Made by a program: the position numbers and the translations under genes | NCBI GenBank assembly: GCA_045541255.1 | Contig: JAZQIU010000027.1 | Coordinates: forward strand, 924-64,923 | Reading direction: 5' to 3' | Source: Bacilli bacterium | GTDB taxonomy: Bacteria; Bacillota_I; Bacilli_A; RF39; UBA660 | DNA: 64,000 nt | Shown: positions 1 to 64,000 of the stretch, piece after piece | Layout: the number at the start of each line of letters is the position of its first letter | Numbering within the stretch: the stretch's first letter is position 1 | The notes under the pieces: generated by a model | Told to the model about the DNA's origin: nothing | The model's input: only the letters and a program-made list of their open reading frames with translations | The model's database searches: none

Positions 1-58
1 TACAAACACAAACTAAAATCATAATTATAACAATAAGAATTGCTATTATTGTTTCCAT
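1..58 (-). CDS. Small hydrophobic protein, N-terminal fragment running off the window
   Basis: AAGAGG RBS (61-67, minus) then ATG at 58-56. Translation is METIIAILIVIIMILVCVC... Confidence 0.25.
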   Translation of the reverse strand, partial: METIIAILIVIIMILVCVC

Positions 59-189
59 AATTACCTCTTTCTTTTTACTACAACTGTATAAAAGACTTAA
101 ATTATTCCAATCTATATAATATAATATGTGATTTAAAGATTGGAGGCGTTATTATTTCTAAAAAAAGTAAAGATATTTTAGCAATAAAC

Positions 190-429
190 TTGAAATATTA
201 CAGATATAAATCTAAGCTATCACAAGAGAAATTCGCCGAAGCACTTGATACCACCCTTTTATATGAAAATCAAATAGAAAAAGGGAAAAGAAATCCTTCT
301 TTAAATATGCTAGACAAATTATCCAACAATATTTCAAAATTATTAGGTTATTATATTAGTAGTGCTGATTTATTAACTTACGACCAAAATAAAGTTATAA
401 ATTCAAAAAGAGTTGATGAGAAAAAGTAA
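190..429 (+). CDS. XRE-family HTH transcriptional regulator
   Basis: HTH_XRE pattern SKLSQEKFAEAL...YENQIEKGKRNPSLNMLDKLSN. TTG start in the track. The frame stays open upstream to a GGAGG at 142-146, so the true start may be a non-ATG codon near 151-154. Confidence 0.7.
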   Translation: MKYYRYKSKLSQEKFAEALDTTLLYENQIEKGKRNPSLNMLDKLSNNISKLLGYYISSADLLTYDQNKVINSKRVDEKK

Positions 430-766
430 TGCTTAATGCCGTTGTATTACTTTTTTTTATTCAAAAATCTCATATAAGTTAGATACTAAATTTTTGCACA
501 GTTCTAAGATACTTTGAAAGTTTCTCTATTATTCACACTAAATAATAACTATAATTTTATAATTAAGTCTTTTGTTTTTGTGTTCTTTTGTGTATTTTTA
601 CACAATTTTTTATATTTTTCCTCCTTTCCTCAGTAATCCTAGATACTGCATTGATTACTAACAAGTATTATAGCATAAAATTTAAATTTTTGAAATTATT
701 TTTTGCTCGTTTTGTTCGAGCAGTATAAAATCGTTATTTCCTATAAAATTATATATAGGAGGTCTA

Positions 767-1030
767 ATGATGAAATCTGCATACGAGTTATTTAATTTAA
801 TTGGTAAAAACATGAAAATAATCAGAAAAGAACAAATTGGAATATCGCAAGAAAAATTAGCAGAAGACGTTGATATGAGTAGAAGTTTTTTATCACAAAT
901 TGAAAGTCCAAATGTTGATGTCGGTGTTTCATTAGATACTTTATTCTTTCTAGCTCAAAAATACAACTTTGATATTAGAATGTTCTTTGATGGTTATGAA
1001 GAACTAATGAACAAAAAAAGTGAAGATTAA
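767..1030 (+). CDS. XRE-family HTH transcriptional regulator
   Basis: IRKEQIGISQEKLAEDVDMSRSFLSQIESPN...SLDTLFFLAQ. AGGAGG at 757-762, so the second ATG at 770 is better spaced. Confidence 0.8.
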   Translation: MMKSAYELFNLIGKNMKIIRKEQIGISQEKLAEDVDMSRSFLSQIESPNVDVGVSLDTLFFLAQKYNFDIRMFFDGYEELMNKKSED

Positions 1031-1064
1031 TAAGTAAAATATGTTACTTAAAATACCATTTAGA

Positions 1065-1091
1065 AACAATTGCATATAGCATTGTTTTTTA
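1065..1091 (+). terminator. Rho-independent terminator after the 767-1030 gene
   Basis: AACAATTGC-ATAT-AGCATTGTT hairpin followed by a T-run. Confidence 0.6.
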
Positions 1092-1187
1092 TTTTGTAAT
1101 TATTGTTATAATCCATATTTATCAATTATATAATCAAAAAATTTTTCTATTTCATCTTTTGACGTTTCAGCAAGACCTATTTAGAGG

Positions 1188-2240
1188 TCAATAATTAGCC
1201 CTAAATGATACTACAGCATACAATTTATTATTATACTCATAAACAGCTGAAGCCATAGAAATATGGCCATCCCTTAAAATTGTTGCATTATGTGATGGAC
1301 TATTCTTCCATGCTTCTACAAAATCTACACCTATATCGCCATATCCAATTATTTCTCCAAATCCATAACCAGCACCTTCATGAGAATAATATGTTGATAT
1401 TTCTTTTGCTCTTCTATCTGCTTCAGTTTGTGCTTCTACTGTAACTGGCAATTCGTTTAATCCTTTTGATTTTCTATATTCATTTATTTTAATTATATAT
1501 TGATCAGATATATCTTTTCTAAATCTTGGAGAAGATACTGCTGTATTACTTGATGAATTTGATTGAGAGTTATTCGTTGAATTAGAATTATGATTATTAT
1601 TTGATGAAGAAGAATTATTAGAATTACTATTATTAGTATTTGAAATTACAGTTTCTTTTTTAGATTCTTCTTTTTTTGTAATTTCAATCACTGTTTTTTT
1701 ATTAGTTTTATTACCACTCTCATCAACAGCAATAACCTCTATTTCATACTCACCAGGAACTTTTGAATCGTATTCTCCTTCAATTGTAATTTTTACATCA
1801 GTTAAATCTGTTGCTTCAAATTTTGATTCTAAATCTGATATATCTGCGTTTTGCTCATATTTTATTATTTCTTCAAAGTTAGTAAATTCTGGAGAAGTTG
1901 TATCTACTACTTTAATTTTAAATTTTTTAATTTTTGTTTTGTAAGTAATTTCTATTTCGTATTCTCCAATATTTACAATATCATCATTTTTTGAAACTAA
2001 TTTATTATTTTTAACTTTTAACTCTTTTGATGACAATTTATAAATTTTTATATTTTTAGTAGAACTGGCATCATCTAAATAATAAGATACTTCTGCACTT
2101 ATCTCCTCTCCCAATTCAAATATAAATTGATTATCTTTTAATATTATATTATTTGTATCCTTGTATAGTACAATCAGTCCTACTAAAAATACAATTAAGT
2201 TTATTATGCCTACTACTATTATAAATACTTTTTTCTTCAT
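1188..2240 (-). CDS. Secreted/membrane-anchored CAP (SCP/PR1, YkwD-like) domain protein with Ser/Asn-rich linker
   Basis: C-terminal YIIKINEYRKSKGLNELPV...EADRRAKEIS...HEG...VEAWKNSPSHNATIL...AVVSF matches the CAP-domain pattern. Start moved to MKKKVFIIVVG (ATG at 2240) behind GGAGGAG. The longer track ORF (to 2315) lacks an RBS. Confidence 0.75.
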   Translation of the reverse strand: MKKKVFIIVVGIINLIVFLVGLIVLYKDTNNIILKDNQFIFELGEEISAEVSYYLDDASSTKNIKIYKLSSKELKVKNNKLVSKNDDIVNIGEYEIEITYKTKIKKFKIKVVDTTSPEFTNFEEIIKYEQNADISDLESKFEATDLTDVKITIEGEYDSKVPGEYEIEVIAVDESGNKTNKKTVIEITKKEESKKETVISNTNNSNSNNSSSSNNNHNSNSTNNSQSNSSSNTAVSSPRFRKDISDQYIIKINEYRKSKGLNELPVTVEAQTEADRRAKEISTYYSHEGAGYGFGEIIGYGDIGVDFVEAWKNSPSHNATILRDGHISMASAVYEYNNKLYAVVSFRANY

Positions 2241-2302
2241 ACTACTCCTCCTACATCTATGTATCAAATGTGGTATTAAACCACATTTTTTTATAAATCT
2301 AT

Positions 2303-2758
2303 TTAATCTATACAAAAATAGTAAGTTTTTTCATAAATAAATTCAACTTGATTAGAATAAACAGCCAATTGATAAAATGCTTTTGACTTGTTATACCTTA
2401 TGGTTCTTTCTGGTATGTTCATTTTAATAGAAATTTCTTTATCCGTTAAACCATAAAAACATTTCCACTTAAGTATTCCTCCAATAACCTTTTCTCTTTT
2501 TTGTAGGCATAATATAAATTTTATAAAACTGCCAATTTGATCATCAGTCCAAGCAAGTTGTTCTATTAATTTTTTTTCATTTGAATTATCTCCAAATTTA
2601 TCGCTTGAAAAAAATATAAAACTTGCTGAATTTATTTTGCTTTTTTTTAACTGTTTTATTCTTTTTTCAACAAAAGGTTGATATTGTTCATAAATTTTCT
2701 TTCCATTTTTTATTGTTTTTTCTACATCAATTTCTACTATTGCATCGTTTAATATCAT
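2303..2758 (-). CDS. Sigma-70 region-4-like / ArpU-RinA-type phage transcriptional regulator (tentative)
   Basis: C-terminal GLTDKEISIKMNIPERTIRYNKSKAFYQLA resembles a region 4.2-type HTH. About 150 aa, the size typical of ArpU-family proteins. Confidence 0.45.
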   Translation of the reverse strand: MILNDAIVEIDVEKTIKNGKKIYEQYQPFVEKRIKQLKKSKINSASFIFFSSDKFGDNSNEKKLIEQLAWTDDQIGSFIKFILCLQKREKVIGGILKWKCFYGLTDKEISIKMNIPERTIRYNKSKAFYQLAVYSNQVEFIYEKTYYFCID

Positions 2759-2763
2759 TTAAA

Positions 2764-2997
2764 TTATTCACTATCAACATTATCTGTTGAAATAAGTGAA
2801 TTTTTTATTTTTCTTACATTAATTGCTTTCTTTTTCACTTCTTCATAATCAAATTCTACCAAATCATTTTCATCTAATGATTTAAATCCTCTCATGTTAA
2901 TATCTGAATAATGCACAAAAACGTCATTTTCCAACCCTTCACAAGATATAAACCCAAATCCTTTAGCATCATCAAACCATTTTACTTTTCCTTGCAT
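2764..2997 (-). CDS. Cold-shock protein (CspA family)
   Basis: [17 protein letters not shown]...DVFVHYSDI carries the RNP1/RNP2 motifs of a cold-shock domain. Confidence 0.9.
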
Positions 2998-3533
2998 ACT
3001 TTCTTATCTCCTTTTCTACTTGTTTCACTATTACCAACTGCTATATTATATAATATATCAATTCTATTTGTTAATTGATTAATTACTAAATTTACTACTA
3101 CAAATACTACTAACATATAAAAATTTCTCATAAAACTTCCTAATACTAAAAAATTATAAACTAATAAACTACTTATAGGCAGAACAAACAAACTATTAAC
3201 AACACTACTTAAAATTTGTTTTTTTGTATATTTTTGTTTTTTACTTAAATAAAATATTAAAAATAAACACATAATAAAAGTAACAATATAAATATCAAAT
3301 ACAAATGATTTGAAATTAGAAAAATACAATAAATTTTGTTTTGTATAATCTAATACCAAATTATTGTTCATACAAAAAATACTATTTGTCGCTAAATGTA
3401 CGCAATATATCGCTAAAACTACAATTAAAATTTCTTTTAAAACTTTTAATCCTATAGATATTTTATGATACAATTGCATCCTTTTATTATTTCCTTCATT
3501 TTTCCAATACTTCTCCGAATTAAAACTACACAA
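2982..3533 (-). CDS. Multi-pass membrane protein, unknown function
   Basis: Several hydrophobic helices. 3' end overlaps the csp start by 16 nt. The start may be the internal MQLYHK. Confidence 0.4.
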
Positions 3534-3559
3534 ATCTTCATAGAACTGCTTTAATTTTT

Positions 3560-3901
3560 TTATAATTTTTCCTCCCTCTCAATTTCTAAAGATACTGATA
3601 AAGCTTTGTTTATTAATTCCATAGTTTTTTCATCTAAAGTTTTAATATAATAAATGATTTGCTTTTTAGAAATAGTAATTACTTGCTCACATAACGCCAT
3701 CTCATTATTATCAGTCATTACATGGACAGACATTTCTTGTTTTTTTATTTTTGAAGTTAAAGGTACAACAATTAAATTTGGTGAAAATGTATTACCAAAA
3801 TTATTTTGAACAATTAAACACGGTCTTTTTCCCGATTGAATGTGTGCGTTTGTATTTTTTAAATCTACTAAATATACACTTCCTCTTTTAAAATTTATCA
3901 T
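3560..3901 (-). CDS. MazF/PemK-family endoribonuclease toxin
   Basis: KRGSVYLVDL...SGKRPCLIVQNNFGNTFSPNLIVVPLTSKIKK...CEQVITISKKQ is collinear with B. subtilis EndoA/MazF. Confidence 0.85.
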   Translation of the reverse strand: MINFKRGSVYLVDLKNTNAHIQSGKRPCLIVQNNFGNTFSPNLIVVPLTSKIKKQEMSVHVMTDNNEMALCEQVITISKKQIIYYIKTLDEKTMELINKALSVSLEIEREEKL

Positions 3902-4164
3902 ATAAAATAACTATTTACAATACATTCAATTTCTAAAATATAATAAGCATTTAAAGGATACTTAACATTCTTTTTAGGCTTATAAGTTTTGTTATCGTAG
4001 ACAATTCGCAAAACACAAGGAAAACCATGTTGTTTCAGTATTCGTAAAATTTTATCCCTTCCTATTTTTTTAACTATTTCTCTTCCACAGCAACAATTAC
4101 CATATTTTCTTAGATGATGTAATATCCAATCTGGAATCATAATCTTTTCATCAGAAAAACCCAT
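3898..4164 (-). CDS. Hypothetical Cys-rich 88-aa protein; positional candidate antitoxin for MazF
   Basis: Overlaps the MazF start by 4 nt (ATGA). No AbrB/RHH-like motif recognised. Contains GNCCCGRE. Confidence 0.35.
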   Translation of the reverse strand: MGFSDEKIMIPDWILHHLRKYGNCCCGREIVKKIGRDKILRILKQHGFPCVLRIVYDNKTYKPKKNVKYPLNAYYILEIECIVNSYFI

Positions 4165-4202
4165 AATAGTTGCTCCTCTCGTAAAGCTTATGAATATATT
4201 TC

Positions 4203-4391
4203 TTACACTACCTTAATTAAATCAAATGCAAAACAACTTTCAATGTCAAAACAATGTATTTCATCATCACCATCAAAGAAATAATAGATTCTATTGTTTC
4301 TTACTTTGATGATTGTTAAAAAGTAACCGTGATTTTCAGATAGTGGATTATAAACACGATACCTTTCTTTTTCTTTAAAAATCACTATCAC
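4203..4391 (-). CDS. Hypothetical small protein
   Basis: ORF preceded by AGAGG. GTG at 4385 is better spaced than GTG at 4391. An operator copy lies just upstream. Confidence 0.35.
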   Translation of the reverse strand: MIVIFKEKERYRVYNPLSENHGYFLTIIKVRNNRIYYFFDGDDEIHCFDIESCFAFDLIKVV

Positions 4392-4404
4392 CTCTCTTTT
4401 TATA

Positions 4405-4560
4405 GTTCACGATAGTAAACTACAAGTTCAAAAAAAATATACTTCCACTCCATTTATACAACAAAATTTTACTACTACTACTTACTAATACTACAAATAT
4501 TACAGTTTCCTTATCAACAGATCACCTCCGTATTATATTAAGTAGTTCACGATAGTAAAC
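4405..4560. repeat. Two direct copies of the 16-bp operator-like motif GTTCACGATAGTAAAC (4405-4420 and 4545-4560)
   Basis: 19-bp identity TAGTTCACGATAGTAAACT at 4403-4421 and 4543-4561. Each copy sits just upstream (minus-strand sense) of an SD-like GAGGTGAT. Imperfect dyad GTTyAC-N4-GTrAAC. Confidence 0.6.
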
Positions 4561-4669
4561 TCTTATACTAAAATAATAACCTTTATTTTAATAAAAGTCA
4601 ATACCCTCTTTTAAAAAAATTATTTCAAATAAATTGCTGTATAGAAATCCTATACAGCTGATACTATTT

Positions 4670-4987
4670 TCAATCCCTTAATGACTCAACATATTTATCT
4701 AGAATATTCAATGTCTTATCTAATTTTTCTTCGTCTTCAATTGAAATAGTACCGATAGCACCAATTATGTCATATAATTTCTCTAGCTTTATTACCAAAG
4801 AAGTAGATGCTGAAAGTTCCTTTATAGTTGCATCGTAATCTTCTTCAATGTTATTTAATTTTTGTACTACATTTTTAATTACTTCATAAGGCATATCTAC
4901 TTTTTTATCAAGATATTCCTTTAATACTGCTAATACTACTTTTACTTCTTTTACTGCATGTCCTACTTTTTTCTCTTCTTTGTTCAT
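4670..4987 (-). CDS. Hypothetical helical 105-aa protein
   Basis: Long ORF with no recognisable motif. Confidence 0.45.
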   Translation of the reverse strand: MNKEEKKVGHAVKEVKVVLAVLKEYLDKKVDMPYEVIKNVVQKLNNIEEDYDATIKELSASTSLVIKLEKLYDIIGAIGTISIEDEEKLDKTLNILDKYVESLRD

Positions 4988-5014
4988 CTTATCTTATTTC
5001 CTTTCCAATTGGCA

Positions 5015-5185
5015 CTACTTTAGTGATGCTTTTTCCTTCAAGTTCTTTAGACACACCTCTAAAATGCGAATCGTTGATTCTATATCCAACTGGGTAGATA
5101 ATTGCAAACCGTTTTTATCTGTCTTAATTAATATTTTTTTTCTACACCCTTGTTCTGAAGACTGCCCTTTATTCAAAAATTTCAC
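5015..5185 (-). CDS. Hypothetical 56-aa protein (below the ORF-track cutoff)
   Basis: GTG start behind AGGAGAGG. Translation is MKFLNKGQSSEQGCRKKILIKTDKNGLQLSTQLDIESTIRILEVCLKNLKEKASLK. Lies downstream of the leftward switch promoter. Displaces the antisense track ORF 4980-5198. Confidence 0.3.
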   Translation of the reverse strand: MKFLNKGQSSEQGCRKKILIKTDKNGLQLSTQLDIESTIRILEVCLKNLKEKASLK

Positions 5186-5286
5186 CTGCCTCTCCTAGAA
5201 TTATCAGGATGAAAGCATCACCCTAATTTCATTTGTCATATTTTACTACCTCCAAACTACTCATATAACTTTGTTATACATTAAAT

Positions 5287-5315
5287 ATAATACCAAAATT
5301 ATTTCAAATTGTCCA
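5287..5315 (-). promoter_or_regulatory. Leftward promoter of the divergent switch
   Basis: -35 TGGACA (5310-5315), 17-nt spacer, -10 TATTAT (5287-5292). The -35 is embedded in the operator copy at 5311-5326. Confidence 0.55.
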
Positions 5316-5358
5316 CCATCGTGAACAATTATTGCTAAATTTGTTCACGATAGTGGAC
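5311..5358. promoter_or_regulatory. Inverted pair of operator motifs (5311-5326 GTCCACCATCGTGAAC; 5343-5358 GTTCACGATAGTGGAC)
   Basis: Same core as the 4405/4545 copies, arranged as an inverted pair 16 bp apart between divergent promoters. Confidence 0.6.
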
Positions 5359-5382
5359 ATTTAAGAAAAAAGATAGTACAAT
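5354..5382 (+). promoter_or_regulatory. Rightward promoter of the XRE/CI-like repressor gene
   Basis: -35 TGGACA (5354-5359) inside the operator, 17-nt spacer, -10 TACAAT (5377-5382). Confidence 0.55.
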
Positions 5383-5415
5383 AATGTTGTAGTGGTTTAC
5401 GAAAGGAGATTTTAG

Positions 5416-5811
5416 ATGACTAAAGAACAAGCATTAAAGCTGATAATTTTAGATTATTGCTCTGAACATAATCTGATGCCTATTGAATTCGCTAGAAAAT
5501 GTGAACTTAGTAAATCTTACATAAGTAAAATTATTAATGAGAAATTTGGTTCTGTCGGTATTTCATTAACTTATTTAGAACGAATTGCTAATGGATTAAA
5601 TATGAAAATTGTTGACTTGCAAAATTTAATAGATAAATATCAAACAAGTGCTAGCGATGATGAAATAAAAAGAACAAAGTTAATTATTGAAATTATCAAT
5701 AAAGTAGAATCTTACGCAAATAAAGATTTGAATGTATTACATAGCATTATTCTAAACACAAATAGCGAACGTTTAGAAATTTTACATAGTTTGTTAAAAA
5801 ATATGAAATAA
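5416..5811 (+). CDS. XRE-family HTH regulator (CI-like repressor candidate)
   Basis: N-terminal HTH (FARKCELSKSYISKIINEKFG...LTYLERIANGL) plus a helical C-terminal half. AAGGAG RBS. Confidence 0.75.
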   Translation: MTKEQALKLIILDYCSEHNLMPIEFARKCELSKSYISKIINEKFGSVGISLTYLERIANGLNMKIVDLQNLIDKYQTSASDDEIKRTKLIIEIINKVESYANKDLNVLHSIILNTNSERLEILHSLLKNMK

Positions 5812-5828
5812 CATATTTTTTTATTTTG

Positions 5829-6611
5829 CTAAAAATAATCTAATTCATATTCATAATCGTTATTTTTTTCTGGTTCTCTAAACCAACCTAATTCCTCATC
5901 CCACTCTATTTCCTTATTCTTAAACATTTCAATATTATTTAATATTGATGTTTTTAAATATCCAAACTTATTTTCTATAATATTATCATTTTCATCTTTA
6001 AAATGTCGCTGGACTACACTCGATATTATATAATGTGTAATTGTAATTATATCTATAAATTCATATTCTCTTAAAATTTCATCAAAAAACTTATCATACT
6101 TATGTAATTCTACATCTTCTTTATTCAAATATTTTCGTTTGACCAAATCTTCAGTTATTTTATGATGACTAATTTTTTCATTTGAAATGGTTTTATCTAT
6201 TTTATCTATTTGTTCTTTAATATTTTGTTTATTAGTATTTATTTGGGTATGATTTTCCACTGTTGGATAATCCACAGGTGGATTTTCACTACCTGGATTA
6301 TTTTTTTCTTTTAAATTTTCTTGTGGAAGTTCATATATTAAATAATTATACTCAAAATAACCCTTTTCTCCTCTTATTTTATCAACTCTAACATAACCGT
6401 TTTCTTTTAATTCCTTCAAAGTATTTTTTATGGCACATTCTTGTTCTTTACATATAGAACATAAACCACTTAAAGAATAATCCCAATCTTCAGGCAAACT
6501 AAGCATATACGATAACAATCCTTTAGCTTTTAAAGATAAATTTTGATCTCGTAAATGATAATTACTCATAATTGTATAATTTTTGTTTTTTTCTACTCTA
6601 AATACAGACAT
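5829..6611 (-). CDS. Replication-initiator-like HTH protein (DnaD/replisome-organizer N-terminal type)
   Basis: FRVEKNKNYTIMSNYHLRDQNLSLKAKGLLSYMLSLPEDWDYSLSGL...IKNTLKELKENGYV is the pattern seen in plasmid/phage/ICE initiators. Start set at ATG 6611 (GGAAAGGAA RBS), because ATG 6629 directly follows a terminator T-run. Confidence 0.6.
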   Translation of the reverse strand: MSVFRVEKNKNYTIMSNYHLRDQNLSLKAKGLLSYMLSLPEDWDYSLSGLCSICKEQECAIKNTLKELKENGYVRVDKIRGEKGYFEYNYLIYELPQENLKEKNNPGSENPPVDYPTVENHTQINTNKQNIKEQIDKIDKTISNEKISHHKITEDLVKRKYLNKEDVELHKYDKFFDEILREYEFIDIITITHYIISSVVQRHFKDENDNIIENKFGYLKTSILNNIEMFKNKEIEWDEELGWFREPEKNNDYEYELDYF

Positions 6612-6629
6612 ATTACCATTCCTTTCCAT

Positions 6630-6652
6630 AAAAAAAGAACCTATTTAGGTTC
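6630..6652 (-). terminator. Rho-independent terminator after the 6641-7285 gene
   Basis: GAACCTAAATAGGTTC hairpin (6637-6652) then TTTTTTT on the minus strand. Overlaps the stop codon. Confidence 0.6.
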
Positions 6653-7285
6653 TCTCATTTTTTTTAAAATATCATTTTTAAATACTCTTATAAACGGATC
6701 AATAAAATAATTCCATCCTTTTGGATATTCATCATATCCTCCACGAGAAAATGTTTGACCATCATAATAATCTACATATACATTCCATTTAATTTTATAA
6801 TCAAAATAATTTTTTAGTTTTAATGGCTCTGATTTTAATATTTGCGATTTGTCTAATCCTTCTAATATTTTTCTCTTTCTTGCTGGAGTTAATGAGGACA
6901 TATAAGATTTTGTTATAAAATTATGGTCTATATTATAATATGATTTTTCTTCATCCAAATGGATTTCGTATTTCCATTTATCAGTTGAGGTTTCTATTAT
7001 AAAAGTTAATACCTTTATATCTGATAAAATCATATTTGAAATATAATAAAATGGTTTTTTACATTCTGAACAAAACCTATCATAAGTTCTTCTTTTGATA
7101 ATTTTACCATCATATTCTTTTGAATAATGTAAATTAGTATTAGATAGAATTGCTTCGCCTTTTTCAATTCTTTTTACATTACACTTATCTTTATAGTATT
7201 TTGATTCTTTTGGTTGTATATTATCTGTACAAACTATTGCTAAAGTCTTATAAGAGAAACAATATGGACATTGAATTTTTCCCAT
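6641..7285 (-). CDS. Hypothetical zinc-ribbon protein
   Basis: CPYC...CSEC cysteine pairs. AAAGGAG RBS. No family recognised. Confidence 0.45.
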   Translation of the reverse strand: MGKIQCPYCFSYKTLAIVCTDNIQPKESKYYKDKCNVKRIEKGEAILSNTNLHYSKEYDGKIIKRRTYDRFCSECKKPFYYISNMILSDIKVLTFIIETSTDKWKYEIHLDEEKSYYNIDHNFITKSYMSSLTPARKRKILEGLDKSQILKSEPLKLKNYFDYKIKWNVYVDYYDGQTFSRGGYDEYPKGWNYFIDPFIRVFKNDILKKMREPK

Positions 7286-7411
7286 TTAATCAACTCCTTT
7301 TTAACTGTATAAATTCAAAATTTTAAAATTTTTTATTATTTCGCTTAAGACTATTTTATCATTTTTCCCTTTAAAATAAAGGGTTTCCACAGTTTTAGAT
7401 TAAATTTTAGA

Positions 7412-7714
7412 CTATCCCAACGCTATCGGTACAGCATAAGTTGAAAACATCACTCCGTAATTAGGATCAAAGTTATCAACTGCTTTTATTAATCCTACAC
7501 AACCAATTTGAAATAAATCATTCATATCATGTTTTCCGTTATTATATTTTTTTATAATACTTAATACAAGTTTTAAATTCCCATTTACTATATCTTCTTT
7601 TGCTAATTCATTACCATTTTTATATTCTTTAAATTTTTCTAGCATTTCATCATTTTTTAACACTTTCAATAAATTTGTATTTATTCCTGTTATATCTACT
7701 TTGTATTTGCTCAT
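7412..7714 (-). pseudogene. Truncated SigF/SigG-type sporulation sigma factor (regions 1.2-2.3 only)
   Basis: MSKYKVDITGINTNLLKVLKNDEM..., VNGNLKLVLSIIKKY, DLFQIGCVGLIKAVDNFD and FSTYAVP are collinear with B. subtilis SigG/SigF. After YAVP the frame reads IALG-stop instead of MIIGEIRR, and no region 3/4 coding follows. Confidence 0.7.
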
Positions 7715-7718
7715 ATAA

Positions 7719-7755
7719 AAATTCCTTTCACCAAAGCTATGGTTAAAAGGAATTT
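7719..7755 (-). terminator. tyrS terminator
   Basis: AAATTCCTTT/AAAGGAATTT arms followed by a T-run. Ends 4 nt before the sigma-fragment ATG. Confidence 0.65.
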
Positions 7756-7789
7756 ATTTTATTCACTTTATTTTTTATAAAGAATATAA

Positions 7790-9010
7790 TTATTTACCTA
7801 TAAAATATTTTTTCTTTCCTTTTCTAATAATTAAATATTGTTCAAATAATAAATCATCTTTTGTAATTATTTTATTTTCATCAGTAATTTTTTCGCCATT
7901 TACTGTAATACTATTATTTGTTAAGAATTCTCTAGCTTCTCTTCTTGAAGATGCAATATTATTATTAACTAATATATCAATTATTTTTTCGTCTAAATCT
8001 AATTCAAAAGTTGGAACACCTTTAAATGCACTTTCTAATTCACTACTTGTTAATTCATTTATTTTTCCACTAAATAAACATTCACTTATTTTAACAGCAC
8101 TTTCGTATTCTTCAATACCATGTAAATCTGTTATTACTTCACGAGCTAATGCTTTATGTGCTTCTCTTAAATGTGGATTTTCTAAATGATTTTTTTCAAT
8201 TGTTTCGATTTCTTCTTTTGATAAGAATGTTAATTTCTTTAAGTATTCAATTATCATACTGTCTTCTAAATTAACTAAGTATTGATACAATTCATAACTA
8301 GATGTTTTATTTTTATCTAACCATAAAGCATTTCCTTCTGTTTTTCCAAATTTAACTCCATTAGAATCAGTTACTAATGGCATAACCATACCATATACTT
8401 CTTTATCCAATTTTTTTCTTACTAATTCTATTCCTGAAGTTATGTTACCCCATTGGTCTGATCCTGCTACTTGTAATGTTACTCCTCTAGTTTCATATAA
8501 ATGTAAGAAGTCTAAAGCTTGTAAAATCATGTATGAGAATTCTGCATAAGTTATACCTGTTTCTAAACGTGATTTAACTTTATCTTTAGCTAACATATAA
8601 TTAATATTAAAATATTTACCATAATCTCTTAAAAAATCAATTACATTTATATCTTTAGTCCAATCAAAGTTATTAACAACTTCGAAGCCAAATATTTTTT
8701 CAGCTTGTGCTTTTAATCCTTTAAAATTCTTTTCTACTTCTTCTTTTGATATCATTGGTCTTTCAGTATTTGGTTTAGGATCTCCTATCAATCCTGTTGC
8801 TCCACCTACTAAAAGTATTGGATGATGTCCTGCTTTTGCAAGTCTTTTTGATATCAAGAATGAAGAATAATGTCCTATATGCATTGAATCTGCTGTCGGG
8901 TCCGTTCCTATATAAAATGTTATTTCTTCTTCATTTAATAATCTTTCTAATTCTGGATTACTAATATCTTGTATTAATCCTCTCCATTTTAAATCTTCAA
9001 ATAATTTCAT
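7790..9010 (-). CDS. tyrS: Tyrosine--tRNA ligase
   Basis: HIGH (DSMHIGH) and KMSKS-like (KFGKT) motifs, C-terminal S4 domain. Start at MKLFEDLKWRG behind GGAGGA. T-box leader upstream. Confidence 0.95.
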   Translation of the reverse strand: MKLFEDLKWRGLIQDISNPELERLLNEEEITFYIGTDPTADSMHIGHYSSFLISKRLAKAGHHPILLVGGATGLIGDPKPNTERPMISKEEVEKNFKGLKAQAEKIFGFEVVNNFDWTKDINVIDFLRDYGKYFNINYMLAKDKVKSRLETGITYAEFSYMILQALDFLHLYETRGVTLQVAGSDQWGNITSGIELVRKKLDKEVYGMVMPLVTDSNGVKFGKTEGNALWLDKNKTSSYELYQYLVNLEDSMIIEYLKKLTFLSKEEIETIEKNHLENPHLREAHKALAREVITDLHGIEEYESAVKISECLFSGKINELTSSELESAFKGVPTFELDLDEKIIDILVNNNIASSRREAREFLTNNSITVNGEKITDENKIITKDDLLFEQYLIIRKGKKKYFIGK

Positions 9011-9157
9011 ACTTTTCCTCCTATAAAAAAACATCCATAAACTTAAGGGCGAATATTCCGCGGTACCACCTTAATTCTATGAATGTGCTCATATCTTTAT
9101 TTATCTTATCGCGATATACGTTTTAACTCCAGGGTCGTAAATCCTTTCTTCGTTAAC
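9011..9157 (-). promoter_or_regulatory. T-box leader (Tyr), unusually short
   Basis: T-box sequence AAUUAAGGUGGUACCGCG (9059-9076). UGGU bulge fits an A73 discriminator. Candidate specifier UAC (9137-9139) in GGAUUUACGACCCU. Long hairpin 9069-9085/9032-9048 followed by U7. Confidence 0.8.
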
Positions 9158-9163
9158 AATTTG

Positions 9164-9191
9164 ATTATATCATAAATTTTTTATTTGTAAA
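9164..9191 (-). promoter_or_regulatory. tyrS promoter
   Basis: -35 TTTACA (9186-9191), 16-nt spacer, extended -10 TGATATAAT (9164-9172). Confidence 0.6.
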
Positions 9192-9194
9192 TAT

Positions 9195-9953
9195 TTAACT
9201 TGCTTTTATAGTATTAATATAACTATTTACATTTACACTCCAACTACTACTTGCTGCATATTTTGGATTTATTAATTCTGGGGTTGTTAAACCTTTCGAA
9301 TAATAGTTTTTATACAACATATTTAAATATCCATTAATTCCTTCTTCTAAAGTATCATATTTTCTATAAGAACCACCATTACATTTAGGGCTACCTTTCA
9401 TACCACCAATATTATTACAATTTCTAACTAATTTACTACAAGTCCATTTACAACCTGTTTCTTGTAAAACTATTGCCACTGCTAAATATGGATCTAATCC
9501 TGTTTCTAAATAATAATTAGCAAAATAATGTCCGGTATTAGTTAATGTGGATTTTAAATTTTTATTTAATTTTTCTGTTAATTGAGCAAGAGTTAAACCA
9601 TCATATACTATTTCATTATTATTTGTTTCCTCTTTAGGTTTTGTAACTATATTTTCAAAAACTTCTGTTGGTTTTACTGTTGTTGTAGTAATCATTGTTG
9701 TTGTGGTTACTCTTTTTGTTGTTTTTTTTGTTGTAGTCGTTGTTGTTTCTTCTGGTATAATCAATTCTTCAATAGGTTTTTCCTCTATAACATTTGAAGA
9801 AAAAGATATATCAGAATAATTATTATAAGCTAATATATAATTTTTATTTTCAAAATAATTTTTATAAAAATATTTCTTTACTCCATTATGTCCTATTATA
9901 CATAATAAAATTCCGATTATTACTATAAATAATTGTATCCATATTTTTTTCAT
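9195..9953 (-). CDS. Membrane-anchored glucosaminidase-domain (LytD/FlgJ-type) cell-wall hydrolase with Thr-rich linker
   Basis: C-terminal ...YLAVAIVLQETG...NNIGGMKG...YRKYDTLEEGINGYLNML fits the glucosaminidase-domain pattern. N-terminal TM. Confidence 0.7.
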   Translation of the reverse strand: MKKIWIQLFIVIIGILLCIIGHNGVKKYFYKNYFENKNYILAYNNYSDISFSSNVIEEKPIEELIIPEETTTTTTKKTTKRVTTTTMITTTTVKPTEVFENIVTKPKEETNNNEIVYDGLTLAQLTEKLNKNLKSTLTNTGHYFANYYLETGLDPYLAVAIVLQETGCKWTCSKLVRNCNNIGGMKGSPKCNGGSYRKYDTLEEGINGYLNMLYKNYYSKGLTTPELINPKYAASSSWSVNVNSYINTIKAS

Positions 9954-10005
9954 AATTAATCACTAATTTATATTATAACAAGAAAAAAATAGACTTGCAA
10001 ATAGT

Positions 10006-10725
10006 CTATCTATTATTTCTTTTATAAAATCTTTTCACTGTGGACATACCACTTCTTATTTGATTTAAATCATCTACATCTATTTCTGTTTCTATTCTTT
10101 TATTAATAGTTCCTAATCTCATAAATTTACTATTAAAAGATAATAGTCTAAATAGTTTTATAAAGTCATATATAATTACTCCTAGTGCTGGTAGTAATAT
10201 AACTAATATCCATCCAAATTTATCAGCAATTAAAAATTGTACTCTACCTAATTGAGGGATTTTAAACAAAACTTTTCCCAATACATCTTTATGACTAACG
10301 GTTGCTTGGTCTGCTTTCAAGTTATTATCACCTTTTGTAATATAAGCTTTAGTTCCATCGGAGTTTGTTATAATATCAACAACTCTATGGGTTACAGTTA
10401 ATCCTTTAGATACATTACTACTAGATATAAATGTTATTATATCACCTTTTTTTATATCATCTTGATTAAATACATTTAAGTCTACAACTACATCATATAC
10501 TTTAACAGCAGGTTCCATACTTGGACTTATAATAGTGTAAAGTCCAAAACGTGGAATATTCACTGTTGGATTTTTTTCATATGCTTTTAATGATACAAAA
10601 TAATACGCAAAAAAGATTCCTAAAAATATTAAGACTACGATAACTGCATAAGATAAAAGTTTTGCTACTTTATTAATATAGAATCTTATTCTTTTTCTAC
10701 GTTCCCTTTTATTCATCTTTTCCAT
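10006..10725 (-). CDS. sipW: Signal peptidase I, SipW (ER/archaeal) type, with C-terminal TM extension
   Basis: SPSMEP (catalytic Ser) and THRVV (His) motifs. Lies directly downstream of a protein with a SipW-cognate signal peptide. Confidence 0.8.
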   Translation of the reverse strand: MEKMNKRERRKRIRFYINKVAKLLSYAVIVVLIFLGIFFAYYFVSLKAYEKNPTVNIPRFGLYTIISPSMEPAVKVYDVVVDLNVFNQDDIKKGDIITFISSSNVSKGLTVTHRVVDIITNSDGTKAYITKGDNNLKADQATVSHKDVLGKVLFKIPQLGRVQFLIADKFGWILVILLPALGVIIYDFIKLFRLLSFNSKFMRLGTINKRIETEIDVDDLNQIRSGMSTVKRFYKRNNR

Positions 10726-10812
10726 TTTATCACCGTATTATATTATCCTATATTCATTATATATTAAACAATAAAATATTTCAATGAAAAATTATGATAA
10801 AAAAACTACTCA

Positions 10813-11520
10813 CTATGGAGTAGTATCATTATTTGGATCATAATCAGGTTCATTAGTTTGTGGTGTCGGATCTGCAAGTTCAATAGTTATAAAACATTTA
10901 ATTGTTTTTCCTTGATCTTCATTTTGTTCAGCACCAATTTCATTTACCCATATTTCAAATTCCCATTTATCTTTAGAACCTAACATACCTAATTCTGCTG
11001 TACCAATTTGCATTTTCCCAGTAAATCCCGCAGTTATTTTACCAAGTTTTGTTGGAGTTGTTTCTCCAGCAAAAGTATGGTTTACATAATTATCTTCTGT
11101 AAAATATTGGCTACCTTTTACACTATGAGTTCCTTTTTCTGTTTCTGTCAACAAATATACAACATTATCTGTTTCAAAATCATTTTCTGTTACATTTAAG
11201 TAAACAACATATTCTTCATTTGCTGATGCATCTACTGCACTTGTTACTGTAAAATTTAATTTATTAGTTGGAGTTTGATCATTTTCCCATTGTGGTCTAC
11301 CTGGAATCAAATTTGTATAATTAATTTGATTTAAAGTTTCAAATTCAATTACTCCTAATGTTTTTGATTGTACAGTTACATTTGGTTCTGTTGGGTTACC
11401 TTTTATTGTTACAGTAAAATAAGCGAATGTAGCTCCAATTACCGCAACTAATAATGTTGCTATACCTATTACTGATAATACAATCATTGAGCCTTTATTA
11501 TTTTCTCTTACATTATTCAT
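10813..11520 (-). CDS. Secreted protein with SipW-cognate (TasA/camelysin-type) signal peptide
   Basis: N-terminal anchor followed by GATFAYFT, the hallmark of TasA/CalY-type SipW substrates. Confidence 0.6.
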   Translation of the reverse strand: MNNVRENNKGSMIVLSVIGIATLLVAVIGATFAYFTVTIKGNPTEPNVTVQSKTLGVIEFETLNQINYTNLIPGRPQWENDQTPTNKLNFTVTSAVDASANEEYVVYLNVTENDFETDNVVYLLTETEKGTHSVKGSQYFTEDNYVNHTFAGETTPTKLGKITAGFTGKMQIGTAELGMLGSKDKWEFEIWVNEIGAEQNEDQGKTIKCFITIELADPTPQTNEPDYDPNNDTTP

Positions 11521-11544
11521 ATTACATCATCCTTTACTATAAAA

Positions 11545-11573
11545 ATAGTATCACAAATTATTTTAAATATCAA
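11545..11573 (-). promoter_or_regulatory. Promoter of the TasA-like/sipW unit
   Basis: -35 TTGATA (11568-11573), 17-nt spacer containing TG, -10 TACTAT (11545-11550). Confidence 0.5.
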
Positions 11574-11621
11574 TATTGATTTTGAAAATTTAAAAGTACA
11601 ACGATATTATGTTGTACTTTG

Positions 11622-11740
11622 ATAGAAAAAAGGAATAAAAATAGTGTGAGTTTAAGTTTATATTTTCGTATAGGATTTCGAACAAACGACAAAAAGTAAG
11701 TCTGTTTTAGCAAAAATAATAAAAATTTCCTTTTTTCTAT
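11622..11740. repeat. Perfect 14-bp inverted repeat (ATAGAAAAAAGGAA / TTCCTTTTTTCTAT) enclosing 91 bp
   Basis: Arms at 11622-11635 and 11727-11740. A terminator hairpin (AAGTACAAC...GTTGTACTT, about 11593-11619) follows immediately in the minus sense. Confidence 0.6.
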
Positions 11741-11769
11741 TAAAATTATAATTTTTTTTTATGAATTTT

Positions 11770-13149
11770 TTATGAAATTTTTGTTATTTCAAAATAGAAA
11801 ATTGTTCCTTCTCCTACTTTACTTTTTACTCCATACTTAAATTTGTGTCTATCTAAAATATTTTTTACAATTGATAATCCTATACCTGTTCCTATTTTAT
11901 TACGTTTATGATTTTTTTCATTTTTGTAATATTTGTTCCATATTAAATTTAGGTCTTCTTCTTTTATTCCTTTACCAGTATCAATTATATTTACTAAATA
12001 TGATTTTTTCTTTTCTATAACTTCTATGGTTACTGTTAAATCATTACCTGTATAATTAATAGCATTATTAACTAAATTATAAATTACTTGTCCTATTTTA
12101 TTTATATCACCTTTTACTAATGCTTTTTCAGGAGATTTTATAATAAAGTTATAATTTTCAGTTTCTTTAATTATATTATACTTTTTTAAGATATCGTTAA
12201 TTAATTCTATTAAGTCAAATTCAATTAATTCTAAAGTTTCTTGATTAGCTTCTAGTTTACTAAGACTTAATATATCATTTACTAAAATATTCAATCTATC
12301 AGTTTCATCTATAATAATATTTAAATTTTCAGTAAATTTTTCTTTATCATCAATATTTATATCTCTTGCCATTTCTGCATATGCTTTTATCATAGTTAGT
12401 GGAGTTTTTAAATCGTGTGATACATTAGCTAATAAATCTCTTCTTAGTTCATCAGTTTTATTTATTTCTTTACTGGCATAATTTAATGCAATTCGCAAAT
12501 CATCTAATTCTTTAATATTACTCTCTTCAATATTAAGTTCACTATTTCCTTTTGCCAATTTTTTTGCTTCTTTTGTAATATTTAATAGTGGTCTATTTAA
12601 GGATTTAGATAAATAAATTGAAACAATTATTGCTAATATTATAATAATTAAAGTAATATATATTAATTGACTTCTTAATACACTTGTTGTACTATTTACA
12701 TCTTCTAATGCAGTATTTAATACAATATATTCATTGTTAGACAATTTTAAGTTGTATAATATGCTTCTGGTTTTATTAGTTGGATCATTTAATTTTATTA
12801 TTTCTTTAGAATTAGAACTTGTTATAAATTGATTTATTATTTTTTTTATACTATTATTTTTATTATTTAATATACAGTTGTTATCTAGTGAATTAAATAA
12901 GTAAACTTTGTTATTATATATATATTCAATACAAATATTATTTTTATAAGCAAGATTTTCGAGTTCTTCACTTGTATAAGTATTATTTTGTAATTCGTTC
13001 ATTACTTTTTCTAAACTATTTATTTGATATCTTTCATAAAATAATGTTAAAAATATTATTTGGGACCCCCACATTATTAATAATATTATTATTGAAAACA
13101 CTATTAATGTTTTTAACGTTTGAATTTGAATGTTATTTTTCTTTTTCAT
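11770..13149 (-). CDS. Sensor histidine kinase
   Basis: H-box SHDLKTPLT and ATP-lid motifs (NLVNNAINYT, DTGKGI, GTGIGLSIV). Two TM segments. Overlaps the regulator gene. Confidence 0.9.
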   Translation of the reverse strand: MKKKNNIQIQTLKTLIVFSIIILLIMWGSQIIFLTLFYERYQINSLEKVMNELQNNTYTSEELENLAYKNNICIEYIYNNKVYLFNSLDNNCILNNKNNSIKKIINQFITSSNSKEIIKLNDPTNKTRSILYNLKLSNNEYIVLNTALEDVNSTTSVLRSQLIYITLIIIILAIIVSIYLSKSLNRPLLNITKEAKKLAKGNSELNIEESNIKELDDLRIALNYASKEINKTDELRRDLLANVSHDLKTPLTMIKAYAEMARDINIDDKEKFTENLNIIIDETDRLNILVNDILSLSKLEANQETLELIEFDLIELINDILKKYNIIKETENYNFIIKSPEKALVKGDINKIGQVIYNLVNNAINYTGNDLTVTIEVIEKKKSYLVNIIDTGKGIKEEDLNLIWNKYYKNEKNHKRNKIGTGIGLSIVKNILDRHKFKYGVKSKVGEGTIFYFEITKIS

Positions 13150-13801
13150 ATTCTAATTTATAACCTACTCCTCGTACTGTTTTAATATAATTTTTATATT
13201 TTCCTAATTTATTTCTTAATAATTTTATATGTGCATCAATTGTTCTATCCTCTGCTTCATATGTATATCCCCAAATTTTATCTATTATCATATCTCTAGA
13301 AAAAACTATACCTTGATTTTTAAAAAATAAACATAGTAAGTCAAATTGGGTATGAGTTAATTCAATGTTTTCTTTATCAATCATAACAGTTCTTGATAAT
13401 TCATTTAACTCTATTCCACCTATAGAGACTATTTTTGTTTCTGTTTCGTTTCTTTTACATACAGCTTTTATTCTTGCAATAAGTTCTTTAGGACTAAAAG
13501 GTTTAGTAACATAATCATCTATTCCTAAATCAAAACCGGTTAATTTATCAAATTCTTCTGTTCTTGCACTTAATACAATTATTTTTGAATTATTTGTTTT
13601 TCTTATTTCTTTTATAGCACTAAAACCATCTAGTTTAGGCATCATTATATCCATAATTATACAATCATACTTATTATTATTTGTTAATTCTATTGCTTTT
13701 GTTCCATTGTCTGCTTCATCAAAATCTATACCTTCAATTTTTAAATATTCTTTTATAACATTTCTTATAAGAATTTCATCATCAACAATTAAAACTTTCA
13801 T
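13133..13801 (-). CDS. OmpR/PhoB-family response regulator
   Basis: Receiver domain (VDDE, MDIMMPKLDG, VTKPF) plus a winged helix (RTIDAHIKLLRNKL...VRGVGYKL). Confidence 0.9.
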   Translation of the reverse strand: MKVLIVDDEILIRNVIKEYLKIEGIDFDEADNGTKAIELTNNNKYDCIIMDIMMPKLDGFSAIKEIRKTNNSKIIVLSARTEEFDKLTGFDLGIDDYVTKPFSPKELIARIKAVCKRNETETKIVSIGGIELNELSRTVMIDKENIELTHTQFDLLCLFFKNQGIVFSRDMIIDKIWGYTYEAEDRTIDAHIKLLRNKLGKYKNYIKTVRGVGYKLEYEKEK

Positions 13802-13871
13802 ACTCCACCTCGACTTTTATATATTATATCAAATATATGAATTTTTAATGAAAAATAACCGTTTAAAACGG

Positions 13872-15725
13872 TTATTTAATATCAATAAATTGATTAGTTT
13901 TATAAGAAGTATTATTTTCAATAACAAATATTTCATATCTTCCAGTTGTTATATTTGGTGATATCTTTTCTATTTTTTCTTCACCTATATTTTTTAATGT
14001 ATATATTGCTCCAAAGTTATTAGAATCTATTAATACTAATTTAGCTTCTATATCATCCATAAATAATACATTATTTTCTATAACATTGTTTGAAATTGTA
14101 AAAGTATAGTCTATTACTTCATTTGTATTTCTTACTAAATTTATTACATCTTCTGTTAAAGGAATAGATGGTGTAATATTAATTGATGTTAAAACTTTTT
14201 CTTCTATAAATTCAAAATTGTATTGTTTGTTTAAATTTATTTTTGTTACTGATGATGAACCACCTTTAAAAGTTAATTCAACTACTTTTTTATTATCTTT
14301 ATATTCTATCATTTTACTATATAAGTCATTATATGAATTTATATCTATTGAATCTTCATAATTTACATTATTTAATTCTCTACCAAATAATACTATTTCA
14401 CTGTCATTATTTATTTCATAATCTCCTAATGCATAACTAAAATATTTTTTATTTTCATTTAATGAGTTTTTTAATGTTATGTTATTATTTATAATTTCAT
14501 ATGTATTAGCACTTGAGTAAGAACCTTTTAAACTTGATATAGCTGTTATTCCACTATTTATTGGATATCCATTATCAAAAACTTTTAATACATTGTCGTT
14601 TAATGTTGCTGAATACATTGATTCTGGATAAGTTCCATCTGTACTAACTAGCAAGTAATTACTAAATGAACTAGTAAAGTTTTCTGGATTAGAGAAAATC
14701 CAATTAATACTTGAATCACTATAATCTAAACTTATTACAAATTCTCCTGCCCAATATGTTAATAATAAAGTATCTGTATTTTCATAATATTCTATTCCTG
14801 AATTATTGAAATACGCATTATCTAAACCATTTGTAAAGCTATAATCTATATTACTAAATAGTTCATATATATCTACAGTTTTTACTATTTCTCCAGTATT
14901 TTTATCTATTTCTATTATTAGATCAGAATATGTAGCTCTGCCTTCTTTTTTACTAGAAACTATAATATTTCCATTATCTTTTACAAAGAAATCATTTAAG
15001 TAGCCACTTTCAATTGAATATCTATTATATACTCTACCTAAATAATCTATTTCTAATAAATCGGTACTTAATCCATTATTATTCATTGTGTTTGTACCAA
15101 CTAATAAATGTCCATTTTCTAATACTATTACATTATGATAAAAATCTTCACTATACCATCTTAATTTACCATAAGCATCAATCCCCATAGTGTTCATACT
15201 TAATGGTGATGTTATAAAATATATTTCTTTTTCTTCTGTTTCAATATTAGACTTTATATCTTTTGCTTCAATTTTATTTGTTTTGATTTTAAATGTTTTT
15301 GATTTTCCATTAGATAAATTTAATATTACATCAGTTTCTTCGTTTGCGTATAATCCAAATATTGGAATATAATGGTATTTATTTTTTTCATTATAATCTA
15401 ATTTTATATCATTGTTATTTTTTCCTTTTATAATAACTTCTACTGTTTCTTCACTATCTGTATAAAATGTAATCATTGCAGATAGTGGTGATGTATTATA
15501 AGGATTTATATATATACCAGCATTATTTAATGTATATTTATTTTTTTCTAAATTATTTTTTATTTCATTATCTATTTCAGATTGCATAACACTATTAACA
15601 GTTAGATATGAAGTTTTATTTTCTTTTATTGTTTTTTTATTATTCAATATTATTATTGCAATTATTGCTATAACTACTAATATAATAACTGATAATAATA
15701 TAATTGTCTTTTTATTCTTTTTCAT
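13872..15725 (-). CDS. Arylsulfotransferase (ASST)-family protein, membrane-anchored (tentative)
   Basis: N-terminal INPYNTSPLSAMITFYT...IPIFGLYANEETDVILNL resembles the ASST N-domain. The remainder is beta-propeller-like. By-eye call. Confidence 0.55.
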   Translation of the reverse strand: MKKNKKTIILLSVIILVVIAIIAIIILNNKKTIKENKTSYLTVNSVMQSEIDNEIKNNLEKNKYTLNNAGIYINPYNTSPLSAMITFYTDSEETVEVIIKGKNNNDIKLDYNEKNKYHYIPIFGLYANEETDVILNLSNGKSKTFKIKTNKIEAKDIKSNIETEEKEIYFITSPLSMNTMGIDAYGKLRWYSEDFYHNVIVLENGHLLVGTNTMNNNGLSTDLLEIDYLGRVYNRYSIESGYLNDFFVKDNGNIIVSSKKEGRATYSDLIIEIDKNTGEIVKTVDIYELFSNIDYSFTNGLDNAYFNNSGIEYYENTDTLLLTYWAGEFVISLDYSDSSINWIFSNPENFTSSFSNYLLVSTDGTYPESMYSATLNDNVLKVFDNGYPINSGITAISSLKGSYSSANTYEIINNNITLKNSLNENKKYFSYALGDYEINNDSEIVLFGRELNNVNYEDSIDINSYNDLYSKMIEYKDNKKVVELTFKGGSSSVTKINLNKQYNFEFIEEKVLTSINITPSIPLTEDVINLVRNTNEVIDYTFTISNNVIENNVLFMDDIEAKLVLIDSNNFGAIYTLKNIGEEKIEKISPNITTGRYEIFVIENNTSYKTNQFIDIK

Positions 15726-15736
15726 TGCTACACCCC

Positions 15737-17986
15737 TTATCCTAATGTATATGGATTATTATAAGTTCCATTTCCACCTGTTATTTTTGCTGTAGATTTT
15801 ATTTGAACTATTGGTCTAACAGCTAATGTTTTTGTTGTTATTGTCCCTGAATTTGCTTCAGAACCTACAGTAGTTATAAGTTTCCCATATGTATCTACAC
15901 TATAGTTATATGCGTATGCAAATACATTAGTATTATAATTTCCTCTATCTCCATTAAAAGCATTTCCAGAATCAACTAACCAGAAAGCACTTTTTCCACT
16001 CTTTATATAATTTGATGATGCATAAGTACAAGATGTATCACTACTACATTTTGCAACTTTCATATAATCATATCTACTTAATAAGCCAACTTTTACTGAT
16101 GTATATACATTAGTAAAACTTTCTAATAAGCTTGTGTCACTTAATTTAAAACCACTTAAAGTTGATCCCATTGTTTGATATTTAAATCCATAAGAAGTAT
16201 ATGTAGAACTATTTCTATCTGTGTCTCCTAAATATCTATACAAATATCTACCATAATTACAACAACTTGCAGTACATTTTCCAACTTGTCCATAAGCAGT
16301 AGATGTATAATTACTATCTAATATTAAACCTAATTTTCCTGAAGTTTTTTTGTATATTCTCCATAGTTTTCCACCATATCTAACATAATTGTTTGATTTA
16401 CTTCCTATATAATGGCATATATTATTATTACTTGTATCTTTAGTACAATTAGTATCAGACCACTCATTTATTTTTTTTGTTATGTAAGCATTAGCTTGTG
16501 TCCATGATGAACATCCAACTTTATTACAAGTTCTTAAATATAAATACTTTATGTTATCACTATTAAGTGAATTTGCATTAATTGTAAGAGAAGTTGATGT
16601 AAATGATGTACCACTAGATGTTGGTGTTGTATTACCTAGCGAATAGTAATATGTTGAACCGCTTAATGTATTTGTAGGTAATTTTAGTGCGAATGTTTTT
16701 GTTGGTGTATAGCTTGTTGAGGCACCGCTTGAAACAGTTGGTGAAGTTGGCATTACATCAATATTTATATTGTATTCTTTAGTAATAGTTCTTCCCAATT
16801 TATCTGTAACTTTTATAGTTATTTTATTTGCTGGAGTTGTTATTAAATCATTTTTTAATTCTTTATATGTAGAATCAGTATCTAATTTGTATTCTTTTTT
16901 TTCTATAATTTCTTCATTTGATAAACTTACAGATACTTTTTTACCTGTATTCCAAGTTGTACCAGATACTGTAGTATTATTAGCATTCTTAAATACAATA
17001 TTTGTTATTTCTAATGTTGGAACTTTTTTTATTGTTAAAGTAAATGTTTTTGATGTTATATAATCAGTCTTTGATATTAACTCGCTATCTGTATAAGTTG
17101 TCTTTTTATCTACTACATTTATTTTAAATGTATATGTTCCTTCTACTAAATCATTAAAAGTATTTGATGATTGTTTAGTAGAATCTTTTTCATATACAAT
17201 TTGTATTGGTTCGCTATCATATGAAGTGTTTATTTTTAAATTATAAGTATCGTTTGTTGTATATAAAGTATAATTATTAGCACTTTTTTCTTCCATATAA
17301 TGTTGATTGGTTACAAAGTTATCAGTGTTAATACTATAATCAAATTCATCTAAAACTATTACTTGACGCGTTTTAGATTTTAGTACTCCATCTATTTGAT
17401 ATGTATATTTTACATTATAAGTACCTGGTGTATTACCATCTATATTTTCTTCACAAGTATATTGATTATCACCACTAATACTTGTTACATAAGATAAATT
17501 ACTACTTATATTTAATCCATTTTTGTCATTAAATATTAATCCACCTGTAACACCTACAAAATGAGTACATTTAAAATCATCACCTTTAGCAATAGTTAAA
17601 GCATTTGCAACAACATATCCTTGTAATGAATCATCTTTCTCATAAGTAAATTCTAGATAACCATCTTCATTAAGAGTAACTAAAACTGGTGTTTCATCAG
17701 ATATTGCATTACCATTTTCATCAACAATATCTTCACTTATTAAACCATCTTCTCTTAATTCTTTAATTGTTACTGTTACAAAACCATATCCGTTATATAG
17801 TTTTTCAACAACCCCTGCATTACCATTGGTATATACTTCTGCTGCTGAAATAATAGTTTGTGTAACATCTTCTTTTGTTTTTTTACTAAATAATTTGTCT
17901 GAATTAACTCCAACAACTATTCCAATTATTGCAATTAATACTACACACATAATTATTTCTATTAGTGTAAACCCTTTTCTATTCAT
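15737..17986 (-). CDS. Large surface protein with prepilin-type N-terminal cleavage/methylation leader
   Basis: MNRKG|FTLIEIIMCVVLIAIIG class-III signal. About 700 aa of Ig-like repeats plus a Cys-rich C-terminal domain. Start placed at the second ATG (17986), because the first ATG is 1 nt from GGAG. Confidence 0.7.
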   Translation of the reverse strand: MNRKGFTLIEIIMCVVLIAIIGIVVGVNSDKLFSKKTKEDVTQTIISAAEVYTNGNAGVVEKLYNGYGFVTVTIKELREDGLISEDIVDENGNAISDETPVLVTLNEDGYLEFTYEKDDSLQGYVVANALTIAKGDDFKCTHFVGVTGGLIFNDKNGLNISSNLSYVTSISGDNQYTCEENIDGNTPGTYNVKYTYQIDGVLKSKTRQVIVLDEFDYSINTDNFVTNQHYMEEKSANNYTLYTTNDTYNLKINTSYDSEPIQIVYEKDSTKQSSNTFNDLVEGTYTFKINVVDKKTTYTDSELISKTDYITSKTFTLTIKKVPTLEITNIVFKNANNTTVSGTTWNTGKKVSVSLSNEEIIEKKEYKLDTDSTYKELKNDLITTPANKITIKVTDKLGRTITKEYNINIDVMPTSPTVSSGASTSYTPTKTFALKLPTNTLSGSTYYYSLGNTTPTSSGTSFTSTSLTINANSLNSDNIKYLYLRTCNKVGCSSWTQANAYITKKINEWSDTNCTKDTSNNNICHYIGSKSNNYVRYGGKLWRIYKKTSGKLGLILDSNYTSTAYGQVGKCTASCCNYGRYLYRYLGDTDRNSSTYTSYGFKYQTMGSTLSGFKLSDTSLLESFTNVYTSVKVGLLSRYDYMKVAKCSSDTSCTYASSNYIKSGKSAFWLVDSGNAFNGDRGNYNTNVFAYAYNYSVDTYGKLITTVGSEANSGTITTKTLAVRPIVQIKSTAKITGGNGTYNNPYTLG

Positions 17987-18033
17987 GAAATCCATACTCC
18001 TCTCATACTATAAAAAAATTATATAATTATTAA

Positions 18034-18043
18034 CCCCCCCCCC
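18034..18043 (-). repeat. Homopolymeric G10 tract (C10 on the plus strand) in the promoter region of the pilin-leader gene
   Basis: Read directly: taaCCCCCCCCCCgac. Lies 48-57 nt upstream of the ATG at 17986 and 10 nt upstream of a TATAAT. Confidence 0.95.
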
Positions 18044-18143
18044 GACTTTTTTCGAAGAGGAATTAGGTTATATAATTTCTAACTTTTTCATAAATAGAAT
18101 TTTATAGAACTAGAACTCTCAGTACTATATAATTAGTATAAAA

Positions 18144-18167
18144 CAAAAAAAGAACTTAATCAAGTTC
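18144..18167 (-). terminator. Terminator of the yebC-family gene
   Basis: GAACTTGATTAAGTTC hairpin (18152-18167) followed by a T-run on the minus strand. Overlaps the stop codon. Confidence 0.6.
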
Positions 18168-18872
18168 TACATTATGATAAATATCCGTTACATCTTCAAT
18201 CTCATCTAATAAGTTATAAAGCCTTAAGAATAGTTCCTTGTCTTCGCCTTCTAATGTCACTTTTTCTTTAGGATACATACCTACTTCATCAACTTCATAA
18301 TCTATATTTTCTATGAAACTTTCTAATGTATCTTTTATAGCATGTATATCAGTTGGATTACAAGTAATAATAATTTCTCCATTATTACTTTCTAAGTCAA
18401 CTATTTCTATACCAGCATCTAATACACGTTCAAATACTTCTTCTTCATTATTGTATTTAAAACCAATTACTCCTAAATAATCATAGTTATAACTTACACT
18501 ATTTGTTACACCTAGATTTTTATGTACTTTATTAAATGCTGCTCTAACAAACCCTACTGTTCTATTAACATTGTCTGTTAAAGTTTTAATAATTAATGTA
18601 CTAGCTCCAGGGCCAAAACCTTCATATACTACTGTTTGATAGTCATCTTGACCTGCGCCTTTTGCTTTATCTATTGCTCTATTTATAATGTCACTAGGAA
18701 CTTGTTGTTTTTTAGCTTTTTCAACTATTCTTTTTAAATTAATGTTTGTATCTATTTCAGGATTTCCTTTTGCAACTAAATATATTTCTTTTGCAAAAGT
18801 ACTATATAGTTTTGCTTTCGCAGCTCCTGTTTTTTGTATACTTGCTTTTCTTACTTCATATGCTCTTCCCAT
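18156..18872 (-). CDS. YebC/PmpR-family transcriptional regulator
   Basis: MGRAYEVRKASIQKTGAAKAKLYS... Full-length and collinear with the family. Confidence 0.9.
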   Translation of the reverse strand: MGRAYEVRKASIQKTGAAKAKLYSTFAKEIYLVAKGNPEIDTNINLKRIVEKAKKQQVPSDIINRAIDKAKGAGQDDYQTVVYEGFGPGASTLIIKTLTDNVNRTVGFVRAAFNKVHKNLGVTNSVSYNYDYLGVIGFKYNNEEEVFERVLDAGIEIVDLESNNGEIIITCNPTDIHAIKDTLESFIENIDYEVDEVGMYPKEKVTLEGEDKELFLRLYNLLDEIEDVTDIYHNVELD

Positions 18873-18910
18873 ATTTTCACCTCGACTTACATATTATATG
18901 TTGTTTTTAT

Positions 18911-19195
18911 TTATTTTTCAACAATATTATTATATTCTTCTATTATTTTATCTTCTTCTAAATCTAAAGTATTTTTATTTTTCTTAAAAAACGATTTTAT
19001 AATGGTTGATATAGAGAAAAACGCTCCTATTATTAAACTAACTATTAAAAAGAGTACCCATGCACCACTACTTAAAAATTCGGTATTTGCGAAAATAAAT
19101 ACTGGAATCATTAAAAGTAATATTACAAAAAATGAATAAATATAAGTTAATAAAAAGAAAAGAGGTATAGATAAAATTATCTTTAATATTTTCAT
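18911..19195 (-). CDS. Small membrane protein
   Basis: Two or three hydrophobic helices. The plus-strand ORFs here are low-complexity shadows. Confidence 0.4.
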   Translation of the reverse strand: MKILKIILSIPLFFLLTYIYSFFVILLLMIPVFIFANTEFLSSGAWVLFLIVSLIIGAFFSISTIIKSFFKKNKNTLDLEEDKIIEEYNNIVEK

Positions 19196-19205
19196 AAATA
19201 ACTCC

Positions 19206-20255
19206 TTAATAAAAATATTTTAGTTGATATACAAAATCAGTTACCAAACTATTTTTTGATTTTAAATTATTCTTTTTAATATATCTTAATATTTTTGGAA
19301 TATTATAAACTTTGTAATAATCTTCTTTATTATCTTCTAATATTTCCTCAATACTTTTTAATATAGCATCTTTTATATCTGGCGTTTTATATTTTAATTT
19401 TATAAGGTTCATTAACTTTTCATTAATTTTTCTTGCTAAAAATTTATACATATAAAACTTTTTAAAATAATATTTAAAGCCATGATATTTATTAAAATAT
19501 AATAAAGTATCGTAATATCCCATATAGAAATTATTTTTTATATCATTATTATCAAACATTAATACTGGTCCTGTATTTTTTGTTGGTGATAATTCAATTA
19601 TATTTTTGTTTAGGATATTACTTTTTTTAGTAGGACCAATTCCATTAATTCTAATTGCAATCACTTCATTACATCCATGTTTTTCTAGTAATGTTATAGG
19701 TAGATTATTAGTAAAACCTCCATCTAAATAAAATGAATTGTCTATAATTTTATTCATTTTGAAAGCAGGTAAATATGAACTAGCCATTATATAATCTGCT
19801 AGTTTTCCACTTTCTATTTCATTTATGGTTAACTCTAAAGGTTTTAAATCTTTTAATCTTAATGTTACTAAACCATAATTAATTTTACTTTTTCTTACTT
19901 TTTCTTCATCTACATATTTTATAATCATTTCTTTGTAGTTAGAAACATCTAATCCTTTATTTAAAATTATTTTTTTTATTTCTTTTAAAGATGTTTCTAT
20001 ATTTTCTTTTGTTATATCAAAATTTTTATAAGACTTTACTATATTTTTATTGATTCCTACTATTTCACTATCAGCACTCATCCAAAGTTTCTTTGCAAGT
20101 TCTATATCTCCTTGAACAATAAGTGCTGCATTTAAAGAACCTATAGAAGTGCCTGCAACCATATCAAATTTATAACCTAATTCTTTTAAAGCAATATAGG
20201 CTCCTAATTCATAAGAGCCTTTTGCTCCTCCACCCTCTAATGCTAAACCTCTCAT
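19206..20255 (-). CDS. Patatin-like phospholipase
   Basis: GGGAKG oxyanion motif, GTSIGS nucleophile elbow, DGG. Confidence 0.85.
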   Translation of the reverse strand: MRGLALEGGGAKGSYELGAYIALKELGYKFDMVAGTSIGSLNAALIVQGDIELAKKLWMSADSEIVGINKNIVKSYKNFDITKENIETSLKEIKKIILNKGLDVSNYKEMIIKYVDEEKVRKSKINYGLVTLRLKDLKPLELTINEIESGKLADYIMASSYLPAFKMNKIIDNSFYLDGGFTNNLPITLLEKHGCNEVIAIRINGIGPTKKSNILNKNIIELSPTKNTGPVLMFDNNDIKNNFYMGYYDTLLYFNKYHGFKYYFKKFYMYKFLARKINEKLMNLIKLKYKTPDIKDAILKSIEEILEDNKEDYYKVYNIPKILRYIKKNNLKSKNSLVTDFVYQLKYFY

Positions 20256-20257
20256 AT

Positions 20258-20938
20258 TTAATCCTCATAATCTAACTTATTATTTATAAATTCTTTATCC
20301 ATTAATAACTCATGCATAAATTCTTCTTGATTTTCTATACTTAATTCTTCAATTCTATCTACTCTGCATTTATTTGATATTATTATTGAGTTTACCTTTT
20401 CTACACAAGTATCTAAATCATCATTTATTACAACATAGTTGTATTTATTAATTTCATTTATTTCATTATATGCTGTTTTGAATCTATTTATAATTTGTTC
20501 TTTAGTTTCTGTTCCTCTGCTAAGTATTCTTTTCTTAATTTCTTTCATTGATGGAGCAAGTATAAATATAAGTAAAGTTTCTGGATATTTTTCCTTTATA
20601 ATTTGGGCTCCTTGAACATCAATTTCTAAGATAACATCTTTACCACTACTTAACAAATCTAATACTTCTTTTTTAGGAGTTCCATAATATTCGTCATATT
20701 GTACTTTAGCATATTCTAAAAAGTCATCATTTTCTATTTTATTTTCAAATTCTTCTTTTGTTACGAAATAATAAGTTTTGCCTTCTATATCATTATTTCT
20801 TATTTTTCTAGAAGTATATGAAACAGATAAATATAAATTTTTATTTTTTTCCAATAATTTTTGAATAACTGTTCCTTTACCGGCACATGTTGTCCCAGAT
20901 ATTATAATAAGTTCACCTTGTTTTTTTGATTTAATCAT
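20258..20938 (-). CDS. gmk: Guanylate kinase
   Basis: P-loop GTTCAGKGT, SYTSRKIR...GKTYYFV. Confidence 0.85.
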   Translation of the reverse strand: MIKSKKQGELIIISGTTCAGKGTVIQKLLEKNKNLYLSVSYTSRKIRNNDIEGKTYYFVTKEEFENKIENDDFLEYAKVQYDEYYGTPKKEVLDLLSSGKDVILEIDVQGAQIIKEKYPETLLIFILAPSMKEIKKRILSRGTETKEQIINRFKTAYNEINEINKYNYVVINDDLDTCVEKVNSIIISNKCRVDRIEELSIENQEEFMHELLMDKEFINNKLDYED

Positions 20939-20939
20939 A

Positions 20940-22046
20940 TTATTCCTCCGAAGCTAAAATTAATTTTGGAGTTGCTTCTATTTTTTTATTTGTTTGTAAA
21001 TTATTATAAATATGAAGTTTAGATAATATTTCAAAAATATCTTCTTTATTTAATTCATATATATTTATACCATAACTTGTCATTTCTGTTAAATTTATAC
21101 CTAAATTAGTTAGTTTTTTATTATTACTTTTTTCAAATTCTAGATAAGTTGTTAATAAATATTTATAACTTTGAATAATTGATTTTATTTCTGTATTTTT
21201 GTCTGCTATTTGTTTTAATATTTTTGTATAAAATTTTACTATATCTTCTTCGTTGTATTCATCTAATATTAAACCCAATTTAGCTTTATATTCTTTATAA
21301 TTTTCTTTTAAATATAATCCTAAAGAAATAGATAATGATTTTAAATATTCTTTTATTTTTTTGTCTATTTTATCAATCTTCTCTTCTCTTTTGCTAGAAA
21401 GCACAAATGGTTCTCTTTTTATTGTTTTTTTCTTTTCATAATTATTTATAATTGCATCTATTAGTGAATCACTACCTAAGCCTCTTAATTCATTTAAAGC
21501 ATTTACTGATAAATATCTATCATGTTTTACTGAGGATAATAATAATTCATAGTTATAAACAGAAAAATTTCTTAATAAAGAGTAAAATTCTTCTAAATTA
21601 GTCTTAAAAGCATCGTATTTTTTTGTTAATAATAATGTTATTTGTTCTATTGTTTCACTACTTTTTATTTTGTTATAATCTAAATCATTGATTTGAAGTT
21701 CTTGTTTAAAATCATTTGTAAGTTCACTAAATTCTATACCATTATCATATGCTTCTTTTATTAATTTATTTGTAAATCTTGTTGTTAATAATATATCTGT
21801 AATTTGTTTCATATCTAAATTTTCTAAAAAAGCATATTTTGATTTTAATTTTTTATATTCTTCTAATTTTCTAACAAAATTATTACCTTTTAAATTAGAT
21901 ATCTCTTGATATTCTAATTTTAATAATTCTAATTCATTTAAAAGAATTGTGTATTGTTCACTATTGATATCACATTCTACTAATTCAGTTTGTTTTATTT
22001 TTATTTTTTCTAATAATTCTTTTTTAATTTCTTCAAAACTTTTCAT
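20940..22046 (-). CDS. Hypothetical coiled-coil protein
   Basis: Long ORF abutting the gmk start. No motif recognised. Confidence 0.4.
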   Translation of the reverse strand: MKSFEEIKKELLEKIKIKQTELVECDINSEQYTILLNELELLKLEYQEISNLKGNNFVRKLEEYKKLKSKYAFLENLDMKQITDILLTTRFTNKLIKEAYDNGIEFSELTNDFKQELQINDLDYNKIKSSETIEQITLLLTKKYDAFKTNLEEFYSLLRNFSVYNYELLLSSVKHDRYLSVNALNELRGLGSDSLIDAIINNYEKKKTIKREPFVLSSKREEKIDKIDKKIKEYLKSLSISLGLYLKENYKEYKAKLGLILDEYNEEDIVKFYTKILKQIADKNTEIKSIIQSYKYLLTTYLEFEKSNNKKLTNLGINLTEMTSYGINIYELNKEDIFEILSKLHIYNNLQTNKKIEATPKLILASEE

Positions 22047-22108
22047 ATAAATGCTCCTTAGTATTATCTTGTATAAATTATAACATAAAAAAATAACTAC
22101 TTAAATAG

Positions 22109-22924
22109 TTATTTATTATTGTAATCATCTAAAAAGTTATAAGTTTTTTCGTCACTATGATAACCTAATATAGCATCTAAATTAATATTGGACATTGATT
22201 TAAATATATTATAATCTATATCTTTATTATTTTTTCTTAGTGTTTTTATTAATTCTTTGATTTCATTTCTTTTTCCTAATTCAGTTGCTTTATTTGTAAA
22301 TGAACAAGCACAATTTATAAAATTTAATTCATTGTACTTTGTCCAAGATAAGATATCCATTTCTTTTATTAGATACATTGGTCTAATAAGTTCTAAACCT
22401 TCAAAGTTATCACTATGTAATTTAGGCATCATTGTTTTTATTTCACTTGCATAAAACATATTTAATAATGTTGTTTCTATTACATCATCAAAGTGATGAC
22501 CTAATGCAATTTTATTACACCCTAATTCTTTGGCTTTACTATATAAATATCCTCTTCTCATTCTTGCACACATATAACAAGGATGTTCAGGATTTAGTTT
22601 ATTTGCAACTTCAAATATATCAGTAACAAACAATTCAATTGGTATGTTTAAAAGTTTAGCGTTATTAACAATTTTATCTATATTTTCTTTTGAATAACCT
22701 GGATTCATAACTACAAACTTACATTCAAACTTTAATTTTCCATGTCTTAATATTTCTTGCATAAGTTTTGCAAGTAAAAATGAATCTTTACCGCCACTAA
22801 TACATACCATAATATTATCATTTTCTTGTATCAGTTCATATTCGTTTACTGCTTTAACAAATTTAGCCCATATTTCTTTTCTAAATTTTTTTATAATACT
22901 TCTTTCTACATCTTTATAATTCAT
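22109..22924 (-). CDS. ttcA: TtcA-family PP-loop tRNA thiolation ATPase
   Basis: SGGKDS PP-loop, PCYMCARMRRG Cys motif, GHHFDD. Confidence 0.75.
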   Translation of the reverse strand: MNYKDVERSIIKKFRKEIWAKFVKAVNEYELIQENDNIMVCISGGKDSFLLAKLMQEILRHGKLKFECKFVVMNPGYSKENIDKIVNNAKLLNIPIELFVTDIFEVANKLNPEHPCYMCARMRRGYLYSKAKELGCNKIALGHHFDDVIETTLLNMFYASEIKTMMPKLHSDNFEGLELIRPMYLIKEMDILSWTKYNELNFINCACSFTNKATELGKRNEIKELIKTLRKNNKDIDYNIFKSMSNINLDAILGYHSDEKTYNFLDDYNNK

Positions 22925-22932
22925 AACATCAC

Positions 22933-24105
22933 CTAAAAATTAAACATTATCCATTCAGGTTTAAATATTAATAATAATCCCATAATAATCATTAATATTC
23001 CACCGATTAAATTTACAAACTTATTATATTTTGTACTAATTCCTTTAGTTTGTAAAGTGAAAAATGCAATTAAGAAGATAATTAAATCATCTAAAATATA
23101 GAATAAAATATAAATTAATAAATAAATTATTTTTGAAAAACTTGTAACTCCATTTATTGATAATAGCTCTAAAAATATTGTTGGAAATCCTAAAGAGCAT
23201 GCAAGTTCTACAATATTTACACTTATTGCTAAAATAATTGTTCCTGTTATAGCTAATATAGTACTTTTTTTAGATAATATTTCATTTATTTTTTTTATTA
23301 TTCCTTTTCTTTTATCTTTATCAACTACATGACATCCTGTTTCTTTTCTTGTCTTTATAAAAGTATATAAATTATATACACCTAATATTATTGCGATGAT
23401 TGCTATTATATTTCTTATAGCGGTTACCATTGTTAAGTCTAATATAAAACTTATACCAAGCATTGACAAAAAGTATATAAACGCCCCTGTCAATATAAAT
23501 GTAAAACCTACTGTAAACATTTTTTTTCTATCTTTTATACTTATAGTCATATTTATAAGCAATAAAAGTATCCACATAGCACAAGGATTAAAACCATCAA
23601 TAAAACCTAATATCACAGCTATAAGACTTAGCGAAGCATCTTTAGCTTTTAATTCTCCTAATAATGGAATATTATATTCTTTTTCTACATCATCATCAGT
23701 TAAATAATTATCTATAATACTTTCTATACTTGTTTTTGTTGCATCGCTAAATCCAATAATATACTCTTCACCTATTACTGTAAATGGAACATACGGTTCA
23801 TTTACATTTAATGCAGTTTTAGTAGCATTCATCATTTTGCTATTATTTTCATTTTTTGTTACTTCATATGTATAAACATTTATTTCGTTTTTATATTCAT
23901 TTTTTAGTTCATTTTCTATATATTCTATTTCCTTATGACAATGAGGGCAAATTTCACTATAAAATAAATATAAATTAATTTTATCTTTATCAATTTTTTC
24001 TCCTACTATATTTGCTACTATATCATTATAATTTTTAGATAATGCTAAAGTATTAGTTGGTATTAGTAAAAATAAAGATATTAATATGATTATAAATTTT
24101 TTCAA
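22933..24105 (-). CDS. Thioredoxin-fold (CPHC) domain fused to a CcdA/DsbD-like membrane domain
   Basis: Signal peptide, CPHC motif, then about 6 TM helices with an FNPC motif. Confidence 0.6.
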   Translation of the reverse strand: MKKFIIILISLFLLIPTNTLALSKNYNDIVANIVGEKIDKDKINLYLFYSEICPHCHKEIEYIENELKNEYKNEINVYTYEVTKNENNSKMMNATKTALNVNEPYVPFTVIGEEYIIGFSDATKTSIESIIDNYLTDDDVEKEYNIPLLGELKAKDASLSLIAVILGFIDGFNPCAMWILLLLINMTISIKDRKKMFTVGFTFILTGAFIYFLSMLGISFILDLTMVTAIRNIIAIIAIILGVYNLYTFIKTRKETGCHVVDKDKRKGIIKKINEILSKKSTILAITGTIILAISVNIVELACSLGFPTIFLELLSINGVTSFSKIIYLLIYILFYILDDLIIFLIAFFTLQTKGISTKYNKFVNLIGGILMIIMGLLLIFKPEWIMFNF

Positions 24106-24362
24106 ATTATATCACTCACTTCTTCTAGTATTTCTTTTTTTGTTTTTTCTCCAATAATTCTTTTTATTTCTTTATTATCTTTTTCAAATATAACTACTGG
24201 AAGTATATCACCAACATTATATTGTTCTATCTCCTCTTCATCTAAATCATAATCAAGACTTATATATTCATGATTAGGATAAATACTTTCTATTTCAGTC
24301 CAAATACTTTTTGAAATTAAACAGCCTGGACACCACATTGCATTTATTTTAATTATTTTCAT
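24102..24362 (-). CDS. Thioredoxin-like protein
   Basis: WCPGC active site, 86 aa. Confidence 0.7.
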   Translation of the reverse strand: MKIIKINAMWCPGCLISKSIWTEIESIYPNHEYISLDYDLDEEEIEQYNVGDILPVVIFEKDNKEIKRIIGEKTKKEILEEVSDII

Positions 24363-25482
24363 TATTTATCTCCTCATCGTATATATCTTTAAATGTTTTT
24401 AAGAATGTTTCCAATTCTTTCATCGTTGTTAAATGACTTAGACTAATTCTTATGGAATTCTTCGCTAAATCTAAATCATTTGTTATTGCATAAACCGATT
24501 TAGATGGTGCATTTCCTAAAGAACATGCAGAAGTTGTTGATAAATATATTTCTTTTTCTTCTAATTTTTTAACAACTTTTTTAGCATCCATATTTTTTAA
24601 ACTTATATTTATGGTATTTGGTATAGAGATTTTTGGACTATTTATAAAAATAGATGAAAATATACTTAGTTCTTCCCTTAAAAATTTGTTTAAACTATCA
24701 ATATATTCATATCTTTCATTTAAATTATTTAAAGCTATTTCCAATGATTTATCTAATGCTATAACATTTGCTGGAATGGGTGTTCCACTTCTATAAATAG
24801 TTGTTGATTTGCCACCATGTATTAGAGGAGTTATTTTATTATCATTTAAATTTAACAATACTCCAAAACCATTTAATCCATAAAATTTATGAGGTGCGAA
24901 TGTTACGAAATCAACACCATTAAAATCAACATTTATCTTACCTATTGCTTGAGTAGCATCTGTATGGAATATACAATTAGGATATTCATTAACTATATTA
25001 GCAATTTTTTTAATTGGTTGAACTATACCTAATTCACTATCTACATAACAAATACTAACTAATATTGTATCTTCACGAATAGTATTTTTTAGTTCATTTA
25101 TATCTACTTGTCCTTTATCATCTAAAGATAATACACTTATTTCATATCCTAAAGATGCTAAAAAATTACAAGGAGCTATTATACTTGAATGTTCTACTGG
25201 AGATATTATAATGTGTTTTCCAATATGCTTATTTCTTTCAGCTACACCTTTTATAACTAAATTGTTTGATTCACTTGAACCACTAGTATAAATAATACTA
25301 TCTTTACTACAATTAAAATATTTAGCAATATTATTTGATGATTTATCAATTGCATCACTCGCTAATTTTCCTAATGGATGTGAACTGTTAGGGTTTGCAG
25401 TATATTTGATAGTAGAATCAACAAATGTTTTTAGAACATCTTTCTCTACTGGAGTATTTGCTGCATAATCTAAATAAATCAT
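24349..25482 (-). CDS. Cysteine desulfurase (class V aminotransferase, NifS/IscS-like)
   Basis: PLP-lysine context FAPHKFYG. Active-site Cys loop STTSACS. Confidence 0.85.
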   Translation of the reverse strand: MIYLDYAANTPVEKDVLKTFVDSTIKYTANPNSSHPLGKLASDAIDKSSNNIAKYFNCSKDSIIYTSGSSESNNLVIKGVAERNKHIGKHIIISPVEHSSIIAPCNFLASLGYEISVLSLDDKGQVDINELKNTIREDTILVSICYVDSELGIVQPIKKIANIVNEYPNCIFHTDATQAIGKINVDFNGVDFVTFAPHKFYGLNGFGVLLNLNDNKITPLIHGGKSTTIYRSGTPIPANVIALDKSLEIALNNLNERYEYIDSLNKFLREELSIFSSIFINSPKISIPNTINISLKNMDAKKVVKKLEEKEIYLSTTSACSLGNAPSKSVYAITNDLDLAKNSIRISLSHLTTMKELETFLKTFKDIYDEEINNENN

Positions 25483-25628
25483 ATTATACCTCCTAAACTA
25501 TAATTAATTATAACATATAAATTATTATTTTTTTATGAAACATATAATTTTTATTGTACTTTCTATTTAATTTAAAGGGTACATAAATCATTTTAAACTC
25601 ATATAATAAAATTGTAAAAGGAGAATTT

Positions 25629-26612
25629 ATGAAAAAGATTATATGTATTGTTATTATTTTTGTAATAGTACTAACTGGTTCATTATTCTTTATTTTTAGA
25701 AAAGATAAGAATAATGGATTAGAGAAAGTTACTGTTGCTGAAGTTACTCATTCTGCTTTCTATGCTCCATGGTATGTTGCTATAGAAAATGGATATTTTG
25801 AAAAAAATGGAATTGAAATTGATGTAGTCTTAACAAGTGGTGCAAATAATGTTGTTGCCGCAGTATTAAGTAATGATGTTAATATTGGATTGTGTGGTCC
25901 TGAAGCTACTATATATATTTATGAAGAAGGAGAAAAGGATTATATACAAACTTTCTCTGGGTTAACTAAAAGAGATGGACAATTTATAGTTTCTAGAGTT
26001 AAAAATGAGAATTTTAATATTAAAGATTTAAAAGGAAAAGAAGTTTTAGCAGGAAGAATTGGTGGTATGCCTGAATTAAATTTTGAAAATGCTTTAAGAA
26101 ATAGTAATATAAAAATTAAAGATGTTAATATAAATACTACTGTAGATTTTGCTTCTCTATCTGGGGCATTTATTGGTGGTACTGGAGATTATGTTAATCT
26201 ATTTGAACCTAATGCTACTCAATTAGAAAAATTAGGTTTTGGATATGTTGTTGCTAATATTGGTGAATTATCTGGTGAAATGCCTTACACAGCTTTTAAT
26301 GCTAGAAAAAGTTATATAAATAAAAATGAGAATATTATTAAAAACTTTGCAAAATCTATTAATGAAGGTTTAGAGTTTGTAGAGAAAAACGATGCTGAAA
26401 CTATTGCTAATGTTATAATAGAGCAATTCCCTGATACATCTGTAAATGATTTAATTAAAATAATTGATAGATATAAAAAAGCAGATTCTTGGCTTTCTAC
26501 AACATATATTAGTAAAGAAAGTTTTGAAAACTTGGAAGATATTATGATTGAATCAAATCAGTTAAAAGAATATGTTAATTACGAAGATTTAATCATTAAT
26601 TTTTATGAATAA
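25629..26612 (+). CDS. ABC transporter substrate-binding protein (NMT1/SsuA-like, tentative)
   Basis: Signal anchor. By-eye resemblance to the nitrate/sulfonate/bicarbonate-type binding-protein family. Overlaps the ATPase gene. Confidence 0.65.
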   Translation: MKKIICIVIIFVIVLTGSLFFIFRKDKNNGLEKVTVAEVTHSAFYAPWYVAIENGYFEKNGIEIDVVLTSGANNVVAAVLSNDVNIGLCGPEATIYIYEEGEKDYIQTFSGLTKRDGQFIVSRVKNENFNIKDLKGKEVLAGRIGGMPELNFENALRNSNIKIKDVNINTTVDFASLSGAFIGGTGDYVNLFEPNATQLEKLGFGYVVANIGELSGEMPYTAFNARKSYINKNENIIKNFAKSINEGLEFVEKNDAETIANVIIEQFPDTSVNDLIKIIDRYKKADSWLSTTYISKESFENLEDIMIESNQLKEYVNYEDLIINFYE

Positions 26613-27354
26613 TTTATTAAAAATTAATAATTTATCTAAAATTTATTATACTAAGTTAGGTTGTGTAGAAGCCTTAAAAAATGTTAATTTAGAAATTCAT
26701 GAAGGTGAAATATTAGGTATAATTGGTAATAGTGGTTGTGGCAAAAGTACTCTACTTTCTATATTATCTAAATTAGATAAAGAAACTAGTGGTAATATTA
26801 ACTGTTCTAAAGAAGATTATGTTGTTGGATACATGATGCAAGATGATGCTTTATTTCCTTGGTTAACTATATTGGATAATGCTACATTAGGATTAAAAAT
26901 TAAAAATATTAAAACTAAAGAAAATGTAGAATATACAAAAAAGTTATTAGAAACTTATGGACTAAAAGATTTTATGTATAAATATCCCAATAGTTTATCA
27001 GGTGGTATGAAACAACGTTTAGCTCTTATTAGAACTCTTGCTATTAAACCTGATATTTTACTTCTTGATGAACCATTTTCTAAATTAGATTTAATTAATA
27101 GATTAAGTATAAGTGATGATGTTTTTAATATTATTAAAAAAGAGCAAAAGACAACTATTATAATAAGCCATGATATTGCAGAATGCGTATCTTTATGTGA
27201 TAGAGTTGCAATTATGTCTAAAAGACCTGGTACTATAAAAAATATTTATGATATAAATTTATTAAATAAAGAGTTACCTTCTATAAATAGAACTGATGAT
27301 AAGTTTTACTATTATTATGATATTTTATGGAAGGAGATAGATAAAGATGAATAA
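26605..27354 (+). CDS. ABC transporter ATP-binding protein
   Basis: Walker A GNSGCGKST, signature LSGGMKQR, Walker B LLLDEPFS. Confidence 0.9.
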   Translation: MNNLLKINNLSKIYYTKLGCVEALKNVNLEIHEGEILGIIGNSGCGKSTLLSILSKLDKETSGNINCSKEDYVVGYMMQDDALFPWLTILDNATLGLKIKNIKTKENVEYTKKLLETYGLKDFMYKYPNSLSGGMKQRLALIRTLAIKPDILLLDEPFSKLDLINRLSISDDVFNIIKKEQKTTIIISHDIAECVSLCDRVAIMSKRPGTIKNIYDINLLNKELPSINRTDDKFYYYYDILWKEIDKDE

Positions 27355-28126
27355 TGACTTTTTAAAAAGAATTAAAAGAAATAATTTATTAGTTAAAGTT
27401 GTTCAAATATCTATAGGAATAATATTTTTGATAAGTTGGGAATTATTAAGTAGGTATAACATTATTAATAGTTTTATATTTTCTAGTCCTTCTGAAATAA
27501 TTAATACTATTATAGATTTATATAAAAATAATAATTTATTTAATAATATATGGGTAACTTTATATGAATTATTTATCTCTTTTGGTATCGGTAGTTCTTT
27601 AGGTTTTGTTATTGCTCTACTCTTTTATAGGTTTTCAATATTAAAAAAAATATTTGATCCATATTTAACTCTTTTAAATAGTTTACCAAAAGTAGCTTTG
27701 GGTCCTTTATTAATAATTTGGATTGGTGCTAATACTAATTCTATTATAGTAATGGCTTTACTAATTAATTTAATTGTTTCTATAGTTGGATTTTATAATG
27801 GTTTTATAAATACTGATGATTATAAATTAAAATTAATTAAATCATTTGGTGCTAATGAAAGACAAATAATTTTTAATTTAGTTATACCTAGTAGCATGGA
27901 AACAATATTTTCTACTTTAAAACTAAATATTAGTATGAGTTTAATTGGTGTTATTATGGGAGAATTTTTAAGTAGTAAAGCAGGCATTGGATATTTAATA
28001 CTTTATGGTACACAAGTATTTAATTTAAATTTAGTTATGAGTGGTATATTTTTATTATTAATACTTTCTTATTTGTTGTATTTAGTTATAAGTATATCAG
28101 AAAATAGAATTGTTAATAAAAGCTAA
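27347..28126 (+). CDS. ABC transporter permease
   Basis: About 6 TM helices. Overlaps the ATPase gene. Confidence 0.8.
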   Translation: MNNDFLKRIKRNNLLVKVVQISIGIIFLISWELLSRYNIINSFIFSSPSEIINTIIDLYKNNNLFNNIWVTLYELFISFGIGSSLGFVIALLFYRFSILKKIFDPYLTLLNSLPKVALGPLLIIWIGANTNSIIVMALLINLIVSIVGFYNGFINTDDYKLKLIKSFGANERQIIFNLVIPSSMETIFSTLKLNISMSLIGVIMGEFLSSKAGIGYLILYGTQVFNLNLVMSGIFLLLILSYLLYLVISISENRIVNKS

Positions 28127-28201
28127 TAAAGATTATTTCTCTATTAGTTTTTTTATTTATTAAAATTTTTGGATTTGATATAATTTAAGTGGTGGTATTA
28201 T

Positions 28202-29320
28202 ATGAATATTAAAGATAATATGTTGAGATATGAAAATGATTTAAGTGAATATGCAACTAGAGATAATGATGCTATACGACTATTCGATAATCAAGATGAT
28301 ATTAGACCTAATTATTATAGAGATATAGATAGAATTATTCATAGTTTATCATATACTAGATATGGTGATAAAACTCAAGTGTTTTCTAACAATGAAAACG
28401 ATCATATTTCTAAAAGAATAATCCATGTTCAATTAGTTAGCAAAATTGCTCGAACTATTGGAAGAGCTTTAAAATTAAATGAAGACTTGATAGAAGCAAT
28501 TGCATTAGGCCATGATTTAGGTCACGTACCTTTCGGACATGTTGGTGAAAGTATTTTAAATAAAATTTCTTTAGAAAATAATGAAGGTATATTTATGCAC
28601 AATATACAAAGTGTTAGAAATTTAATGAATATCGAAAACAATGGAAATGGTAGAAACTTAACTATTCAAGTATTAGATGGAATTATTTGCCATAATGGTG
28701 AAAGATTATTAGAAAAGTATGAATATAAAAATAAAAGTAAAGAAGAATTTTTACATGATGTGGATAACTCGTGGAAAGATAAAAAATATGCTAACAATTT
28801 AACTCCAATGACATTAGAAGCTTGTGTAGTAAGAGTTAGTGATATCATAGGATATATTGGTAGAGATTTAGATGACGCTATAGAAGTAGATAAAATTAGT
28901 AAAGATATTATTCCTGAAAATATTAAAAATATATTAGGTACTAATAATAAAGAAATTGTTAATACTTTGATTATGGATATTATAAATAATTCTTATGATA
29001 AAAATTATATTACTTTTTCTAATAATGTTTATAAAGCTTTAAATGAATTAATAAAATTTAACTATGATAATATATATTTTAAAGCAAATACTAAAGAACA
29101 AATTGAAGAATATGAGTTTATGTTTAGAGTCGTATTTAATAAATGTTTATACATTTTAGAGAATAATTTAACTGATTATAATATTTATAAATTTTATTTA
29201 GATAAAATGAACGATAAGTATAAAAATAATACTAGTAAAGTTAGAATTGTAATAGATTATATTGCTGGAATGACTGATAATTATTTTATAAATGAATTTA
29301 ATATATTAAAAAAGATTTAG
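28202..29320 (+). CDS. HD-domain dGTPase-like phosphohydrolase
   Basis: RIIHVQLVS...ALGHDLGHVPFGHVGE and a downstream D in VRVSDIIGYIGRDLDD. Confidence 0.8.
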   Translation: MNIKDNMLRYENDLSEYATRDNDAIRLFDNQDDIRPNYYRDIDRIIHSLSYTRYGDKTQVFSNNENDHISKRIIHVQLVSKIARTIGRALKLNEDLIEAIALGHDLGHVPFGHVGESILNKISLENNEGIFMHNIQSVRNLMNIENNGNGRNLTIQVLDGIICHNGERLLEKYEYKNKSKEEFLHDVDNSWKDKKYANNLTPMTLEACVVRVSDIIGYIGRDLDDAIEVDKISKDIIPENIKNILGTNNKEIVNTLIMDIINNSYDKNYITFSNNVYKALNELIKFNYDNIYFKANTKEQIEEYEFMFRVVFNKCLYILENNLTDYNIYKFYLDKMNDKYKNNTSKVRIVIDYIAGMTDNYFINEFNILKKI

Positions 29321-29335
29321 AAAATTCTAAATCTT

Positions 29336-30901
29336 TTATTTTGCAACTTCTTCTGCTCTTGTTTCTCTAACAACAGTTATTTTTATAGTACCAGGATATT
29401 GCATTTCAGCTTCAATTTTATCTTTAATATCTCTAGCAACTTTAAAACTTGTTAAATCATCAATTTCATCAGGTTTAACAATAACTCTTACTTCTCTACC
29501 CGCTTGCATTGCATATGTTTTTTCTACACCATCAAAACTATTTCCAATTTCTTCTAATTGCTCTAATCTCTTAATGTAGTTTTCCATTGAATCATTTCTT
29601 GCACCAGGACGAGCAGCTGATAATGTATCAGCTATTTGTGTTATAACTGCTATAACACTTTTAGCTTCAGTATCACCATGATGAGACGCTATTGCATTAA
29701 TTACAACTTTATCTTCTTTATATTTTTTAGCAATATCTACACCAATGTCAACATGACTACCTTCTATTTCATAATCTATAGATTTTCCAATATCATGTAG
29801 TAACCCCGCGCGTTTTGCTAAATTTATATTTTCACCTAATTCAGCAGCAATTAAGCCTGAAAGGTGCGCCACTTCTTTAGAGTGTTGTAACGCATTTTGT
29901 CCATAACTTGTTCTAAAGTTTAATTTACCAATTAATTGAACTAATTCTGGTTCAAATTTTGTTAATCCTAATTCTATAATTGCATCGTTTCCTAATTCTA
30001 TAACTCTTGCATTCATATCTGTACAAACTTTATCGTATATTTCTTCAATTCTAGTTGGATGTATACGTCCATCTTTGATTAAAGTTTCTATAGTAAGCTT
30101 TGCAATTTCTCTTCTAAATGGATCAAATGAAGATATTACTATAGCTTCTGGTGTATCATCTATAATTAAATCTACTCCAGTTACAGCTTCTATTGTTCTA
30201 ATATTTCTTCCTTCTCTACCAATTAATCTACCTTTCATATCATCATTTGGTAGTTGAATTGTAGTAACAGTTTGGATATTTGTAACATCATTACTATATC
30301 TTTGCATACTATTTACTAATAAATTTTTTGCTTTTTTATCTACTTCTAATTTTGCTTCTGCTTCTTTTTCTTTAATTAAAAGAGCAATTTCTTTTGACAT
30401 ATCTCTTTCAACTCTATCAAGTATCATTTGATGTGCTTGTTCCTTAGAAAACTTTGCAATGCTTTCTAATACTCCCATTTCTTGTTTTAAAAGTTCATCC
30501 ATCTTTAACTCTTTTTCTTGGATTTGTTTTTGTAAAGCATTTAAATTATTATCTTTTTGTTCTAAAAGATTATCTCTATTTTGTAACATTTCTTCTCTTT
30601 TATCTAGAGATTTTTCTCTTGTTAGTAATCTTTCTTCACTAGCAAGTAATTCTTGTTTTTTTTCTTTAATTTCTTTATCGGTTTCAGTTTTTAATTTATA
30701 ACTTTCTTCTTTTAATTCTAAAATAGTATCTCTTTTATGTTTTTCCGCTTCTTTTTTTGCGTCAGCCAATAATTTTTCTGCTTTTTTACCTGCTCCTGCG
30801 CCAGTTAATACTACTACACCAAAAATTCCGCCAGCGCCTACAAGTAAACCAATTATAAGAGTTATTATGGAAGTTGTTGTTATTACCATAATTTCCTCCA
30901 T
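29336..30901 (-). CDS. rny: Ribonuclease Y
   Basis: N-terminal TM, coiled coil, KH (GREGRNIRT) and HD (LLHDIGK) domains. Confidence 0.95.
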
Positions 30902-30998
30902 CTATTTTTTATAAATAATTTATAATCTAATAAATAACTTACATCTTTATTATAAAATTAATTTGTTCATTTTGCAAGGTATTTAAAAAAAGCTATTT

Positions 30999-32039
30999 TT
31001 ATTTAGCTTCTTTTGTAGTCTTTTTTTGTTCTTCTTTAATTAATTCATAATGAACTCTGATTTTTTTATCAATTTCGTCCATAATATCAGGATTATTTTC
31101 TAAATAAAGTTTTGCATTTTCTCTTCCTTGGCCAATTTTTTCACCATTATATGCATACCATGCACCACTTTTATCTACTACATCTATCATACTACCAATA
31201 TCAATAATTTCCCCTGATTTTGATACTCCTTTTCCATACATAATATCAACAGTTGTTGTTTTAAATGGTGGAGCAACTTTATTTTTTACTACTTTAATAT
31301 TAGTTTTATTACCAATAATATTCTCTCCCATTTTTATTTGTTCGCCGCGTCTTATATCTAATCTAATTGTAGAATAGAATTTTAAAGCTCTTCCTCCTGG
31401 AGTTGTTTCTGGGTTACCAAATAAAACGCCTACTTTTTCTCTTAATTGATTTATAAAAATTGCTGTAGTTTTGGTTTTATTTATTGTACCACTTAATTTT
31501 CTTAATGCTTGAGACATTAATCTTGCTTGTAATCCAACATGTGAGTCTCCCATTTCACCTTCTATTTCAGCTTGTGGAACTAATGCTGCAACTGAATCTA
31601 TTACAACAATATTTACCGCTTCACTTCTAACTAATGCTTCACATATTTCTAATGCTTGTTCACCAGTATCTGGTTGAGATAATAACAATTCATCAATGTT
31701 AACTCCTAATTGTCTTGCGTATACTGGATCTAATGCATGTTCTGCATCAATAAACGCAGCTCTTCCTCCAGTTTTTTGTACTTCTGCTACTGCTTGTAAT
31801 GCTATAGTAGTTTTACCACTACTTTCAGGTCCATAAATTTCTATAATTCTTCCTTTAGGAAATCCTCCAACTCCTAATGCTATATCTAGACCTAATGAAC
31901 CACTTGAAGTTGTTTCAATCTCCATGTGTTCATTACCTCCTAATTTCATTATTGAACCTTTTCCAAATTGTTTTTCGATATCTGCTAAAACTTGTTCTAA
32001 AGCTTTATCTTTATCTGTAGTATCTTTGATAGTTTTCAT
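30999..32039 (-). CDS. recA: Recombinase A
   Basis: GPESSGKTT and full-length collinearity with RecA. Confidence 0.97.
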
Positions 32040-32066
32040 ATATCCTCCCTATTTCCTTACAAAATA

Positions 32067-32095
32067 ATTGTAACAATTAAAAAAATGTTTGTCAA
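32067..32095 (-). promoter_or_regulatory. recA promoter
   Basis: -35 TTGACA (32090-32095), 17-nt spacer, -10 TACAAT (32067-32072). Confidence 0.65.
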
Positions 32096-32104
32096 CACTT
32101 TTAT

Positions 32105-32119
32105 CGAACAAATGTATTG
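32105..32119. promoter_or_regulatory. Degenerate LexA (Cheo)-box-like site
   Basis: CGAACAAATGTATTG versus consensus CGAAC-N4-GTTCG (two mismatches in the right half). Lies just upstream of the recA -35. Confidence 0.3.
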
Positions 32120-32158
32120 CAAATATTTAATTTTTGTAAAAGTAAAAAGAAGACAAAA

Positions 32159-32755
32159 TTATTTGTCTTCTAAAAAGTACTTTTTATTTACTATAAAATA
32201 TTGAATTCCAGAATATATTGATAATATAGTTGCAATAACTAATAAAATATAATCAAGTCTAAATCCTACTAATTCAAATGGTAAGTTAGAAAAGAATACT
32301 AGTGATAAACCAACCATCATACATATTGTTTTTATTTTACCCCAAATACTAGCTCCAACTGCTCCACTTTTAGAACCAGCTACCATTTTTATTGAATCAA
32401 CAATTGTATCTCTTGTGATAATTACAACAGGTATTACTAAAGGAATATTTCCATTATAAGCTAATATGATTAACACTCCATTAACTAATACTTTATCTGC
32501 TATAGCATCCATAACTTTCCCAAAATCTGTTACTATATTATTCTTTCTTGCAATATTACCATCTAAAAAGTCTGTAAATGATGCAATTATAAATAATATT
32601 CCAGCTATAATATAATTTAAGCTTATAGTTACATTTGCTCCTATTTTATATATTGGTACATTTAATCCTACTGCTCCATAAGGGAACATTAATAATATAA
32701 GAACCATTGCTGCTAACACTAATCTACACATTGTTATTTTATTTGGTAAATTCAT
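32159..32755 (-). CDS. pgsA: CDP-diacylglycerol--glycerol-3-phosphate 3-phosphatidyltransferase
   Basis: CDP-alcohol phosphotransferase motif DGNIARK...G...DAIADK. Synteny with recA/rny as in Bacillus. Confidence 0.9.
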   Translation of the reverse strand: MNLPNKITMCRLVLAAMVLILLMFPYGAVGLNVPIYKIGANVTISLNYIIAGILFIIASFTDFLDGNIARKNNIVTDFGKVMDAIADKVLVNGVLIILAYNGNIPLVIPVVIITRDTIVDSIKMVAGSKSGAVGASIWGKIKTICMMVGLSLVFFSNLPFELVGFRLDYILLVIATILSIYSGIQYFIVNKKYFLEDK

Positions 32756-32765
32756 AATATATCTC

Positions 32766-33233
32766 CTATCTAAATATTAAAAAATCAGTTGTATTCATTA
32801 TAGTTATTTGTCTAATACTCCATATAAGTGCAACAACCATAATTATTATAGCTATTACTAATGCTATTATATAAGGTGTTGTTTTTAACTTTGGAATAGC
32901 TTTTGTATAAGGCGATGCAACTCTTGTATCTTTTTCTTCCTCTATTGCATTTTCTTTTACTGCTTCCTCTATTTTATCCATAGGTATTTTACTTGTTCTT
33001 TCAAACATATCCCCATTAAATATATCAATAATTTCGTCTGGATCTAAACCTATATATTTAGCATATTTTCTTATATATTCTTTTAATTCAAATACATCTT
33101 TAAATGCTCCCATATTACCATCTTCTATTTGTTCTAGTAATATGACAGGAATATCTAAATCTGTACTAACTTCTTCTAAAGTCACCCCTGATACTTCTCT
33201 AGAATTTCTTAAAGTATCACCAACTTCGATCAA
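32766..33233 (-). CDS. RodZ-like HTH membrane protein
   Basis: N-terminal HTH (LRNSREVSGVTLEEVSTDLDIPVILLEQIEDG) plus a single TM. TTG start behind GGAGTGAG. In the ymfM position upstream of pgsA. Confidence 0.65.
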   Translation of the reverse strand: MIEVGDTLRNSREVSGVTLEEVSTDLDIPVILLEQIEDGNMGAFKDVFELKEYIRKYAKYIGLDPDEIIDIFNGDMFERTSKIPMDKIEEAVKENAIEEEKDTRVASPYTKAIPKLKTTPYIIALVIAIIIMVVALIWSIRQITIMNTTDFLIFR

Positions 33234-33265
33234 AGTTTTCTCACTCCTTTTAATTAAAAAAAATT

Positions 33266-33608
33266 AAAATCTAATAAGCCATGTTCTGTACCTATTACTA
33301 GGTGGCAAACATTTATCTACAGAATATTCTGTCCTTTACTCCATTAAAATTCTTTCGTAAAGACTCCCCTACCATATTTTGGGTTTCTCGCTCGCGGGGT
33401 TTACCACGTTCCACTACATTCGTTTCCAAATGTACTCGTCTCTTTGGCACTTTTATATCTAATCTAACCATTTAAGGTTATTTCGAAGCCGTTAGTATAA
33501 ACTACCTAGAGTTATTTGTTCCTCTAGCACGAACACTACTACCATTTCAGGATAGTGCGAGCATGGACTTTCCTCTACATATAAATATATGCAGCGTTTG
33601 CCTAGATT
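33266..33608 (-). ncRNA. rnpB: RNase P RNA, type B
   Basis: The minus strand carries GAGGAAAGUCCAUGCUCGCAC (33556-33575), GUGGAACGUGGUAAACCCCGCGAGCGAGAAACCCAAA and ACAGAACAUGGCUUA, collinear with B. subtilis rnpB. The ends pair (AAAUCUAG/UUAGAUUU). End coordinates are +/-5 nt. Confidence 0.92.
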
Positions 33609-33935
33609 TTAATTATCTTTTCCATAAACTATTTTTTCAAGATTACTTAATCTTCTAAGAAGGTCAACATTATTAGATGTTCCATTTGAAGTAGTTCCAG
33701 CAGATTCTATATTATCTCTAAGTTTTCTATATTCACTTTTAAGTTTATTATAATCTTCTGTTAAACTTCTGTTTTCTTTTTCTAATTTTTTTATGATATT
33801 CATAAACTCAGTATAATCTCTCATTATCATATCTAAAAATTTATCTACTTCTTGAGGTCTATATCCTCTTGCATCAATTTTAAATTCTTTATCTAAAATA
33901 TCTTGTGTAGTTAAATAAAACTTTTCATTATACAT
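33609..33935 (-). CDS. gpsB: Cell-cycle protein GpsB (DivIVA-domain)
   Basis: ILDKEFKIDARGYRPQEVDKFLD followed by a coiled coil. About 108 aa. Adjacent to rnpB as in B. subtilis. Confidence 0.8.
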   Translation of the reverse strand: MYNEKFYLTTQDILDKEFKIDARGYRPQEVDKFLDMIMRDYTEFMNIIKKLEKENRSLTEDYNKLKSEYRKLRDNIESAGTTSNGTSNNVDLLRRLSNLEKIVYGKDN

Positions 33936-34018
33936 AGAATATCACCCTTCTTATATCAATATTTTATAATTATTGTTCTTTATTGTCAAGAAAGATAAAA
34001 TATTAAAAAAACTACTAA

Positions 34019-34513
34019 TTATTTAGTAGCTTTTTGTTTTTTTGATTTTTTCTCTTTAGGAATTAATTTTTTTACTAATGGATGTTCTCTATTTAATTCT
34101 CCATTATCATATAATATTCCTTCTTCAATTAAATCAGCTTGTTCTAAATAAGATGTAGTTCTATTCATTGTTTTCTTACCATTAGCAATCATATATTCTG
34201 TAATTTGTCTAATAATTTGTAATTCATCTTTTTTAGGCATTACATAATATTTTACTACTTTTCTTCTTTTTATTTTTTTCCCATCTGTTCTAGTAATTGT
34301 TGTATTAGTTTTTTCTGTAGTTTTTATTGTTGCTTTTTGTAATTCTTTTTTAGTTACATCTAAATATTCACCTAAATTATTTTTAGCAAAATTATCTAAT
34401 ATATAGTTTGCTCCTATATATGCTTCTTTAGCTCCTTTAAAATTATTTTTTGCTTTTGATTGTTTTATTGTTCTTTCTAAATCAAAATTATAATCAAATA
34501 TTACTTCTTTCAT
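34019..34513 (-). CDS. Unknown-family paralog 3 (soluble; shares a C-terminal ~70-aa module)
   Basis: GKKIKRRKVVKYYVMPKKDELQIIRQITEYM...ADLIEEGILYDNGELN aligns with the C-termini of the two upstream genes. Confidence 0.55.
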   Translation of the reverse strand: MKEVIFDYNFDLERTIKQSKAKNNFKGAKEAYIGANYILDNFAKNNLGEYLDVTKKELQKATIKTTEKTNTTITRTDGKKIKRRKVVKYYVMPKKDELQIIRQITEYMIANGKKTMNRTTSYLEQADLIEEGILYDNGELNREHPLVKKLIPKEKKSKKQKATK

Positions 34514-34529
34514 CTTAAATCTCTCCTTT

Positions 34530-35165
34530 TTATTTCTTCTTTAAATTTAAAATTTTTCCTTTTTCAGTTACATTACCTAATTCATCTATAAAACCTTCAG
34601 TAATTAAATCTTTTTCATCTATTACATAAGTTTTATTATTATATTTTTTATAGAAAACATTTTTAATATATGTTGTAACTTCTTTTATTATTTTATATTT
34701 ATCATTATTATTTATAGTAATATAATTTATTACTTTTTTACGTTTTTTATATTTACCATTATCTAAATATTCAAAACCTTTACTGTTTTCTATTTCAATT
34801 ACTTCAACTTTATCTTTTATTTCTTCTTTTGTTAAATCTATATCATTTTGATTTATTGTTTCTACAATAGAATCTATTTCTTTATTAGCTTTTTTATTTG
34901 CTATGTGTCTTATCATAAGTTCATATATTGTTGCTAATAAAAATGCAGGAACATAAATTAATGCAGAAAGATAAAAAGTTAAAACTACAGCTCCTAAAGG
35001 TTGCATTATAATAGTTGTTATTAAACTTGCTAGTACGCTAGATAATAATACTAAAGAAGCATTTTTAGCTAATACTTTCAAACATTTCTTAAATGTTATT
35101 TTATCTTTAAAACTCCTTATTGTATTACCAATATTTAATTTCTTTGGATTTTTAAATATTTTCAT
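34530..35165 (-). CDS. Unknown-family paralog 2 (2-TM N-terminus plus shared C-terminal module)
   Basis: GKYKKRKKVINYITINNNDKYKIIKEVTTYI...KDLITEGFIDELGNVTEKGK. Two hydrophobic helices. Confidence 0.55.
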   Translation of the reverse strand: MKIFKNPKKLNIGNTIRSFKDKITFKKCLKVLAKNASLVLLSSVLASLITTIIMQPLGAVVLTFYLSALIYVPAFLLATIYELMIRHIANKKANKEIDSIVETINQNDIDLTKEEIKDKVEVIEIENSKGFEYLDNGKYKKRKKVINYITINNNDKYKIIKEVTTYIKNVFYKKYNNKTYVIDEKDLITEGFIDELGNVTEKGKILNLKKK

Positions 35166-35176
35166 AAATTACCTCC

Positions 35177-35782
35177 TTAATATAAACTTAAACCTAATGT
35201 TTTAGCTTTTTCAGTTAATTTACCATCTTCAGTAATTAACCCTTCATTTATCAAATCTCTATCATTTAAGAATTCTATTTTAGTTTCTTTTTCTTTATAG
35301 AATTTATTTTTTATCTCTTTAGTCATTTGTCTAATTATTTTTAGTTTTTTATTTTTATTTATAACTATATAATCTATAACTTTTTTTCTTGTTGCTCTTT
35401 TTCCATTTTTTAAAGTCACTTCATCTTTGTTATTTTCAATTTCTAAAACATCACAATTTTCTATATCTTTTTTATCTAAATCTAATTTATTTAATGCTAG
35501 TATATTTTTTACATTTTTTAATGCTTTTTTATAAAAGCCATGTTGGATTAAAAGTAAAGTAGTCATTACTATACTCATAGGAACTGAATATAACATTCCT
35601 ATTAATGTTCCTAATACTAATCCACCATAACCTAATAATATTCCAAATGTAATTGCTGATAATAACCCAGGTATTAATATTATTAATAAAGCATTTCTTA
35701 TATCTTTAACCTTCACTTTGCAATCAAGATTGCATACTTGTTTAGATAAATCATAATTATTTTTATCATTTAATAATCTCAT
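35177..35782 (-). CDS. Unknown-family paralog 1 (2-TM N-terminus plus shared C-terminal module)
   Basis: GKRATRKKVIDYIVINKNKKLKIIRQMTKEI...RDLINEGLITEDGKLTEKAK. Start set at MRLLND (ATG 35782) behind AAGGGGGA. Confidence 0.55.
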   Translation of the reverse strand: MRLLNDKNNYDLSKQVCNLDCKVKVKDIRNALLIILIPGLLSAITFGILLGYGGLVLGTLIGMLYSVPMSIVMTTLLLIQHGFYKKALKNVKNILALNKLDLDKKDIENCDVLEIENNKDEVTLKNGKRATRKKVIDYIVINKNKKLKIIRQMTKEIKNKFYKEKETKIEFLNDRDLINEGLITEDGKLTEKAKTLGLSLY

Positions 35783-35812
35783 ACTTCCAAATCCCCCTTT
35801 TAAAAGTAAAAA

Positions 35813-35828
35813 GACTCCTAAAGGAGTC
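35813..35828 (-). terminator. Terminator-like hairpin inside the 5' leader of the paralog operon (possible attenuator)
   Basis: GACUCC-UUUA-GGAGUC followed by UUUUUACUUUU, about 20 nt upstream of the SD. Confidence 0.5.
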
Positions 35829-35877
35829 AATTATTTTGTTATTAAAAAATATATACCTCAACCCCATTAGTACAAGA

Positions 35878-35906
35878 ATTATAGCATATCATATATGAAA
35901 TGTCAA
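35878..35906 (-). promoter_or_regulatory. Consensus sigma-A-type promoter of the paralog operon
   Basis: -35 TTGACA (35901-35906), 17-nt spacer, -10 TATAAT (35878-35883). Confidence 0.7.
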
Positions 35907-35918
35907 ATTATGTAAATA

Positions 35919-35942
35919 AAACCCACACTGTTCTGTGGGTTT
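35919..35942. terminator. Bidirectional terminator downstream of the amidase gene
   Basis: AAACCCACA...TGTGGGTTT with A/T runs on both sides. Confidence 0.65.
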
Positions 35943-36096
35943 ATTTTAAATACACATGCGTTTTGTAAGACTTAATATTTGCAAGATCGATTTCTTTTAT
36001 TATTTGATCTATTAAAAAATCTATTCTTATAAATATCCCTTCTTTCGGCATTATTTTACCAAAAGTGAGGAATATTACAATAAATTCGACAAAACA

Positions 36097-37806
36097 TTAC
36101 TTTATTTGAAAGTATTCTAATATTGTATCTGCTATAGCATTACCAATAGTTTCTTTTTTTTCCATTATCCATTTTGCATCATCTTTATAATCATGATGTG
36201 CGATTTCTAAAAGTATTCCACAAGGAGTATATGCTGGATTTACTTCTCCTAATGAACCATTTGCATATTTTACACCACGATTAGCTAGTTCATCATCTTT
36301 ATTATAATAAATATTCATTAAACTATTTTGTATATTTTGTGCAAGAGAATATGTATTTGAAGTTGCATCATGTATCCAAGTTTCTATTCCATATGCAGTA
36401 TGTTCTTCACTAGCATTTGAATGTATTGCTAAGTGTAAATCTACTCCTAGATATGTGCTATCTGCTGTCCATCTATTTATATCGCCATATTCATTTCTAT
36501 AAGTAGTTACACCATAACTTTCTAAACGTTTTTCTATATAGTTTGTTAAATCATTCATTTCTTTCTTTTCGTTTGTATACCCTACTTCACTTACACCTAA
36601 GTTATTGTATTGGTTTGAAGCACTTAAATATACTTTATATTGATTTTTGGAACCTACTTTAAAATCAAATGTACTTACTATTGAATTATTTTTCTTTTCT
36701 TCTTTTGCTACTGCTTTGACGGTCATATCATTTTTAATTTCTATTTCATTAGTATAAACACTACCATATTCTATTGGGTCACTACCATCTGTTGTATAAT
36801 ATATTGTTGCATTTTCATTAGGTGATAACAATTTTATCTTTGTACCACTTTTAATTAATTTATAATTATAATTCGTATATACTGGTTTTAATGTTTCTTT
36901 TTCATTTATAGAAAAGTTGATTTCTGCTGTTTTAGAATAGTCTATATAATCTAAATATGATGCTGTTATTTTCAATTTATATGTTGCTGCTTTTTCAAAT
37001 AAATTATTAGATAATATAACATTTTTATCTTTTATCTCTTTTCTTCTTATTAGTTTAGTTCCATTATATAATTCTAATAAATAGTTAGTAGCATTATCAC
37101 CACCAGTAAATGATATTGGTATGTCATCATAATCTTTCATATCACCATCATTTGGATTAGTAAAACTAATTTCACTTATTGGACTCATTAAGTTATAAAT
37201 TTTTAATGTTGATATTATTACACTATTTTCTATTATTTCTAATGTATAACATACCTTATTATCTTTGAATTCACTATTCTTTATTATATATTCATCACTT
37301 GTTATATCTACCGTTTCAACTAAAGTATCATTTTGTTTTATATTCAGTTTATAATCTTTCTTTTTATAATCTCCGCTAAAATATAGGTTATAGTCATTTT
37401 CATTATCCATTACTACTAAGTTAGATTTAGAAAATGTTAATTCATCCCAAAGGAATGTATATGGTTCTTTAATACTTTTTGTATTACCTTCTTTATCTTT
37501 TGCTATTACTACTATTTTATATACTTCATTAAAATTTAAAGCGTCAAATTCTAAAGTAGCACTACAATCTTTTATATTGTCTCTGTATATAATTATATTT
37601 TCACTATCATATACTAAAATATCATAATTATCTGCAGCTTTAACTTTATCAAAGTAAACATAGAAATTAAGTCCTGTATTTGATACATTTTTAAATTCAA
37701 AATTAGTTAAGAAAGAACCATTATTAAGTATAAAATATGCTATTATAAAAGTTGCTACTATAAATAACATAATTATACCTATTATTGTTCCTATTATTTT
37801 TTTCAC
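36097..37806 (-). CDS. N-acetylmuramoyl-L-alanine amidase (Amidase_3) with Ig/FN3-like repeats
   Basis: C-terminal KVYLSASNQ...EKKEMNDL...VDLHLAIHSNA...GIETW. TIYYTTDGSDP chitobiase-type module. N-terminal TM. Confidence 0.8.
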   Translation of the reverse strand: MKKIIGTIIGIIMLFIVATFIIAYFILNNGSFLTNFEFKNVSNTGLNFYVYFDKVKAADNYDILVYDSENIIIYRDNIKDCSATLEFDALNFNEVYKIVVIAKDKEGNTKSIKEPYTFLWDELTFSKSNLVVMDNENDYNLYFSGDYKKKDYKLNIKQNDTLVETVDITSDEYIIKNSEFKDNKVCYTLEIIENSVIISTLKIYNLMSPISEISFTNPNDGDMKDYDDIPISFTGGDNATNYLLELYNGTKLIRRKEIKDKNVILSNNLFEKAATYKLKITASYLDYIDYSKTAEINFSINEKETLKPVYTNYNYKLIKSGTKIKLLSPNENATIYYTTDGSDPIEYGSVYTNEIEIKNDMTVKAVAKEEKKNNSIVSTFDFKVGSKNQYKVYLSASNQYNNLGVSEVGYTNEKKEMNDLTNYIEKRLESYGVTTYRNEYGDINRWTADSTYLGVDLHLAIHSNASEEHTAYGIETWIHDATSNTYSLAQNIQNSLMNIYYNKDDELANRGVKYANGSLGEVNPAYTPCGILLEIAHHDYKDDAKWIMEKKETIGNAIADTILEYFQIK

Positions 37807-37823
37807 ACTACCAACTCCAATTA

Positions 37824-38048
37824 TTAATTCATTAGTGAATTAAATTTATTTCTTATATCCTCTTTAATCTTTTTAGTTAAATCTTTATTTATTATATATT
37901 TATTATCTTTTAAATCTAATATATCTCCTTCTTTAATATTATTTGGTAACATACTTTTATCTATATTAAAGAAAGTATTTTTATTTCTATCTTCTAAAAT
38001 AACAATATTATCTTCTATTTTTTCTATTGTAAACATTATATCACCCAT
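37824..38048 (-). CDS. DUF3006-like small protein
   Basis: About 70 aa (IVILEDRNKNTF...LPNNIKEGDIL) directly downstream of, and overlapping, an MBL/ComEC-type gene, the usual partner. By-eye call. Confidence 0.55.
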   Translation of the reverse strand: MGDIMFTIEKIEDNIVILEDRNKNTFFNIDKSMLPNNIKEGDILDLKDNKYIINKDLTKKIKEDIRNKFNSLMN

Positions 38049-38940
38049 CTATATTTGTATCTATAGTTTCAAAATTTATATTTTTTCCATCGCTTGTTAA
38101 TTTTATAGTACCATTTAAATCAGTTCTATAAACTTTTATATTTTTTTCTTTTAATTTATCTAAAGCAGTTTTTGTTGGATGGTCATATTTATTATTTGTA
38201 CCTACTTGTATTATTGCGTATTGTGGATTAACTTTATTTATGAAACTTTCTGTACTACTATAACTAGAACCATGATGTCCTACTTTTAATACATTTGATT
38301 CAATATCTTTATTAAGTATTTTTTCTTCAGTTTTATCAGTTGCATCTCCTGTGAATAAGTAACTAGTTTTACCATATTCTAGTTTTAATACTATTGAAGT
38401 ATTGTTTAAATCGCTTTCATCTGTTCCTGTATATATAACTTTGAAATTCATGTTATTAAGTTTAATTTCTTCATCTATTTTTGGAATAGTTATTTTATAA
38501 TTTTTTTCTGCTATTGTATCTAATAATTTTTCAAATATATTAGCTGTGGTTGTAGCATTTGGTAAATATATTGTACCAATATCTAAAGCGTTTATCACAT
38601 CTGGTAAACCACCTATATGATCTTCATGCGGATGTGTACCAACTAATATATCTATATCATTAATATTTAATTCTTCTTGTAAATATTTAACTAAGTTTTC
38701 TCCATCACTTTGATTTCCACCATCTATTAACATTGTATAATCTTTTTCTTTTATTAAAATAGAATCTGCTTGGCCTACATCAAAAAAATATATTTCTAAT
38801 TTAGAATCTACTATATTTGTAGTAGGTTTTTTTTCTTCTTTTTTATCTAATATTTTTTCTTTACCTAATAAACCTATTATAGCAATTATTAAAAATACAA
38901 TTAATTTATTTAAAATTTTATTTAACTTTTTACTATTCAT
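38041..38940 (-). CDS. MBL-fold metallo-hydrolase (ComEC C-terminal-like), membrane-anchored
   Basis: HPHEDHIGG metal motif, downstream GDA and HHGS. Confidence 0.8.
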   Translation of the reverse strand: MNSKKLNKILNKLIVFLIIAIIGLLGKEKILDKKEEKKPTTNIVDSKLEIYFFDVGQADSILIKEKDYTMLIDGGNQSDGENLVKYLQEELNINDIDILVGTHPHEDHIGGLPDVINALDIGTIYLPNATTTANIFEKLLDTIAEKNYKITIPKIDEEIKLNNMNFKVIYTGTDESDLNNTSIVLKLEYGKTSYLFTGDATDKTEEKILNKDIESNVLKVGHHGSSYSSTESFINKVNPQYAIIQVGTNNKYDHPTKTALDKLKEKNIKVYRTDLNGTIKLTSDGKNINFETIDTNIDG

Positions 38941-39064
38941 ATTACCTCTATCTACTTTATAAGTATATCATAAATATAGATTTTTTAAATTTAATATTGT
39001 AATGTTTTATCTATTTTTGTCGTATAACTTGTAAAAGTAAAAATAATCTTTATTATATCTTTTT

Positions 39065-39297
39065 GGTGTTAGGACAGGTGTCTACTATTATACTTGTGTT
39101 CTATCTTTCTTATTCTTTCGTATAACGGGGTTTTGGTAAGTAGTGCGGAGGTGTATATAGTTTTGTTAGAAGCAATTTTAACAATATTAAAAAGTCTACT
39201 TAGTAGACAAAATAAAAAGACATCTACAAATATAGTTACAAAAATAACTATTGTAAATGTCACTTTTAAACATAAGTAGGCATTTAGTCCTAACGCT
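39065..39297. other. Unassigned ~230-bp structured element (candidate ncRNA or MITE-like inverted-repeat element)
   Basis: The ends pair: 39065-39075 with 39287-39297 (core GTTAGGAC/GTCCTAAC) and 39079-39086 with 39275-39282. Internal hairpins at 39194-39208 (GTCTACTTAGTAGAC) and 39232-39251. The region is stop-free on both strands despite the AT-rich context. Confidence 0.3.
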
Positions 39298-39516
39298 CTA
39301 CTAAATTGAGTTTATCATACTTTAGATATGTTGTAAATTATAATTTTGTTTACTAATAATTATTAGTTTTGTGAATTCATCTCTTTATATAATTTTATTC
39401 TTCTATCATTGTTAGAGCTATAAGTATAACATAAAATAATTAGAGTATAATAAGCAAAAATAAAAACTATACAGAATTTTATAATTATTGTATAATTATA
39501 AAATAGGAATGGTATT

Positions 39517-41544
39517 ATGAAGAGTATTATAAGAAAGTTTAAAAAATTAAATAAGAGTTATCAAATAATGTTTTTTATAGTTAGTATATTATTTTTGATT
39601 AGTATTATTTTTATTAGTCAAGGGTTATTATTATTAAAAAATATAGAAACCGGTTTAAGAGTTATATTTTTGATATTTGTTTATATTAGTTATTTAATAT
39701 ATTTATTTATAAGTATATTGTTACTGTTTAGTAAAAAGAATAAAGCTTATATTGGTAATTCAATATTTATTAGTATACTTAGTATATTGTTTATAATAAT
39801 TAGTATATATATTAATAAAACTTATAATATTGTTGATAATATGAATAAAAAGATGGTTACCTACTCTGGTAGTTTGGTTGTTATGAAGGATACTAATTTT
39901 AAAAATGATAAAGATTTTATTGTTGGTATGATTAGTGATGAGACTGATATAGAGGGTAATGTTCTAGCTAATAAATTGTTAGATAAGAAGAAGTTAGATA
40001 AGATTGATATAAAGTATTATGATAATTATTTGGAGATGCTTGGTGATTTATATAATGATACTATTAATGGTGTTATGATAAGTAGTAGTTATGTATTAAG
40101 TTATTCAGGATATGATAATTATTCTAATATTGGTACTGAAACTAAGATTATTTATTCTTATAAAGAAGATATGGAGAATCAAGATATTAAGTTAAGTACT
40201 AATAAGAGTTTAACAGAACCTTTTACTATTTTGTTATTGGGAGTTGACTCTACTCAAGACGGTTTAAAGAGTAATACAGTATTTAATGGAGATACTATGA
40301 TGTTAATAACATTTAATCCTAAAACATTAAATACTACTGTATTTAGTATTCCAAGAGATACTTATGTTCCTATTGCTTGTAATGGCAAAAAATCTAATAA
40401 GATTAATTCAAGTGCTGTTGGTGGTGCTACTTGCGTTATTAATACTATTGAAGATTTAATTGATATTGATATAGATTATTACGTTAAGATTAATTTTAAA
40501 GGTGTTGTTGATTTAGTCGATGCTTTAGGTGGTGTTGATGTAAATGTTCCTATTAAGTTTTGTGAACAAGATAGCAACAGAAATTTTGGTAAGAGTGAAA
40601 TTTGTTTAGAGACTGGTGAACAAACTTTAAATGGTGAACAAGCACTTGCGTTAGCTCGTCATAGAAAAACATTAGCAACCGGTGATTTCCAAAGAGTTCA
40701 ACATCAACAATTAGTTGTTGAAGCAATGACTAAGAAAGCTAAGAGTATTAGAAGTGTTAGTACTTTATATGATATTTTAGGTGTTGTTAGTAAGAATATA
40801 GAAACTAATATTAAAACTGATGAAATACTTAATTTATATAATGTTGGTAAAAGAATGTTATTTGAAAATAATGCTTCTATAAATATAGAAAAAACATATT
40901 TAACAGGATATGATTTAACAATGTTAATTCCAGGTCTAGGTAATGTTTATACTTTCCAATATTATGAAGAAAGTTTAGATGAAATTGTTAAAGCTATGAA
41001 AGTTAATTTAGGATTAATTGAACCTGAGATGACTAAAACATTTAATTTCTCAGTTAATTATATTTATGAGGTTCCTGTTATTGGAAAACAATATTATAGT
41101 GTTAAAAGAAATGAGGCCTTACCTAGTTTTGTTGATAAAAGTTTAAGTTCGTTAAATACTTGGGCATCTAGCAGAAATATAACTGTTAATACAAAATATA
41201 TAACAGAAGGTATGGATGGATATGATGAAAATAAAGATGGTGTTATTATTAGTCAAAATGTAAGTAAAGGTACTTTAGTTTCTACTATAAATAGTATTAC
41301 AGTAAATGTAGTTAAGGTTGATAAAACTGTATCTAGTGAGAAAGATGATAATGATGTTACCAACAATAATTCAAATAATGTTACTATAGAAAATAATAGT
41401 AATAATGAAAATGTTGAAAAACCAAAAGAAGAAAATAATAATATTGAAAATAATAATTCTAATAATACAACAGATAATAAACTTGATAAAAATGAAAATA
41501 TAGATAATAATGACAATAACAATTTAGAAAATGAAGAAAATTAA
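39517..41544 (+). CDS. LCP (LytR-CpsA-Psr) family protein with multi-TM N-terminus, PASTA-like module and Asn-rich tail
   Basis: LLLGVDS...GDTMMLITFNP...FSIPRDTYV...ALALARHRK. Confidence 0.85.
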   Translation: MKSIIRKFKKLNKSYQIMFFIVSILFLISIIFISQGLLLLKNIETGLRVIFLIFVYISYLIYLFISILLLFSKKNKAYIGNSIFISILSILFIIISIYINKTYNIVDNMNKKMVTYSGSLVVMKDTNFKNDKDFIVGMISDETDIEGNVLANKLLDKKKLDKIDIKYYDNYLEMLGDLYNDTINGVMISSSYVLSYSGYDNYSNIGTETKIIYSYKEDMENQDIKLSTNKSLTEPFTILLLGVDSTQDGLKSNTVFNGDTMMLITFNPKTLNTTVFSIPRDTYVPIACNGKKSNKINSSAVGGATCVINTIEDLIDIDIDYYVKINFKGVVDLVDALGGVDVNVPIKFCEQDSNRNFGKSEICLETGEQTLNGEQALALARHRKTLATGDFQRVQHQQLVVEAMTKKAKSIRSVSTLYDILGVVSKNIETNIKTDEILNLYNVGKRMLFENNASINIEKTYLTGYDLTMLIPGLGNVYTFQYYEESLDEIVKAMKVNLGLIEPEMTKTFNFSVNYIYEVPVIGKQYYSVKRNEALPSFVDKSLSSLNTWASSRNITVNTKYITEGMDGYDENKDGVIISQNVSKGTLVSTINSITVNVVKVDKTVSSEKDDNDVTNNNSNNVTIENNSNNENVEKPKEENNNIENNNSNNTTDNKLDKNENIDNNDNNNLENEEN

Positions 41545-41546
41545 AA

Positions 41547-41569
41547 AACAGATTTAAGTCTGTTTTTTT
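41547..41569. terminator. Bidirectional terminator between convergent genes
   Basis: AACAGA-TTTAAG-TCTGTT flanked by A- and T-runs. Confidence 0.6.
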
Positions 41570-42068
41570 ATATTTCAATAAGTTCATCATTTTCTTTTTT
41601 AGTTTTTTTAGTTTTCTTAATAAATTCTATTTTAGGTTGTTTATCTTTTTTAGATAATTTAGAATTTATTTCAGCAACATCTTTGAATAGTTTTAGAATA
41701 AGTAAAAAGAATTCAAAAGATAAACGTGCTATTATATTTCCAAATACTAAAATACTTAAGAATGTAAAGAAATTTGTAGTTAAGTATGTGAATGAACATA
41801 GAGTTATTGCTATTGCTGTAATTAAATATGCAACTCTAAATATAGGTTCAATTATAGTTATTTTAAAGTTTAAAAAATCATATAATACTTTTTTGAAACC
41901 TGTGTATGTATTTTCTTTATCTTTACTAAAATATGTTGTATATAAGAATATACCTCCTATTACTGCTAATAATATACTTATAATAGTCCATACCTCACTA
42001 ATTGAAAATGATGTTGTAGTATTTGATATTGTATTTGTTATTCCACTATTAATATCGTATTGTGGCAT
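41568..42068 (-). CDS. DUF4282-like membrane protein (tentative)
   Basis: GAAAGGTG RBS. Hydrophobic segments with LYDFLNFKITIIEPIFRVAY...ARLSFEFFLLILKLF. Preferred over the antisense ORF 41683-42099. Confidence 0.45.
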   Translation of the reverse strand: MPQYDINSGITNTISNTTTSFSISEVWTIISILLAVIGGIFLYTTYFSKDKENTYTGFKKVLYDFLNFKITIIEPIFRVAYLITAIAITLCSFTYLTTNFFTFLSILVFGNIIARLSFEFFLLILKLFKDVAEINSKLSKKDKQPKIEFIKKTKKTKKENDELIEI

Positions 42069-42171
42069 TATTTATCACACCTTTCATTTTAAAATATAGC
42101 ATCTGAGTATGAATTTTTCAAGAAATTATAAATAATAGTTTACATATAAAAAATAGTTTCATTTTTAGAAA

Positions 42172-43704
42172 CTATTTTGTTATTAGTAATTGTTGACCTA
42201 TAGTTAAAGAATTATCTATTAAGTTGTTTATTTCTTTTAGTTCATTTACTGATAAGTTATTATCTTTAGCTATACTCCATAGAGTATCACCTTTTTTTAC
42301 TGTATATACAGTATCTAATGTACCTGGTATTTTTAATAATTGTCCTACTGATAATGTGTTACTTGTTAAGTTATTTAAATTTTTTATTTCATTTACTGTT
42401 GTATTGTATTTATTTGCTAGAAAATATAAAGTATCCCCTGCTTTAACTGTATAGTAATCAAAATCTTCTGTAACTATATCACTTGTTGTTTCTCTTATTT
42501 TTAATGTTTGTCCTATAGATAAAGTATTGGATGATAAGTTATTCAACTCTTTTAATTCGTTTACAGTTAAGTTATATTTAGATGCAATAGAATATAATGT
42601 ATCTCCTGATTTAACAGTATATGTATTTATTGTACTTTCTTCTGTAGTACCTGGTAATAATAGTACTTGTCCTATAGATAGATTATTTGTTGTTAAGTTA
42701 TTTAAAGATTTTAATTCACTTACTGTTGTACCATATTTATTTGCTATAGAATATAAAGATTCCCCTTTTGAAACTGTATGTGTATTTGGTTGTTCTATAC
42801 TAGTTCCAGGTATTTTAAGTATTTGACCTAATGATAATGTATTAGATGTTAAATTGTTTGTAGTTTTTAATTCATCTACTGTAATATCATATTTTTTAGC
42901 AATAGAATATAATGTATCTCCTGATTTAACAGTGTATGTATTTGAATATAGTGGAGATTCTTCTTCTATTTCTTCTGTTGGTAATTTTAGCTGTTGTCCT
43001 ATAGATAAAGTATTAGATGTAAGATTATTTAATTCTTTTATTTTATTTACAGTAGTATTATTAGCATTTGCTATACTCCATAATGAATCTCCTTTTTTTA
43101 CTGTATAATAACCTTTCTTTTCATATGGTATATTTTTATAATCTAATACTGCTTCTACTACAGCATCAGCATATTCTTTATAATTAGCTTTTAATCTAGC
43201 AGCATCACTTGCATTATCTAGAAAACCATATTCTACTATAACTGTTTCTGCATTAGGAGTATTTCTTAACATATAATAATAATCTTTAGATGTATCACTA
43301 GGTAAACGTCTTTGATAATACTTTCTTATAGTTTGTCCTTTTTCTGATATGTTATTAAGAATTTTACTAGCAAAAGTGTCTTTATCACGAAGGGCATAGA
43401 TTACTTCAGCACCTTCCCCACCTCCTGCATTTATGTGATTAGATATAATTATTACATTTTCTCCGTTACCATATTTAGATAATGCTACTCCAGGTCTATT
43501 ATCACTAGTTAGAGTAACATCACTATCTCTTGTTAGAGCAACAGGTATTCCTAGTTCTTTAAATCTATCATACATATATTTACTAATATCTAAAGTTAAA
43601 TCTTTTTCTATTATTCCATTACCAGAAGCTCCGCTGTCTTCTCCACCGTGACCAGCGTCTATAACCACTCCTGTTAATGCTCTTAAATAGTTCATTTTAA
43701 TCAC
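42172..43704 (-). CDS. N-acetylmuramoyl-L-alanine amidase (Amidase_3) with six C-terminal LysM repeats
   Basis: VIDAGHGGEDSGA...IISNHINAGGGEGAEVIY, then six copies of YTVKxGDTLxSIAxKYxxTVxELKxLNNLxSNxLSxGQxLxIP. Confidence 0.9.
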   Translation of the reverse strand: MIKMNYLRALTGVVIDAGHGGEDSGASGNGIIEKDLTLDISKYMYDRFKELGIPVALTRDSDVTLTSDNRPGVALSKYGNGENVIIISNHINAGGGEGAEVIYALRDKDTFASKILNNISEKGQTIRKYYQRRLPSDTSKDYYYMLRNTPNAETVIVEYGFLDNASDAARLKANYKEYADAVVEAVLDYKNIPYEKKGYYTVKKGDSLWSIANANNTTVNKIKELNNLTSNTLSIGQQLKLPTEEIEEESPLYSNTYTVKSGDTLYSIAKKYDITVDELKTTNNLTSNTLSLGQILKIPGTSIEQPNTHTVSKGESLYSIANKYGTTVSELKSLNNLTTNNLSIGQVLLLPGTTEESTINTYTVKSGDTLYSIASKYNLTVNELKELNNLSSNTLSIGQTLKIRETTSDIVTEDFDYYTVKAGDTLYFLANKYNTTVNEIKNLNNLTSNTLSVGQLLKIPGTLDTVYTVKKGDTLWSIAKDNNLSVNELKEINNLIDNSLTIGQQLLITK

Positions 43705-43726
43705 CTAAGATATTGTATGATACTAT

Positions 43727-43909
43727 TTATTTTTTTGTTAAAAATTTCTTATATACAAGTAATAGTGTTATAAATATTACTGTAAAAAATATTATTAATC
43801 TAATTAAAACTAATTTGGTAGGAATATCTCCTATATGATACCAACTCATTAATTCAAAAGTTATAAGAGTTATTAATAGAGTTATTGTTAAAATTATTAT
43901 CTTTTTCAT
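43727..43909 (-). CDS. Small membrane protein
   Basis: Two hydrophobic helices. Overlaps the upstream ORF by 4 nt. Confidence 0.35.
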   Translation of the reverse strand: MKKIIILTITLLITLITFELMSWYHIGDIPTKLVLIRLIIFFTVIFITLLLVYKKFLTKK

Positions 43910-44169
43910 TTTATCCTCCTACTTTTTAGTTTTATGAAATCTAATATTAATCCATAAAAGGTATTTGTTAATATGTTTGATATATACCATAGATAATTAT
44001 TAGAGTTCATGAAATCACAAAATATTTTACTATCATCTAGTAAGTTTAGTATTGGATTTAATCCTATCAATAAGATATTCATATCATCTTTTTTTAAAAT
44101 ATTTAATACAACTATAATTATACTTAGTAATATAAAATAAAATGTAAATGTTTTATAGATTTTTTTCAT
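43906..44169 (-). CDS. Small membrane protein
   Basis: Start set at MKKIYKTF (ATG 44169) behind GGAGGT. Confidence 0.35.
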   Translation of the reverse strand: MKKIYKTFTFYFILLSIIIVVLNILKKDDMNILLIGLNPILNLLDDSKIFCDFMNSNNYLWYISNILTNTFYGLILDFIKLKSRRIK

Positions 44170-44236
44170 AATACCTCCATACTTTATAATTATATTATAA
44201 TATAATAAAAACACTATTTAAAGATAAATAGCGTTT

Positions 44237-44809
44237 TTAGTTACAAGTTCCATTATGTGAAATAATATATTTTTTAACATCGTTTATTAGTTTCTTTTTA
44301 CTTTTATATTTATTTATATCAATATTCATATCTTCTAATGTTATATTATCTGTAGTATAGAATTCTATGTTTGGATTATCTCTAGTTGTTGTGGCTTCAT
44401 AATATTCTTTTTTACTATTAACTATACAATATACTCCATAAGAGTCTGATACCATGTTATTAGGTTTTACTTCAAAGTATTTTCTACTTATTAATATAAA
44501 TATAGTTATAAGTAATGATATTAAGAGTAATAGTCCTATATATTTTAGTATTTTTATAATTATACCAGCTAGTCTTTCAGTGTTACTAACTTTTGTAATA
44601 AGTATTTCTTTTAAATCGTTGTTTGTTAATTCATCTAAACTTATTTTAAATATTTGTGATAGTTTTTTTGCTTGATTTAAATCTGGATATGTTTCTCCTA
44701 GTTCCCATTTACTTATTGTTTGTCTAGTAACATTAATTAGTTCTGCTAATTGTTCTTGACTCATATTATTACTTTTTCTTAATTTTAATATATTTTTACC
44801 TATTTCCAT
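44237..44809 (-). CDS. XRE-family HTH regulator with TM segment and extracytoplasmic domain
   Basis: LRKSNNMSQEQLAELINVTRQTISKWELGETYP followed by a TM helix. Confidence 0.75.
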   Translation of the reverse strand: MEIGKNILKLRKSNNMSQEQLAELINVTRQTISKWELGETYPDLNQAKKLSQIFKISLDELTNNDLKEILITKVSNTERLAGIIIKILKYIGLLLLISLLITIFILISRKYFEVKPNNMVSDSYGVYCIVNSKKEYYEATTTRDNPNIEFYTTDNITLEDMNIDINKYKSKKKLINDVKKYIISHNGTCN

Positions 44810-44906
44810 TTTTATTCTCCTTTCAAGTATAATTTAATATTTTTTATATTATTATTCTACCAATTTTAGTTTGAAGTTTAGCAATATTTGTTAACATTAT
44901 AAAAAA

Positions 44907-44928
44907 ATAGTATAAATCTTTATACTAT
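44907..44928. terminator. Terminator after gatB
   Basis: ATAGTATAAA/TTTATACTAT arms with flanking A/T runs. Confidence 0.6.
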
Positions 44929-44935
44929 TTTTTGT

Positions 44936-46363
44936 TTAATTTAATTTTTTATGTAATAATTCTTTTGTTATTATAGGGTTTGCTTTACCTCTTGTATTTT
45001 TCATAACTTGTCCTACGAAGTAGTCGAATAATCTATCTTTACCACTTCTATATTCTTCTACTTGGCTTGGACTATTAGATATTATTTCATCTATTATTTT
45101 TTCTAGTTCTGCTTCGTCAGATATTTGAGCGTTTTCTTTACTAATATAATTACTTGGTTCTTTTTCTTCTTCTAATACTTTGAAGAACACTTCTTTAGCT
45201 TGTTTAGATGAGATAGTACCATTTTTTATATTATCTACAATAAATTTTAATCTTTCTGGTGTTAAATAAATATCATTAATGCTTAATTCATATTTATTTA
45301 TATATGCTATTACATTTACTGTAATCCAGTTACAAGATTCTTTAGGATCCATACCTAGTTCTAAACATTTTTCAAAATAGTCAGATATTTCTTTTTCTTT
45401 TACTAAGATAGTTGCATCATAATCTGATAAAGAATATTTTTCTATATAATCTGCTTTTCTTTCGTTTCTTAGTTTAGGTATTTCTTTTTTGATTTCTTCA
45501 ATCCATTCGTTTGCTATTTTATATTTAGGTAGATTTGGATCTACGAAATATTTGTAATCTATTGCATCTGCTTTTGAACGCATTCTTATTGTAGTACCTG
45601 ATTCTTCATCAAATCTTCTTGTTTCTTGTTCTACTTCTTCATATCTTCCAGCGTCTTTTAATTCGCTTTGTCTTTTTATTTCATAGTTGATTGCATCGTA
45701 AACATTACCAAAAGAGTTTATATTTTTTATTTCAACTCTTGTTCCAAATTCTGTTGCATCTTCTTCCATTATTGATACGTTTACGTCACATCTAATTTGT
45801 CCTTTTTTAGTATCAGCTTCTGATACATCACAATATTTATATGCACTTCTCATATGTTCTAAGAAAGCTACTGCTTCTTCTGCTGAATGTAGACATGGTT
45901 CTGTAACTAATTCTAATAATGGTACTCCTGCTCTATTATAATCTATTACAGATGTATCATATAAATGGTCCATTGATGCAGCATCTTCTTCTAAGTGAAT
46001 ATCATGTATATCAACTGGTATAATTCTATCATTACATTCTATTTCTATATGTCCATTAACTCCTACTGGTGAATCAAATTGTGTTATTTGATAACCTTTT
46101 GGTAAGTCTGGATAGTAGTAATTTTTTCTATCGAAATACATATATTCTGGTATTTCACAATTTAATACCATTGCCATTTTTAATGCATCTTTTATACATT
46201 TTTTATTTGCTACAGGAAGCGTTCCAGGAAAAGCCATATCAACTGGTTTGATATTTGAGTTAGCTATTTCTGAATATGAATTTTCAGCGCTTGAAAATAC
46301 TTTTGAATTTGATTTTAGTTCGCAATGCATTTCAAGTCCAATAACTGCTTTATATTTACCCAT
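44936..46363 (-). CDS. gatB: Asp/Glu-tRNA amidotransferase subunit B
   Basis: Full-length GatB pattern (GLEMHCELKS, FPGTLPV, C-terminal YFVGQVMK). Confidence 0.95.
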   Translation of the reverse strand: MGKYKAVIGLEMHCELKSNSKVFSSAENSYSEIANSNIKPVDMAFPGTLPVANKKCIKDALKMAMVLNCEIPEYMYFDRKNYYYPDLPKGYQITQFDSPVGVNGHIEIECNDRIIPVDIHDIHLEEDAASMDHLYDTSVIDYNRAGVPLLELVTEPCLHSAEEAVAFLEHMRSAYKYCDVSEADTKKGQIRCDVNVSIMEEDATEFGTRVEIKNINSFGNVYDAINYEIKRQSELKDAGRYEEVEQETRRFDEESGTTIRMRSKADAIDYKYFVDPNLPKYKIANEWIEEIKKEIPKLRNERKADYIEKYSLSDYDATILVKEKEISDYFEKCLELGMDPKESCNWITVNVIAYINKYELSINDIYLTPERLKFIVDNIKNGTISSKQAKEVFFKVLEEEKEPSNYISKENAQISDEAELEKIIDEIISNSPSQVEEYRSGKDRLFDYFVGQVMKNTRGKANPIITKELLHKKLN

Positions 46364-47820
46364 TATTTAACCTCCTTAGCAATTTGATTTTTGTATTCCA
46401 TAGCATTTTCTAAAGTAGCTGCTATATTTAATACGTTTATATCATCATAACAATTACCTGTAATGTTCATACCTACTGGTAAGTTATTTACAAATCCATT
46501 TGGGATTGTAATTGATGGGAATCCACCGAAGTTACCTATTTGTAATTGTTCATCTAACGCTATTGTATTTGTATCGTATTTTTTATTTAAATCTTCTAAT
46601 TTTTTAGCAGGTCCTATACCAACTGGTGATATAACTGCATCATAAGTTTTAAATAATTCTTTCCATGAATCTACTAGTAATCTTCTTACTCTTTGAGCAT
46701 TATTGAAATATCTATCTTTGTTTTCTTTTTGTAATACATATGAACCTATTATGAAACGTCTTTTAATTAATGGAGAGAATCCTTTTGTTCTATGATCTTT
46801 TATCATTTCTATATAATTATCTCCTTCTCCTCTTGGTCCAAAAATAATACCTGTTAAGTTACTCATATTACTTGTAGCTTCTGCTGAATGTATTACCACA
46901 TAAGTACTATATGAAGCATTTAGAAGTTTTCTATCTATACTTACTTCTTCTACTTCCATTCCTAAAGATTTACATAATTCAACTGTTTTATGGAAGTTTT
47001 CTAAATGTAATTTTAGTTCTTCATCTGCATTAGGATAATTAGATATATCACATAATTCTTTTACATAGCATAATTTCTTTCCTTTTGAATCAGTTGTTAA
47101 ACTATCTGCTAAATGTATGTCTTCACTATCCCAAGATGTCATATCATTTTTATCGATACCTTTCATTGTATCAACAACTATTGCACAATCTTTTACAGAA
47201 CGAGCTAAAACTCCTAAGTGATCTAAACTTGAAGCGAATGGAAATACTCCATAACGGCTTATCATTCCATATGTTGGTTTATAACCTACTATACCACAAT
47301 ATGCAGCTGGTTTTCTTATTGAATCACCTGTATCTGTTCCTAGTGCATAAGGATAAACTCCAGCTGCTACAGCACATGCACTTCCTGATGATGAACCTGC
47401 ACATATTCTAGTTCTATCCCATGGATTTAATACTGTTCCAGTATGTCCAGTTGTTCCAGTTCCACCCATACCAAATTCATCCATAACTGTTTTATTAACT
47501 TTTACTGCACCAGCAGCGTTTAATTTTTCAATTGCAGTTGCATTAAAGAATGGAACATAGTCTTTTAAAGTATTTGAAGACCCAGTTGTTAATAATCCTT
47601 TTGTACTATAATTATCTTTTACTCCATAAGGAATTCCTGATAGTAAATCATCAGTTATTTCTTCTGCTTTTGCATCATCTAAGATAGTTACAAAAGCGTT
47701 ATATTTTTCTTGAACTTCATGTGATTTTTTTAATGATTCTTCTATTAATTCTTGGCTAGTTACTTCATTATTTTTTAATAATTCATGTAATTCTGTAATA
47801 CTTTTATTCATGTATTCCAT
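46363..47820 (-). CDS. gatA: Asp/Glu-tRNA amidotransferase subunit A
   Basis: Amidase signature (GSSSGSACAVAAG). TAATG overlaps with gatC and gatB. Confidence 0.95.
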   Translation of the reverse strand: MEYMNKSITELHELLKNNEVTSQELIEESLKKSHEVQEKYNAFVTILDDAKAEEITDDLLSGIPYGVKDNYSTKGLLTTGSSNTLKDYVPFFNATAIEKLNAAGAVKVNKTVMDEFGMGGTGTTGHTGTVLNPWDRTRICAGSSSGSACAVAAGVYPYALGTDTGDSIRKPAAYCGIVGYKPTYGMISRYGVFPFASSLDHLGVLARSVKDCAIVVDTMKGIDKNDMTSWDSEDIHLADSLTTDSKGKKLCYVKELCDISNYPNADEELKLHLENFHKTVELCKSLGMEVEEVSIDRKLLNASYSTYVVIHSAEATSNMSNLTGIIFGPRGEGDNYIEMIKDHRTKGFSPLIKRRFIIGSYVLQKENKDRYFNNAQRVRRLLVDSWKELFKTYDAVISPVGIGPAKKLEDLNKKYDTNTIALDEQLQIGNFGGFPSITIPNGFVNNLPVGMNITGNCYDDINVLNIAATLENAMEYKNQIAKEVK

Positions 47821-48116
47821 TATCCCACCACCTTTGGTACTTCTATTTCTCTTTCTGTATGTTCATCACTATTAGATAATATATCTTCTATATCTTCAGA
47901 AATAGAAGCTTCATCTTCTCTTAAAACGAATTCAAAATCATCTAATGTATGAGTCATAGGTTTAACTGTTTCAATATTTGGAATTTCATTTATTAAATCA
48001 ATTTCTCTATCTATTTCTTCAAATTCATCTAATACATTTTTATTTTCTTCGTCTGTTAATCCAATAAGCAATTTATTTGCGTAATCATCTACCATTTCTT
48101 TTGTAAATTTACTCAT
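47820..48116 (-). CDS. gatC: Asp/Glu-tRNA amidotransferase subunit C
   Basis: 98-aa acidic protein in the canonical position between aspS and gatA. Confidence 0.85.
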   Translation of the reverse strand: MSKFTKEMVDDYANKLLIGLTDEENKNVLDEFEEIDREIDLINEIPNIETVKPMTHTLDDFEFVLREDEASISEDIEDILSNSDEHTEREIEVPKVVG

Positions 48117-49872
48117 TGTCTTCCTCCTTTTTAATAATTAATCCTAATTCTTCTAATTGTTTATCTGTTAGTTCACTTGGTGAACCCATCATTAAATCTT
48201 GTCCACTTGCACTTGTTGGGAAAGCTTGAACTTCTCTTAAGTTTGGTTCATCTTGAATTAGCATAATTAATCTATCAATTCCAGGAGCCATACCACCATG
48301 TGGAGGACATCCGTATTTAAATGCAGTAAATATTGATTTGAATTTTTCTTCTACTTCATCACGTGTATATCCAACTATTTCAAATCCTTTTGCTAAACTA
48401 TCTAAATCATGGTTTCTAACAGCACCTGATGCCATTTCGTTTCCATTACATACAAAGTCAAATTGATATGCTAAAATTTCATCTGGAGTTTTTTCTTCAT
48501 AGTCTTTAATTCCCCCATGTGGTAAACTGAATGGATTATGACAGAATTCATATTTTTTAGTAGCATCATCATATTCAAACATAGGGAAATCGTTAATAAT
48601 ACATAATTCTAATTTGTTATTATCTATTAGTTCACATTTTTTACCTAGTTCTGTACGTATTTGTCCTGCAAATTTTTGTGCTATCTTTTTATTTCTGTTT
48701 GCTATAAAAAACATTACTGAATTTGTTTTCATATCGAATTCTTTAATTAAGTTAGTTCTTTCTTCTTCACTTAAGAATTTATCTATAGGTCCTTTTAATG
48801 TTCCGTCTTCCATTAATGTTACATATCCTATTCCTGGCATTCCTATACTAGAAGCATAGTCAACTATTTCATTAAACCATGAATTAGAATGTGTTCCAAT
48901 ATCATCTACTACAATAACTTTAATTGTAGATTTTTTAAATGGTCCAAATGTTGTATCTTTTAATACAACAGAAGCATCTTTTATAATTAATGGGTTTCTT
49001 AAATCTGGTTTATCAGTACCGAAGCTCTCCATAGCATCTTTATATGCTATTCTTCTAAACGGTCTAGGTGACACAATTTTATCAGAGAATTTAGTGAATG
49101 TATCATAGAAGATTTCTTCTCCAATATTTAATATTTCTTCTTCTTCAACAAAACTCATTTCTAAATCTAATTGATAAAATTCTAATGTTCTATCAGCACG
49201 AGCGTCTTCATCTCTAAAGCATGGTGCTATTTGGAAATATTTTTCAAATCCACCTACCATTAATAATTCTTTATATATTTGTGGTGCTTGTGGTAATGCA
49301 TAAAATTTACCTTTAAATAATCTTGAAGGAACTACAAAGTCTCTTGCTCCTTCTGGACTAGATGCTGTTAATATTGGAGTTTGAACTTCTGTAAATCCTA
49401 AATCATACATTTTATTTCTTAAGAAATGTAATATTTCAGAACGTAATAATATATTATCTTTTACTTTTTTATTACGCATATCTAAATAACGATATTTAAG
49501 TCTTACATCTTCTTTAGTATTTTTAGAAGTTATTATTTCAAATGGTAATTCATTTTTTGATTTACCTAATACTTCTAATTCACTTACTAATAATTCTATT
49601 TCTCCTGTATGAATTTTTGTATTATAAGTTTCTTCATTTCTTTTTCTAATTGTTCCAGTTACTTTTATAACGCTTTCTTTAGTTAAATTTTTAAATATAG
49701 AATCATCATTACTTACTACTTGTATTGTATCAGTATTGTCTCTTAAGTCTAAAAATAATACTCCACCGTGATCTCTTATATTTTCTATCCAACCAGAAAC
49801 AATTACACTTTCTCCTACATTATTAACATCTAAATCTTTACATTGATGTGTATGATAAATATTTGTTTTCAT
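48109..49872 (-). CDS. aspS: Aspartate--tRNA ligase (bacterial type; predicted non-discriminating from context)
   Basis: Class II motifs (FLDLRD, FYALPQAPQ, GGMAPGIDRL). 587 aa. Overlaps gatC by 8 nt. Confidence 0.95.
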   Translation of the reverse strand: MKTNIYHTHQCKDLDVNNVGESVIVSGWIENIRDHGGVLFLDLRDNTDTIQVVSNDDSIFKNLTKESVIKVTGTIRKRNEETYNTKIHTGEIELLVSELEVLGKSKNELPFEIITSKNTKEDVRLKYRYLDMRNKKVKDNILLRSEILHFLRNKMYDLGFTEVQTPILTASSPEGARDFVVPSRLFKGKFYALPQAPQIYKELLMVGGFEKYFQIAPCFRDEDARADRTLEFYQLDLEMSFVEEEEILNIGEEIFYDTFTKFSDKIVSPRPFRRIAYKDAMESFGTDKPDLRNPLIIKDASVVLKDTTFGPFKKSTIKVIVVDDIGTHSNSWFNEIVDYASSIGMPGIGYVTLMEDGTLKGPIDKFLSEEERTNLIKEFDMKTNSVMFFIANRNKKIAQKFAGQIRTELGKKCELIDNNKLELCIINDFPMFEYDDATKKYEFCHNPFSLPHGGIKDYEEKTPDEILAYQFDFVCNGNEMASGAVRNHDLDSLAKGFEIVGYTRDEVEEKFKSIFTAFKYGCPPHGGMAPGIDRLIMLIQDEPNLREVQAFPTSASGQDLMMGSPSELTDKQLEELGLIIKKEEDNE

Positions 49873-50173
49873 TTTAAATTTCCTTTCTTATATAAAAATA
49901 CCCGTATCATCCTATACATAAGGACGAATACGGGTATCCGTGGTGCCACCTTAATTTATTACTAAAGTTTTTTAAACTTATTATTTTTAGTAACCTTTTA
50001 TGCTCCTTTAAGCAATAGCAGTATGATAACGGTTTGCTTCCGAACTAATCTACTAAGAATAATCTTTTCGGTAGTTTGCTCCAAGGTGTTCTTTCACTAA
50101 ATGTCTATAATCAGTTTCCACTATACCTGACTCACTTGTATAAACTTATAAAGTTACTTTTCCTCTTCAACGC
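49873..50173 (-). promoter_or_regulatory. T-box leader of the aspS-gatCAB operon, specifier AAC (Asn) by my reading
   Basis: Stem I base GUUGAAGAGGAAAAGUA, AG bulge AGUGA, distal loop GUGGAAAC. Specifier segment GAAAG-AAC-A-CCUUGGAGCA (AAC at 50088-50090). T-box AAAUUAAGGUGGCACCACGG (49938-49957). Canonical terminator 49898-49937 plus a U-run. Confidence 0.85.
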
Positions 50174-50179
50174 GTTATT

Positions 50180-50209
50180 AATATATCATAAATATTCTTA
50201 TTTTGTCAA
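50180..50209 (-). promoter_or_regulatory. aspS operon promoter
   Basis: -35 TTGACA (50204-50209), 18-nt spacer with TG, -10 TATATT (50180-50185). Confidence 0.55.
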
Positions 50210-50303
50210 TAAAAATATACTTATTATATAATATGTATTTAACTACAATTTTTATACTTACAATATATTGGTATATGTTTAAATTATATATTTAAATTTT
50301 AAC

Positions 50304-50332
50304 TTGCAATAGTGAATATCATATTGTATAAT
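50304..50332 (+). promoter_or_regulatory. Promoter of the 50357-50965 gene
   Basis: -35 TTGCAA, 17-nt spacer, -10 TATAAT. Confidence 0.55.
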
Positions 50333-50356
50333 TAAATCAGGAAAGGAAGTAATATT

Positions 50357-50965
50357 ATGAATAAGGATTTTGAAAATGATATTAAAAGTTTATTAATACC
50401 AAAAACTGAAAGAGATAGAAAACAAGTTGCTTTATTCTTGCCACCTCATAAAATTGAAAAATTAGATGAATTAGTTAAAGAATTATCACAATATTCAAAT
50501 GGTCGCGTTAATCGTAATGTTTTAATAGAAAAAGCAGTAGATAATTTAATTAAAGTTTTACCTAATATAATTCTAGAATATGAAAAAGCAGAAGAAGAAC
50601 CTATAGATGTTGGTTTTGATACTATTGTTTGTCCAAGTATGCCAAGTGGTTTATCTTTTATAGAACATGAACATAAATGGCAATATATTAAAGTTGATGC
50701 AAAGAAAATACCTTTTATTAAATATATTGCATTATATGTAGGTGCTCCTCTTTCAGCTATAATGGTTTATGCTGAAGTTGAAAGATTTGAACCAGAAGTT
50801 AGACCAAATAATCAAAAACAATATATAGTTCATTTAAAAGGTCCAATTCATCATATTAAACCTATTAAACTTGGAGATTTAAATCCAGTTACTACAAGAG
50901 GTATTAAATATACTACTTTAGATAAGTTATTAAAAGCAAAAGAATATTCAGATATATTATCTTAA
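50357..50965 (+). CDS. Hypothetical protein: RHH-like N-terminus fused to an unassigned ~120-aa C-terminal domain
   Basis: RKQVALFLPPHKIEKLDELVKEL...NRNVLIEKAVDNLI looks CopG/Arc-like. The C-terminal IKYIALYVGAPLSAIMVYAEVERFE...IKYTTLDKLLKAKEYSDIL is not assigned. Confidence 0.4.
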   Translation: MNKDFENDIKSLLIPKTERDRKQVALFLPPHKIEKLDELVKELSQYSNGRVNRNVLIEKAVDNLIKVLPNIILEYEKAEEEPIDVGFDTIVCPSMPSGLSFIEHEHKWQYIKVDAKKIPFIKYIALYVGAPLSAIMVYAEVERFEPEVRPNNQKQYIVHLKGPIHHIKPIKLGDLNPVTTRGIKYTTLDKLLKAKEYSDILS

Positions 50966-51033
50966 TATCTTTTTATCTAAGATTACTATATATAGTAGTT
51001 TTAGATAAGAAGATATAAGTAGAAAGGATTGAT

Positions 51034-51105
51034 ATGGAGGCAACATTGTTTTCTATAATAGTAATTATGTTACTTATAAATGCTATAGCATTTTCAAATA
51101 AATAA
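51034..51105 (+). CDS. Possible 23-aa hydrophobic micropeptide
   Basis: AAAGGA RBS 7 nt before the ATG. Translation is MEATLFSIIVIMLLINAIAFSNK. No other support. Confidence 0.2.
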   Translation: MEATLFSIIVIMLLINAIAFSNK

Positions 51106-51235
51106 AAAAAAATACTAACTTTTTATAAAGTTAGTAACTGATTAATAAAAAGACTTTTATATCTTCTTAATTAAGTGTATGCAATAGCAGTTGCATACAC
51201 TTTTAGTATATATTAAAACATTAATTATGTCAATT

Positions 51236-51721
51236 TTATCTAAAATATATATTACTATGTATTAGTTGTCTTCTTCTTGTTTGTTTTACCCTATTCTCTG
51301 TTCTTGAAAATATTAAGCCATCTGCTGCTTCCCATATCATTAACCATCCAATTATTAAAATAAATTCACTTATAAAGAATAAATTATTTGATAAATAATA
51401 TGCTAATAATATTATTACTCCTATCAGCATTAAGATTATTGCTTTAGACATAATCTTTTTTTCGTACATTAATAATTCATCCAAATCTTCTTTATAGCTC
51501 AATTTTATCATTGATATCAAATCTTTTTGCTCTTCTTCAGTTAATTTAAATTTTGAATCTATTTCTATTGTAATCTTATCAGTTAATTTAACTGTCTTTG
51601 CTTCATTTAAAATATAATTATCTAAATCTAAAGATATTCTTTTATTATTAAATTTATTTATATAATCTTCTTTTTTATTTAATTCTATATTTATTATATG
51701 ATTCATACTTATTCTCCTCAT
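51236..51721 (-). CDS. Hypothetical 2-TM membrane protein
   Basis: Long ORF with C-terminal hydrophobic helices. Confidence 0.4.
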   Translation of the reverse strand: MRRISMNHIINIELNKKEDYINKFNNKRISLDLDNYILNEAKTVKLTDKITIEIDSKFKLTEEEQKDLISMIKLSYKEDLDELLMYEKKIMSKAIILMLIGVIILLAYYLSNNLFFISEFILIIGWLMIWEAADGLIFSRTENRVKQTRRRQLIHSNIYFR

Positions 51722-51757
51722 ATATATTTTAACATAATTTTTTTAACATTATACTTT

Positions 51758-52618
51758 TTATTTATTAAGTAACTGTATATTATTATTTTTATATTCTTTT
51801 AAAATTTCATTCCATATATATGATTCTACGATTCTTGCTTTTTTAGGATTAACTAAGTATCTTAATTTTAATATTATATGATTATCTTTAACTTCAGTAT
51901 ATATTACTGGATCATATTTATTAAAATACATTCTATACGTTGTATTGTTTTTTAGTTCATTTTTCATTTTAGTTGGTATAACTTTTATTAAATCTATATT
52001 ATTTATTATTTTATATAATAATTTTTTTGATTCTATAACATCTGCATCTAAAGGTAAATTAATATTTATTTCATCCCATATATATTTAAAACCTTTATTT
52101 AAATTTTTTATCGGATGTGCAAATATATGTGAATTTGGAATAGTTAATACAATTCCAGTACTTTGGTTTCCATATTCTTCATTAGTTTCTAATAATTCAA
52201 ATGTAAATGTTCCTATATTAATTACATCACCTTTATTTCCATTTATTTCTATTCTATCTTCTAGTTTAAATGGTTTGTTAATTTTAATATAAATACCAGC
52301 AAATAAATTAAATATAATATCTTTTAAAGATAATGTTATCGCTGCTGATATAAAACTAATTAGTGTAATAACATTTTTTATATTATTTTCCCATAATAGA
52401 TATATTATTAGAAATTCACTTATATTTATTATTATTTTTACGAATTGTAAAACTTTATACTTTACTCTATTATTATTTATTTTTATTAATTGTTTTTTTA
52501 TGAAGTGAATAATTAGTCTACCTAACCCTAATGTTAATATGGTTAAAATAATTAAGATTAAATATTTATTATTTATATTTAAGCTTACTATATAATCTAT
52601 TGTTTTTAATAAATGCAT
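51758..52618 (-). CDS. Mechanosensitive ion channel (MscS family)
   Basis: SLKDIIFNLFAGIYIKINKPFKLEDRIEINGNKGDVINIGTFTFELLE. Confidence 0.7.
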   Translation of the reverse strand: MHLLKTIDYIVSLNINNKYLILIILTILTLGLGRLIIHFIKKQLIKINNNRVKYKVLQFVKIIINISEFLIIYLLWENNIKNVITLISFISAAITLSLKDIIFNLFAGIYIKINKPFKLEDRIEINGNKGDVINIGTFTFELLETNEEYGNQSTGIVLTIPNSHIFAHPIKNLNKGFKYIWDEININLPLDADVIESKKLLYKIINNIDLIKVIPTKMKNELKNNTTYRMYFNKYDPVIYTEVKDNHIILKLRYLVNPKKARIVESYIWNEILKEYKNNNIQLLNK

Positions 52619-52702
52619 ATACTATACTCCTTTCGGTGCAAGACCTAATATAACATTTTTTTATGAAATTTTAACAAAAAAAGAAGAGTTTTACACACTT
52701 CT

Positions 52703-54244
52703 TTACAAAGTTGGGAATGCTCCTATTCCTAGAGGAATTCCAACTAAATACCATAAAATTATAATTACTAACCACATACATAATGTTCCTAATGCATAAG
52801 GTATCATATATTTTAATGAACTAAATAATCCTGTACCTCTTTTATCTTGATTATATAATTCCATAAATGCTAAATATATTACAAAATATGCCATCGTTGG
52901 TGTTAAGCAATAAGTAACAGATTCTGCTCCTCTAAATATTACTTGTGCAAATTCTGGAGATATTCCTGAATTCATTAATACTGGCACAGCGACAGGACTT
53001 AGTATTGACCATCTATGAATTGATGATGGTAATAATAATGTTGAAATTGCAAATAATACAATTACCAATAATATTAATGGAAGACCTGTAAATTTAGTAG
53101 TTGATATTATATTTGCTATCCAACTTGTGAATAATACTCCAATGTTAGAATATTTTAAAATTGATATAAAAGTTGAAGCAAAAAATATAAGAACTAAAAC
53201 TTTACCCATTGCATCTAATGAATGGCTTAAATCATCACATACATCTCTTTGATTTTTTATTTTATTTGTTAATATACCATATACTAGTCCTAATATAAAG
53301 AATAGCATAGTTATTACAAATACGAATCCAGAATTAAAGAATGAATTATACCCAAATAATTTATCTATATATAATTTTTGTGAATAATCTAAAAGATTTC
53401 CACCAAAAGGTACTCCTGGAATAATATTATATATAAATATTAATACATATATTCCACCAATTATTAATGAAACATATAGACTTCTTAATTCTTTTTTTGA
53501 AACATACTTTTCTTCTGTTTCTTCTTCAATTTCATATTTACCTAATCTTGGTATTATATTTTTTTCTGTTATATTTGTTAATATAAATGATAATGCTATA
53601 GTTGCTATAGACATTATAAGGATAAAACTATTTGTATTTACAGTATAACCTTCTTTTAATAATGCTGCTGCACTAGTACTATAGGTCAATAATGATGAAT
53701 CTATTGAATTTATAAATACATTAATTCCTATACCACAACTTATTGCAGCAAATGCAGTTATTATACCGGCTTGTGGGTTTCTTTTCCCATATTTAAATAA
53801 TAACGCCGCTATTGGTATAATAACTATATATGATAAGTCTCCACCTATACTAGATAATATACTTAAAAATACTAATATAAATGTTACTACATTTTTTCTT
53901 AATTTATGAGTCAATACATAAAATAAAGTATCTAAAAACCCTGTCTTATCCATAATACCAATACCTAATAAAGTTATTAGTAACATACTAAGTGGTGTAA
54001 ACGATGCAAAATTTGATACTGTATTACTAAATATATATTTTAAACCTCTTAAGCTAAATAAGTTTTCTACAGCAACCATAGTTGTTTCTAATGTATTTGT
54101 TTTAGTATTTACAGTACTATAAGTTCCTGTTATATCAAATAATGATAATATACCACTTATTACTATAGTTATTAATATAAGTATTAAGAATGACATTATT
54201 GGATGAAGAACTATTTTATCTCTAATTCTCTTTATTTTCTTCAT
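52703..54244 (-). CDS. AbgT-family transporter (tentative)
   Basis: About 510-aa polytopic protein. The N-terminal IRDKIVLHPIMSFLILI... resembles the AbgT-family start. By-eye call. Confidence 0.65.
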   Translation of the reverse strand: MKKIKRIRDKIVLHPIMSFLILILITIVISGILSLFDITGTYSTVNTKTNTLETTMVAVENLFSLRGLKYIFSNTVSNFASFTPLSMLLITLLGIGIMDKTGFLDTLFYVLTHKLRKNVVTFILVFLSILSSIGGDLSYIVIIPIAALLFKYGKRNPQAGIITAFAAISCGIGINVFINSIDSSLLTYSTSAAALLKEGYTVNTNSFILIMSIATIALSFILTNITEKNIIPRLGKYEIEEETEEKYVSKKELRSLYVSLIIGGIYVLIFIYNIIPGVPFGGNLLDYSQKLYIDKLFGYNSFFNSGFVFVITMLFFILGLVYGILTNKIKNQRDVCDDLSHSLDAMGKVLVLIFFASTFISILKYSNIGVLFTSWIANIISTTKFTGLPLILLVIVLFAISTLLLPSSIHRWSILSPVAVPVLMNSGISPEFAQVIFRGAESVTYCLTPTMAYFVIYLAFMELYNQDKRGTGLFSSLKYMIPYALGTLCMWLVIIILWYLVGIPLGIGAFPTL

Positions 54245-54422
54245 TTAATATTCTCCTCAATTTCTTTTCAAATTCTAATCTATCAAGCATTATTTCTCTA
54301 TTACATCCCATACATTTTAACTTTATATCTACTCCTACTCGAGTAATCATCCACTCATTAGTTTTACATGCATGAGGTTTTTTCATAACAACAATGCTAC
54401 CTAATTTATATTTTTGTTCCAT
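54222..54422 (-). CDS. DUF951-family small protein
   Basis: MEQKYKLGSIVVMKKPHACKTNEWMITRVGVDIKLKCMGCNREIMLDR. Start moved to the internal Met (54422), since the longer ORF overlaps the upstream MscS gene. Confidence 0.7.
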   Translation of the reverse strand: MEQKYKLGSIVVMKKPHACKTNEWMITRVGVDIKLKCMGCNREIMLDRLEFEKKLRRILNEENKEN

Positions 54423-55212
54423 TATGTACCTCCAACTGATTATAAGGTATCTTAATTTTATTTTTATCATATGCAAGTTTTATTTCTTTTAAAACTTGTC
54501 TCTTTATATTCCAATGTGTTTCTCTATGACATGTTATTTTTATTAAATAGTCTATAGAAGAATCATTAAAATTATTTATTCCTAAATATTCTACCTCAGT
54601 AATATCTTTATAAGTTTCTTTTACTTTTTCTAATACTTCTTTTAAAACTTTTTCTACTTTCTCATATTTTTCTTCATATGCAGTTGGAATATTTAATAAT
54701 AATGTTGATCTTTCTTTACTAATATTTATTATTTTATCTATATTTCTATTAGCGACAACCATAACTTCGCCGGTTGCTTTTTTTATTTTAGTTGTTTTTA
54801 AACCAAACTCTATTACAGTTCCTGCAAATCCATTATAATCTACAATATCTCCTACTACAAAATAGTCATCAAATATAATACTTATTCCACTTATTATATC
54901 TTTTAATGCTTCTTGTAGAGCAAAACCTAATACAACTCCGGCTACTCCTAAACCAGCGATAACACTAGTTGTATTTACTCCATATAAATTTAATAAAAAT
55001 ATTGCCATAAAAATGAATAAAACATATTTGAATACATTTTTAAATATATGTACCATTGTTTTTCTTCTTTTTTTGTCTAATTCATCTTTTCCTTTAATTA
55101 CTATTTTATCTAAAGTAGAATTTATAATTTTATATAATATTAAAGTTATACCTATTATTAATAAAGTTCCATATACTTCTTTTTTTGAAAGAAACTTTAA
55201 AATTGATAACAT
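54406..55212 (-). CDS. Mechanosensitive ion channel (MscS family)
   Basis: GLGVAGVVLGFALQEALKDIISGISIIFDDYFVVGDIVDYNGFAGTVIEFGLKTTKIK. Confidence 0.8.
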   Translation of the reverse strand: MLSILKFLSKKEVYGTLLIIGITLILYKIINSTLDKIVIKGKDELDKKRRKTMVHIFKNVFKYVLFIFMAIFLLNLYGVNTTSVIAGLGVAGVVLGFALQEALKDIISGISIIFDDYFVVGDIVDYNGFAGTVIEFGLKTTKIKKATGEVMVVANRNIDKIINISKERSTLLLNIPTAYEEKYEKVEKVLKEVLEKVKETYKDITEVEYLGINNFNDSSIDYLIKITCHRETHWNIKRQVLKEIKLAYDKNKIKIPYNQLEVHNGTKI

Positions 55213-55214
55213 AA

Positions 55215-56111
55215 TTATTCTCCTTCAATATCTATATTTAATATTTCTAATATTCTTTCTAAGTCTTTATCAGAATCGAAAGGTATAGAAATTTTATTTT
55301 TTGATATTTGTACTTTAGTTCCAACTACATCTCTCATAACAGTTTCATATATTTTGAATCTTGGATTAAGCACTACAGTTCTAACTATTTTATTTTTCTT
55401 GATAACATCTTCTTCTCTACTTAATGTTTCTAGTTCTCTAACACTTATTCCTTCATCTATTACTTTTTGTGCTAGATTAAGTATCATATCAACATCGTCA
55501 ATTTTACTTAATACTCTAGCATGTGACATACTTATTGTTCCGTTGATAACTTCTTTTTGAACATATTTTGGAAGTGATAATAATCCTAAAAGATTTGTTA
55601 TATAACTTCTTGATTTTCCAAATTTATTAGCAACTTCTTCTTGAGTTAAACCAGTTGCATCAATATAGTTTTTATAAGCTTGAGCTTCTTCAATTGGTGA
55701 TAAATCTTCTCTTTGAATATTTTCAATAAGAGCTATTTCCATCATTTGTTGATCAGTAAAATCTCTAATTATTGCTGGTATTGTTTCTAGACCAGCAATG
55801 CTAGCTGCTTTTGTTCTTCTTTCACCAGCTACTAAATCATAGCCTTTAATACTTTTTTTAACTATAATTGGTTCTATTATTCCATGATCTTTAATTGATT
55901 CAGCTAATTCTCTTAAAGCTTCTTCATCAAAATATTCTCTTGGTTGATGTGGATTACTTCTAATATCTTTAATTGGAATTTCAACTATATCACTTTTACT
56001 TGTTGTTTCAACAATTTCTTTTTCATAATTATTTAATGTGTCTATATTTAATGGTTCACTATTAAATAATTGTTCTAATCCTTTTCCTAATGCTTTTCTT
56101 TTATTCTCCAT
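55215..56111 (-). CDS. parB: Chromosome partitioning protein ParB/Spo0J
   Basis: GKGLEQLF, IRSNPHQPR, VAGERRTKA and HTH motifs. Confidence 0.9.
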   Translation of the reverse strand: MENKRKALGKGLEQLFNSEPLNIDTLNNYEKEIVETTSKSDIVEIPIKDIRSNPHQPREYFDEEALRELAESIKDHGIIEPIIVKKSIKGYDLVAGERRTKAASIAGLETIPAIIRDFTDQQMMEIALIENIQREDLSPIEEAQAYKNYIDATGLTQEEVANKFGKSRSYITNLLGLLSLPKYVQKEVINGTISMSHARVLSKIDDVDMILNLAQKVIDEGISVRELETLSREEDVIKKNKIVRTVVLNPRFKIYETVMRDVVGTKVQISKNKISIPFDSDKDLERILEILNIDIEGE

Positions 56112-56886
56112 CTCTTAATATGACCTCCTTAGCCAAATTTAAATATGCTTCAGCTGCTCTACTTAGTGGGTCGTATTCAATAATAGGTTCTCCATGGCTT
56201 GGTGCTTCAACTAATCTTATAAGTCTAGGGATAATAGTATTGAATACTTTTTCCTTAAAGAATTTTCTTACTTCTTCTACTACTTCTAATCCTAATACTG
56301 TTCTAGAATCTAACAGCGTTAATAATACACCTTCTATTTTTAATCCAGGATTTAATCTTGTTTGTGTCATTATTATTGTATTTAATAATTGTGTAATACC
56401 TTCTAGCGCAAAGAATTCACATTGAACTGGTATGATAACTGAATTACTACTTACTAAAGCATTAGTTGTTAATAATCCTAATGAAGGAGGACAATCAATA
56501 ATTACATAATCATATTTGTCTTCAACCTCTTTTAAAGATTCTTTTAATTGTTCATTTTTTTTGAATGTTGAATCTTGATAAGCTTTTTCTACTAATTCAA
56601 TATCTATGCCTGCTAAGTTAATTGTTGCTGGTAAAATAGAAAGGTTTGTAAACTTAGTTTTTATAATCGCTTTTTTAATATCACATTTTTCACTTAAAAC
56701 ATCATATACACTATAAGCAATTTCTCCTTTATTAATACCTAAACCAGTAGTTGCATTTCCTTGAGGGTCTAAATCTATTAAAAGAGTTTTCTTACCAAGT
56801 TTACCTAATGATGCTGATAAATTTATACTTGAAGTAGTTTTACCTACACCACCTTTTTGATTTACTAAAGATATTATTTTTGTCAT
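56101..56886 (-). CDS. parA: Chromosome partitioning ATPase ParA/Soj
   Basis: Deviant Walker A NQKGGVGKTT, full length. Confidence 0.92.
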   Translation of the reverse strand: MTKIISLVNQKGGVGKTTSSINLSASLGKLGKKTLLIDLDPQGNATTGLGINKGEIAYSVYDVLSEKCDIKKAIIKTKFTNLSILPATINLAGIDIELVEKAYQDSTFKKNEQLKESLKEVEDKYDYVIIDCPPSLGLLTTNALVSSNSVIIPVQCEFFALEGITQLLNTIIMTQTRLNPGLKIEGVLLTLLDSRTVLGLEVVEEVRKFFKEKVFNTIIPRLIRLVEAPSHGEPIIEYDPLSRAAEAYLNLAKEVILRDGE

Positions 56887-56988
56887 TTTATCACTGCCTT
56901 TTTTTACTTCTTATACATATCTAATTTTATCATATATATATTTAATTGTCTAAATGTTTTTAGCAGATTTTTAGAAAATAAAAAGAAA

Positions 56989-58923
56989 CTATTTTTCTTT
57001 AGTTTCTTTTACATCTTCTTTTTTAGTTCTTTTTGTAACTTTCTTTTTTTCTTCTTTTGCTTCTGATTTTTCTTCAGTAGTTTTTGAAGTTAGTTTTCCA
57101 GTTGTAACTAATTCATCTATTTCTTCTTTAGTTATAGTTTCTTTTTCAATTAATGTGTCACTTAATAATTTAACTAATTTTTCGTTATCTTTTAAAATTT
57201 TAGTTGCTTTTTCATAACACTCATTAATAATTTTTCTAACTTCTTGGTCTATTTCTAATGCAACTTTATCAGAGAAGTTTCTTGATTTATTATAATCTCT
57301 ACCTAAGAATACTCCTTCTTCTTTATGTTCTAATTGAACTGGACCTAAATCACTCATACCATATTCAGTAACCATACTTCTTGCAATTTTTGTTGCTCTT
57401 GAGAAGTCATCACTTGCACCAGTAGATATTTCACCAAAGAATAATTCTTCACTTACACGACCACCTAAAAGTCCTGTAATACTTGCTAATAATTCATTTT
57501 TTGTAGCTATAGAAATTTTTTCTTCTTTAGGTAACATCATTGTATATCCACCAGCCATACCTCTTGGTATGATTGTTATTTTATGAACTTCGTTTGCATC
57601 TTCTAATTTCAAACCAATAACAGCATGTCCCGCTTCATGTAATGAAACAAGTTTCTTTTCTTTATCTGTAATTTTTCTACTTGTTTTAGCAGGTCCCATT
57701 AATACTCTATCAGTAGCTTCATCTATTTCATCCATAGTAATAGCATTTTTATTTCTTCTAACTGCTAATAATGCAGATTCATTAAGAAGATTTTCTAAAT
57801 CTGCTCCACTAAATCCTGGAGTACGTTTAGATATATTTTCTAAATTAACATCTTCAGCAAAAGTTTTATCTTTAGCATGAACTTTTAATATTGCTTCTCT
57901 TTCTTTTTGATCAGGTAAACTTACTGTTACTTGTCTATCAAATCTTCCTGGTCTTAATAATGCTGGGTCTAATACGTCTGGTCTGTTTGTTGCTGCTATA
58001 ATAATGATTCCTTCATTTGCACCGAAACCATCCATTTCAGTTAGTAATTGGTTTAGAGTTTGTTCTCTTTCATCATGTCCACCACCTAAACCTGTTCCTC
58101 TTTGACGTCCAACAGCATCTATTTCATCAATAAATATTAAGCATGGTGCAGATTGTTTTGCTTGTTTAAACATATCTCTAACACGGCTTGCACCAATACC
58201 AACGAACAATTCTACGAAATCTGAACCACTTATGTAATAGAATGGAACGTTTGCTTCACCCGCAACTGCTTTTGCAAGTAATGTTTTACCTGTTCCTGGA
58301 GGACCAACTAATAATACTCCTTTTGGGATTCTTGCTCCTAATTTTTGGAATTTTTTAGGATTCTTTAAGAAATCAATAAGTTCTGCAACTTCTTCTTTTT
58401 CTTCATTTAATCCTGCAACATCAGTAAATCTAACTCTTCCACCATCTTCACTAAGTTTTGCTCTACTCTTACCAAAATCCATTGAATTTTTATTTCCACC
58501 AGATATTTTAGAGAATAAGTAGAATGTCGCTGCAATTAACAATATAAATGGAACAACATTAACTAATATTGTTACAATACTTGAATTTTCTGGATTAGTA
58601 TTTGTTTTTACTTCAAATTCATTATTATCTGCATATGATAAAATTTTATCAATAACAGATTCTGATAAAGGTACGTTAACTCTAAATTCTTCGTTTTTAG
58701 AATAATCTTCTAATTTACCGGTAATATAATATACTCCTGCGTTTGATTTTGGAGTTACTTCAATTTTTTCTACAGTATCTTTACTTAATTCAGTAATTAG
58801 TTCATCATAAGTAAGTTTATTAACTTTTGTTTGCCCTATATTATAAAATACTAAAGTACCTAATATAACAAGCAATAGTACTAAATAAGGCATTGTTTGT
58901 TTTGTTACATTATTTTTCTTCAT
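56989..58923 (-). CDS. ftsH: ATP-dependent zinc metalloprotease FtsH
   Basis: [19 protein letters not shown]. Confidence 0.97.
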
Positions 58924-60250
58924 TTTTATTCTCCTTTTTTGTGTACTTTATAATTATATCATAAAAAGATTTATTATAACAATCAAATTTACTCTTCTTT
59001 ATACCTGGTATCCATAGTACATTATTTTTACTATCAGTTACTATTGGCCAACTATCTCTTAAGTCTTTATTTATCTTTTCATCAATAAATATTTTCTTTA
59101 TTTTTTTACTACCATTTAAGTTTTTTACTTCTATTACATCACTTTCTTCTTTAGTTCTTATGATAATTGGCAATGTAATTTCTTTACTATTCAACTTAAT
59201 TACATAGTTACTTTTTTCTATAGTATCTTCAATATATTCTATTGTTCCAAAGTTTTCTATATTTACTTTATCTTTTAAAATATAATTATATTTATTTAAC
59301 TCTATTTTATTATCTTTTTTAAATACTAAATATGAGTACTCCTTTGACACTATAATATCAAGTGGTAATTGAATTTTTTTGTTGTTTTTGTCGTTTATTA
59401 TTTTAAAAATACTTTCAATATGTTTTTTATTAATTAATGTAATATTTTCTTTATATATTTGAAATAATATTTCTTCTATTTCTTTTTTTTGTATAAAATT
59501 ATGTAGTTTATTAAACTTAATTAAATCTAATTTGTTATCTTTAAAATTATCATTTATATTTTTTTCTACTTCTTGATTTATATAATCTTGTGTACTTTCT
59601 AATTCTTCATTAAGTGTTAAAAACTTTTTATGAATATTTTTATCTTCTTGTTTTAAAAGAGGTAATATATCTAAACGTATTCTATTTCTAGTATATTTTT
59701 TTGATTTATTTGATTCATCATATACACATGGTATATTATTATTTTTAATATAATTTTCTATATCTTTTTTTGTGTAATATACTAGTGGTCTAATTATTTT
59801 AAAATCTTTATATGTTGATAATTTTGAGAAACCTTTATAACCATTTAAGTTACTTCCTCTTATTATTCTCATTAATATAGTTTCTATTAAGTCATCACCG
59901 TGATGTGCTGTTAATAGTATATCAGTATTATATTTTTTTAATATAGTTTCAAAGAAGCTATATCTTTTTTCTCTAGCTTCAAACTCAGTAAATTTATTGT
60001 TTTTATAACCTTTAATTTTCATTCCTTCGAAGATAATATTATTTTCTTTACAATAGTTTTCAACAAAGATATACTCTTCATCGCTAACAGCCCTTAAATT
60101 ATGATTTACATGTGCACATATTACATTATAATTATTAGTTTTTAATAAATGCAAAAGAGCCATAGAATCTGGTCCACCAGAGGTTGCTACGACTAAAAAT
60201 TTATTATTATCAATGTTTAATTGTTTTAAAAAATCTAGACTTTCTTTCAC
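58910..60250 (-). CDS. tilS: tRNA(Ile)-lysidine synthase
   Basis: PP-loop SGGPDSMALLHLL. Immediately upstream of ftsH, as is typical. Confidence 0.9.
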   Translation of the reverse strand: MKESLDFLKQLNIDNNKFLVVATSGGPDSMALLHLLKTNNYNVICAHVNHNLRAVSDEEYIFVENYCKENNIIFEGMKIKGYKNNKFTEFEAREKRYSFFETILKKYNTDILLTAHHGDDLIETILMRIIRGSNLNGYKGFSKLSTYKDFKIIRPLVYYTKKDIENYIKNNNIPCVYDESNKSKKYTRNRIRLDILPLLKQEDKNIHKKFLTLNEELESTQDYINQEVEKNINDNFKDNKLDLIKFNKLHNFIQKKEIEEILFQIYKENITLINKKHIESIFKIINDKNNKKIQLPLDIIVSKEYSYLVFKKDNKIELNKYNYILKDKVNIENFGTIEYIEDTIEKSNYVIKLNSKEITLPIIIRTKEESDVIEVKNLNGSKKIKKIFIDEKINKDLRDSWPIVTDSKNNVLWIPGIKKSKFDCYNKSFYDIIIKYTKKENKNEEK

Positions 60251-60318
60251 ATTTCATCACATTGAATATTTTATACTATTAATAGTTTTTATGCAAATAA
60301 AAAAGGCTTAAACACCTT

Positions 60319-60924
60319 TTATTTTTGTTTGTTATATAAGTATTTTACATATTTTTTTGAACAGCACATTTTTTTAGCAATTTTCTCTATATCAATTGGT
60401 TTATTTTTGGATTCTAAATATTTTAAATATGTAATTATTCTTTTTTCTAAATATATTGTTTTTTCCTTGCTAATATTAATATACTCATCTTTTAGGTTAT
60501 AAAATTCAAATAATTCTTTGTATATATTTTGGTTTTCTATTGATAAATTTTCTTTAGTTTTCGAAATAAAACTTTTGATTATTTCTAAAGCATTGTTAAA
60601 ATCTATTTTATAAATTTCCATTATAAAATGAATAATTGAACCAGCTGTTCCACAAGCATGACATATAAATTGCCCTTTATTGTCTAATATTACAAAGGGA
60701 TAATCGTTCCCTGGGGTATGATAATAACATTTATTTATATAAAATTTATTGTTTGGTTTACATTCTACTTTATATTTTATTCCTTGAGTTTCTAAATAAG
60801 ATAAGTACATTCCCAGCATACTTATATTGGATGCGATATAGTTTAATAAATCATAATCTAGTTCTTCTGTATAATCTAATATTTCATAAGTAAGATATTT
60901 AAATTCATTATCAAAACATATCAT
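60319..60924 (-). CDS. Stand-alone CHC2 (primase-type) zinc-finger protein with basic C-terminal tail
   Basis: CYYH-x17-CHAC followed by GTAGSIIHFIMEIYKIDFNNALEII matches the zf-CHC2 pattern. No TOPRIM domain. Starts 2 nt after the radical SAM stop. Confidence 0.65.
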   Translation of the reverse strand: MICFDNEFKYLTYEILDYTEELDYDLLNYIASNISMLGMYLSYLETQGIKYKVECKPNNKFYINKCYYHTPGNDYPFVILDNKGQFICHACGTAGSIIHFIMEIYKIDFNNALEIIKSFISKTKENLSIENQNIYKELFEFYNLKDEYINISKEKTIYLEKRIITYLKYLESKNKPIDIEKIAKKMCCSKKYVKYLYNKQK

Positions 60925-60926
60925 TT

Positions 60927-61982
60927 TTATCTACCTACCTTTTTATATATTTTACTACATAGTGGTTCAACTCTTTTACCACCAGGTGTTTTAACTTCTT
61001 CTAAATTTTCATATATATTATAATGTTTTATTCCATATTTTTTCATGGTTTCTACATCTAATTCTTTAAATGCAGGACAAGGTAATATAGTACCATCAAA
61101 CTTTATATCTAATTTTTCTAATCCTGCATTACACTTGTGAGTATTATCTCCCATTAAAGGAATACCTATTCTAATTTTACCATTATATATTTGTTTAGAT
61201 TTTTCTAGTATATCCATGAATTCTAATAATTCTTTTTCATCTAACATTAAATCACTTTTATTTTTTAATCCTCTACCTTGTGGTACAAAGTTTAATATAC
61301 TTATATTGTTTATACTAGCTATTTCTAATAGTTCTAATATATCTTTTATTTCTTTATAATTTGGTTTCATTGGAATGAAATGAACATCAGTTTCTAATCC
61401 TACTGTTGAAGCATTCATTAATGAGGTTAATAAGCATGCATGCTTTTGTCTATCTCTTCCCATTAAATATTCATCAGTTTCATGTTCATATGCTTGATAA
61501 TCAAAAACAATTTTGTCTAAACCTATTTCTTTTAATAAACTTAATTCTTGTTTTGTTATAGGATTAAATGCAGGTGGTGAAATTAAATTTTCATAAAAGT
61601 TTTTTATATTATTTTTAAGTCTATCATTCCATGGTTCATTTTGATTTATATCTTTTAACTTTTTATGCATTTCTTCTAAATAAAGTTTTTTAGTTTCAGT
61701 ACTTAAAGGTACAGATTTTTTTATACCACTTGAAAATATTACAGTTCTTATTCCAAATGTTTTTGCATATTTAACCATTTGATATAATTCAGGATGTAAA
61801 AAAGGTTCTCCACCACTTAAAGACAACTCTTCTATTCCACCTTCACTTATAAAATAATCTATTACTCTTTTATAATCATCAAATGAAATAATTTGTTTCT
61901 TATTAATACATGAATTAGATGAACAAAACTTACATTCATTTGGACATGATTCAATTATTTCAAAACACAAATCTTTTACCAT
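60927..61982 (-). CDS. Radical SAM enzyme with C-terminal twitch/SPASM-like Cys motif
   Basis: CPNECKFC (CX3CX2C), SGGEPFL, C-terminal HKCNAG...ILPCP. AGGTGG RBS. TGTTATAAT promoter-like element upstream. Confidence 0.8.
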   Translation of the reverse strand: MVKDLCFEIIESCPNECKFCSSNSCINKKQIISFDDYKRVIDYFISEGGIEELSLSGGEPFLHPELYQMVKYAKTFGIRTVIFSSGIKKSVPLSTETKKLYLEEMHKKLKDINQNEPWNDRLKNNIKNFYENLISPPAFNPITKQELSLLKEIGLDKIVFDYQAYEHETDEYLMGRDRQKHACLLTSLMNASTVGLETDVHFIPMKPNYKEIKDILELLEIASINNISILNFVPQGRGLKNKSDLMLDEKELLEFMDILEKSKQIYNGKIRIGIPLMGDNTHKCNAGLEKLDIKFDGTILPCPAFKELDVETMKKYGIKHYNIYENLEEVKTPGGKRVEPLCSKIYKKVGR

Positions 61983-62067
61983 AAAACCACCTAATTTATA
62001 AAATATATTATAACATTATTATTTAATAAAAAGAAAAAATCTTGATTAAACAAGACTTTTAACTATA

Positions 62068-62943
62068 TTAAAATAAATCTTCTATTTTACATATGATTTT
62101 ATAATCTTCATTTTCCACTAATTTAGAAGAACAATATGGATCAGACCATTCTCTAATATATGGATATAATAATCTTAAAAATAATCTTGTATTATATGAA
62201 ACCATTTTTAAACTTTTTATATCAACATTTTTTACTTCACAGTTATTTGCTAAGTAATATACTAAATAATAATTTCCATCTTTTTCTAATTTTATATCAT
62301 ATGGGAATATTCTGCAATCTATTGGTCTTATATCATAAATACTACATTTGCAATTTTTGTAAAAGTGACATGCTGAACTATTATCTTGTCTTTTCATTTG
62401 ATATAGATTTTTTAAAGTTTTATCATTATGTATTGAAGCAAAGTCTATATTTTCAGCAAATTCTTCAATTTCTTTGTTAGTTACTTTTGAAATTTCTTTT
62501 GCTTCGTTTGGAAGCAACATAGGAGAATCTACTGACGGATTAGAACAACATGTTGCTTTAGCGTTAACACATTTATGACATAAATTAAATGTTCCTAAAT
62601 TATTCTTGGTATTTCTAAATAGAGCATATGGACTTTGTATTATATCATCATTATTTTTGTCTGTTGAGATATATGTTGTAACACCATATAAGAAATTATC
62701 ATTTATAATTTTTAAACTAATTGTTCCACTTTCTATATCGCAATCGTTGATATATTCATAAGTACCATTTATAAGATTTTTGTTAATTGTTCCATTAAAT
62801 TTATATTCACATATTTCTCCTTCAAAATTCAATTTAATAGTAGCAGAAATTTTCTTGTCTTTTTGTTTAAATAAAACTTCTTCATTATATATTTTGTTAT
62901 TTTGAATAAATGATGATATCCATTTACCAGTTAAATTTATCAT
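62068..62943 (-). CDS. YkgJ/FliB-type cysteine-cluster (putative Fe-S/Zn) domain fused to a beta-rich N-terminal domain
   Basis: CHKCVNAKATCC ... ACHFYKNCKCSIYDIRPIDCRIFPY matches the CxxCxxCC/UPF0153 pattern. Confidence 0.65.
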   Translation of the reverse strand: MINLTGKWISSFIQNNKIYNEEVLFKQKDKKISATIKLNFEGEICEYKFNGTINKNLINGTYEYINDCDIESGTISLKIINDNFLYGVTTYISTDKNNDDIIQSPYALFRNTKNNLGTFNLCHKCVNAKATCCSNPSVDSPMLLPNEAKEISKVTNKEIEEFAENIDFASIHNDKTLKNLYQMKRQDNSSACHFYKNCKCSIYDIRPIDCRIFPYDIKLEKDGNYYLVYYLANNCEVKNVDIKSLKMVSYNTRLFLRLLYPYIREWSDPYCSSKLVENEDYKIICKIEDLF

Positions 62944-62985
62944 ATGCTAAAACCTCTATTCTCTTAATAAAAATTTGATTATTCT

Positions 62986-63981
62986 TTATAGAATTTTACC
63001 TATATGTTTTTTATATTCTTCTTTAACTATTTCAAATGGTAATGTATGTTGTAACATACTTATAAATAAACGCTGATTATATGACAATTCTGTTGATATA
63101 ATCTTCTCCCAAAAATTATTTTCTTCTTCTGTTGGTTCATTATTATTCATACTTAGACCATTTAATTGTTGTGGAACATTCATTAAATTAGAAGTAATAA
63201 TATTATCTAATTCTTCTAACACTAAAAAAATATTTATTTGTTTTTTTAATGATAAATCTATTATATTTTTCAATAAGTATGTATATTCTATAGACTCTTG
63301 AATTTTACGCTCGCTAAGCCACCTATCAAGTCCATATGGGATAAAACTAAAATCATATTTTTCTAATACTTTTGAGACTCTATTGTTAGAACAATTAATC
63401 CACATGCATTCTCTACCTTCGATATTTTCTATAGTAAACCCTAAATTATAAGCTAGTACTTCAGCATAACCATCTACACTTTCTCCTATATATGGTACTA
63501 CATTAGCCATTGGATTATATTTTTTTATTATTTCAAATTCTTTAACAGGACATAAAATATATCCATTTTCAATATTTTTAACACTTTTGAATTCTACATC
63601 ATTAGCATGAAAAAAACTTATATTTTTAAACTCTTTTTCAGTTGCTGGTATTACTACTGCATACTTTTTATTATTGAAACCGTAAATGTCATATTCATCA
63701 CCTCTTGTTTCACAGTTTATAGAAAAATGGATATAATTATCACTTTGTGGATATGTAAATTCAAAACTTTCTTCAAATAATTTTCCTGTTTCTTTATATG
63801 TAGCTCCTGCTTTGAATTTTGATTTTATCTCATTATTTATAGGTGCATAATTTGTTTTATGAATAAATACAAATTCATTTTCAGTTTCATATATTTTATC
63901 ATTTTTATAATTTTCTTTTATCTTTTTGAATCTTTCTATATCTTCAATTGTTAAAGGTTCTTGTAATAAACTTTTTTCCAT
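62986..63981 (-). CDS. Hypothetical 331-aa protein (first visible gene of the Fe-S cassette)
   Basis: Long ORF with no motif recognised. Only 19 nt of upstream sequence in the window. Confidence 0.45.
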   Translation of the reverse strand: MEKSLLQEPLTIEDIERFKKIKENYKNDKIYETENEFVFIHKTNYAPINNEIKSKFKAGATYKETGKLFEESFEFTYPQSDNYIHFSINCETRGDEYDIYGFNNKKYAVVIPATEKEFKNISFFHANDVEFKSVKNIENGYILCPVKEFEIIKKYNPMANVVPYIGESVDGYAEVLAYNLGFTIENIEGRECMWINCSNNRVSKVLEKYDFSFIPYGLDRWLSERKIQESIEYTYLLKNIIDLSLKKQINIFLVLEELDNIITSNLMNVPQQLNGLSMNNNEPTEEENNFWEKIISTELSYNQRLFISMLQHTLPFEIVKEEYKKHIGKIL

Positions 63982-64000
63982 ATTTATTTCCTATCTTTTC

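Follow-up and report, generated by a model that had tools for sequence, protein, structure and literature searches.

Probable integration of a TP901-1-type serine recombinase element into the forespore sigma factor gene sigG of uncultured gut Bacilli

In the 64-kb stretch of DNA analysed here (the window, to which all positions below refer) the gene sigG, for the late forespore sigma factor, breaks off after 96 codons, and we consider it highly probable that a mobile element relying on a large serine recombinase (LSR) of the TP901-1 type has integrated into it site-specifically and so cut it. The bacterial attachment site of the recombinase would lie inside sigG, at the boundary of regions 2.3 and 2.4, with strand exchange taking place at the first two bases of the Pro96 codon (CC). 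Two ends would then result: an attL, made up of sigG codons 1-96, CC and an arm of the element that adds the residues IALG and a stop codon (7404-7429), and, at the far end, an attR consisting of the LSR gene, ~43-48 nt, a mirror arm, CC, sigG codons 97-258 and ylmC. Of these the window would cover only attL, together with 7.4 kb of element DNA; the LSR and the sigG 3' half probably lie beyond its left edge, where we infer that this genome still has both, and what is said below of its sporulation phenotype and of any excision is likewise conditional.

The interrupted gene appears, from homology and gene order, to be the 5' part of the host's own orthologous and syntenic sigG. The open reading frame at 7412-7714 (minus strand) encodes 100 aa, that is, sigG codons 1-96 to which four foreign ones (IALG) and a stop have been added. 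It matches both Pfam Sigma70_r2 and the NCBIfam SigG equivalog NF006071, the alignment to the latter covering positions 1-100 of its 258 (129 bits, E 2e-37), in agreement with the original prediction that the frame follows a forespore sigma factor from residue 1 and stops as IALG. Host codons 1-96 (7427-7714, minus strand; regions 1.2 to 2.3), delimited by NF006071 and by homology to the related species L001, end in Pro96 (CCG, 7427-7429), and where the window reads ...FSTYAVP-IALG-stop intact relatives continue ...FSTYAVP-(L/M)I(L/I)GE(V/I)(K/R)R. The fragment is 94% identical in amino acids to the intact 258-aa gene of L001, and the stretch from tyrS to sigG is syntenic between the two at 89-90% DNA identity, with homology stopping at window position 7428. 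In both, tyrS is the upstream neighbour of sigG (7790-9034 in the window, minus strand; taken from the ORF listing, named from its translation and the original prediction, and lying in a region ~89% identical in DNA to L001). The pair spoIIGA (Peptidase_U4)-sigE lies upstream of sigG in L082-L091 and L096-L103, and a ylmC-like PRC-barrel gene follows directly downstream in L001, L067, L092-L095 and L107. Intact sigG genes of 253-259 aa are present in 79/80 relatives among the reference genomes. The intact orthologues L001 and L067 match NF006071 over model positions 1-257 with 324 and 351 bits, just below the curated cut-off of 372; the SigG models are their best match, and their scores against SigF models are lower (240-269 bits). 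A tblastn search with intact SigG recovered no trace of residues 101-258 anywhere in the window.

The sigG leader (7715-7789, minus strand) contains a hairpin and a promoter-like motif. The hairpin (7719-7755, minus strand) ends 4 nt ahead of the sigG ATG, has the Shine-Dalgarno sequence in its 3' arm and can double as the terminator of tyrS; a tyrS terminator had been described at this distance, and with a folding energy of -18.2 kcal/mol (z = -3.3) the structure is real. Promoters of the sigma-F/G type have the consensus GHATR-N17/18-CATnnTA in the B. subtilis literature. The forespore-type GAATA-N18-CATAGCT (GAATA 7760-7764, CATAGCT 7735-7741, minus strand) had been put forward as weak evidence; the motif is present and the case for it is stronger than that, as the pattern G[ACT]AT[AG]-N17/18-CAnn[ACT]TA occurs <=120 nt upstream of sigG in 48/80 relatives vs 0.6% of shuffled sequences. 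In the relatives inspected it is found ~50 nt ahead of the start codon, and the window's motif occupies the same position.

Prior to this work a decayed sigma factor gene borne by the element itself had been proposed as an alternative. The gene does adjoin mobile DNA, and some phages have sporulation-type sigma factors, including known homologues of SigF and SigG (PMC9429907). The fragment, however, belongs to the host half of the junction, keeps its gene order with tyrS and is 94% identical to the chromosomal sigG of a neighbour species, and element-free strains have the full gene at this locus; the synteny with L001 and the intact alleles in metagenome runs X1 and X2 (see below) refute the proposal, and we give it virtually no chance of being correct.

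The break itself has every appearance of a site-specific recombinase junction, one that recurs among uncultured gut Bacilli in some 42 host lineages. Among the best 120 truncated homologues 47, in 42 clusters at 95% identity, end ...STY(A/C)(V/C)P-IA(LD/LG/FD/FG/-)stop; in the literature no published description of a split sigG was found. The boundary between host and element is identical across 8 attL and 9 attR sequences, and its CC is invariant. In the window this crossover dinucleotide, the attL core, corresponds to the first two bases of the Pro96 codon (7428-7429, minus strand); homology between split L088 and intact L067 likewise ends at CC, and the loose ends of intact-allele contigs begin at 7428. 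On the element side is a 24-nt arm, the P' half-site GATAGCGTTGGGATAGTCTAAAAT (7404-7427, minus strand), within which 7412-7426 supplies the codons I-A-L-G and the stop; L025, L082, L088, L091 and L120 have a conserved copy of the arm at the corresponding junction. The P' arm (AATAGCACTCGACTAGTCTAAAAT) is a near-perfect reverse complement of the P arm preceding CC at recombinase-side junctions (AATAGCACTCGACTGGTCTAAAT when reverse-complemented), and, with the CC between them unchanged, the arms vary in concert (GCAC or GCGT). Past CC the intact attB sites of L067 and L001 differ. The window's P' arm departs from the commoner variants at 4-5/24 positions. This is the arrangement expected of large serine recombinases, whose attP has imperfect inverted arms around a central crossover dinucleotide and gives rise on integration to hybrid attL and attR sites with no duplication of the target.

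Two simpler accounts of the truncation were considered and rejected. A pseudogene created by point mutation does not fit, as the DNA past codon 96 is unrelated to sigG and is conserved among split alleles. An assembly or binning chimera formed at a short shared sequence might be suspected given the probable origin of the window in a metagenome-assembled genome and a junction motif common to many genomes, but an independent contig from run X4 covers 6270-7438 and the identical type of junction occurs in dozens of independent assemblies, on contigs of up to 323 kb, so that an artefact of this kind is extremely unlikely.

The far junction could be read in relatives, in which a 449-aa LSR gene is followed, after ~43-48 nt, by the mirror-image arm and CC and then by codons 97-258 of sigG and ylmC. 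In L095 the LSR (Resolvase, Recombinase and Zn_ribbon_recom domains) is separated by 48 nt from a 162-aa sigG 3' fragment, with ylmC next; in L107, too, a recombinase with this set of domains stands at the element edge. At 7/7 metagenome loci with an LSR 79-86% identical to that of L095 and with its 3' end present, sigG residues 94-257 come ~43 nt after it. The N-terminal domain of the LSR matches the structure of the TP901-1 integrase (3bvp) with E 1e-29, and one LSR with an identical P arm adjoins four different host B' arms. As had been stated for the neighbourhood of the junction, no recombinase gene was recognised in window positions 1-7411. No single contig bearing both attL and attR was recovered, and exact-protein look-ups of the LSR and of its ylmC neighbour, in which both junctions were sought, returned short contigs or intact alleles only.

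The visible part of the integrated element is its attL-proximal end (1-7427), which has no homology to L001 or host DNA and continues past the left edge of the window. A short non-coding gap followed by phage- or ICE-like genes had been anticipated, and there are indeed 126 nt (7286-7411) and then genes of mobile-element type. The gene beside attL (6641-7285, minus strand) is a conserved one, encoding 214 aa with two CxxC pairs; L082-L091 and L120 have a homologue of it, 59% identical, in the corresponding place. The protein has no Pfam, PHROG or NCBIfam match, falls into only 17 clusters among 1.84 billion proteins, and its AlphaFold model (pLDDT 84.7) has no match in the PDB at E <= 0.001; it shows no similarity to the product of a 144-aa Zn-finger gene beside the LSR, and no relative of either the 214-aa gene or the LSR closer than 25% was found in IMG/VR. 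Next comes a replication-initiator-like gene of the HTH_36 / DnaD-like kind (5829-6629, minus strand; Pfam HTH_36, PHROG replication initiation protein E 4e-24), with a 52% identical homologue at the same position in other elements, and then an XRE/CI-type repressor (5416-5811, plus strand; Pfam HTH_26 and HTH_3, PHROG transcriptional repressor) that is divergent from the genes to its left. Further genes are a MazF/PemK toxin (3560-3901, minus strand; Pfam PemK_toxin E 6e-24) and a secreted CAP-domain protein with Ig-like domains (1188-2315, minus strand; Pfam CAP and Ig-like), both cargo, as well as an ArpU-like or sigma region-4-like transcriptional activator (2303-2758, minus strand; PHROG 248 E 2e-9 and a weak Sigma70_r4_2 match) and, on the plus strand, an XRE-family regulator (767-1030; PHROG transcriptional regulator, with Pfam HTH_19 and HTH_3 on an identical product).

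A replication initiator is present in all members of the element family, and further genes differ from member to member, comprising conjugation genes, a methylase/SNF2 helicase, toxin-antitoxin genes, regulators or surface-protein cargo. A VirD4/TraG-type T4SS coupling protein is encoded in L089 and L107, the latter also having an SNF2-type helicase domain in a protein of 2,095 aa. The recovered element parts contain no relaxase, VirB4 or complete T4SS, and the 7.4 kb of the window no T4SS, relaxase or recombinase genes; the commonest element, walked 10 kb further to 19.8 kb, yielded a 125-aa resolvase-domain gene and reached neither the LSR nor the end of the element, which is thus longer than 19.8 kb. 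Because the orphan gene and the replication initiator are accompanied in members by conjugation genes (the VirD4-type coupling protein) and other cargo, the element would appear to be an integrative conjugative or mobilisable one that moves between species, and not a phage. Blastn of the window's 7.4 kb against phages and plasmids gave only short matches to rep, mazF and csp genes, so that it corresponds to no known phage or plasmid. In an exact look-up of the contig index the window's proteins were absent or on a 586-nt contig only.

Comparison of strains shows that the elements are polymorphic within species, are carried by a minority of strains and move horizontally. In the public metagenome runs X1 and X2 the host flank of the window is present with 0-3 mismatches per ~650 nt and sigG is intact, the contigs reading ...CCA CTT ATA TTA GGC GAA GTA AAA (PLILGEVK) past 7428; one X2 contig of 2,291 nt covers sigG-ylmC-lspA. 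P0062 is 99% identical to intact L067 and P0024 97% identical to L058, and P0011 is matched at 99-100% identity by intact alleles that include a 302-member cluster. Intact alleles thus exist in the window's species and for P0062, P0011 and P0024, and they are dominant where counts exist; P0062 occurs in 23 index blocks vs 3,276 for the adjacent ylmC-like gene. One element indicates transfer between hosts: its copies in three host species agree at 99.1-99.3% over 10.3 kb, against only 74% identity between the sigE regions of these hosts. The 7.4 kb of element in the window recurs as a single unit, at 4-7x and 98-99% identity, in three unrelated metagenome runs and studies, and in run X16 its end is joined to the sigG of another species (...YDVKLSTYAC|P) with 1 mismatch in 97 nt, from which we conclude that the element has moved recently.

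These data also bear on whether the window's copy is a dead-end remnant, in which the recombinase end and the 3' half of sigG were lost or rearranged after integration to leave a plain pseudogene. The far end is outside our view, the window's arm is a divergent variant, and rearranged relatives do exist: in L114 and L116 the LSR gene is cut at residue 267, and in L116 it abuts host DNA. Nonetheless, the same element with its arm has entered the sigG of another species, the 7.4 kb are near-identical across unrelated studies, and the 3' half has been retained at every one of the seven LSR loci that could be read; we judge such a remnant to be quite improbable.

While the element is integrated the cell would be left without a functional sigG, and sporulation should consequently halt after engulfment unless the LSR, together with a directionality factor, excises the element precisely. 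Candidates for such a factor are a conserved Zn-finger protein of 141-144 aa encoded upstream of the LSR and the 214-aa protein beside attL. The excision might be programmed, a skin-like switch in the germ-line compartment whereby the element leaves the chromosome in the forespore, or shortly before the septum forms, and so restores sigG, persists as a circle that replicates through its own initiator and reintegrates at germination. The architecture equals that of skin and SPbeta, in that the LSR lies at the border of the element, just before the 3' fragment, there is a replication initiator on the element, and sigG retains its conserved forespore-type promoter. The sigG pieces are always in frame and undamaged, although recent insertion predicts intact pieces equally well. 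In run X4 a contig with attL (depth 6.2) is accompanied by one of the same species with intact sigG (depth 5.3), for which a mixture of strains would also account, and contigs of runs X40 and X54 end at or just beyond the crossover. Against this, the insert is the minority allele where it was counted (four species tested) and so is not a fixed part of development; a scan of the elements for sigma-F/G-type motifs, a weak test of timing, gave chance-level results with none near the LSR or its neighbours; and a degenerate-pattern search for attP, the circular form, found none in IMG/VR or JGI metagenome contigs. Programmed excision is rather unlikely, and integration of a mobile, polymorphic element into sigG is the explanation that we prefer.

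Among known systems the closest in layout is skin in sigK, excised by SpoIVCA with Skr in B. subtilis and by CD1231 with a directionality factor in C. difficile, and recorded in 15 species (Galperin survey, bioRxiv 10.1101/2022.02.25.481979). The original prediction drew this analogy in proposing that an intervening element had split a sigma gene of the host. The split is upheld by the orthologous host sigG, the recurrent junction and the LSR upstream of the 3' piece in relatives, and as in skin a sporulation sigma-factor gene is divided inside its coding sequence, with the LSR gene bordering the insert just ahead of the 3' fragment and few genes besides the recombinase common to the elements. 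Beyond architecture the analogy does not carry. By homology, synteny and promoter type the target here is sigG, a forespore gene in the genome that is inherited, and not a mother-cell gene; the elements are ICE-like, polymorphic and recently transferred, as the intact alleles and the near-identical element in several species indicate, whereas skin elements are defective prophages, fixed and vertically inherited; and the recombinase is TP901-1-like, with excision at the time of sporulation only a proposal. Nearly all known cases concern mother-cell genes (PMC6957869), among them the SPbeta and phi3T prophages in spsM and kamA, which use SprA with SprB (PMC4191935, PMC6957869). There too an active LSR element occupies a sporulation gene, and carrier and non-carrier strains coexist, but SPbeta and phi3T are phages, their targets are mother-cell genes and their directionality factor has a proven mother-cell promoter, and the elements described here have no phage structural genes and a forespore target.

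Serine recombinases also serve as integrases of conjugative or mobilisable elements in Firmicutes, for example Tn5397 (TndX) and Tn4451 (TnpX). The sigG elements resemble these in inserting into coding sequence and, in some members, in having a T4SS coupling protein, and are unlike them in the attB within sigG, used across about 42 host lineages, and in the lack of a relaxase or complete T4SS in the parts recovered. A further parallel is the active lysogeny of Listeria phage phi10403S in comK, for which reversible excision has been shown. In each case a regulatory gene dispensable for growth is interrupted and reversible excision could act as a switch; phi10403S, however, is a phage of a non-sporulating host, and what is established there is putative here. 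In Anabaena, lastly, the LSR XisF excises the heterocyst fdxN element from a developmental gene. Both systems pair a large serine recombinase with a developmental gene, yet the heterocyst is a terminal cell and the forespore is not, and with 143 bits against the NCBIfam XisF model, far below the family cut-off of 375, our LSR is not an XisF orthologue.

As a landing site for an LSR element family sigG is unusual in being a forespore rather than a mother-cell target. To our knowledge the characterised elements that split sporulation genes (skin, SPbeta, phi3T, vfbin, vrin, gin) are all in mother-cell genes. The mother cell is discarded, which is the accepted reason why excision can occur in every generation with inheritance of the element kept, and sigG acts not in this disposable cell but in the forespore, which becomes the spore. 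We suggest, speculatively and with low confidence, that either the hand-over from sigma-F to sigma-G needs precise germ-line excision, with a circle in the spore and reintegration at germination, or the element blocks sporulation and holds its host in a vegetative, conjugation-competent state. If the first were true the mother-cell rule would not be absolute and excision must occur in the inherited genome; if the second, the elements would be natural, transmissible sporulation knock-outs. The short, defined att sites and compact 449-aa recombinase also amount to a new integrase/att pair for Firmicutes that are hard to manipulate. Spore formation is the main route of transmission for many gut anaerobes, and either outcome would bear on how it is gained and lost in the gut.

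The product of the minus-strand ORF at 7412-7714 is 100 residues long and matches positions 1-100 of the 258-position NCBIfam SigG equivalog NF006071 (129 bits, profile search), with weaker matches to the SigF, SigK and SigE models, and it contains the Pfam Sigma70_r2 domain. Its C-terminus reads ...FSTYAVP-IALG-stop where intact relatives have ...FSTYAVP-LILGEVKRF...; tyrS (7790-9034) lies upstream and 126 non-coding bases separate the fragment from genes of mobile-element type, and the factual part of the original prediction is correct throughout. A tblastn search of the 64-kb window with an intact orthologue as query gave no match to SigG residues 101-258.

One genome per species was scanned among relatives, yielding 80 loci from MAGs of uncultured gut 'Bacilli / Tenericutes / Erysipelotrichaceae', and in 79 of these sigG is intact (253-259 aa). 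The intact orthologues score 324-351 bits over the whole length of the SigG model, slightly below the curated cut-off of 372, and 240-269 bits on the SigF model; they are followed directly by a ylmC/ymxH-type PRC-barrel gene and, in several species, preceded by spoIIGA-sigE. In the closest locus, L001 (94% protein identity to the window fragment), the neighbourhood is that of the window at 89-90% DNA identity, with two additional ORFs separating tyrS from sigG, and homology ends at window position 7428. The ORF at 7412-7714 is thus the 5′ part of the host's own sigG. Two metagenome runs, X1 and X2, contain the host flank of the window at a depth of 50-110 with 0-3 differences per ∼650 nt, and their contigs diverge from the window exactly at 7428, continuing CCA CTT ATA TTA GGC GAA GTA AAA AGA TTT (P-L-I-L-G-E-V-K-R-F); in X2 one contig of 2,291 nt, placed on L001, spans sigG, ylmC and lspA. 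The alternative that the fragment is a decayed sigma factor carried by the element is ruled out by the synteny with L001 and by these same-species alleles, intact at the same place in element-free strains.

The leader of the gene also has counterparts among the relatives. A sigma-F/G-type motif, G[ACT]AT[AG]-N17/18-CAnn[ACT]TA, occurs within 120 nt upstream of sigG in 48 of the 80, as compared with 0.6% of shuffled sequences, and lies ∼50 nt before the start codon in those inspected, the place where the window has GAATA-N18-CATAGCT. Between tyrS and sigG a stable hairpin is predicted (7719-7755, minus strand, z = -3.3); the Shine-Dalgarno sequence is paired within the 3′ arm, and the loop contains the putative -10 element. 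Because of this pairing read-through transcripts from tyrS would be untranslatable, and the ribosome-binding site of sigG would be exposed only in transcripts begun at the putative forespore-type promoter, an arrangement that recalls the read-through control of B. subtilis sigG. The hairpin pattern (TTCCTTT...AAAGGAA) recurs in many relatives.

A length-restricted search for truncated SigG homologues returned 1,257 matches, and among the best 120 of these, 47 end at the same residue followed by IA, IALD, IALG, IAFD or IAFG and a stop. Clustered at 95% identity, the host parts of the 47 give 42 groups (median pairwise identity 67%), and some of the split alleles lie on long contigs, of 100-323 kb. 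In nucleotide sequence each of these junctions (attL) consists of host ...TATGCnGTn-CC followed by (A/G)ATAGC(AC/GT)T(C/G)G(A/G)(C/A)TAGTCTAAAAT; the window has its CC dinucleotide at 7428-7429, adjoined by the element arm (7404-7427). In another species, split locus L088 and intact locus L067 (98-99% identical) cease to be homologous at the same CC, in the Pro96 codon. The break is therefore a recombinase junction used repeatedly across host lineages. Several other truncated fragments continue ...STYxxP with (I/T/M)(I/A/T)LG(W/L/Q)S or IARDSP rather than IA-stop and may reflect use of this codon by a second family of elements.

The complementary junction, attR, was found in relatives. Three proteins of 162 aa start at the residue after Pro96 (MILGEVKRY...), and in locus L095 one of them is preceded on the same strand, 48 nt upstream, by a 449-aa large serine recombinase (LSR) with Resolvase, Recombinase and Zn_ribbon_recom domains, and followed by ylmC. 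A metagenome scan with this recombinase gave seven loci with relatives 79-86% identical and the 3′ end in view, and in all seven sigG residues 94-257 start ∼43 nt past the LSR. The recombinase-side sequence before CC, ...TTTAGACCAGTCGA(G/A/T)(T/C)GC(T/A)(A/G)TT, corresponds in reverse complement to the attL arm; variation in one arm is matched in the other, GCAC occurring with GTGC and GCGT with ACGC. Judged from these sequences, the junction anatomy is that of a serine-integrase attP, in which two inverted half-sites flank a central dinucleotide, after recombination with an attB located in sigG. Among solved structures the TP901-1 integrase is closest to the catalytic domain (E 1e-29), and the nearest phage relative is 43.5% identical. 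A conserved stretch, TTGCAGTTTAGACATAGC, before the ribosome-binding site of the recombinase (L107:9950-10000, L095, L106) resembles an att arm (TTTAGAC...GC) and may be a binding site for autoregulation. The LSR-family genes of L116:10001-11978 and L114 break off at residue 267; the L116 copy runs into unrelated host DNA, with a complete intact sigG ∼400 nt further on. A simple deletion cannot yield this arrangement in L116, which could be a chimera or the outcome of an excised circle having inserted illegitimately upstream of sigG. Just downstream of ylmC one host has a 384-aa ORF (L107:12751-13905), putatively IS200/IS605-type TnpB-like as named by eye from its translation.

In the window the first 7.4 kb of the element from attL are visible before it runs off the left edge. 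They encode an orphan protein of 214 aa with two CxxC pairs (6641-7285, minus strand), an HTH_36 replication-initiator-like protein, three XRE regulators (one a repressor), MazF, a cold-shock protein, an ArpU-like activator and a CAP-domain secreted protein. The orphan gene (211-214 aa) and the initiator adjoin attL in all members, 59% and 52% identical to the window copies, and gene content differs beyond them. The orphan has a confident structural model (pLDDT 84.7) without a structural match in the PDB and falls into 17 clusters among 1.84 billion proteins; it is specific to the elements, and a candidate accessory or directionality factor. A variant in L089 has a VirD4-type coupling protein and a radical-SAM gene besides HTH and MerR regulators. 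In another, a coupling protein and a 2,095-aa protein containing an SNF2-type helicase domain lie at the recombinase end, where a conserved 141-144-aa Zn-finger protein directly precedes the recombinase. The commonest variant, at least 19.8 kb long, carries a GreA-like gene, a small-molecule or sugar-modification cluster, an M23 peptidase, two XRE regulators and a SpaA/TED-type 942-aa surface protein with its own sortase (L120:16886-20318); its DAHP-synthase-like gene occurs in 1,953 index blocks, so that this cargo, or the element itself, is very common among gut metagenomes. This variant also has, 19.5 kb from attL, a 125-aa resolvase-domain-only gene (L120:20555-20720, also L121 and L122) whose nucleophile region looks degenerate (AVYISLKNS). 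Phage structural genes were not seen in the recovered parts, and the element has no match among known phages and plasmids; from this, together with the coupling protein, initiator and cargo, we infer integrative conjugative or mobilisable elements, although neither a relaxase nor a full T4SS was among the parts recovered.

Three hosts with different upstream genes (ftsAZ-spoIIGA-sigE..., mraZ...spoIIGA-sigE..., rluD) share the commonest element at 99.1-99.3% identity over 10.3 kb; a sigE region is visible in two of them, and these regions are only 74% identical. One recombinase, its arm unchanged, adjoins four different host sequences, the 7.4 kb of the window is found as a unit, 98-99% identical, in runs of three studies, and in run X16 the sigG of another species (...YDVKLSTYAC|P) meets the last 97 nt of the window element, with 1 mismatch, at the same CC. 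Such identities indicate recent transfer between species.

In every species tested the split sigG is the minority allele. The truncated proteins P0062 and P0024 are 99% and 97% identical to the intact genes of L067 and L058, and full-length alleles 99-100% identical to P0011 exist, including a cluster of 302 members. P0062 occurs in 23 index blocks as compared with 3,276 for the ylmC-like neighbour of its species, a rough ratio because this short protein may be common to related species; at all eight places shown for the neighbour sigG is intact.

The window itself shows attL; by analogy with the relatives, the recombinase and sigG codons 97-258, then ylmC-lspA-rluD, should lie at the far end of the element. 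Integration would leave the cell without sigG, and because disruption of this gene halts sporulation after engulfment (PMC8102284), only precise excision of the element should allow a lysogen to sporulate. Programmed excision that restores the gene is less likely, but would fit the split-gene architecture shared with skin, the element's own replication initiator, the occurrence in run X4 of both attL and an intact allele of the species, each at a comparably low depth, and contig ends at or just past the crossover. In X40 a depth-150 contig ends at 11397, the crossover, and in X54 a depth-23 contig matches to 11419, just past it (L107:10600-11420), as expected at an assembly-graph branch between attR and attP or several hosts. 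However, each of the four observations has a trivial alternative in mixed strains or mixed hosts. The minority status of the allele, the recent cross-species transfer and the lack of a sporulation-type promoter near the recombinase in a motif scan speak for sporadic insertion rather than a fixed developmental device. That a host sigma gene was split by an intervening element, as originally proposed, is borne out by the intact alleles, the recurrent junction and the LSR at the far junction in relatives; a skin-like developmental role is unproven.

Elements that split sporulation genes have been described in sigK, spsM, kamA, spoVFB, spoVR and gerE; almost all are reported to interrupt genes of the mother cell, which is explained by that cell being discarded (PMC4191935, PMC6957869). 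A full-text literature search found no paper describing a split sigG. While the sigG elements resemble skin in architecture, their target is a forespore sigma factor, in contrast to the mother-cell genes of almost all described elements, and it is this target, together with the wide distribution of the element family, that makes the sigG case of importance.

Follow-up and report, generated by a model that had tools for sequence, protein, structure and literature searches.

A length-variable G tract in a predicted terminator-like leader hairpin upstream of exported-protein genes of uncultured gut Bacilli

The G10 tract upstream of a prepilin-type leader protein gene in a Bacilli bacterium lies downstream of a conserved promoter and is predicted to form one strand of a long, terminator-like leader hairpin. 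It belongs to a cassette of roughly 150 nt that is present in many copies, and its length differs among strains. We consider it moderately probable that the strength of the hairpin is set by the length of the G tract and that heritable expression states result.

The G10 tract and its genomic setting

The window (the whole stretch of 64,000 nt that was analysed) has a G+C content of 24.4%. A run of C10 on the plus strand at 18034..18043 corresponds to G10 in the sense of the minus-strand gene downstream. The sequence-only reading that drew attention to this run had called it the only one of its kind in 64 kb, which was borne out: no other G/C run reached 6 nt, and the runners-up were three C5 runs. 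Under a first-order Markov model, 0.0005 C10 runs are expected by chance in 64 kb; the tract is therefore non-random. The flanks given for it in that reading were correct apart from "AAGTCG-G10", in which one G was counted twice; the true sequence is AAGTC-G10. The features of the region are as follows, in the direction of transcription.

18156..18872, minus strand: yebC/TACO1-family gene, the upstream neighbour (Pfam PF01709, PF20772)
18152..18167, minus strand: terminator hairpin GAACTT-GATT-AAGTTC followed by a T-run, overlapping the yebC stop codon and with a -35 box in its loop (sequence)
18135..18163, minus strand: promoter P0, with -35 box TTGATT (18163..18158), 17-nt spacer and -10 box TATACT (18140..18135) (promoter scan and conservation)
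18103..18129, minus strand: small hairpin at the 5′ end of the leader (fold)
18083..18100, minus strand: conserved motif ATTCTATTTATGAAAAAG, whose A-run is complementary to the U-run after the long hairpin and pairs with it in a 130-nt fold
18068..18078, minus strand: 5′ arm of the lower stem, AAATTATATAA, pairing with 18026..18016
18053..18067, minus strand: C/U-rich arm CCTAATTCCTCTTCG, partner of the G tract (folds)
18044..18052, minus strand: apical loop and linker AAAAAAGTC, 5-13 nt and variable in length and sequence among copies
18034..18043, minus strand: G10 tract, 3′ arm of the upper stem, hypermutable (sequence; length variants)
18012..18033, minus strand: 22-mer TTAATAATTATATAATTTTTTT, in which 18026..18016 is the 3′ arm of the lower stem and 18018..18012 the U-run
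17997..18001, minus strand: Shine-Dalgarno sequence AGGAG, 10 nt before the ATG at 17986 (sequence)
15737..17986, minus strand: gene for a 749-aa prepilin-type leader protein (MNRKG/FTLIE) with beta-rich Ig-like repeats and a Cys-rich C-terminal part (Pfam, TIGRFAM, ORF)
13872..15725, minus strand: arylsulfotransferase (ASST)-like gene, 11 nt downstream (Pfam PF05935, PF17425)

The ORF at 15737..17995 encodes 752 aa from its first ATG; translation most likely begins at the ATG at 17986 (MNRKGFTLIE, 749 aa), in agreement with the public gene call. The prepilin-type leader proposed for this gene was upheld by matches above cut-off to PF07963 N_methyl (22.7 bits; cut-off 21.2) and TIGR02532 (20.7; cut-off 16.3), and the N-terminus has the type IV pilin-like G/FTLxE motif and a hydrophobic helix. 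No prepilin peptidase, assembly ATPase or platform gene was found among the scanned neighbouring genes. The protein had only 6 relatives among 5.8 billion proteins, and no homologue was found in species-representative genomes. The term "adhesin-like" that had been applied to it remains a guess; AlphaFold gave a poor model (pLDDT 54), and no relative has a solved structure.

The gene order yebC, pilin-leader gene, ASST gene was kept in six related loci (L001-L006), and the pairing of the latter two genes in L002-L005. The ASST-like gene is probably co-transcribed with the pilin-leader gene. A two-component system lies further downstream, beyond the ASST-like gene. Beside it, a 235-aa ORF without a Pfam match (window 10813-11520, minus strand) is 32% identical to the N-terminal ~115 residues of the paralog family described below, and is a short camelysin/TasA-like relative. 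Comparison of window 13872-18130 with a MAG of the same species (L007 960-1400; YebC 99% identical) showed that yebC is there followed directly by a response-regulator gene. Strains thus differ in whether they have the block formed by cassette, pilin-leader gene and ASST gene.

The tract is part of a multi-copy cassette

Depth over 18012..18055 was 3 to 100x that of the flanks, and loose ends led into other genomic contexts. A search for the pattern GGGGGGTTAATAATTATATAATTTT in species-representative genomes revealed 27 copies, confined to four MAGs; at least 13 of these were in a MAG of the window's species (JAZLAK01), and two extra copies came from a metagenome. Tract lengths among these copies were G6-G10. 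In 197 kb of cassette loci, every G/C run of at least 7 nt lay inside a cassette. The 22-mer TTAATAATTATATAATTTTTTT, which occurs once in the window, was identical in 32/32 copies of types A and B. No Rfam family matched the region.

An alignment-based search of species-representative genomes with the paralogs yielded 171 relatives, of which 80 loci from 12 MAGs were kept. Forty-one loci had a G tract (G6-G13, modes 9-11; four of them at a contig end), 32 had none, and 7 were cut off too near the gene to tell. In family members without the tract, the same promoter and 5′ hairpin stand directly before the ribosome-binding site, indicating that the G-tract hairpin is a module inserted into the leader.

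The genes after the cassettes encode proteins of 520-770 aa whose first ~45 residues are nearly identical (MNRRQKIIVSVTGIFLVLLLLVGLTYAYFLT...) and whose bodies are 37-70% identical. These paralogs have weak camelysin/TasA-type matches at the N-terminus (Peptidase_M73, 27.9 bits in L115 and 21.2 in L093) and DUF6273 matches at the C-terminus. Several paralogs per genome, a common 5′ cassette and signal sequence, and divergent bodies give the family a Vlp-like layout; its leaders are camelysin/TasA-like or prepilin-type, and no lipoprotein signal was found. The pilin-leader protein of the window has only its last ~30 residues in common with the family (window 15740-15835, minus strand; ...RPIVQIKSTAKITGGNGTYNNPYTLG), about 50% identical to the C-termini of these otherwise unrelated paralogs. 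This common segment may be an anchoring or sorting motif.

One metagenome contig (L088, compared with L101 and L115) fuses the upstream half of one CAKOHW cassette with the downstream half of another, as a result either of cassettes recombining or of a chimeric assembly through the repeat. The idea that the cassette is a recombination site, like the vis/vrs sites of mycoplasmas, was rejected: each gene comes with a promoter of its own, and the copies are scattered. An invertible promoter was also rejected; the inverted repeats enclose only about 40 nt.

The G tract pairs with a C/U-rich arm in a predicted leader hairpin

Folding of the window placed the G tract opposite the C/U-rich arm CCUAAUUCCUCUUCG. 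Below these arms, AAAUUAUAUAA pairs with UUAUAUAAUUU in the lower stem, and the U-run and then the ribosome-binding site follow. In 37/37 related leaders, the paired G's of the tract were predicted to have only C (214 pairs) or U (115 pairs) as partners. Every change in the 5′ arm (A to G, C to U or U to C) keeps pairing with U or G in RNA; in the lower-stem part of this arm only A to G occurred, and the G-U pair was retained. The G-U compatible changes fit a putative RNA pairing on this strand. The hairpin was predicted in every copy, with z-scores of -2.5 to -4.6 in one set; across the 37 leaders, the median hairpin ΔG was -29 kcal/mol and the median z was -5.1.

The conserved sequence TCGAA pairs with TCG/TTCG just 5′ of the tract. 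Copies with longer linkers have a small apical stem with compensatory changes (CAA/UUG vs CGU/ACG). At the 5′ end of the leader, the equivalents of the small hairpin in paralogs have other sequences (GAGUAGU-AAG-ACUACUU, AGAGUA-GAAAG-UACUCU and GGUA-GAGA-UACC), and the ATTCTATTTATGAAAAAG motif is kept in types A, C and D as (C/T)AT(G/A)AAAAAA. TTAATA is invariant yet unpaired in the fold; the hairpin does not explain this sequence.

Leaders from distant genomes have the same design (lower stem, C/U arm, G8-G13, lower stem, U-run) with unrelated stem sequences. Their lower stems are AAGACUU/AAGUCUU, AAAAUCAUAU/AUAUGAUUUU, AACAUAU/AUAUGUU and AAAAAUUGC/GCAAUUUUU; examples of the arrangement are AAGACUUUAUACUUCUCCUCCGACCUCGAA...UUCG-G11-UAUAAACAGAAGU...AAGUCUU-UUUU, AACAUAUCUCUUCCCCAACCCC...GUU-G11-UAUGAAGAAAUAUGUU-UUUU and AAAAAUUGC...GGAGGGGGG-CAAUUUUU. 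Lower stems are wholly different between types and complementary within a type, and the TATAAT box is not retained. In types A-D the hairpin lies directly before a U-run (U4-U7), between promoter and ORF, which is the geometry of an intrinsic terminator. A simple scan for consensus terminators did not list the leader hairpin, its stem being interrupted.

We modelled the hairpin with tracts of different lengths. At G5 its energy was about -11 kcal/mol, and it gained stability in steps to reach about -24 at G14; it remained stable throughout G8 to G13. The predicted effect of a single G is graded and modest; because of this stepwise rise, a dimmer is expected rather than a sharp switch. Some copies (L134, L163 and L174) have interrupted tracts with the hairpin intact and look like locked versions.

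Two other roles for the tract were rejected. An upstream ORF running into it lacks a Shine-Dalgarno sequence, ends short of the tract in the window and is missing from CAK-type copies and from types C and D; a G-quadruplex would require more than the single G10, which is too short for an intramolecular form. In L093 (2923-3042) and similar JAZ-type copies, a leader ATG that lacks a Shine-Dalgarno sequence (ATGAAAAAATTAATAAAT...) opens a frame across the tract. The number of G's and the linker determine whether this frame meets a stop right after the tract or continues in frame into the main ORF; L093 is in frame at G10.

The same structure could act after transcription. It would then be an RNase III-type processing or stability element, or its C/U arm would alternate between the G tract and the ribosome-binding site or act in trans on the tracts of paralogs, as RepG does on tlpB. 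An outer helix does pass the U-run, pairing (C/U)AUGAAAAAA with UUUUUU(C/U)GU(G/A), and its 3′ strand would be missing from terminated RNA; the pairing of U-run and A-run may thus make a long double-stranded rod in the full-length mRNA, concerned with processing or stability, instead of a terminator. The arm also carries an anti-Shine-Dalgarno-like UCCUCU complementary to AGAGGA of the ribosome-binding site, predicted accessibility of that site shifted with G number in one copy, and RepG/tlpB provides a precedent (PMC8295292). However, the accessibility trend was inconsistent across the two copies modelled, the hairpin with its U-run has terminator geometry in all types, and neither a trans-acting RNA nor a cleavage site was seen. 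We consider such a post-transcriptional gate unlikely and prefer a terminator-like hairpin.

A conserved promoter lies upstream of the tract

The predicted transcription start of P0 is near 18128. TTGnnn, a spacer of exactly 17 nt and TAnnnT were present in 28/28 complete copies, mostly with an upstream TG, while the middle bases of the -10 box varied by copy (TACTAT, TATTAT, TAGAAT, TAAAAT, TATAGT, TATACT and others). This fixed framework around varying bases indicates that P0 is a selected promoter pattern. The distance from the end of the -10 box to the tract was 79-99 nt in most copies. Homology among copies begins at the upstream terminator hairpin, which has TTGAnn in its loop; the upstream terminators of paralogs are laid out alike, and their stems covary (AGAGTAT/ATACTCT, GTAGTT/AACTAC and AGTACTT/AAGTACT). 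This overlap of terminator and promoter, with the -35 box inside the terminator loop, is very compact.

These sequence features suggest P0 as the start of leader transcription. In a run with a transcriptomic label, one contig begins 4 nt before the tract of a paralog and crosses the U-run into the ORF; its depth is 3.7 and it could be contaminating DNA. It fits a start upstream of the tract with read-through, as weak evidence.

The sequence-only reading had put the tract either in the spacer of a TATAAT promoter or immediately upstream of a TTAATA/TATAGT promoter. Neither placement could be maintained. The TATAAT box has no -35 partner, and the conserved promoter lies upstream of the tract in 28/28 complete copies; from TTAATA/TATAGT, transcription would begin inside the Shine-Dalgarno sequence. 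A promoter listed by the scan, TCGAAA-18-AATAAT, was rejected as well: the spacing is 21-24 nt in sister copies, and TCGAA is accounted for by the apical stem.

A classic promoter switch would place the tract in a spacer or -35 region (TCGAAA, 18 nt, AATAAT; or a TATAAT without -35 box that depends on an activator, as in Bordetella fim), with tract length setting the spacing and hence initiation. With TCGAAA-18-AATAAT, G9 would give the optimal 17 nt. There is also a perfect TATAAT 10 nt past the tract, with a purine 7-8 nt beyond, and the 22-mer that bears it is invariant. True spacer-type tracts moreover occur after yebC in other species of the clade, both with a 19-nt spacer at the assembled length: TTGACA-N10-G9-TATAAT (L028 4840-4880) and TTGACT-G10-N9-TATAAT before a lipoprotein-like gene (MKKTEKYIYLVIILILLVVISCG; L077 4780-4815). 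Against this reading, the position 17 nt before TATAAT shows no conserved -35-like hexamer, and TCGAA is 21-24 nt from AATAAT in CAK-type copies; pairing with TCG/TTCG explains the conservation of TCGAA, so that no -35 box is needed for it. Types C and D have a different sequence after the tract, which yet complements the one before it. A well-conserved canonical promoter upstream of the tract and, weakly, the transcriptomic-labelled contig also speak against a promoter switch, which we judge improbable. The tract has the length of at least 8 nt found in the promoter-spacer class (porA/vlp type); it does not lie between a -35 and a -10 box. Since the conserved promoter lies upstream, and since the post-tract sequence changes in distant relatives yet complements the pre-tract sequence, we assign the tract to the leader hairpin rather than to a promoter spacer.

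In a further locus (L051 7470-7580), a mini-ORF of 15 codons contains a G10 that comes after a TGATATAAT promoter, with CCUCC 22 nt downstream. This G10 may be the 5′ arm of a hairpin with CCUCC.

Tract length differs among strains

We compared assembled contigs of eight public gut metagenomes with the locus; differences found in this way are differences between samples. The tract was G10 in the window, L001, L002, X2 and X3, and G12 in strain X1, where the contig is anchored in the unique yebC flank. X1 differed from the window at 2/486 other bases of the flanks. C12 was the consensus there at depth 90, so G12 is not a read error. In X5 the tract was interrupted (GGGGGGAGG in gene sense). A C9 variant in X2 was rejected as an allele of this locus; it belongs to a paralogous copy. 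Paralogs and relatives had G6-G13. The comparison of tract length among related genomes that had been proposed as a check of phase variation revealed length differences.

AGTC-G10-TTAATAATTATATAATTTTTTT was present in two lineages (L001 and L002; proteins 82% and 64% identical) in which the other intergenic DNA differs. In a third lineage (protein 55% identical), the intergenic region is short and plain and the tract is absent.

In the first contig comparison, contigs broke or ended at the tract in 4/4 metagenome runs. Four MAG contigs start inside a G tract (L117, L138, L157 and L195), one ends inside (L029), and several more start 30-210 nt from start codons of the family. The cassette is a systematic assembly breakpoint.

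These findings bear on the claim that the tract is a mutable phase-variation switch. In agreement with that claim, the tract is a non-random feature that orthologous loci conserve, its length varies (G10, G12, interrupted) and it precedes an exported protein; the promoter mechanism proposed for it is not supported. That there is no switch, the G-run being a plain structural arm or palindromic-repeat relic whose length differences are neutral noise or assembly or sequencing error, is very improbable in our estimation: G10 is the consensus in three diverged lineages at the locus (which could perhaps reflect stabilising selection on a structural arm, not switching), the modal tract length equals that of the complementary arm, the hairpin is kept despite interrupted or short tracts (L174, L163, L091) and the data are contigs only, but uninterrupted G9-G13 occurs in about 40 copies from about 10 genomes of 24-27% G+C, where mixed sequence would pair equally and stably, X1 has its deeply covered G12, and assemblies fragment repeatedly at the tract.

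Proposed mechanism

The preferred reading, a terminator-like leader hairpin tuned by its G tract, can be set out as follows. The predicted order of the cassette is upstream terminator, sigma-70-type P0, leader of about 140 nt, ribosome-binding site and gene. The G tract would lie about 85-94 nt past the predicted start as the 3′ arm of the upper stem of the long hairpin. An A-U lower stem would close the hairpin, and the U-run and then the Shine-Dalgarno sequence would follow, giving the shape of an intrinsic terminator (attenuator) before the gene. Gain or loss of G's during replication would shift the stability and geometry of the hairpin, and this change would alter the amount of transcript, or of translatable or stable transcript, that reaches the gene. 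We infer a gating role for the hairpin, by termination or in another way, and an effect of tract length on output. The likely outcome would be expression states that are heritable yet reversible. With the module ahead of about half of a large, divergent family of exported proteins, cell lineages could display different subsets.

In a bolder form, which we put forward as a tentative possibility, the module is a portable phase-variable terminator that brings its own G tract and C/U arm and sits between promoter and ribosome-binding site of about half of the 10-20 paralogs per genome. Slippage would set read-through gene by gene to give combinatorial coats, and terminated leaders may cross-talk in trans like RepG.

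If tract length tunes read-through, phase variation would gain a route that acts after initiation, and a heritable terminator of simple, tunable design would be at hand. The breaks of metagenome assemblies at these genes would then be explained, and commensal gut Bacilli would vary their surfaces as pathogens do. A hairpin with one mutable strand is copied before dozens of surface-protein genes in common uncultured gut bacteria, whose hosts include cattle, goats, rabbits and humans.

Comparison with known systems

To our knowledge, nearly all descriptions of repeat-slippage switches, which are textbook cases in a few pathogens, place them in a promoter or a coding region. In a 2025 review of phase variation, no word starts with "terminat", and neither "UTR" nor "untranslated" occurs. 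A literature search on homopolymeric-tract phase variation in gut Firmicutes metagenomes found no such system, and one on RF39 and phase variation found nothing relevant.

Poly-G or poly-C tracts precede the surface-protein genes porA and opc of Neisseria meningitidis and tpr subfamily II of Treponema pallidum. They set the spacing between -35 and -10 boxes or sit just upstream of the start site, and in tpr several paralogs have a common design. The spacer position that defines this group is not that of the tract described here. In the flgB switch of Clostridioides difficile, a phase-variable element in the 5′ leader acts after transcription initiation; it works by site-specific inversion and serves one operon. 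This "flagellar switch", as it is called in PMC5386303, resembles our cassette in its placement in the leader. It is unlike it in using inversion instead of repeat slippage and in being limited to one operon.

The uspA1 tract of Moraxella catarrhalis was reportedly placed downstream of the transcription start by Lafontaine et al. in 2001. It consists of 8-12 G's upstream of the ORF, and the uspA1 mRNA level is stepped by G number (PMC7302503). In contrast to the present family, uspA1 is one gene only, and neither a complementary C/U arm nor a terminator-like hairpin has been described for it.

The vlp genes of Mycoplasma hyorhinis (PMC10502178) are also divergent surface-protein genes, each with a conserved 5′ region and a homopolymeric tract, and switch independently and combinatorially. 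Their tract, however, is poly-A in the promoter region and their products are lipoproteins, whereas the poly-G described here is part of a leader hairpin, past the promoter, and the proteins have camelysin/TasA-like or prepilin-type leaders.

The tlpB leader of Helicobacter pylori is the closest mechanistic relative. Its length-variable G-repeat pairs with the C- and U-rich terminator loop of the small RNA RepG, resulting in graded expression (PMC8295292). Both systems have a variable G-repeat in a 5′ leader and a C/U-rich RNA partner, the leader position and the pairing being predictions in our case. In H. pylori the partner is a separate small RNA with one target operon, whereas here the partner is an arm in cis, within a hairpin predicted to be terminator-like, and the arrangement serves many genes.

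Follow-up and report, generated by a model that had tools for sequence, protein, structure and literature searches.

Directly upstream of the conserved tilS-ftsH pair, the 64,000-nucleotide stretch of Bacilli DNA analysed here (the window) carries four co-directional genes, A to D, which had been predicted to form one functional Fe-S cassette. Do these genes represent a conserved system, or do they share no more than an address in the chromosome?

Genes and signals between rpsI and tilS

All four open reading frames were found on the minus strand, with the positions and motifs of the original prediction, and full-length homologues elsewhere for each of them rule out chance ORFs. The domain calls likewise proved right: A is an orphan, B carries a YkgJ/CxxCxxCC domain, C is a twitch-like radical SAM protein and D contains a CHC2 finger in the absence of TOPRIM. 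The region comprises the following features:

56989-58923, minus strand: ftsH, with tilS the downstream anchor of the proposed hotspot (the pair spans 56989-60250)
58910-60250, minus strand: tilS, conserved downstream anchor of the proposed hotspot
60297-60268, minus strand: promoter-like TTTGCA-N18-TAAAAT for tilS, 3' of the hairpin that follows D
60299-60320, minus strand: weak hairpin after D (dG -6.8 kcal/mol) plus T-run
60305-60939, minus strand: variable downstream slot, holding D here and other genes in other genomes
60319-60924, minus strand: gene D, 201 aa, DnaG-type CHC2 zinc ribbon, no TOPRIM
60927-61982, minus strand: gene C, 351 aa, radical SAM protein with twitch-like C-terminus
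60940-62062, minus strand: conserved unit of hairpin, promoter and C minus its last ~13 nt
61992-61987, minus strand: RBS AGGTGG of C, read from the sequence
62007-62015, minus strand: extended -10 element TGTTATAAT upstream of C, read from the sequence
62034-62060, minus strand: hairpin in the B-C spacer, 10-bp stem (dG -8.4 kcal/mol), then T-run
62068-62943, minus strand: gene B, 291 aa, YkgJ/CxxCxxCC domain joined to a conserved N-terminal domain
62961-62984, no strand: deletion junction; at this point six same-species contigs have ~690 bp with a 170-aa gene
62986-63981, minus strand: gene A, 331 aa, rare accessory protein matching no family or fold

A generic promoter and terminator scan of the region yielded background scores and called no canonical terminator, and the promoter and hairpin were therefore identified by inspecting the sequence itself. 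The -10 element TGTTATAAT falls within a block conserved with three near-relative loci (L009, L010 and L100), and the B-C hairpin resembles a terminator closing the upstream unit. Together, the hairpin and C's own extended -10 bear out the earlier suggestion that A-B and C-D are two transcription units. The intergenic spacers measure 42, 85 and 68 nt, and C and D are separated by 2 nt; spacers this short leave no room for a precursor-peptide ORF, whose absence had been noted before.

In same-species contigs the gene order is rpsI-104aa-A-170aa-B-C-D-tilS, that is, a 104-aa gene and rpsI lie upstream of A, where partners beyond the window edge had been suspected. The 170-aa gene is absent from the window, and its presence differs between strains. 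No integrase, repeats or complete known defence system was found in the window's copy of this interval.

Only C is retained across lineages

Relatives of A, B or D were found within ±10 kb of C at 0 of 93 other C loci, regardless of whether the search was made with single proteins or with whole families. A-B-C-D occur together only in same-species contigs, and no co-occurrence across lineages was seen. At L100, A and C alone co-occur, in an order different from that of the window. In addition, relatives of B are present in unrelated contexts lacking C (e.g. rpsI-GNAT-B-His_Phos and YmdB-B), and near relatives hold other genes or another order at this position, namely rpsI-C-X in some and DUF5131-C-A-tilS in others. 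These observations do not support the proposal of one functional cassette. The original prediction had named two things that would count against it, of which one, no co-occurrence of the genes outside the window species, is what we found. The other, membership in well-characterised housekeeping families, did not hold: in Pfam, NCBIfam and PADLOC searches all four proteins fell outside characterised families, as had been anticipated. Thus, the four genes are not one conserved cassette, and only C is kept across ~165 gut species.

The neighbours of C are highly diverse. The downstream gene falls into 67 clusters among 91 loci and the upstream gene into 60 clusters among 88 loci; within two genes on either side there are 157 Pfam families in 149 clusters, none of them dominant, and all-vs-all BLASTP of these variable neighbours revealed no hidden shared domain. 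Neither a 5-hmdU DNA kinase nor a conserved small ORF, transporter or substrate gene was found beside C in the 93 loci. The block of promoter and C is the only part common to near relatives in which A, B and D are missing. This conserved unit shows 91-94% nucleotide identity to L100, L009 and L010, and its breakpoints map to 62062/62053 on one side and to 60940, ~13 nt before the C stop codon, on the other; sequence similarity to L100 picks up again at 60304. Other genomes fill the slot in between with A or with the gene for a membrane protein, HEPN protein, C39 peptidase or some other product, and the RBS of the slot gene sits within the 3' end of C.

We propose, at a probability of about two in three, that the stretch running from the end of the ribosomal operon (rplM-rpsI) to tilS-ftsH constitutes a mosaic hotspot, composed of three or more independent units and flanking the stand-alone radical SAM gene C; A, B and D would be cargo, particular to a strain or species, of a variable rpsI-tilS slot. 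The first unit would be the promoter-bearing, stand-alone C, a core gene vertically kept in a large clade of uncultured gut Bacillota. The upstream accessory genes 104aa-A-(170aa), followed by B, would make up the second unit, and the variable slot directly after C, filled by D in the window species, the third. D would be co-transcribed and translationally coupled with C merely by virtue of its landing site. Like anchored hotspots and defence islands, the interval combines conserved flanks (rpsI, C and tilS) with rapidly exchanged cargo and strain-level indels, and it includes some conflict-type domains (HEPN, Abi_2, PBECR); it differs from defence islands in that other genomes carry, to a large extent, ordinary small enzymes (GNAT, NUDIX, ASCH) as cargo.

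The gene following C is on the same strand with a gap of at most 60 nt at 46 of 91 loci, and in the closest clade the gaps range from -17 to +56 nt. Such frequent tight coupling, along with the 2-nt gap between C and D, could mean function and not just compact genomes, which would speak against a mosaic. C could instead be the catalytic core of a modular defence or nucleic-acid modification system, in which the slot gene serves as variable sensor, effector or specificity module. The downstream gene is indeed tightly coupled in the closest clade, its RBS lying inside the 3' end of C, whereas in many loci it is distant or on the opposite strand, and insertions also occur upstream of the C promoter. 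Conflict-type cargo (HEPN pEK499_p136, Abi_2, PBECR nuclease, DUF1848, DUF5131 and a YfbR-like HD protein) fits a modular system, but there is no detectable similarity among slot genes, and relatives of A and B are found without C. A distant relative of C adjoins TIR and HMUDK genes plus an integrase, and the modelled fold of C is viperin-like; however, the PADLOC pVip models match the generic N-terminal 80 residues of C alone, and C is conserved like ribosomal proteins with its synteny kept, unlike defence genes. Altogether, we regard a modular system as unlikely. It is decidedly doubtful that C is the invariant hub of an unrecognised system whose coupled slot gene, here D, reads or directs the radical SAM output; in that case C possibly acts on nucleotides or nucleic acids and D would provide a primase-type ssDNA-binding zinc ribbon.

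C, a probable stand-alone radical SAM protein

C matches PF04055 at 56.5 bits (cutoff 29.5) and also Fer4_12 in Pfam, and it contains the motifs CPNECKFC, SGGEPFL and C284-x12-G297-x4-C302. Its invariant cysteines are C6, C13, C17, C20, C25, C284, C302 and C342. The cluster motif C13-x3-C17-x2-C20 is invariant, which places C in the radical SAM superfamily, and C284-x12-G297-x4-C302, invariant in 14 sequences, corresponds to the start of the SPASM/twitch auxiliary motif. The AF2 model shows a partial TIM barrel, with pLDDT values of 80-97 for most of residues 30-272. Foldseek matched the model to viperin, BlsE, SkfB, SuiB, MoaA and PqqE (E 4e-11 to 2e-8, TM ~0.5), with a probability of 1.00 for viperin, BlsE, SkfB and MoaA. 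Since Pfam gives no SPASM match at E<=1 (including PF13186) and the 7-Cys motif breaks off after its first half (CX2CX5CX3C is missing, C342 alone following), C is twitch-like at most.

The N-terminal CxxxCxxC, the SGGEP SAM motif and a partial TIM barrel are features that C shares with viperin and the twitch/SPASM enzymes MoaA, BtrN, SkfB, PqqE and CteB, and the C-x12-G-x4-C auxiliary-cluster motif is a further feature in common with the latter. However, C is just 12-17% identical to the twitch/SPASM structures and viperin, and it differs from twitch/SPASM enzymes by five invariant cysteines within its first 25 residues, by a 45-residue helical insert (residues 89-135) and by having no conserved partner or substrate gene. 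Every NCBIfam family scored far under its cutoff, which disqualifies C as PqqE (74 vs 381 bits), W-cofactor maturase (69 vs 380), NirJ (57 vs 500) or MoaA (51 vs 325); an anSME-type or RiPP maturase was ruled out on scores and context, and a RiPP cluster was dismissed as there is no precursor gene, conserved small ORF or transporter beside C. One might still imagine C as a twitch/SPASM-type enzyme that modifies the product of a gene adjacent to it (A, B or D), B serving as Fe-S helper. SkfB and SuiB rank among its top fold matches, and its best sequence matches are enzymes of the SPASM/twitch type that modify peptides or proteins, namely PqqE, the W-cofactor oxidoreductase maturase and CteB (5wgg, 1e-9), but the PqqE and W-cofactor-type matches stay far under the family cutoffs, there is no SPASM match in Pfam, and the 7-Cys motif lacks its second half. 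As the spacers are too short for a precursor ORF and the 93 loci reveal no conserved candidate for a substrate gene next to C, such a maturation cassette is highly improbable.

C was also rejected as a prokaryotic viperin, NF038283 scoring 39.3 bits over residues 7-87 alone (cutoff 180) and PADLOC pVip covering only residues 7-88. To our knowledge, a twitch-type cysteine motif such as that of C is not expected in viperins. A known anti-phage system was likewise discarded: PADLOC returned nothing for A and B, and generic domains only for C (pVip N-terminus) and D (DRT zinc finger).

Homologues of C number >1000, at 64-94% identity, and ~165 C loci reside in species-representative genomes of uncultured low-GC gut Bacillota. 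Its mean identity of 76% compares with 73% for the adjacent L13 and S9; a comparison of C divergence with ribosomal-protein divergence gave r = 0.07 over an identity range too narrow to be informative, and mean conservation alone was used. C had no match in phage records and one distant match in plasmids, and 2.9 M viral contigs provided one full-length relative and one partial match of 68 residues. In an exact-sequence look-up, D was on record, and A and C were without a record. A full-length relative from Parabacteroides, 30% identical to C and lacking the helical insert, is operonic with a protein of the 5-hmdU DNA kinase family and adjoins TIR and HMUDK genes plus an integrase in what resembles a defence island. 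This arrangement recalls pVip paired with nucleotide kinases: the radical SAM core is in common, viperin is the nearest fold match of C, and the operon of the relative, within a defence-like island, encodes a kinase-family protein. It differs in that the kinase is of the 5-hmdU DNA kinase family and that no kinase lies near C in the 93 loci. A thymidine-hypermodification cluster (HMUDK plus radical SAM) was rejected, a 5-hmdU DNA kinase/aGPT-Pplase gene standing only beside the Parabacteroides relative; the M6 gp53 radical SAM isomerase is SPL-like and belongs to a family different from that of C (PMC8989533).

C represents an unnamed, probably stand-alone radical SAM family without a characterised family assignment. 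As its mechanism we infer that the N-terminal CxxxCxxC would hold a [4Fe-4S] cluster cleaving SAM to a 5'-deoxyadenosyl radical, and that C284, C302 and C342, together with C6 or C25, would form another cluster of the twitch type that binds or activates a conserved cellular substrate. The fold matches to viperin, BlsE and MoaA (alongside SkfB and SuiB) and the pairing of the relative with a 5-hmdU DNA kinase provide hints toward the substrate class, our best guess being a nucleotide or nucleic acid.

The companion genes A, B and D

A is predicted to fold into an alpha/beta domain at its N-terminus followed by a helical C-terminal part (model pLDDT 84.7), with conserved residues H41, K42, T43, Y45, P47, N89, E91, C144, P145, E148 and N156. 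Its homologues are patchy, amounting to 16 clusters in total. Pfam, NCBIfam, PADLOC and PHROGs gave no match for A or its 16 relatives, nor did a PDB sequence profile or Foldseek against PDB and BFVD for A itself, which also had no viral, phage or plasmid matches. A adjoins C in two arrangements, in the window species and at L100, weak evidence of an A-C link that counts against a mosaic. Conversely, 104aa-A-170aa, with or without B, could be a self-contained module (e.g. toxin/immunity or a small defence system) that sits beside C by chance and is unlinked to it. The tight gaps, 2 and 17 nt wide, that six contigs from the same species share, the presence or absence of the 170-aa gene between strains, the rarity of A and a PBECR nuclease-domain ORF upstream in L101 would agree with this, as would conserved His, Cys, Glu and Asn residues which the model places at strand ends and which suggest an enzyme. 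However, at L100 and L099 A is accompanied by neither the 104- nor the 170-aa gene, and all three proteins lack a PADLOC, PHROG or Pfam match. Although we deem such a module improbable, it is compatible with, and not exclusive of, the mosaic hotspot.

B matches PF03692 (CxxCxxCC) over residues 122-216 (E 4e-5, 24.6 bits vs cutoff 23), as do 22 of 22 relatives (best E 4.7e-7), which identifies the domain as YkgJ-type. Its invariant cysteines (n = 7) are C122, C125, C132, C133, C192, C200 and C210. For the N-terminal domain (~residues 1-115), a PDB profile and a per-member Pfam scan yielded nothing credible. A metagenome scan recovered 5 B loci; phage records had no match, viral contigs one from a distant branch, and PADLOC none. 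B is an independently conserved family that is found without C elsewhere. The flagellin lysine methyltransferase FliB holds a [4Fe-4S] cluster via a similar N-terminal cysteine motif (PMC8598068), and by analogy B probably binds a [4Fe-4S] or Zn centre. B differs from FliB in its motif (CX2CX6CC vs CX4CX3CC), and from YkgJ and FliB by its extra conserved N-terminal domain of ~115 residues and the lack of a flagellar context.

D matches PF01807 at 38.7 bits (cutoff 24.9) over residues 49-119, which makes it a CHC2 protein, with C66, H69, C88 and C91 of the zinc ribbon near-invariant. It belongs to a small family of ~200-aa zinc-ribbon proteins, in which an N-terminal helical segment and a C-terminal KIAxRLCCSKxxVK segment are also conserved, and the family profile matches the zinc-binding domains of DnaG (2au3, 4e-11; 1d0q). 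D has the CHC2 ribbon in common with DnaG but not the TOPRIM/RNA-polymerase and helicase-binding domains: no TOPRIM match was found, and the DnaG model TIGR01391 scored 41 bits vs a cutoff of 284, so D is no full-length DnaG. With 201 aa and no TOPRIM/RNA-polymerase domain, D was ruled out as a primase. A helix-turn-helix in its C-terminus, visible by eye alone, was unsupported by Pfam and PDB. Searches of viral, phage and plasmid sequences gave one partial match of the CHC2 finger to a phage DnaG primase, and PADLOC a generic DRT zinc-finger match alone. D probably binds DNA as a primase-type zinc-ribbon protein. Some CHC2 relatives of D carry a fused nucleoside-deoxyribosyltransferase-like domain; domains of this kind also occur near C in a few loci, a point that counts against a mosaic.

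Taken together, the four-gene set fails as a system, and there is thus no case for pursuing it as a pathway. A offers a confidently predicted structure that is without a match among solved or viral structures. The sharply bounded variable slots on both sides of C provide a useful marker of strain-level variation and a place to seek new accessory or conflict genes. C itself, a radical SAM family conserved like ribosomal proteins in ~165 uncultured gut species, offers a promising target for discovering enzymes in organisms that resist cultivation.

Four genes and the signals between them

Four co-directional ORFs occupy the minus strand at 60319-63981, in a region of ~24% GC and in the order A-B-C-D followed by tilS, which confirms their earlier description, motifs included. 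The domain calls were likewise right: B (291 aa) matches the CxxCxxCC family PF03692 over residues 122-216, C (351 aa) matches Radical_SAM and Fer4_12 in Pfam, D (201 aa) carries a CHC2 zinc ribbon (PF01807) with no TOPRIM domain found by Pfam or NCBIfam, and A (331 aa) has no match in Pfam, NCBIfam, PADLOC or PHROGs. The C stop codon and the D start codon are separated by 2 nt, and the spacer between B and C contains several signals.

Signals in the B-C spacer
62060-62034, minus strand: hairpin with a 10-bp stem and a T-run, -8.4 kcal/mol
62015-62007, minus strand: extended -10 element TGTTATAAT
B-C spacer, minus strand: ribosome-binding site AGGTGG upstream of C

The hairpin with its T-run and the extended -10 element bear out the proposal of two transcription units. 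A weaker hairpin, also with a T-run, lies 3' of D and is followed by a promoter-like site for tilS. All intergenic spacers are too short to leave room for a precursor ORF, and that the four genes form a protein or peptide maturation cassette appears highly improbable to us.

Elsewhere in the window, a class B RNase P RNA (33270-33609, minus strand, 286 bits) and a T-box leader (49917-50179, minus strand, 100 bits) upstream of a 587-aa ORF (48109-49872) are consistent with a Bacillota genome. A further TilS-like (PP-loop ATPase) region, only distantly related, lies at 22217-22861 on the minus strand and is 24% identical to TilS residues 7-206.

Neighbourhood of C and the rpsI-tilS interval

Homologues of C number more than 1000 at 64-94% identity, the majority being unnamed metagenome proteins. 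A pattern scan using one genome per species gave 165 loci, mainly in gut MAGs that bear the labels Bacilli, 'Mycoplasma sp. CAG', Mollicutes/Tenericutes or Clostridia. When A, B and D were used as TBLASTN queries against a sample of 93 C loci with flanks of up to 10 kb per side, no match was obtained at E<1e-3; a repeat with wider queries (16 sequences from the A family, 120 from the B family and 44 from the D family) retrieved relatives solely in contigs of the window's species, except for A in one near relative. Clustering of 1687 ORFs from the 93 loci and the window copy (one fetched locus lacks a C ORF call) yielded 946 clusters, the genes directly 3' of C falling into 67 clusters across 91 loci and those directly 5' into 60 clusters across 88 loci. 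A Pfam census of the clusters lying no more than two genes from C (148 distinct ones) gave 157 families, most commonly GNAT (8) and ASCH, NUDIX and HD (3 each). This diversity indicates that C is without a conserved partner. The original prediction survives in its domain calls, the uncharacterised status of the genes and the two transcription units, and is abandoned as regards a single four-gene cassette, given the confinement of A, B and D relatives at C loci to one species, bar A in the near relative.

A protein identical to D is encoded on seven contigs, the longer of which reveal the full order for this species, DUF1846-TsaE-rplM-rpsI-104aa-A-170aa-B-C-D-tilS-ftsH. The 170-aa gene, whose product has no family match, lies between A and B in six same-species contigs (e.g. 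L101 2146-2835; L102 5559-6071), as compared to which the window carries a clean ~690-bp deletion at 62961-62984 and has lost this gene. The 104-aa gene is preceded by rpsI in contigs L102 and L103, unlike L101, where a 135-aa ORF (166-573) with PBECR3/PBECR2 (phage-barnase-EndoU-colicin-RelE-like nuclease) domains lies 5' of it.

In a relative with 94% nucleotide identity in C, rpsI-C is followed by an unrelated membrane protein, and A, B and D are absent. Another relative (nucleotide identity 91% in C and 89% in tilS) has the order DUF5131 fragment-C-A-tilS, which means that A occupies the slot, that is the position directly 3' of C, held by D in the window. At 70-80% protein identity, the slot contains a HEPN protein (pEK499_p136), a 128-aa protein plus DUF1848, a C39-type peptidase, a 478-aa protein or a paralogue pair, while insertions between rpsI and C in relatives include a YfbR-like HD protein, DUF4379 and a nucleoside 2-deoxyribosyltransferase (NDT)-like protein. 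No similarity is detectable among the cargo proteins of the relatives' loci. One could regard C as the hub of a modular system and the slot gene as its variable module, an arrangement that we consider unlikely. At locus L013 (11058-12270), the slot holds tandem ~200-aa paralogues that are 54% identical and match no family; Abi_2 and HtrA genes come next.

DNA alignments with relatives break at 62062/62053 and at 60940, ~13 nt ahead of the C stop codon, and pick up again at 60304, ahead of the tilS promoter. These positions define hairpin, promoter and C as the constant unit; all of the finding outside this unit is exchangeable. We favour, with a probability of roughly two in three, that the rpsI-tilS interval is a mosaic hotspot built on a core radical SAM gene that stands alone under a promoter of its own. 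The 104-aa and 170-aa genes as well as A, B and D would then be independent accessory cargo, and D, by its position in the slot, would be co-transcribed with C. A self-contained accessory module made up of the 104-aa gene, A and the 170-aa gene would be compatible with the mosaic hotspot, though we doubt its existence.

The leader of A (window 63972-63999) resembles the junction 3' of the C stop codon in relatives (L009 5426-5453) and also the 3' end of C (window 60927-60945; AAAAG-TAGG-A-ATAAA-ATG). This likeness suggests that A was once located directly 3' of C, as in the near relative L100, and may have moved along with its RBS.

Genes A, B and D

Homologues of A form just 16 clusters, and some of them have a long extension at the N-terminus. 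Its AF2 model is confident (pLDDT 84.7, pTM 0.73), and Foldseek searches with the model against PDB and BFVD returned nothing (best E 0.3 and 0.06, TM <=0.15). Conserved His, Lys, Thr, Asn, Glu and Cys residues are placed at strand ends in the model, which suggests that A may be an enzyme.

The B family comprises ~120 clusters, all of ~291 aa, in which both domains are conserved and seven cysteines invariant; relatives without C occur in unrelated contexts (rpsI-GNAT-B-His_Phos, LMWPc-YmdB-B). Among characterised proteins, FliB alone has a similar motif; it employs a [4Fe-4S] cluster in methyl transfer (PMC8598068). A distant membrane-anchored branch, 58% identical to protein P0252, is encoded at 5839-6831 of L112 (IMG/VR UViG 2703719137_000005), a contig of 46% GC classed as viral by IMG/VR.

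The D family is small (roughly 25 clusters of ~200-aa proteins), and outside it ordinary primases match the zinc ribbon alone; the family profile matches DnaG zinc-binding domains. Conservation covers the four zinc ligands and, in the C-terminal part, a KIAxRLCCSKxxVK segment. Two relatives (P0278, P0292) are fused to an NDT-like domain, and stand-alone NDT-like genes lie at most a few genes from C in several genomes (L021 12430-12870, L044 8176-8634, L090 9503-9964, L013 9555-9854), which provides a weak, second-order link between D and C.

C and its possible substrate

Constraint on C is very strong: its mean pairwise identity is 76% as compared to 73% for the adjacent L13+S9 at the same 15 loci. 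Cysteines C6, C13, C17, C20, C25, C284, C302 and C342 are invariant, and C284-x12-G297-x4-C302 fits the opening portion of the SPASM/twitch motif. In the AF2 model, the barrel is predicted with confidence and the C-terminus with low confidence. Foldseek retrieved viperin, BlsE, SkfB, SuiB, MoaA and PqqE at TM ~0.5 and 12-17% identity, values that do not give a specific assignment. In NCBIfam, C scores 74 bits against PqqE, 69 against the W-cofactor maturase, 57 against NirJ2, 51 against MoaA and 39 against viperin, in each case far short of the cutoff.

A phage search with C returned zero matches and viral contigs contained one full-length relative. The sole match in a plasmid search was a Parabacteroides protein (30% identity over 307 residues, E 3e-43), which has the key motifs in common with C and differs in lacking the insert 89-135. 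Its gene overlaps a 5-hmdU DNA kinase family gene (PF18723, E 3.5e-83) in an uncharacterised operon adjoining an integrase.

Operon of the Parabacteroides relative
Parabacteroides distasonis NZ_OY725812, 45648-50806: PDC-M50A, ThsB-like TIR, 213-aa protein, 5-hmdU DNA kinase family, radical SAM, 521-aa protein with HD-like motif

This operon may encode a nucleotide/DNA-modification or defence system; none of the partner genes (kinase, TIR, PDC-M50A) was found near C. By analogy, the kinase pairing is a lead that may point to a nucleotide or nucleic-acid substrate for C. In thymidine hypermodification, the known radical SAM enzyme is M6 gp53, an SPL-like protein from a family other than that of C (PMC8989533). 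Judging from family knowledge and the leads described here, C would cleave SAM at its N-terminal cluster, and the twitch cluster would engage a conserved substrate, perhaps a nucleotide or nucleic acid.

Taken together, the genes add new members to known superfamilies and lie in a variable hotspot of the genome. As a system they are of modest interest; worth following are the conserved orphan radical SAM family represented by C and the fold-orphan protein A.
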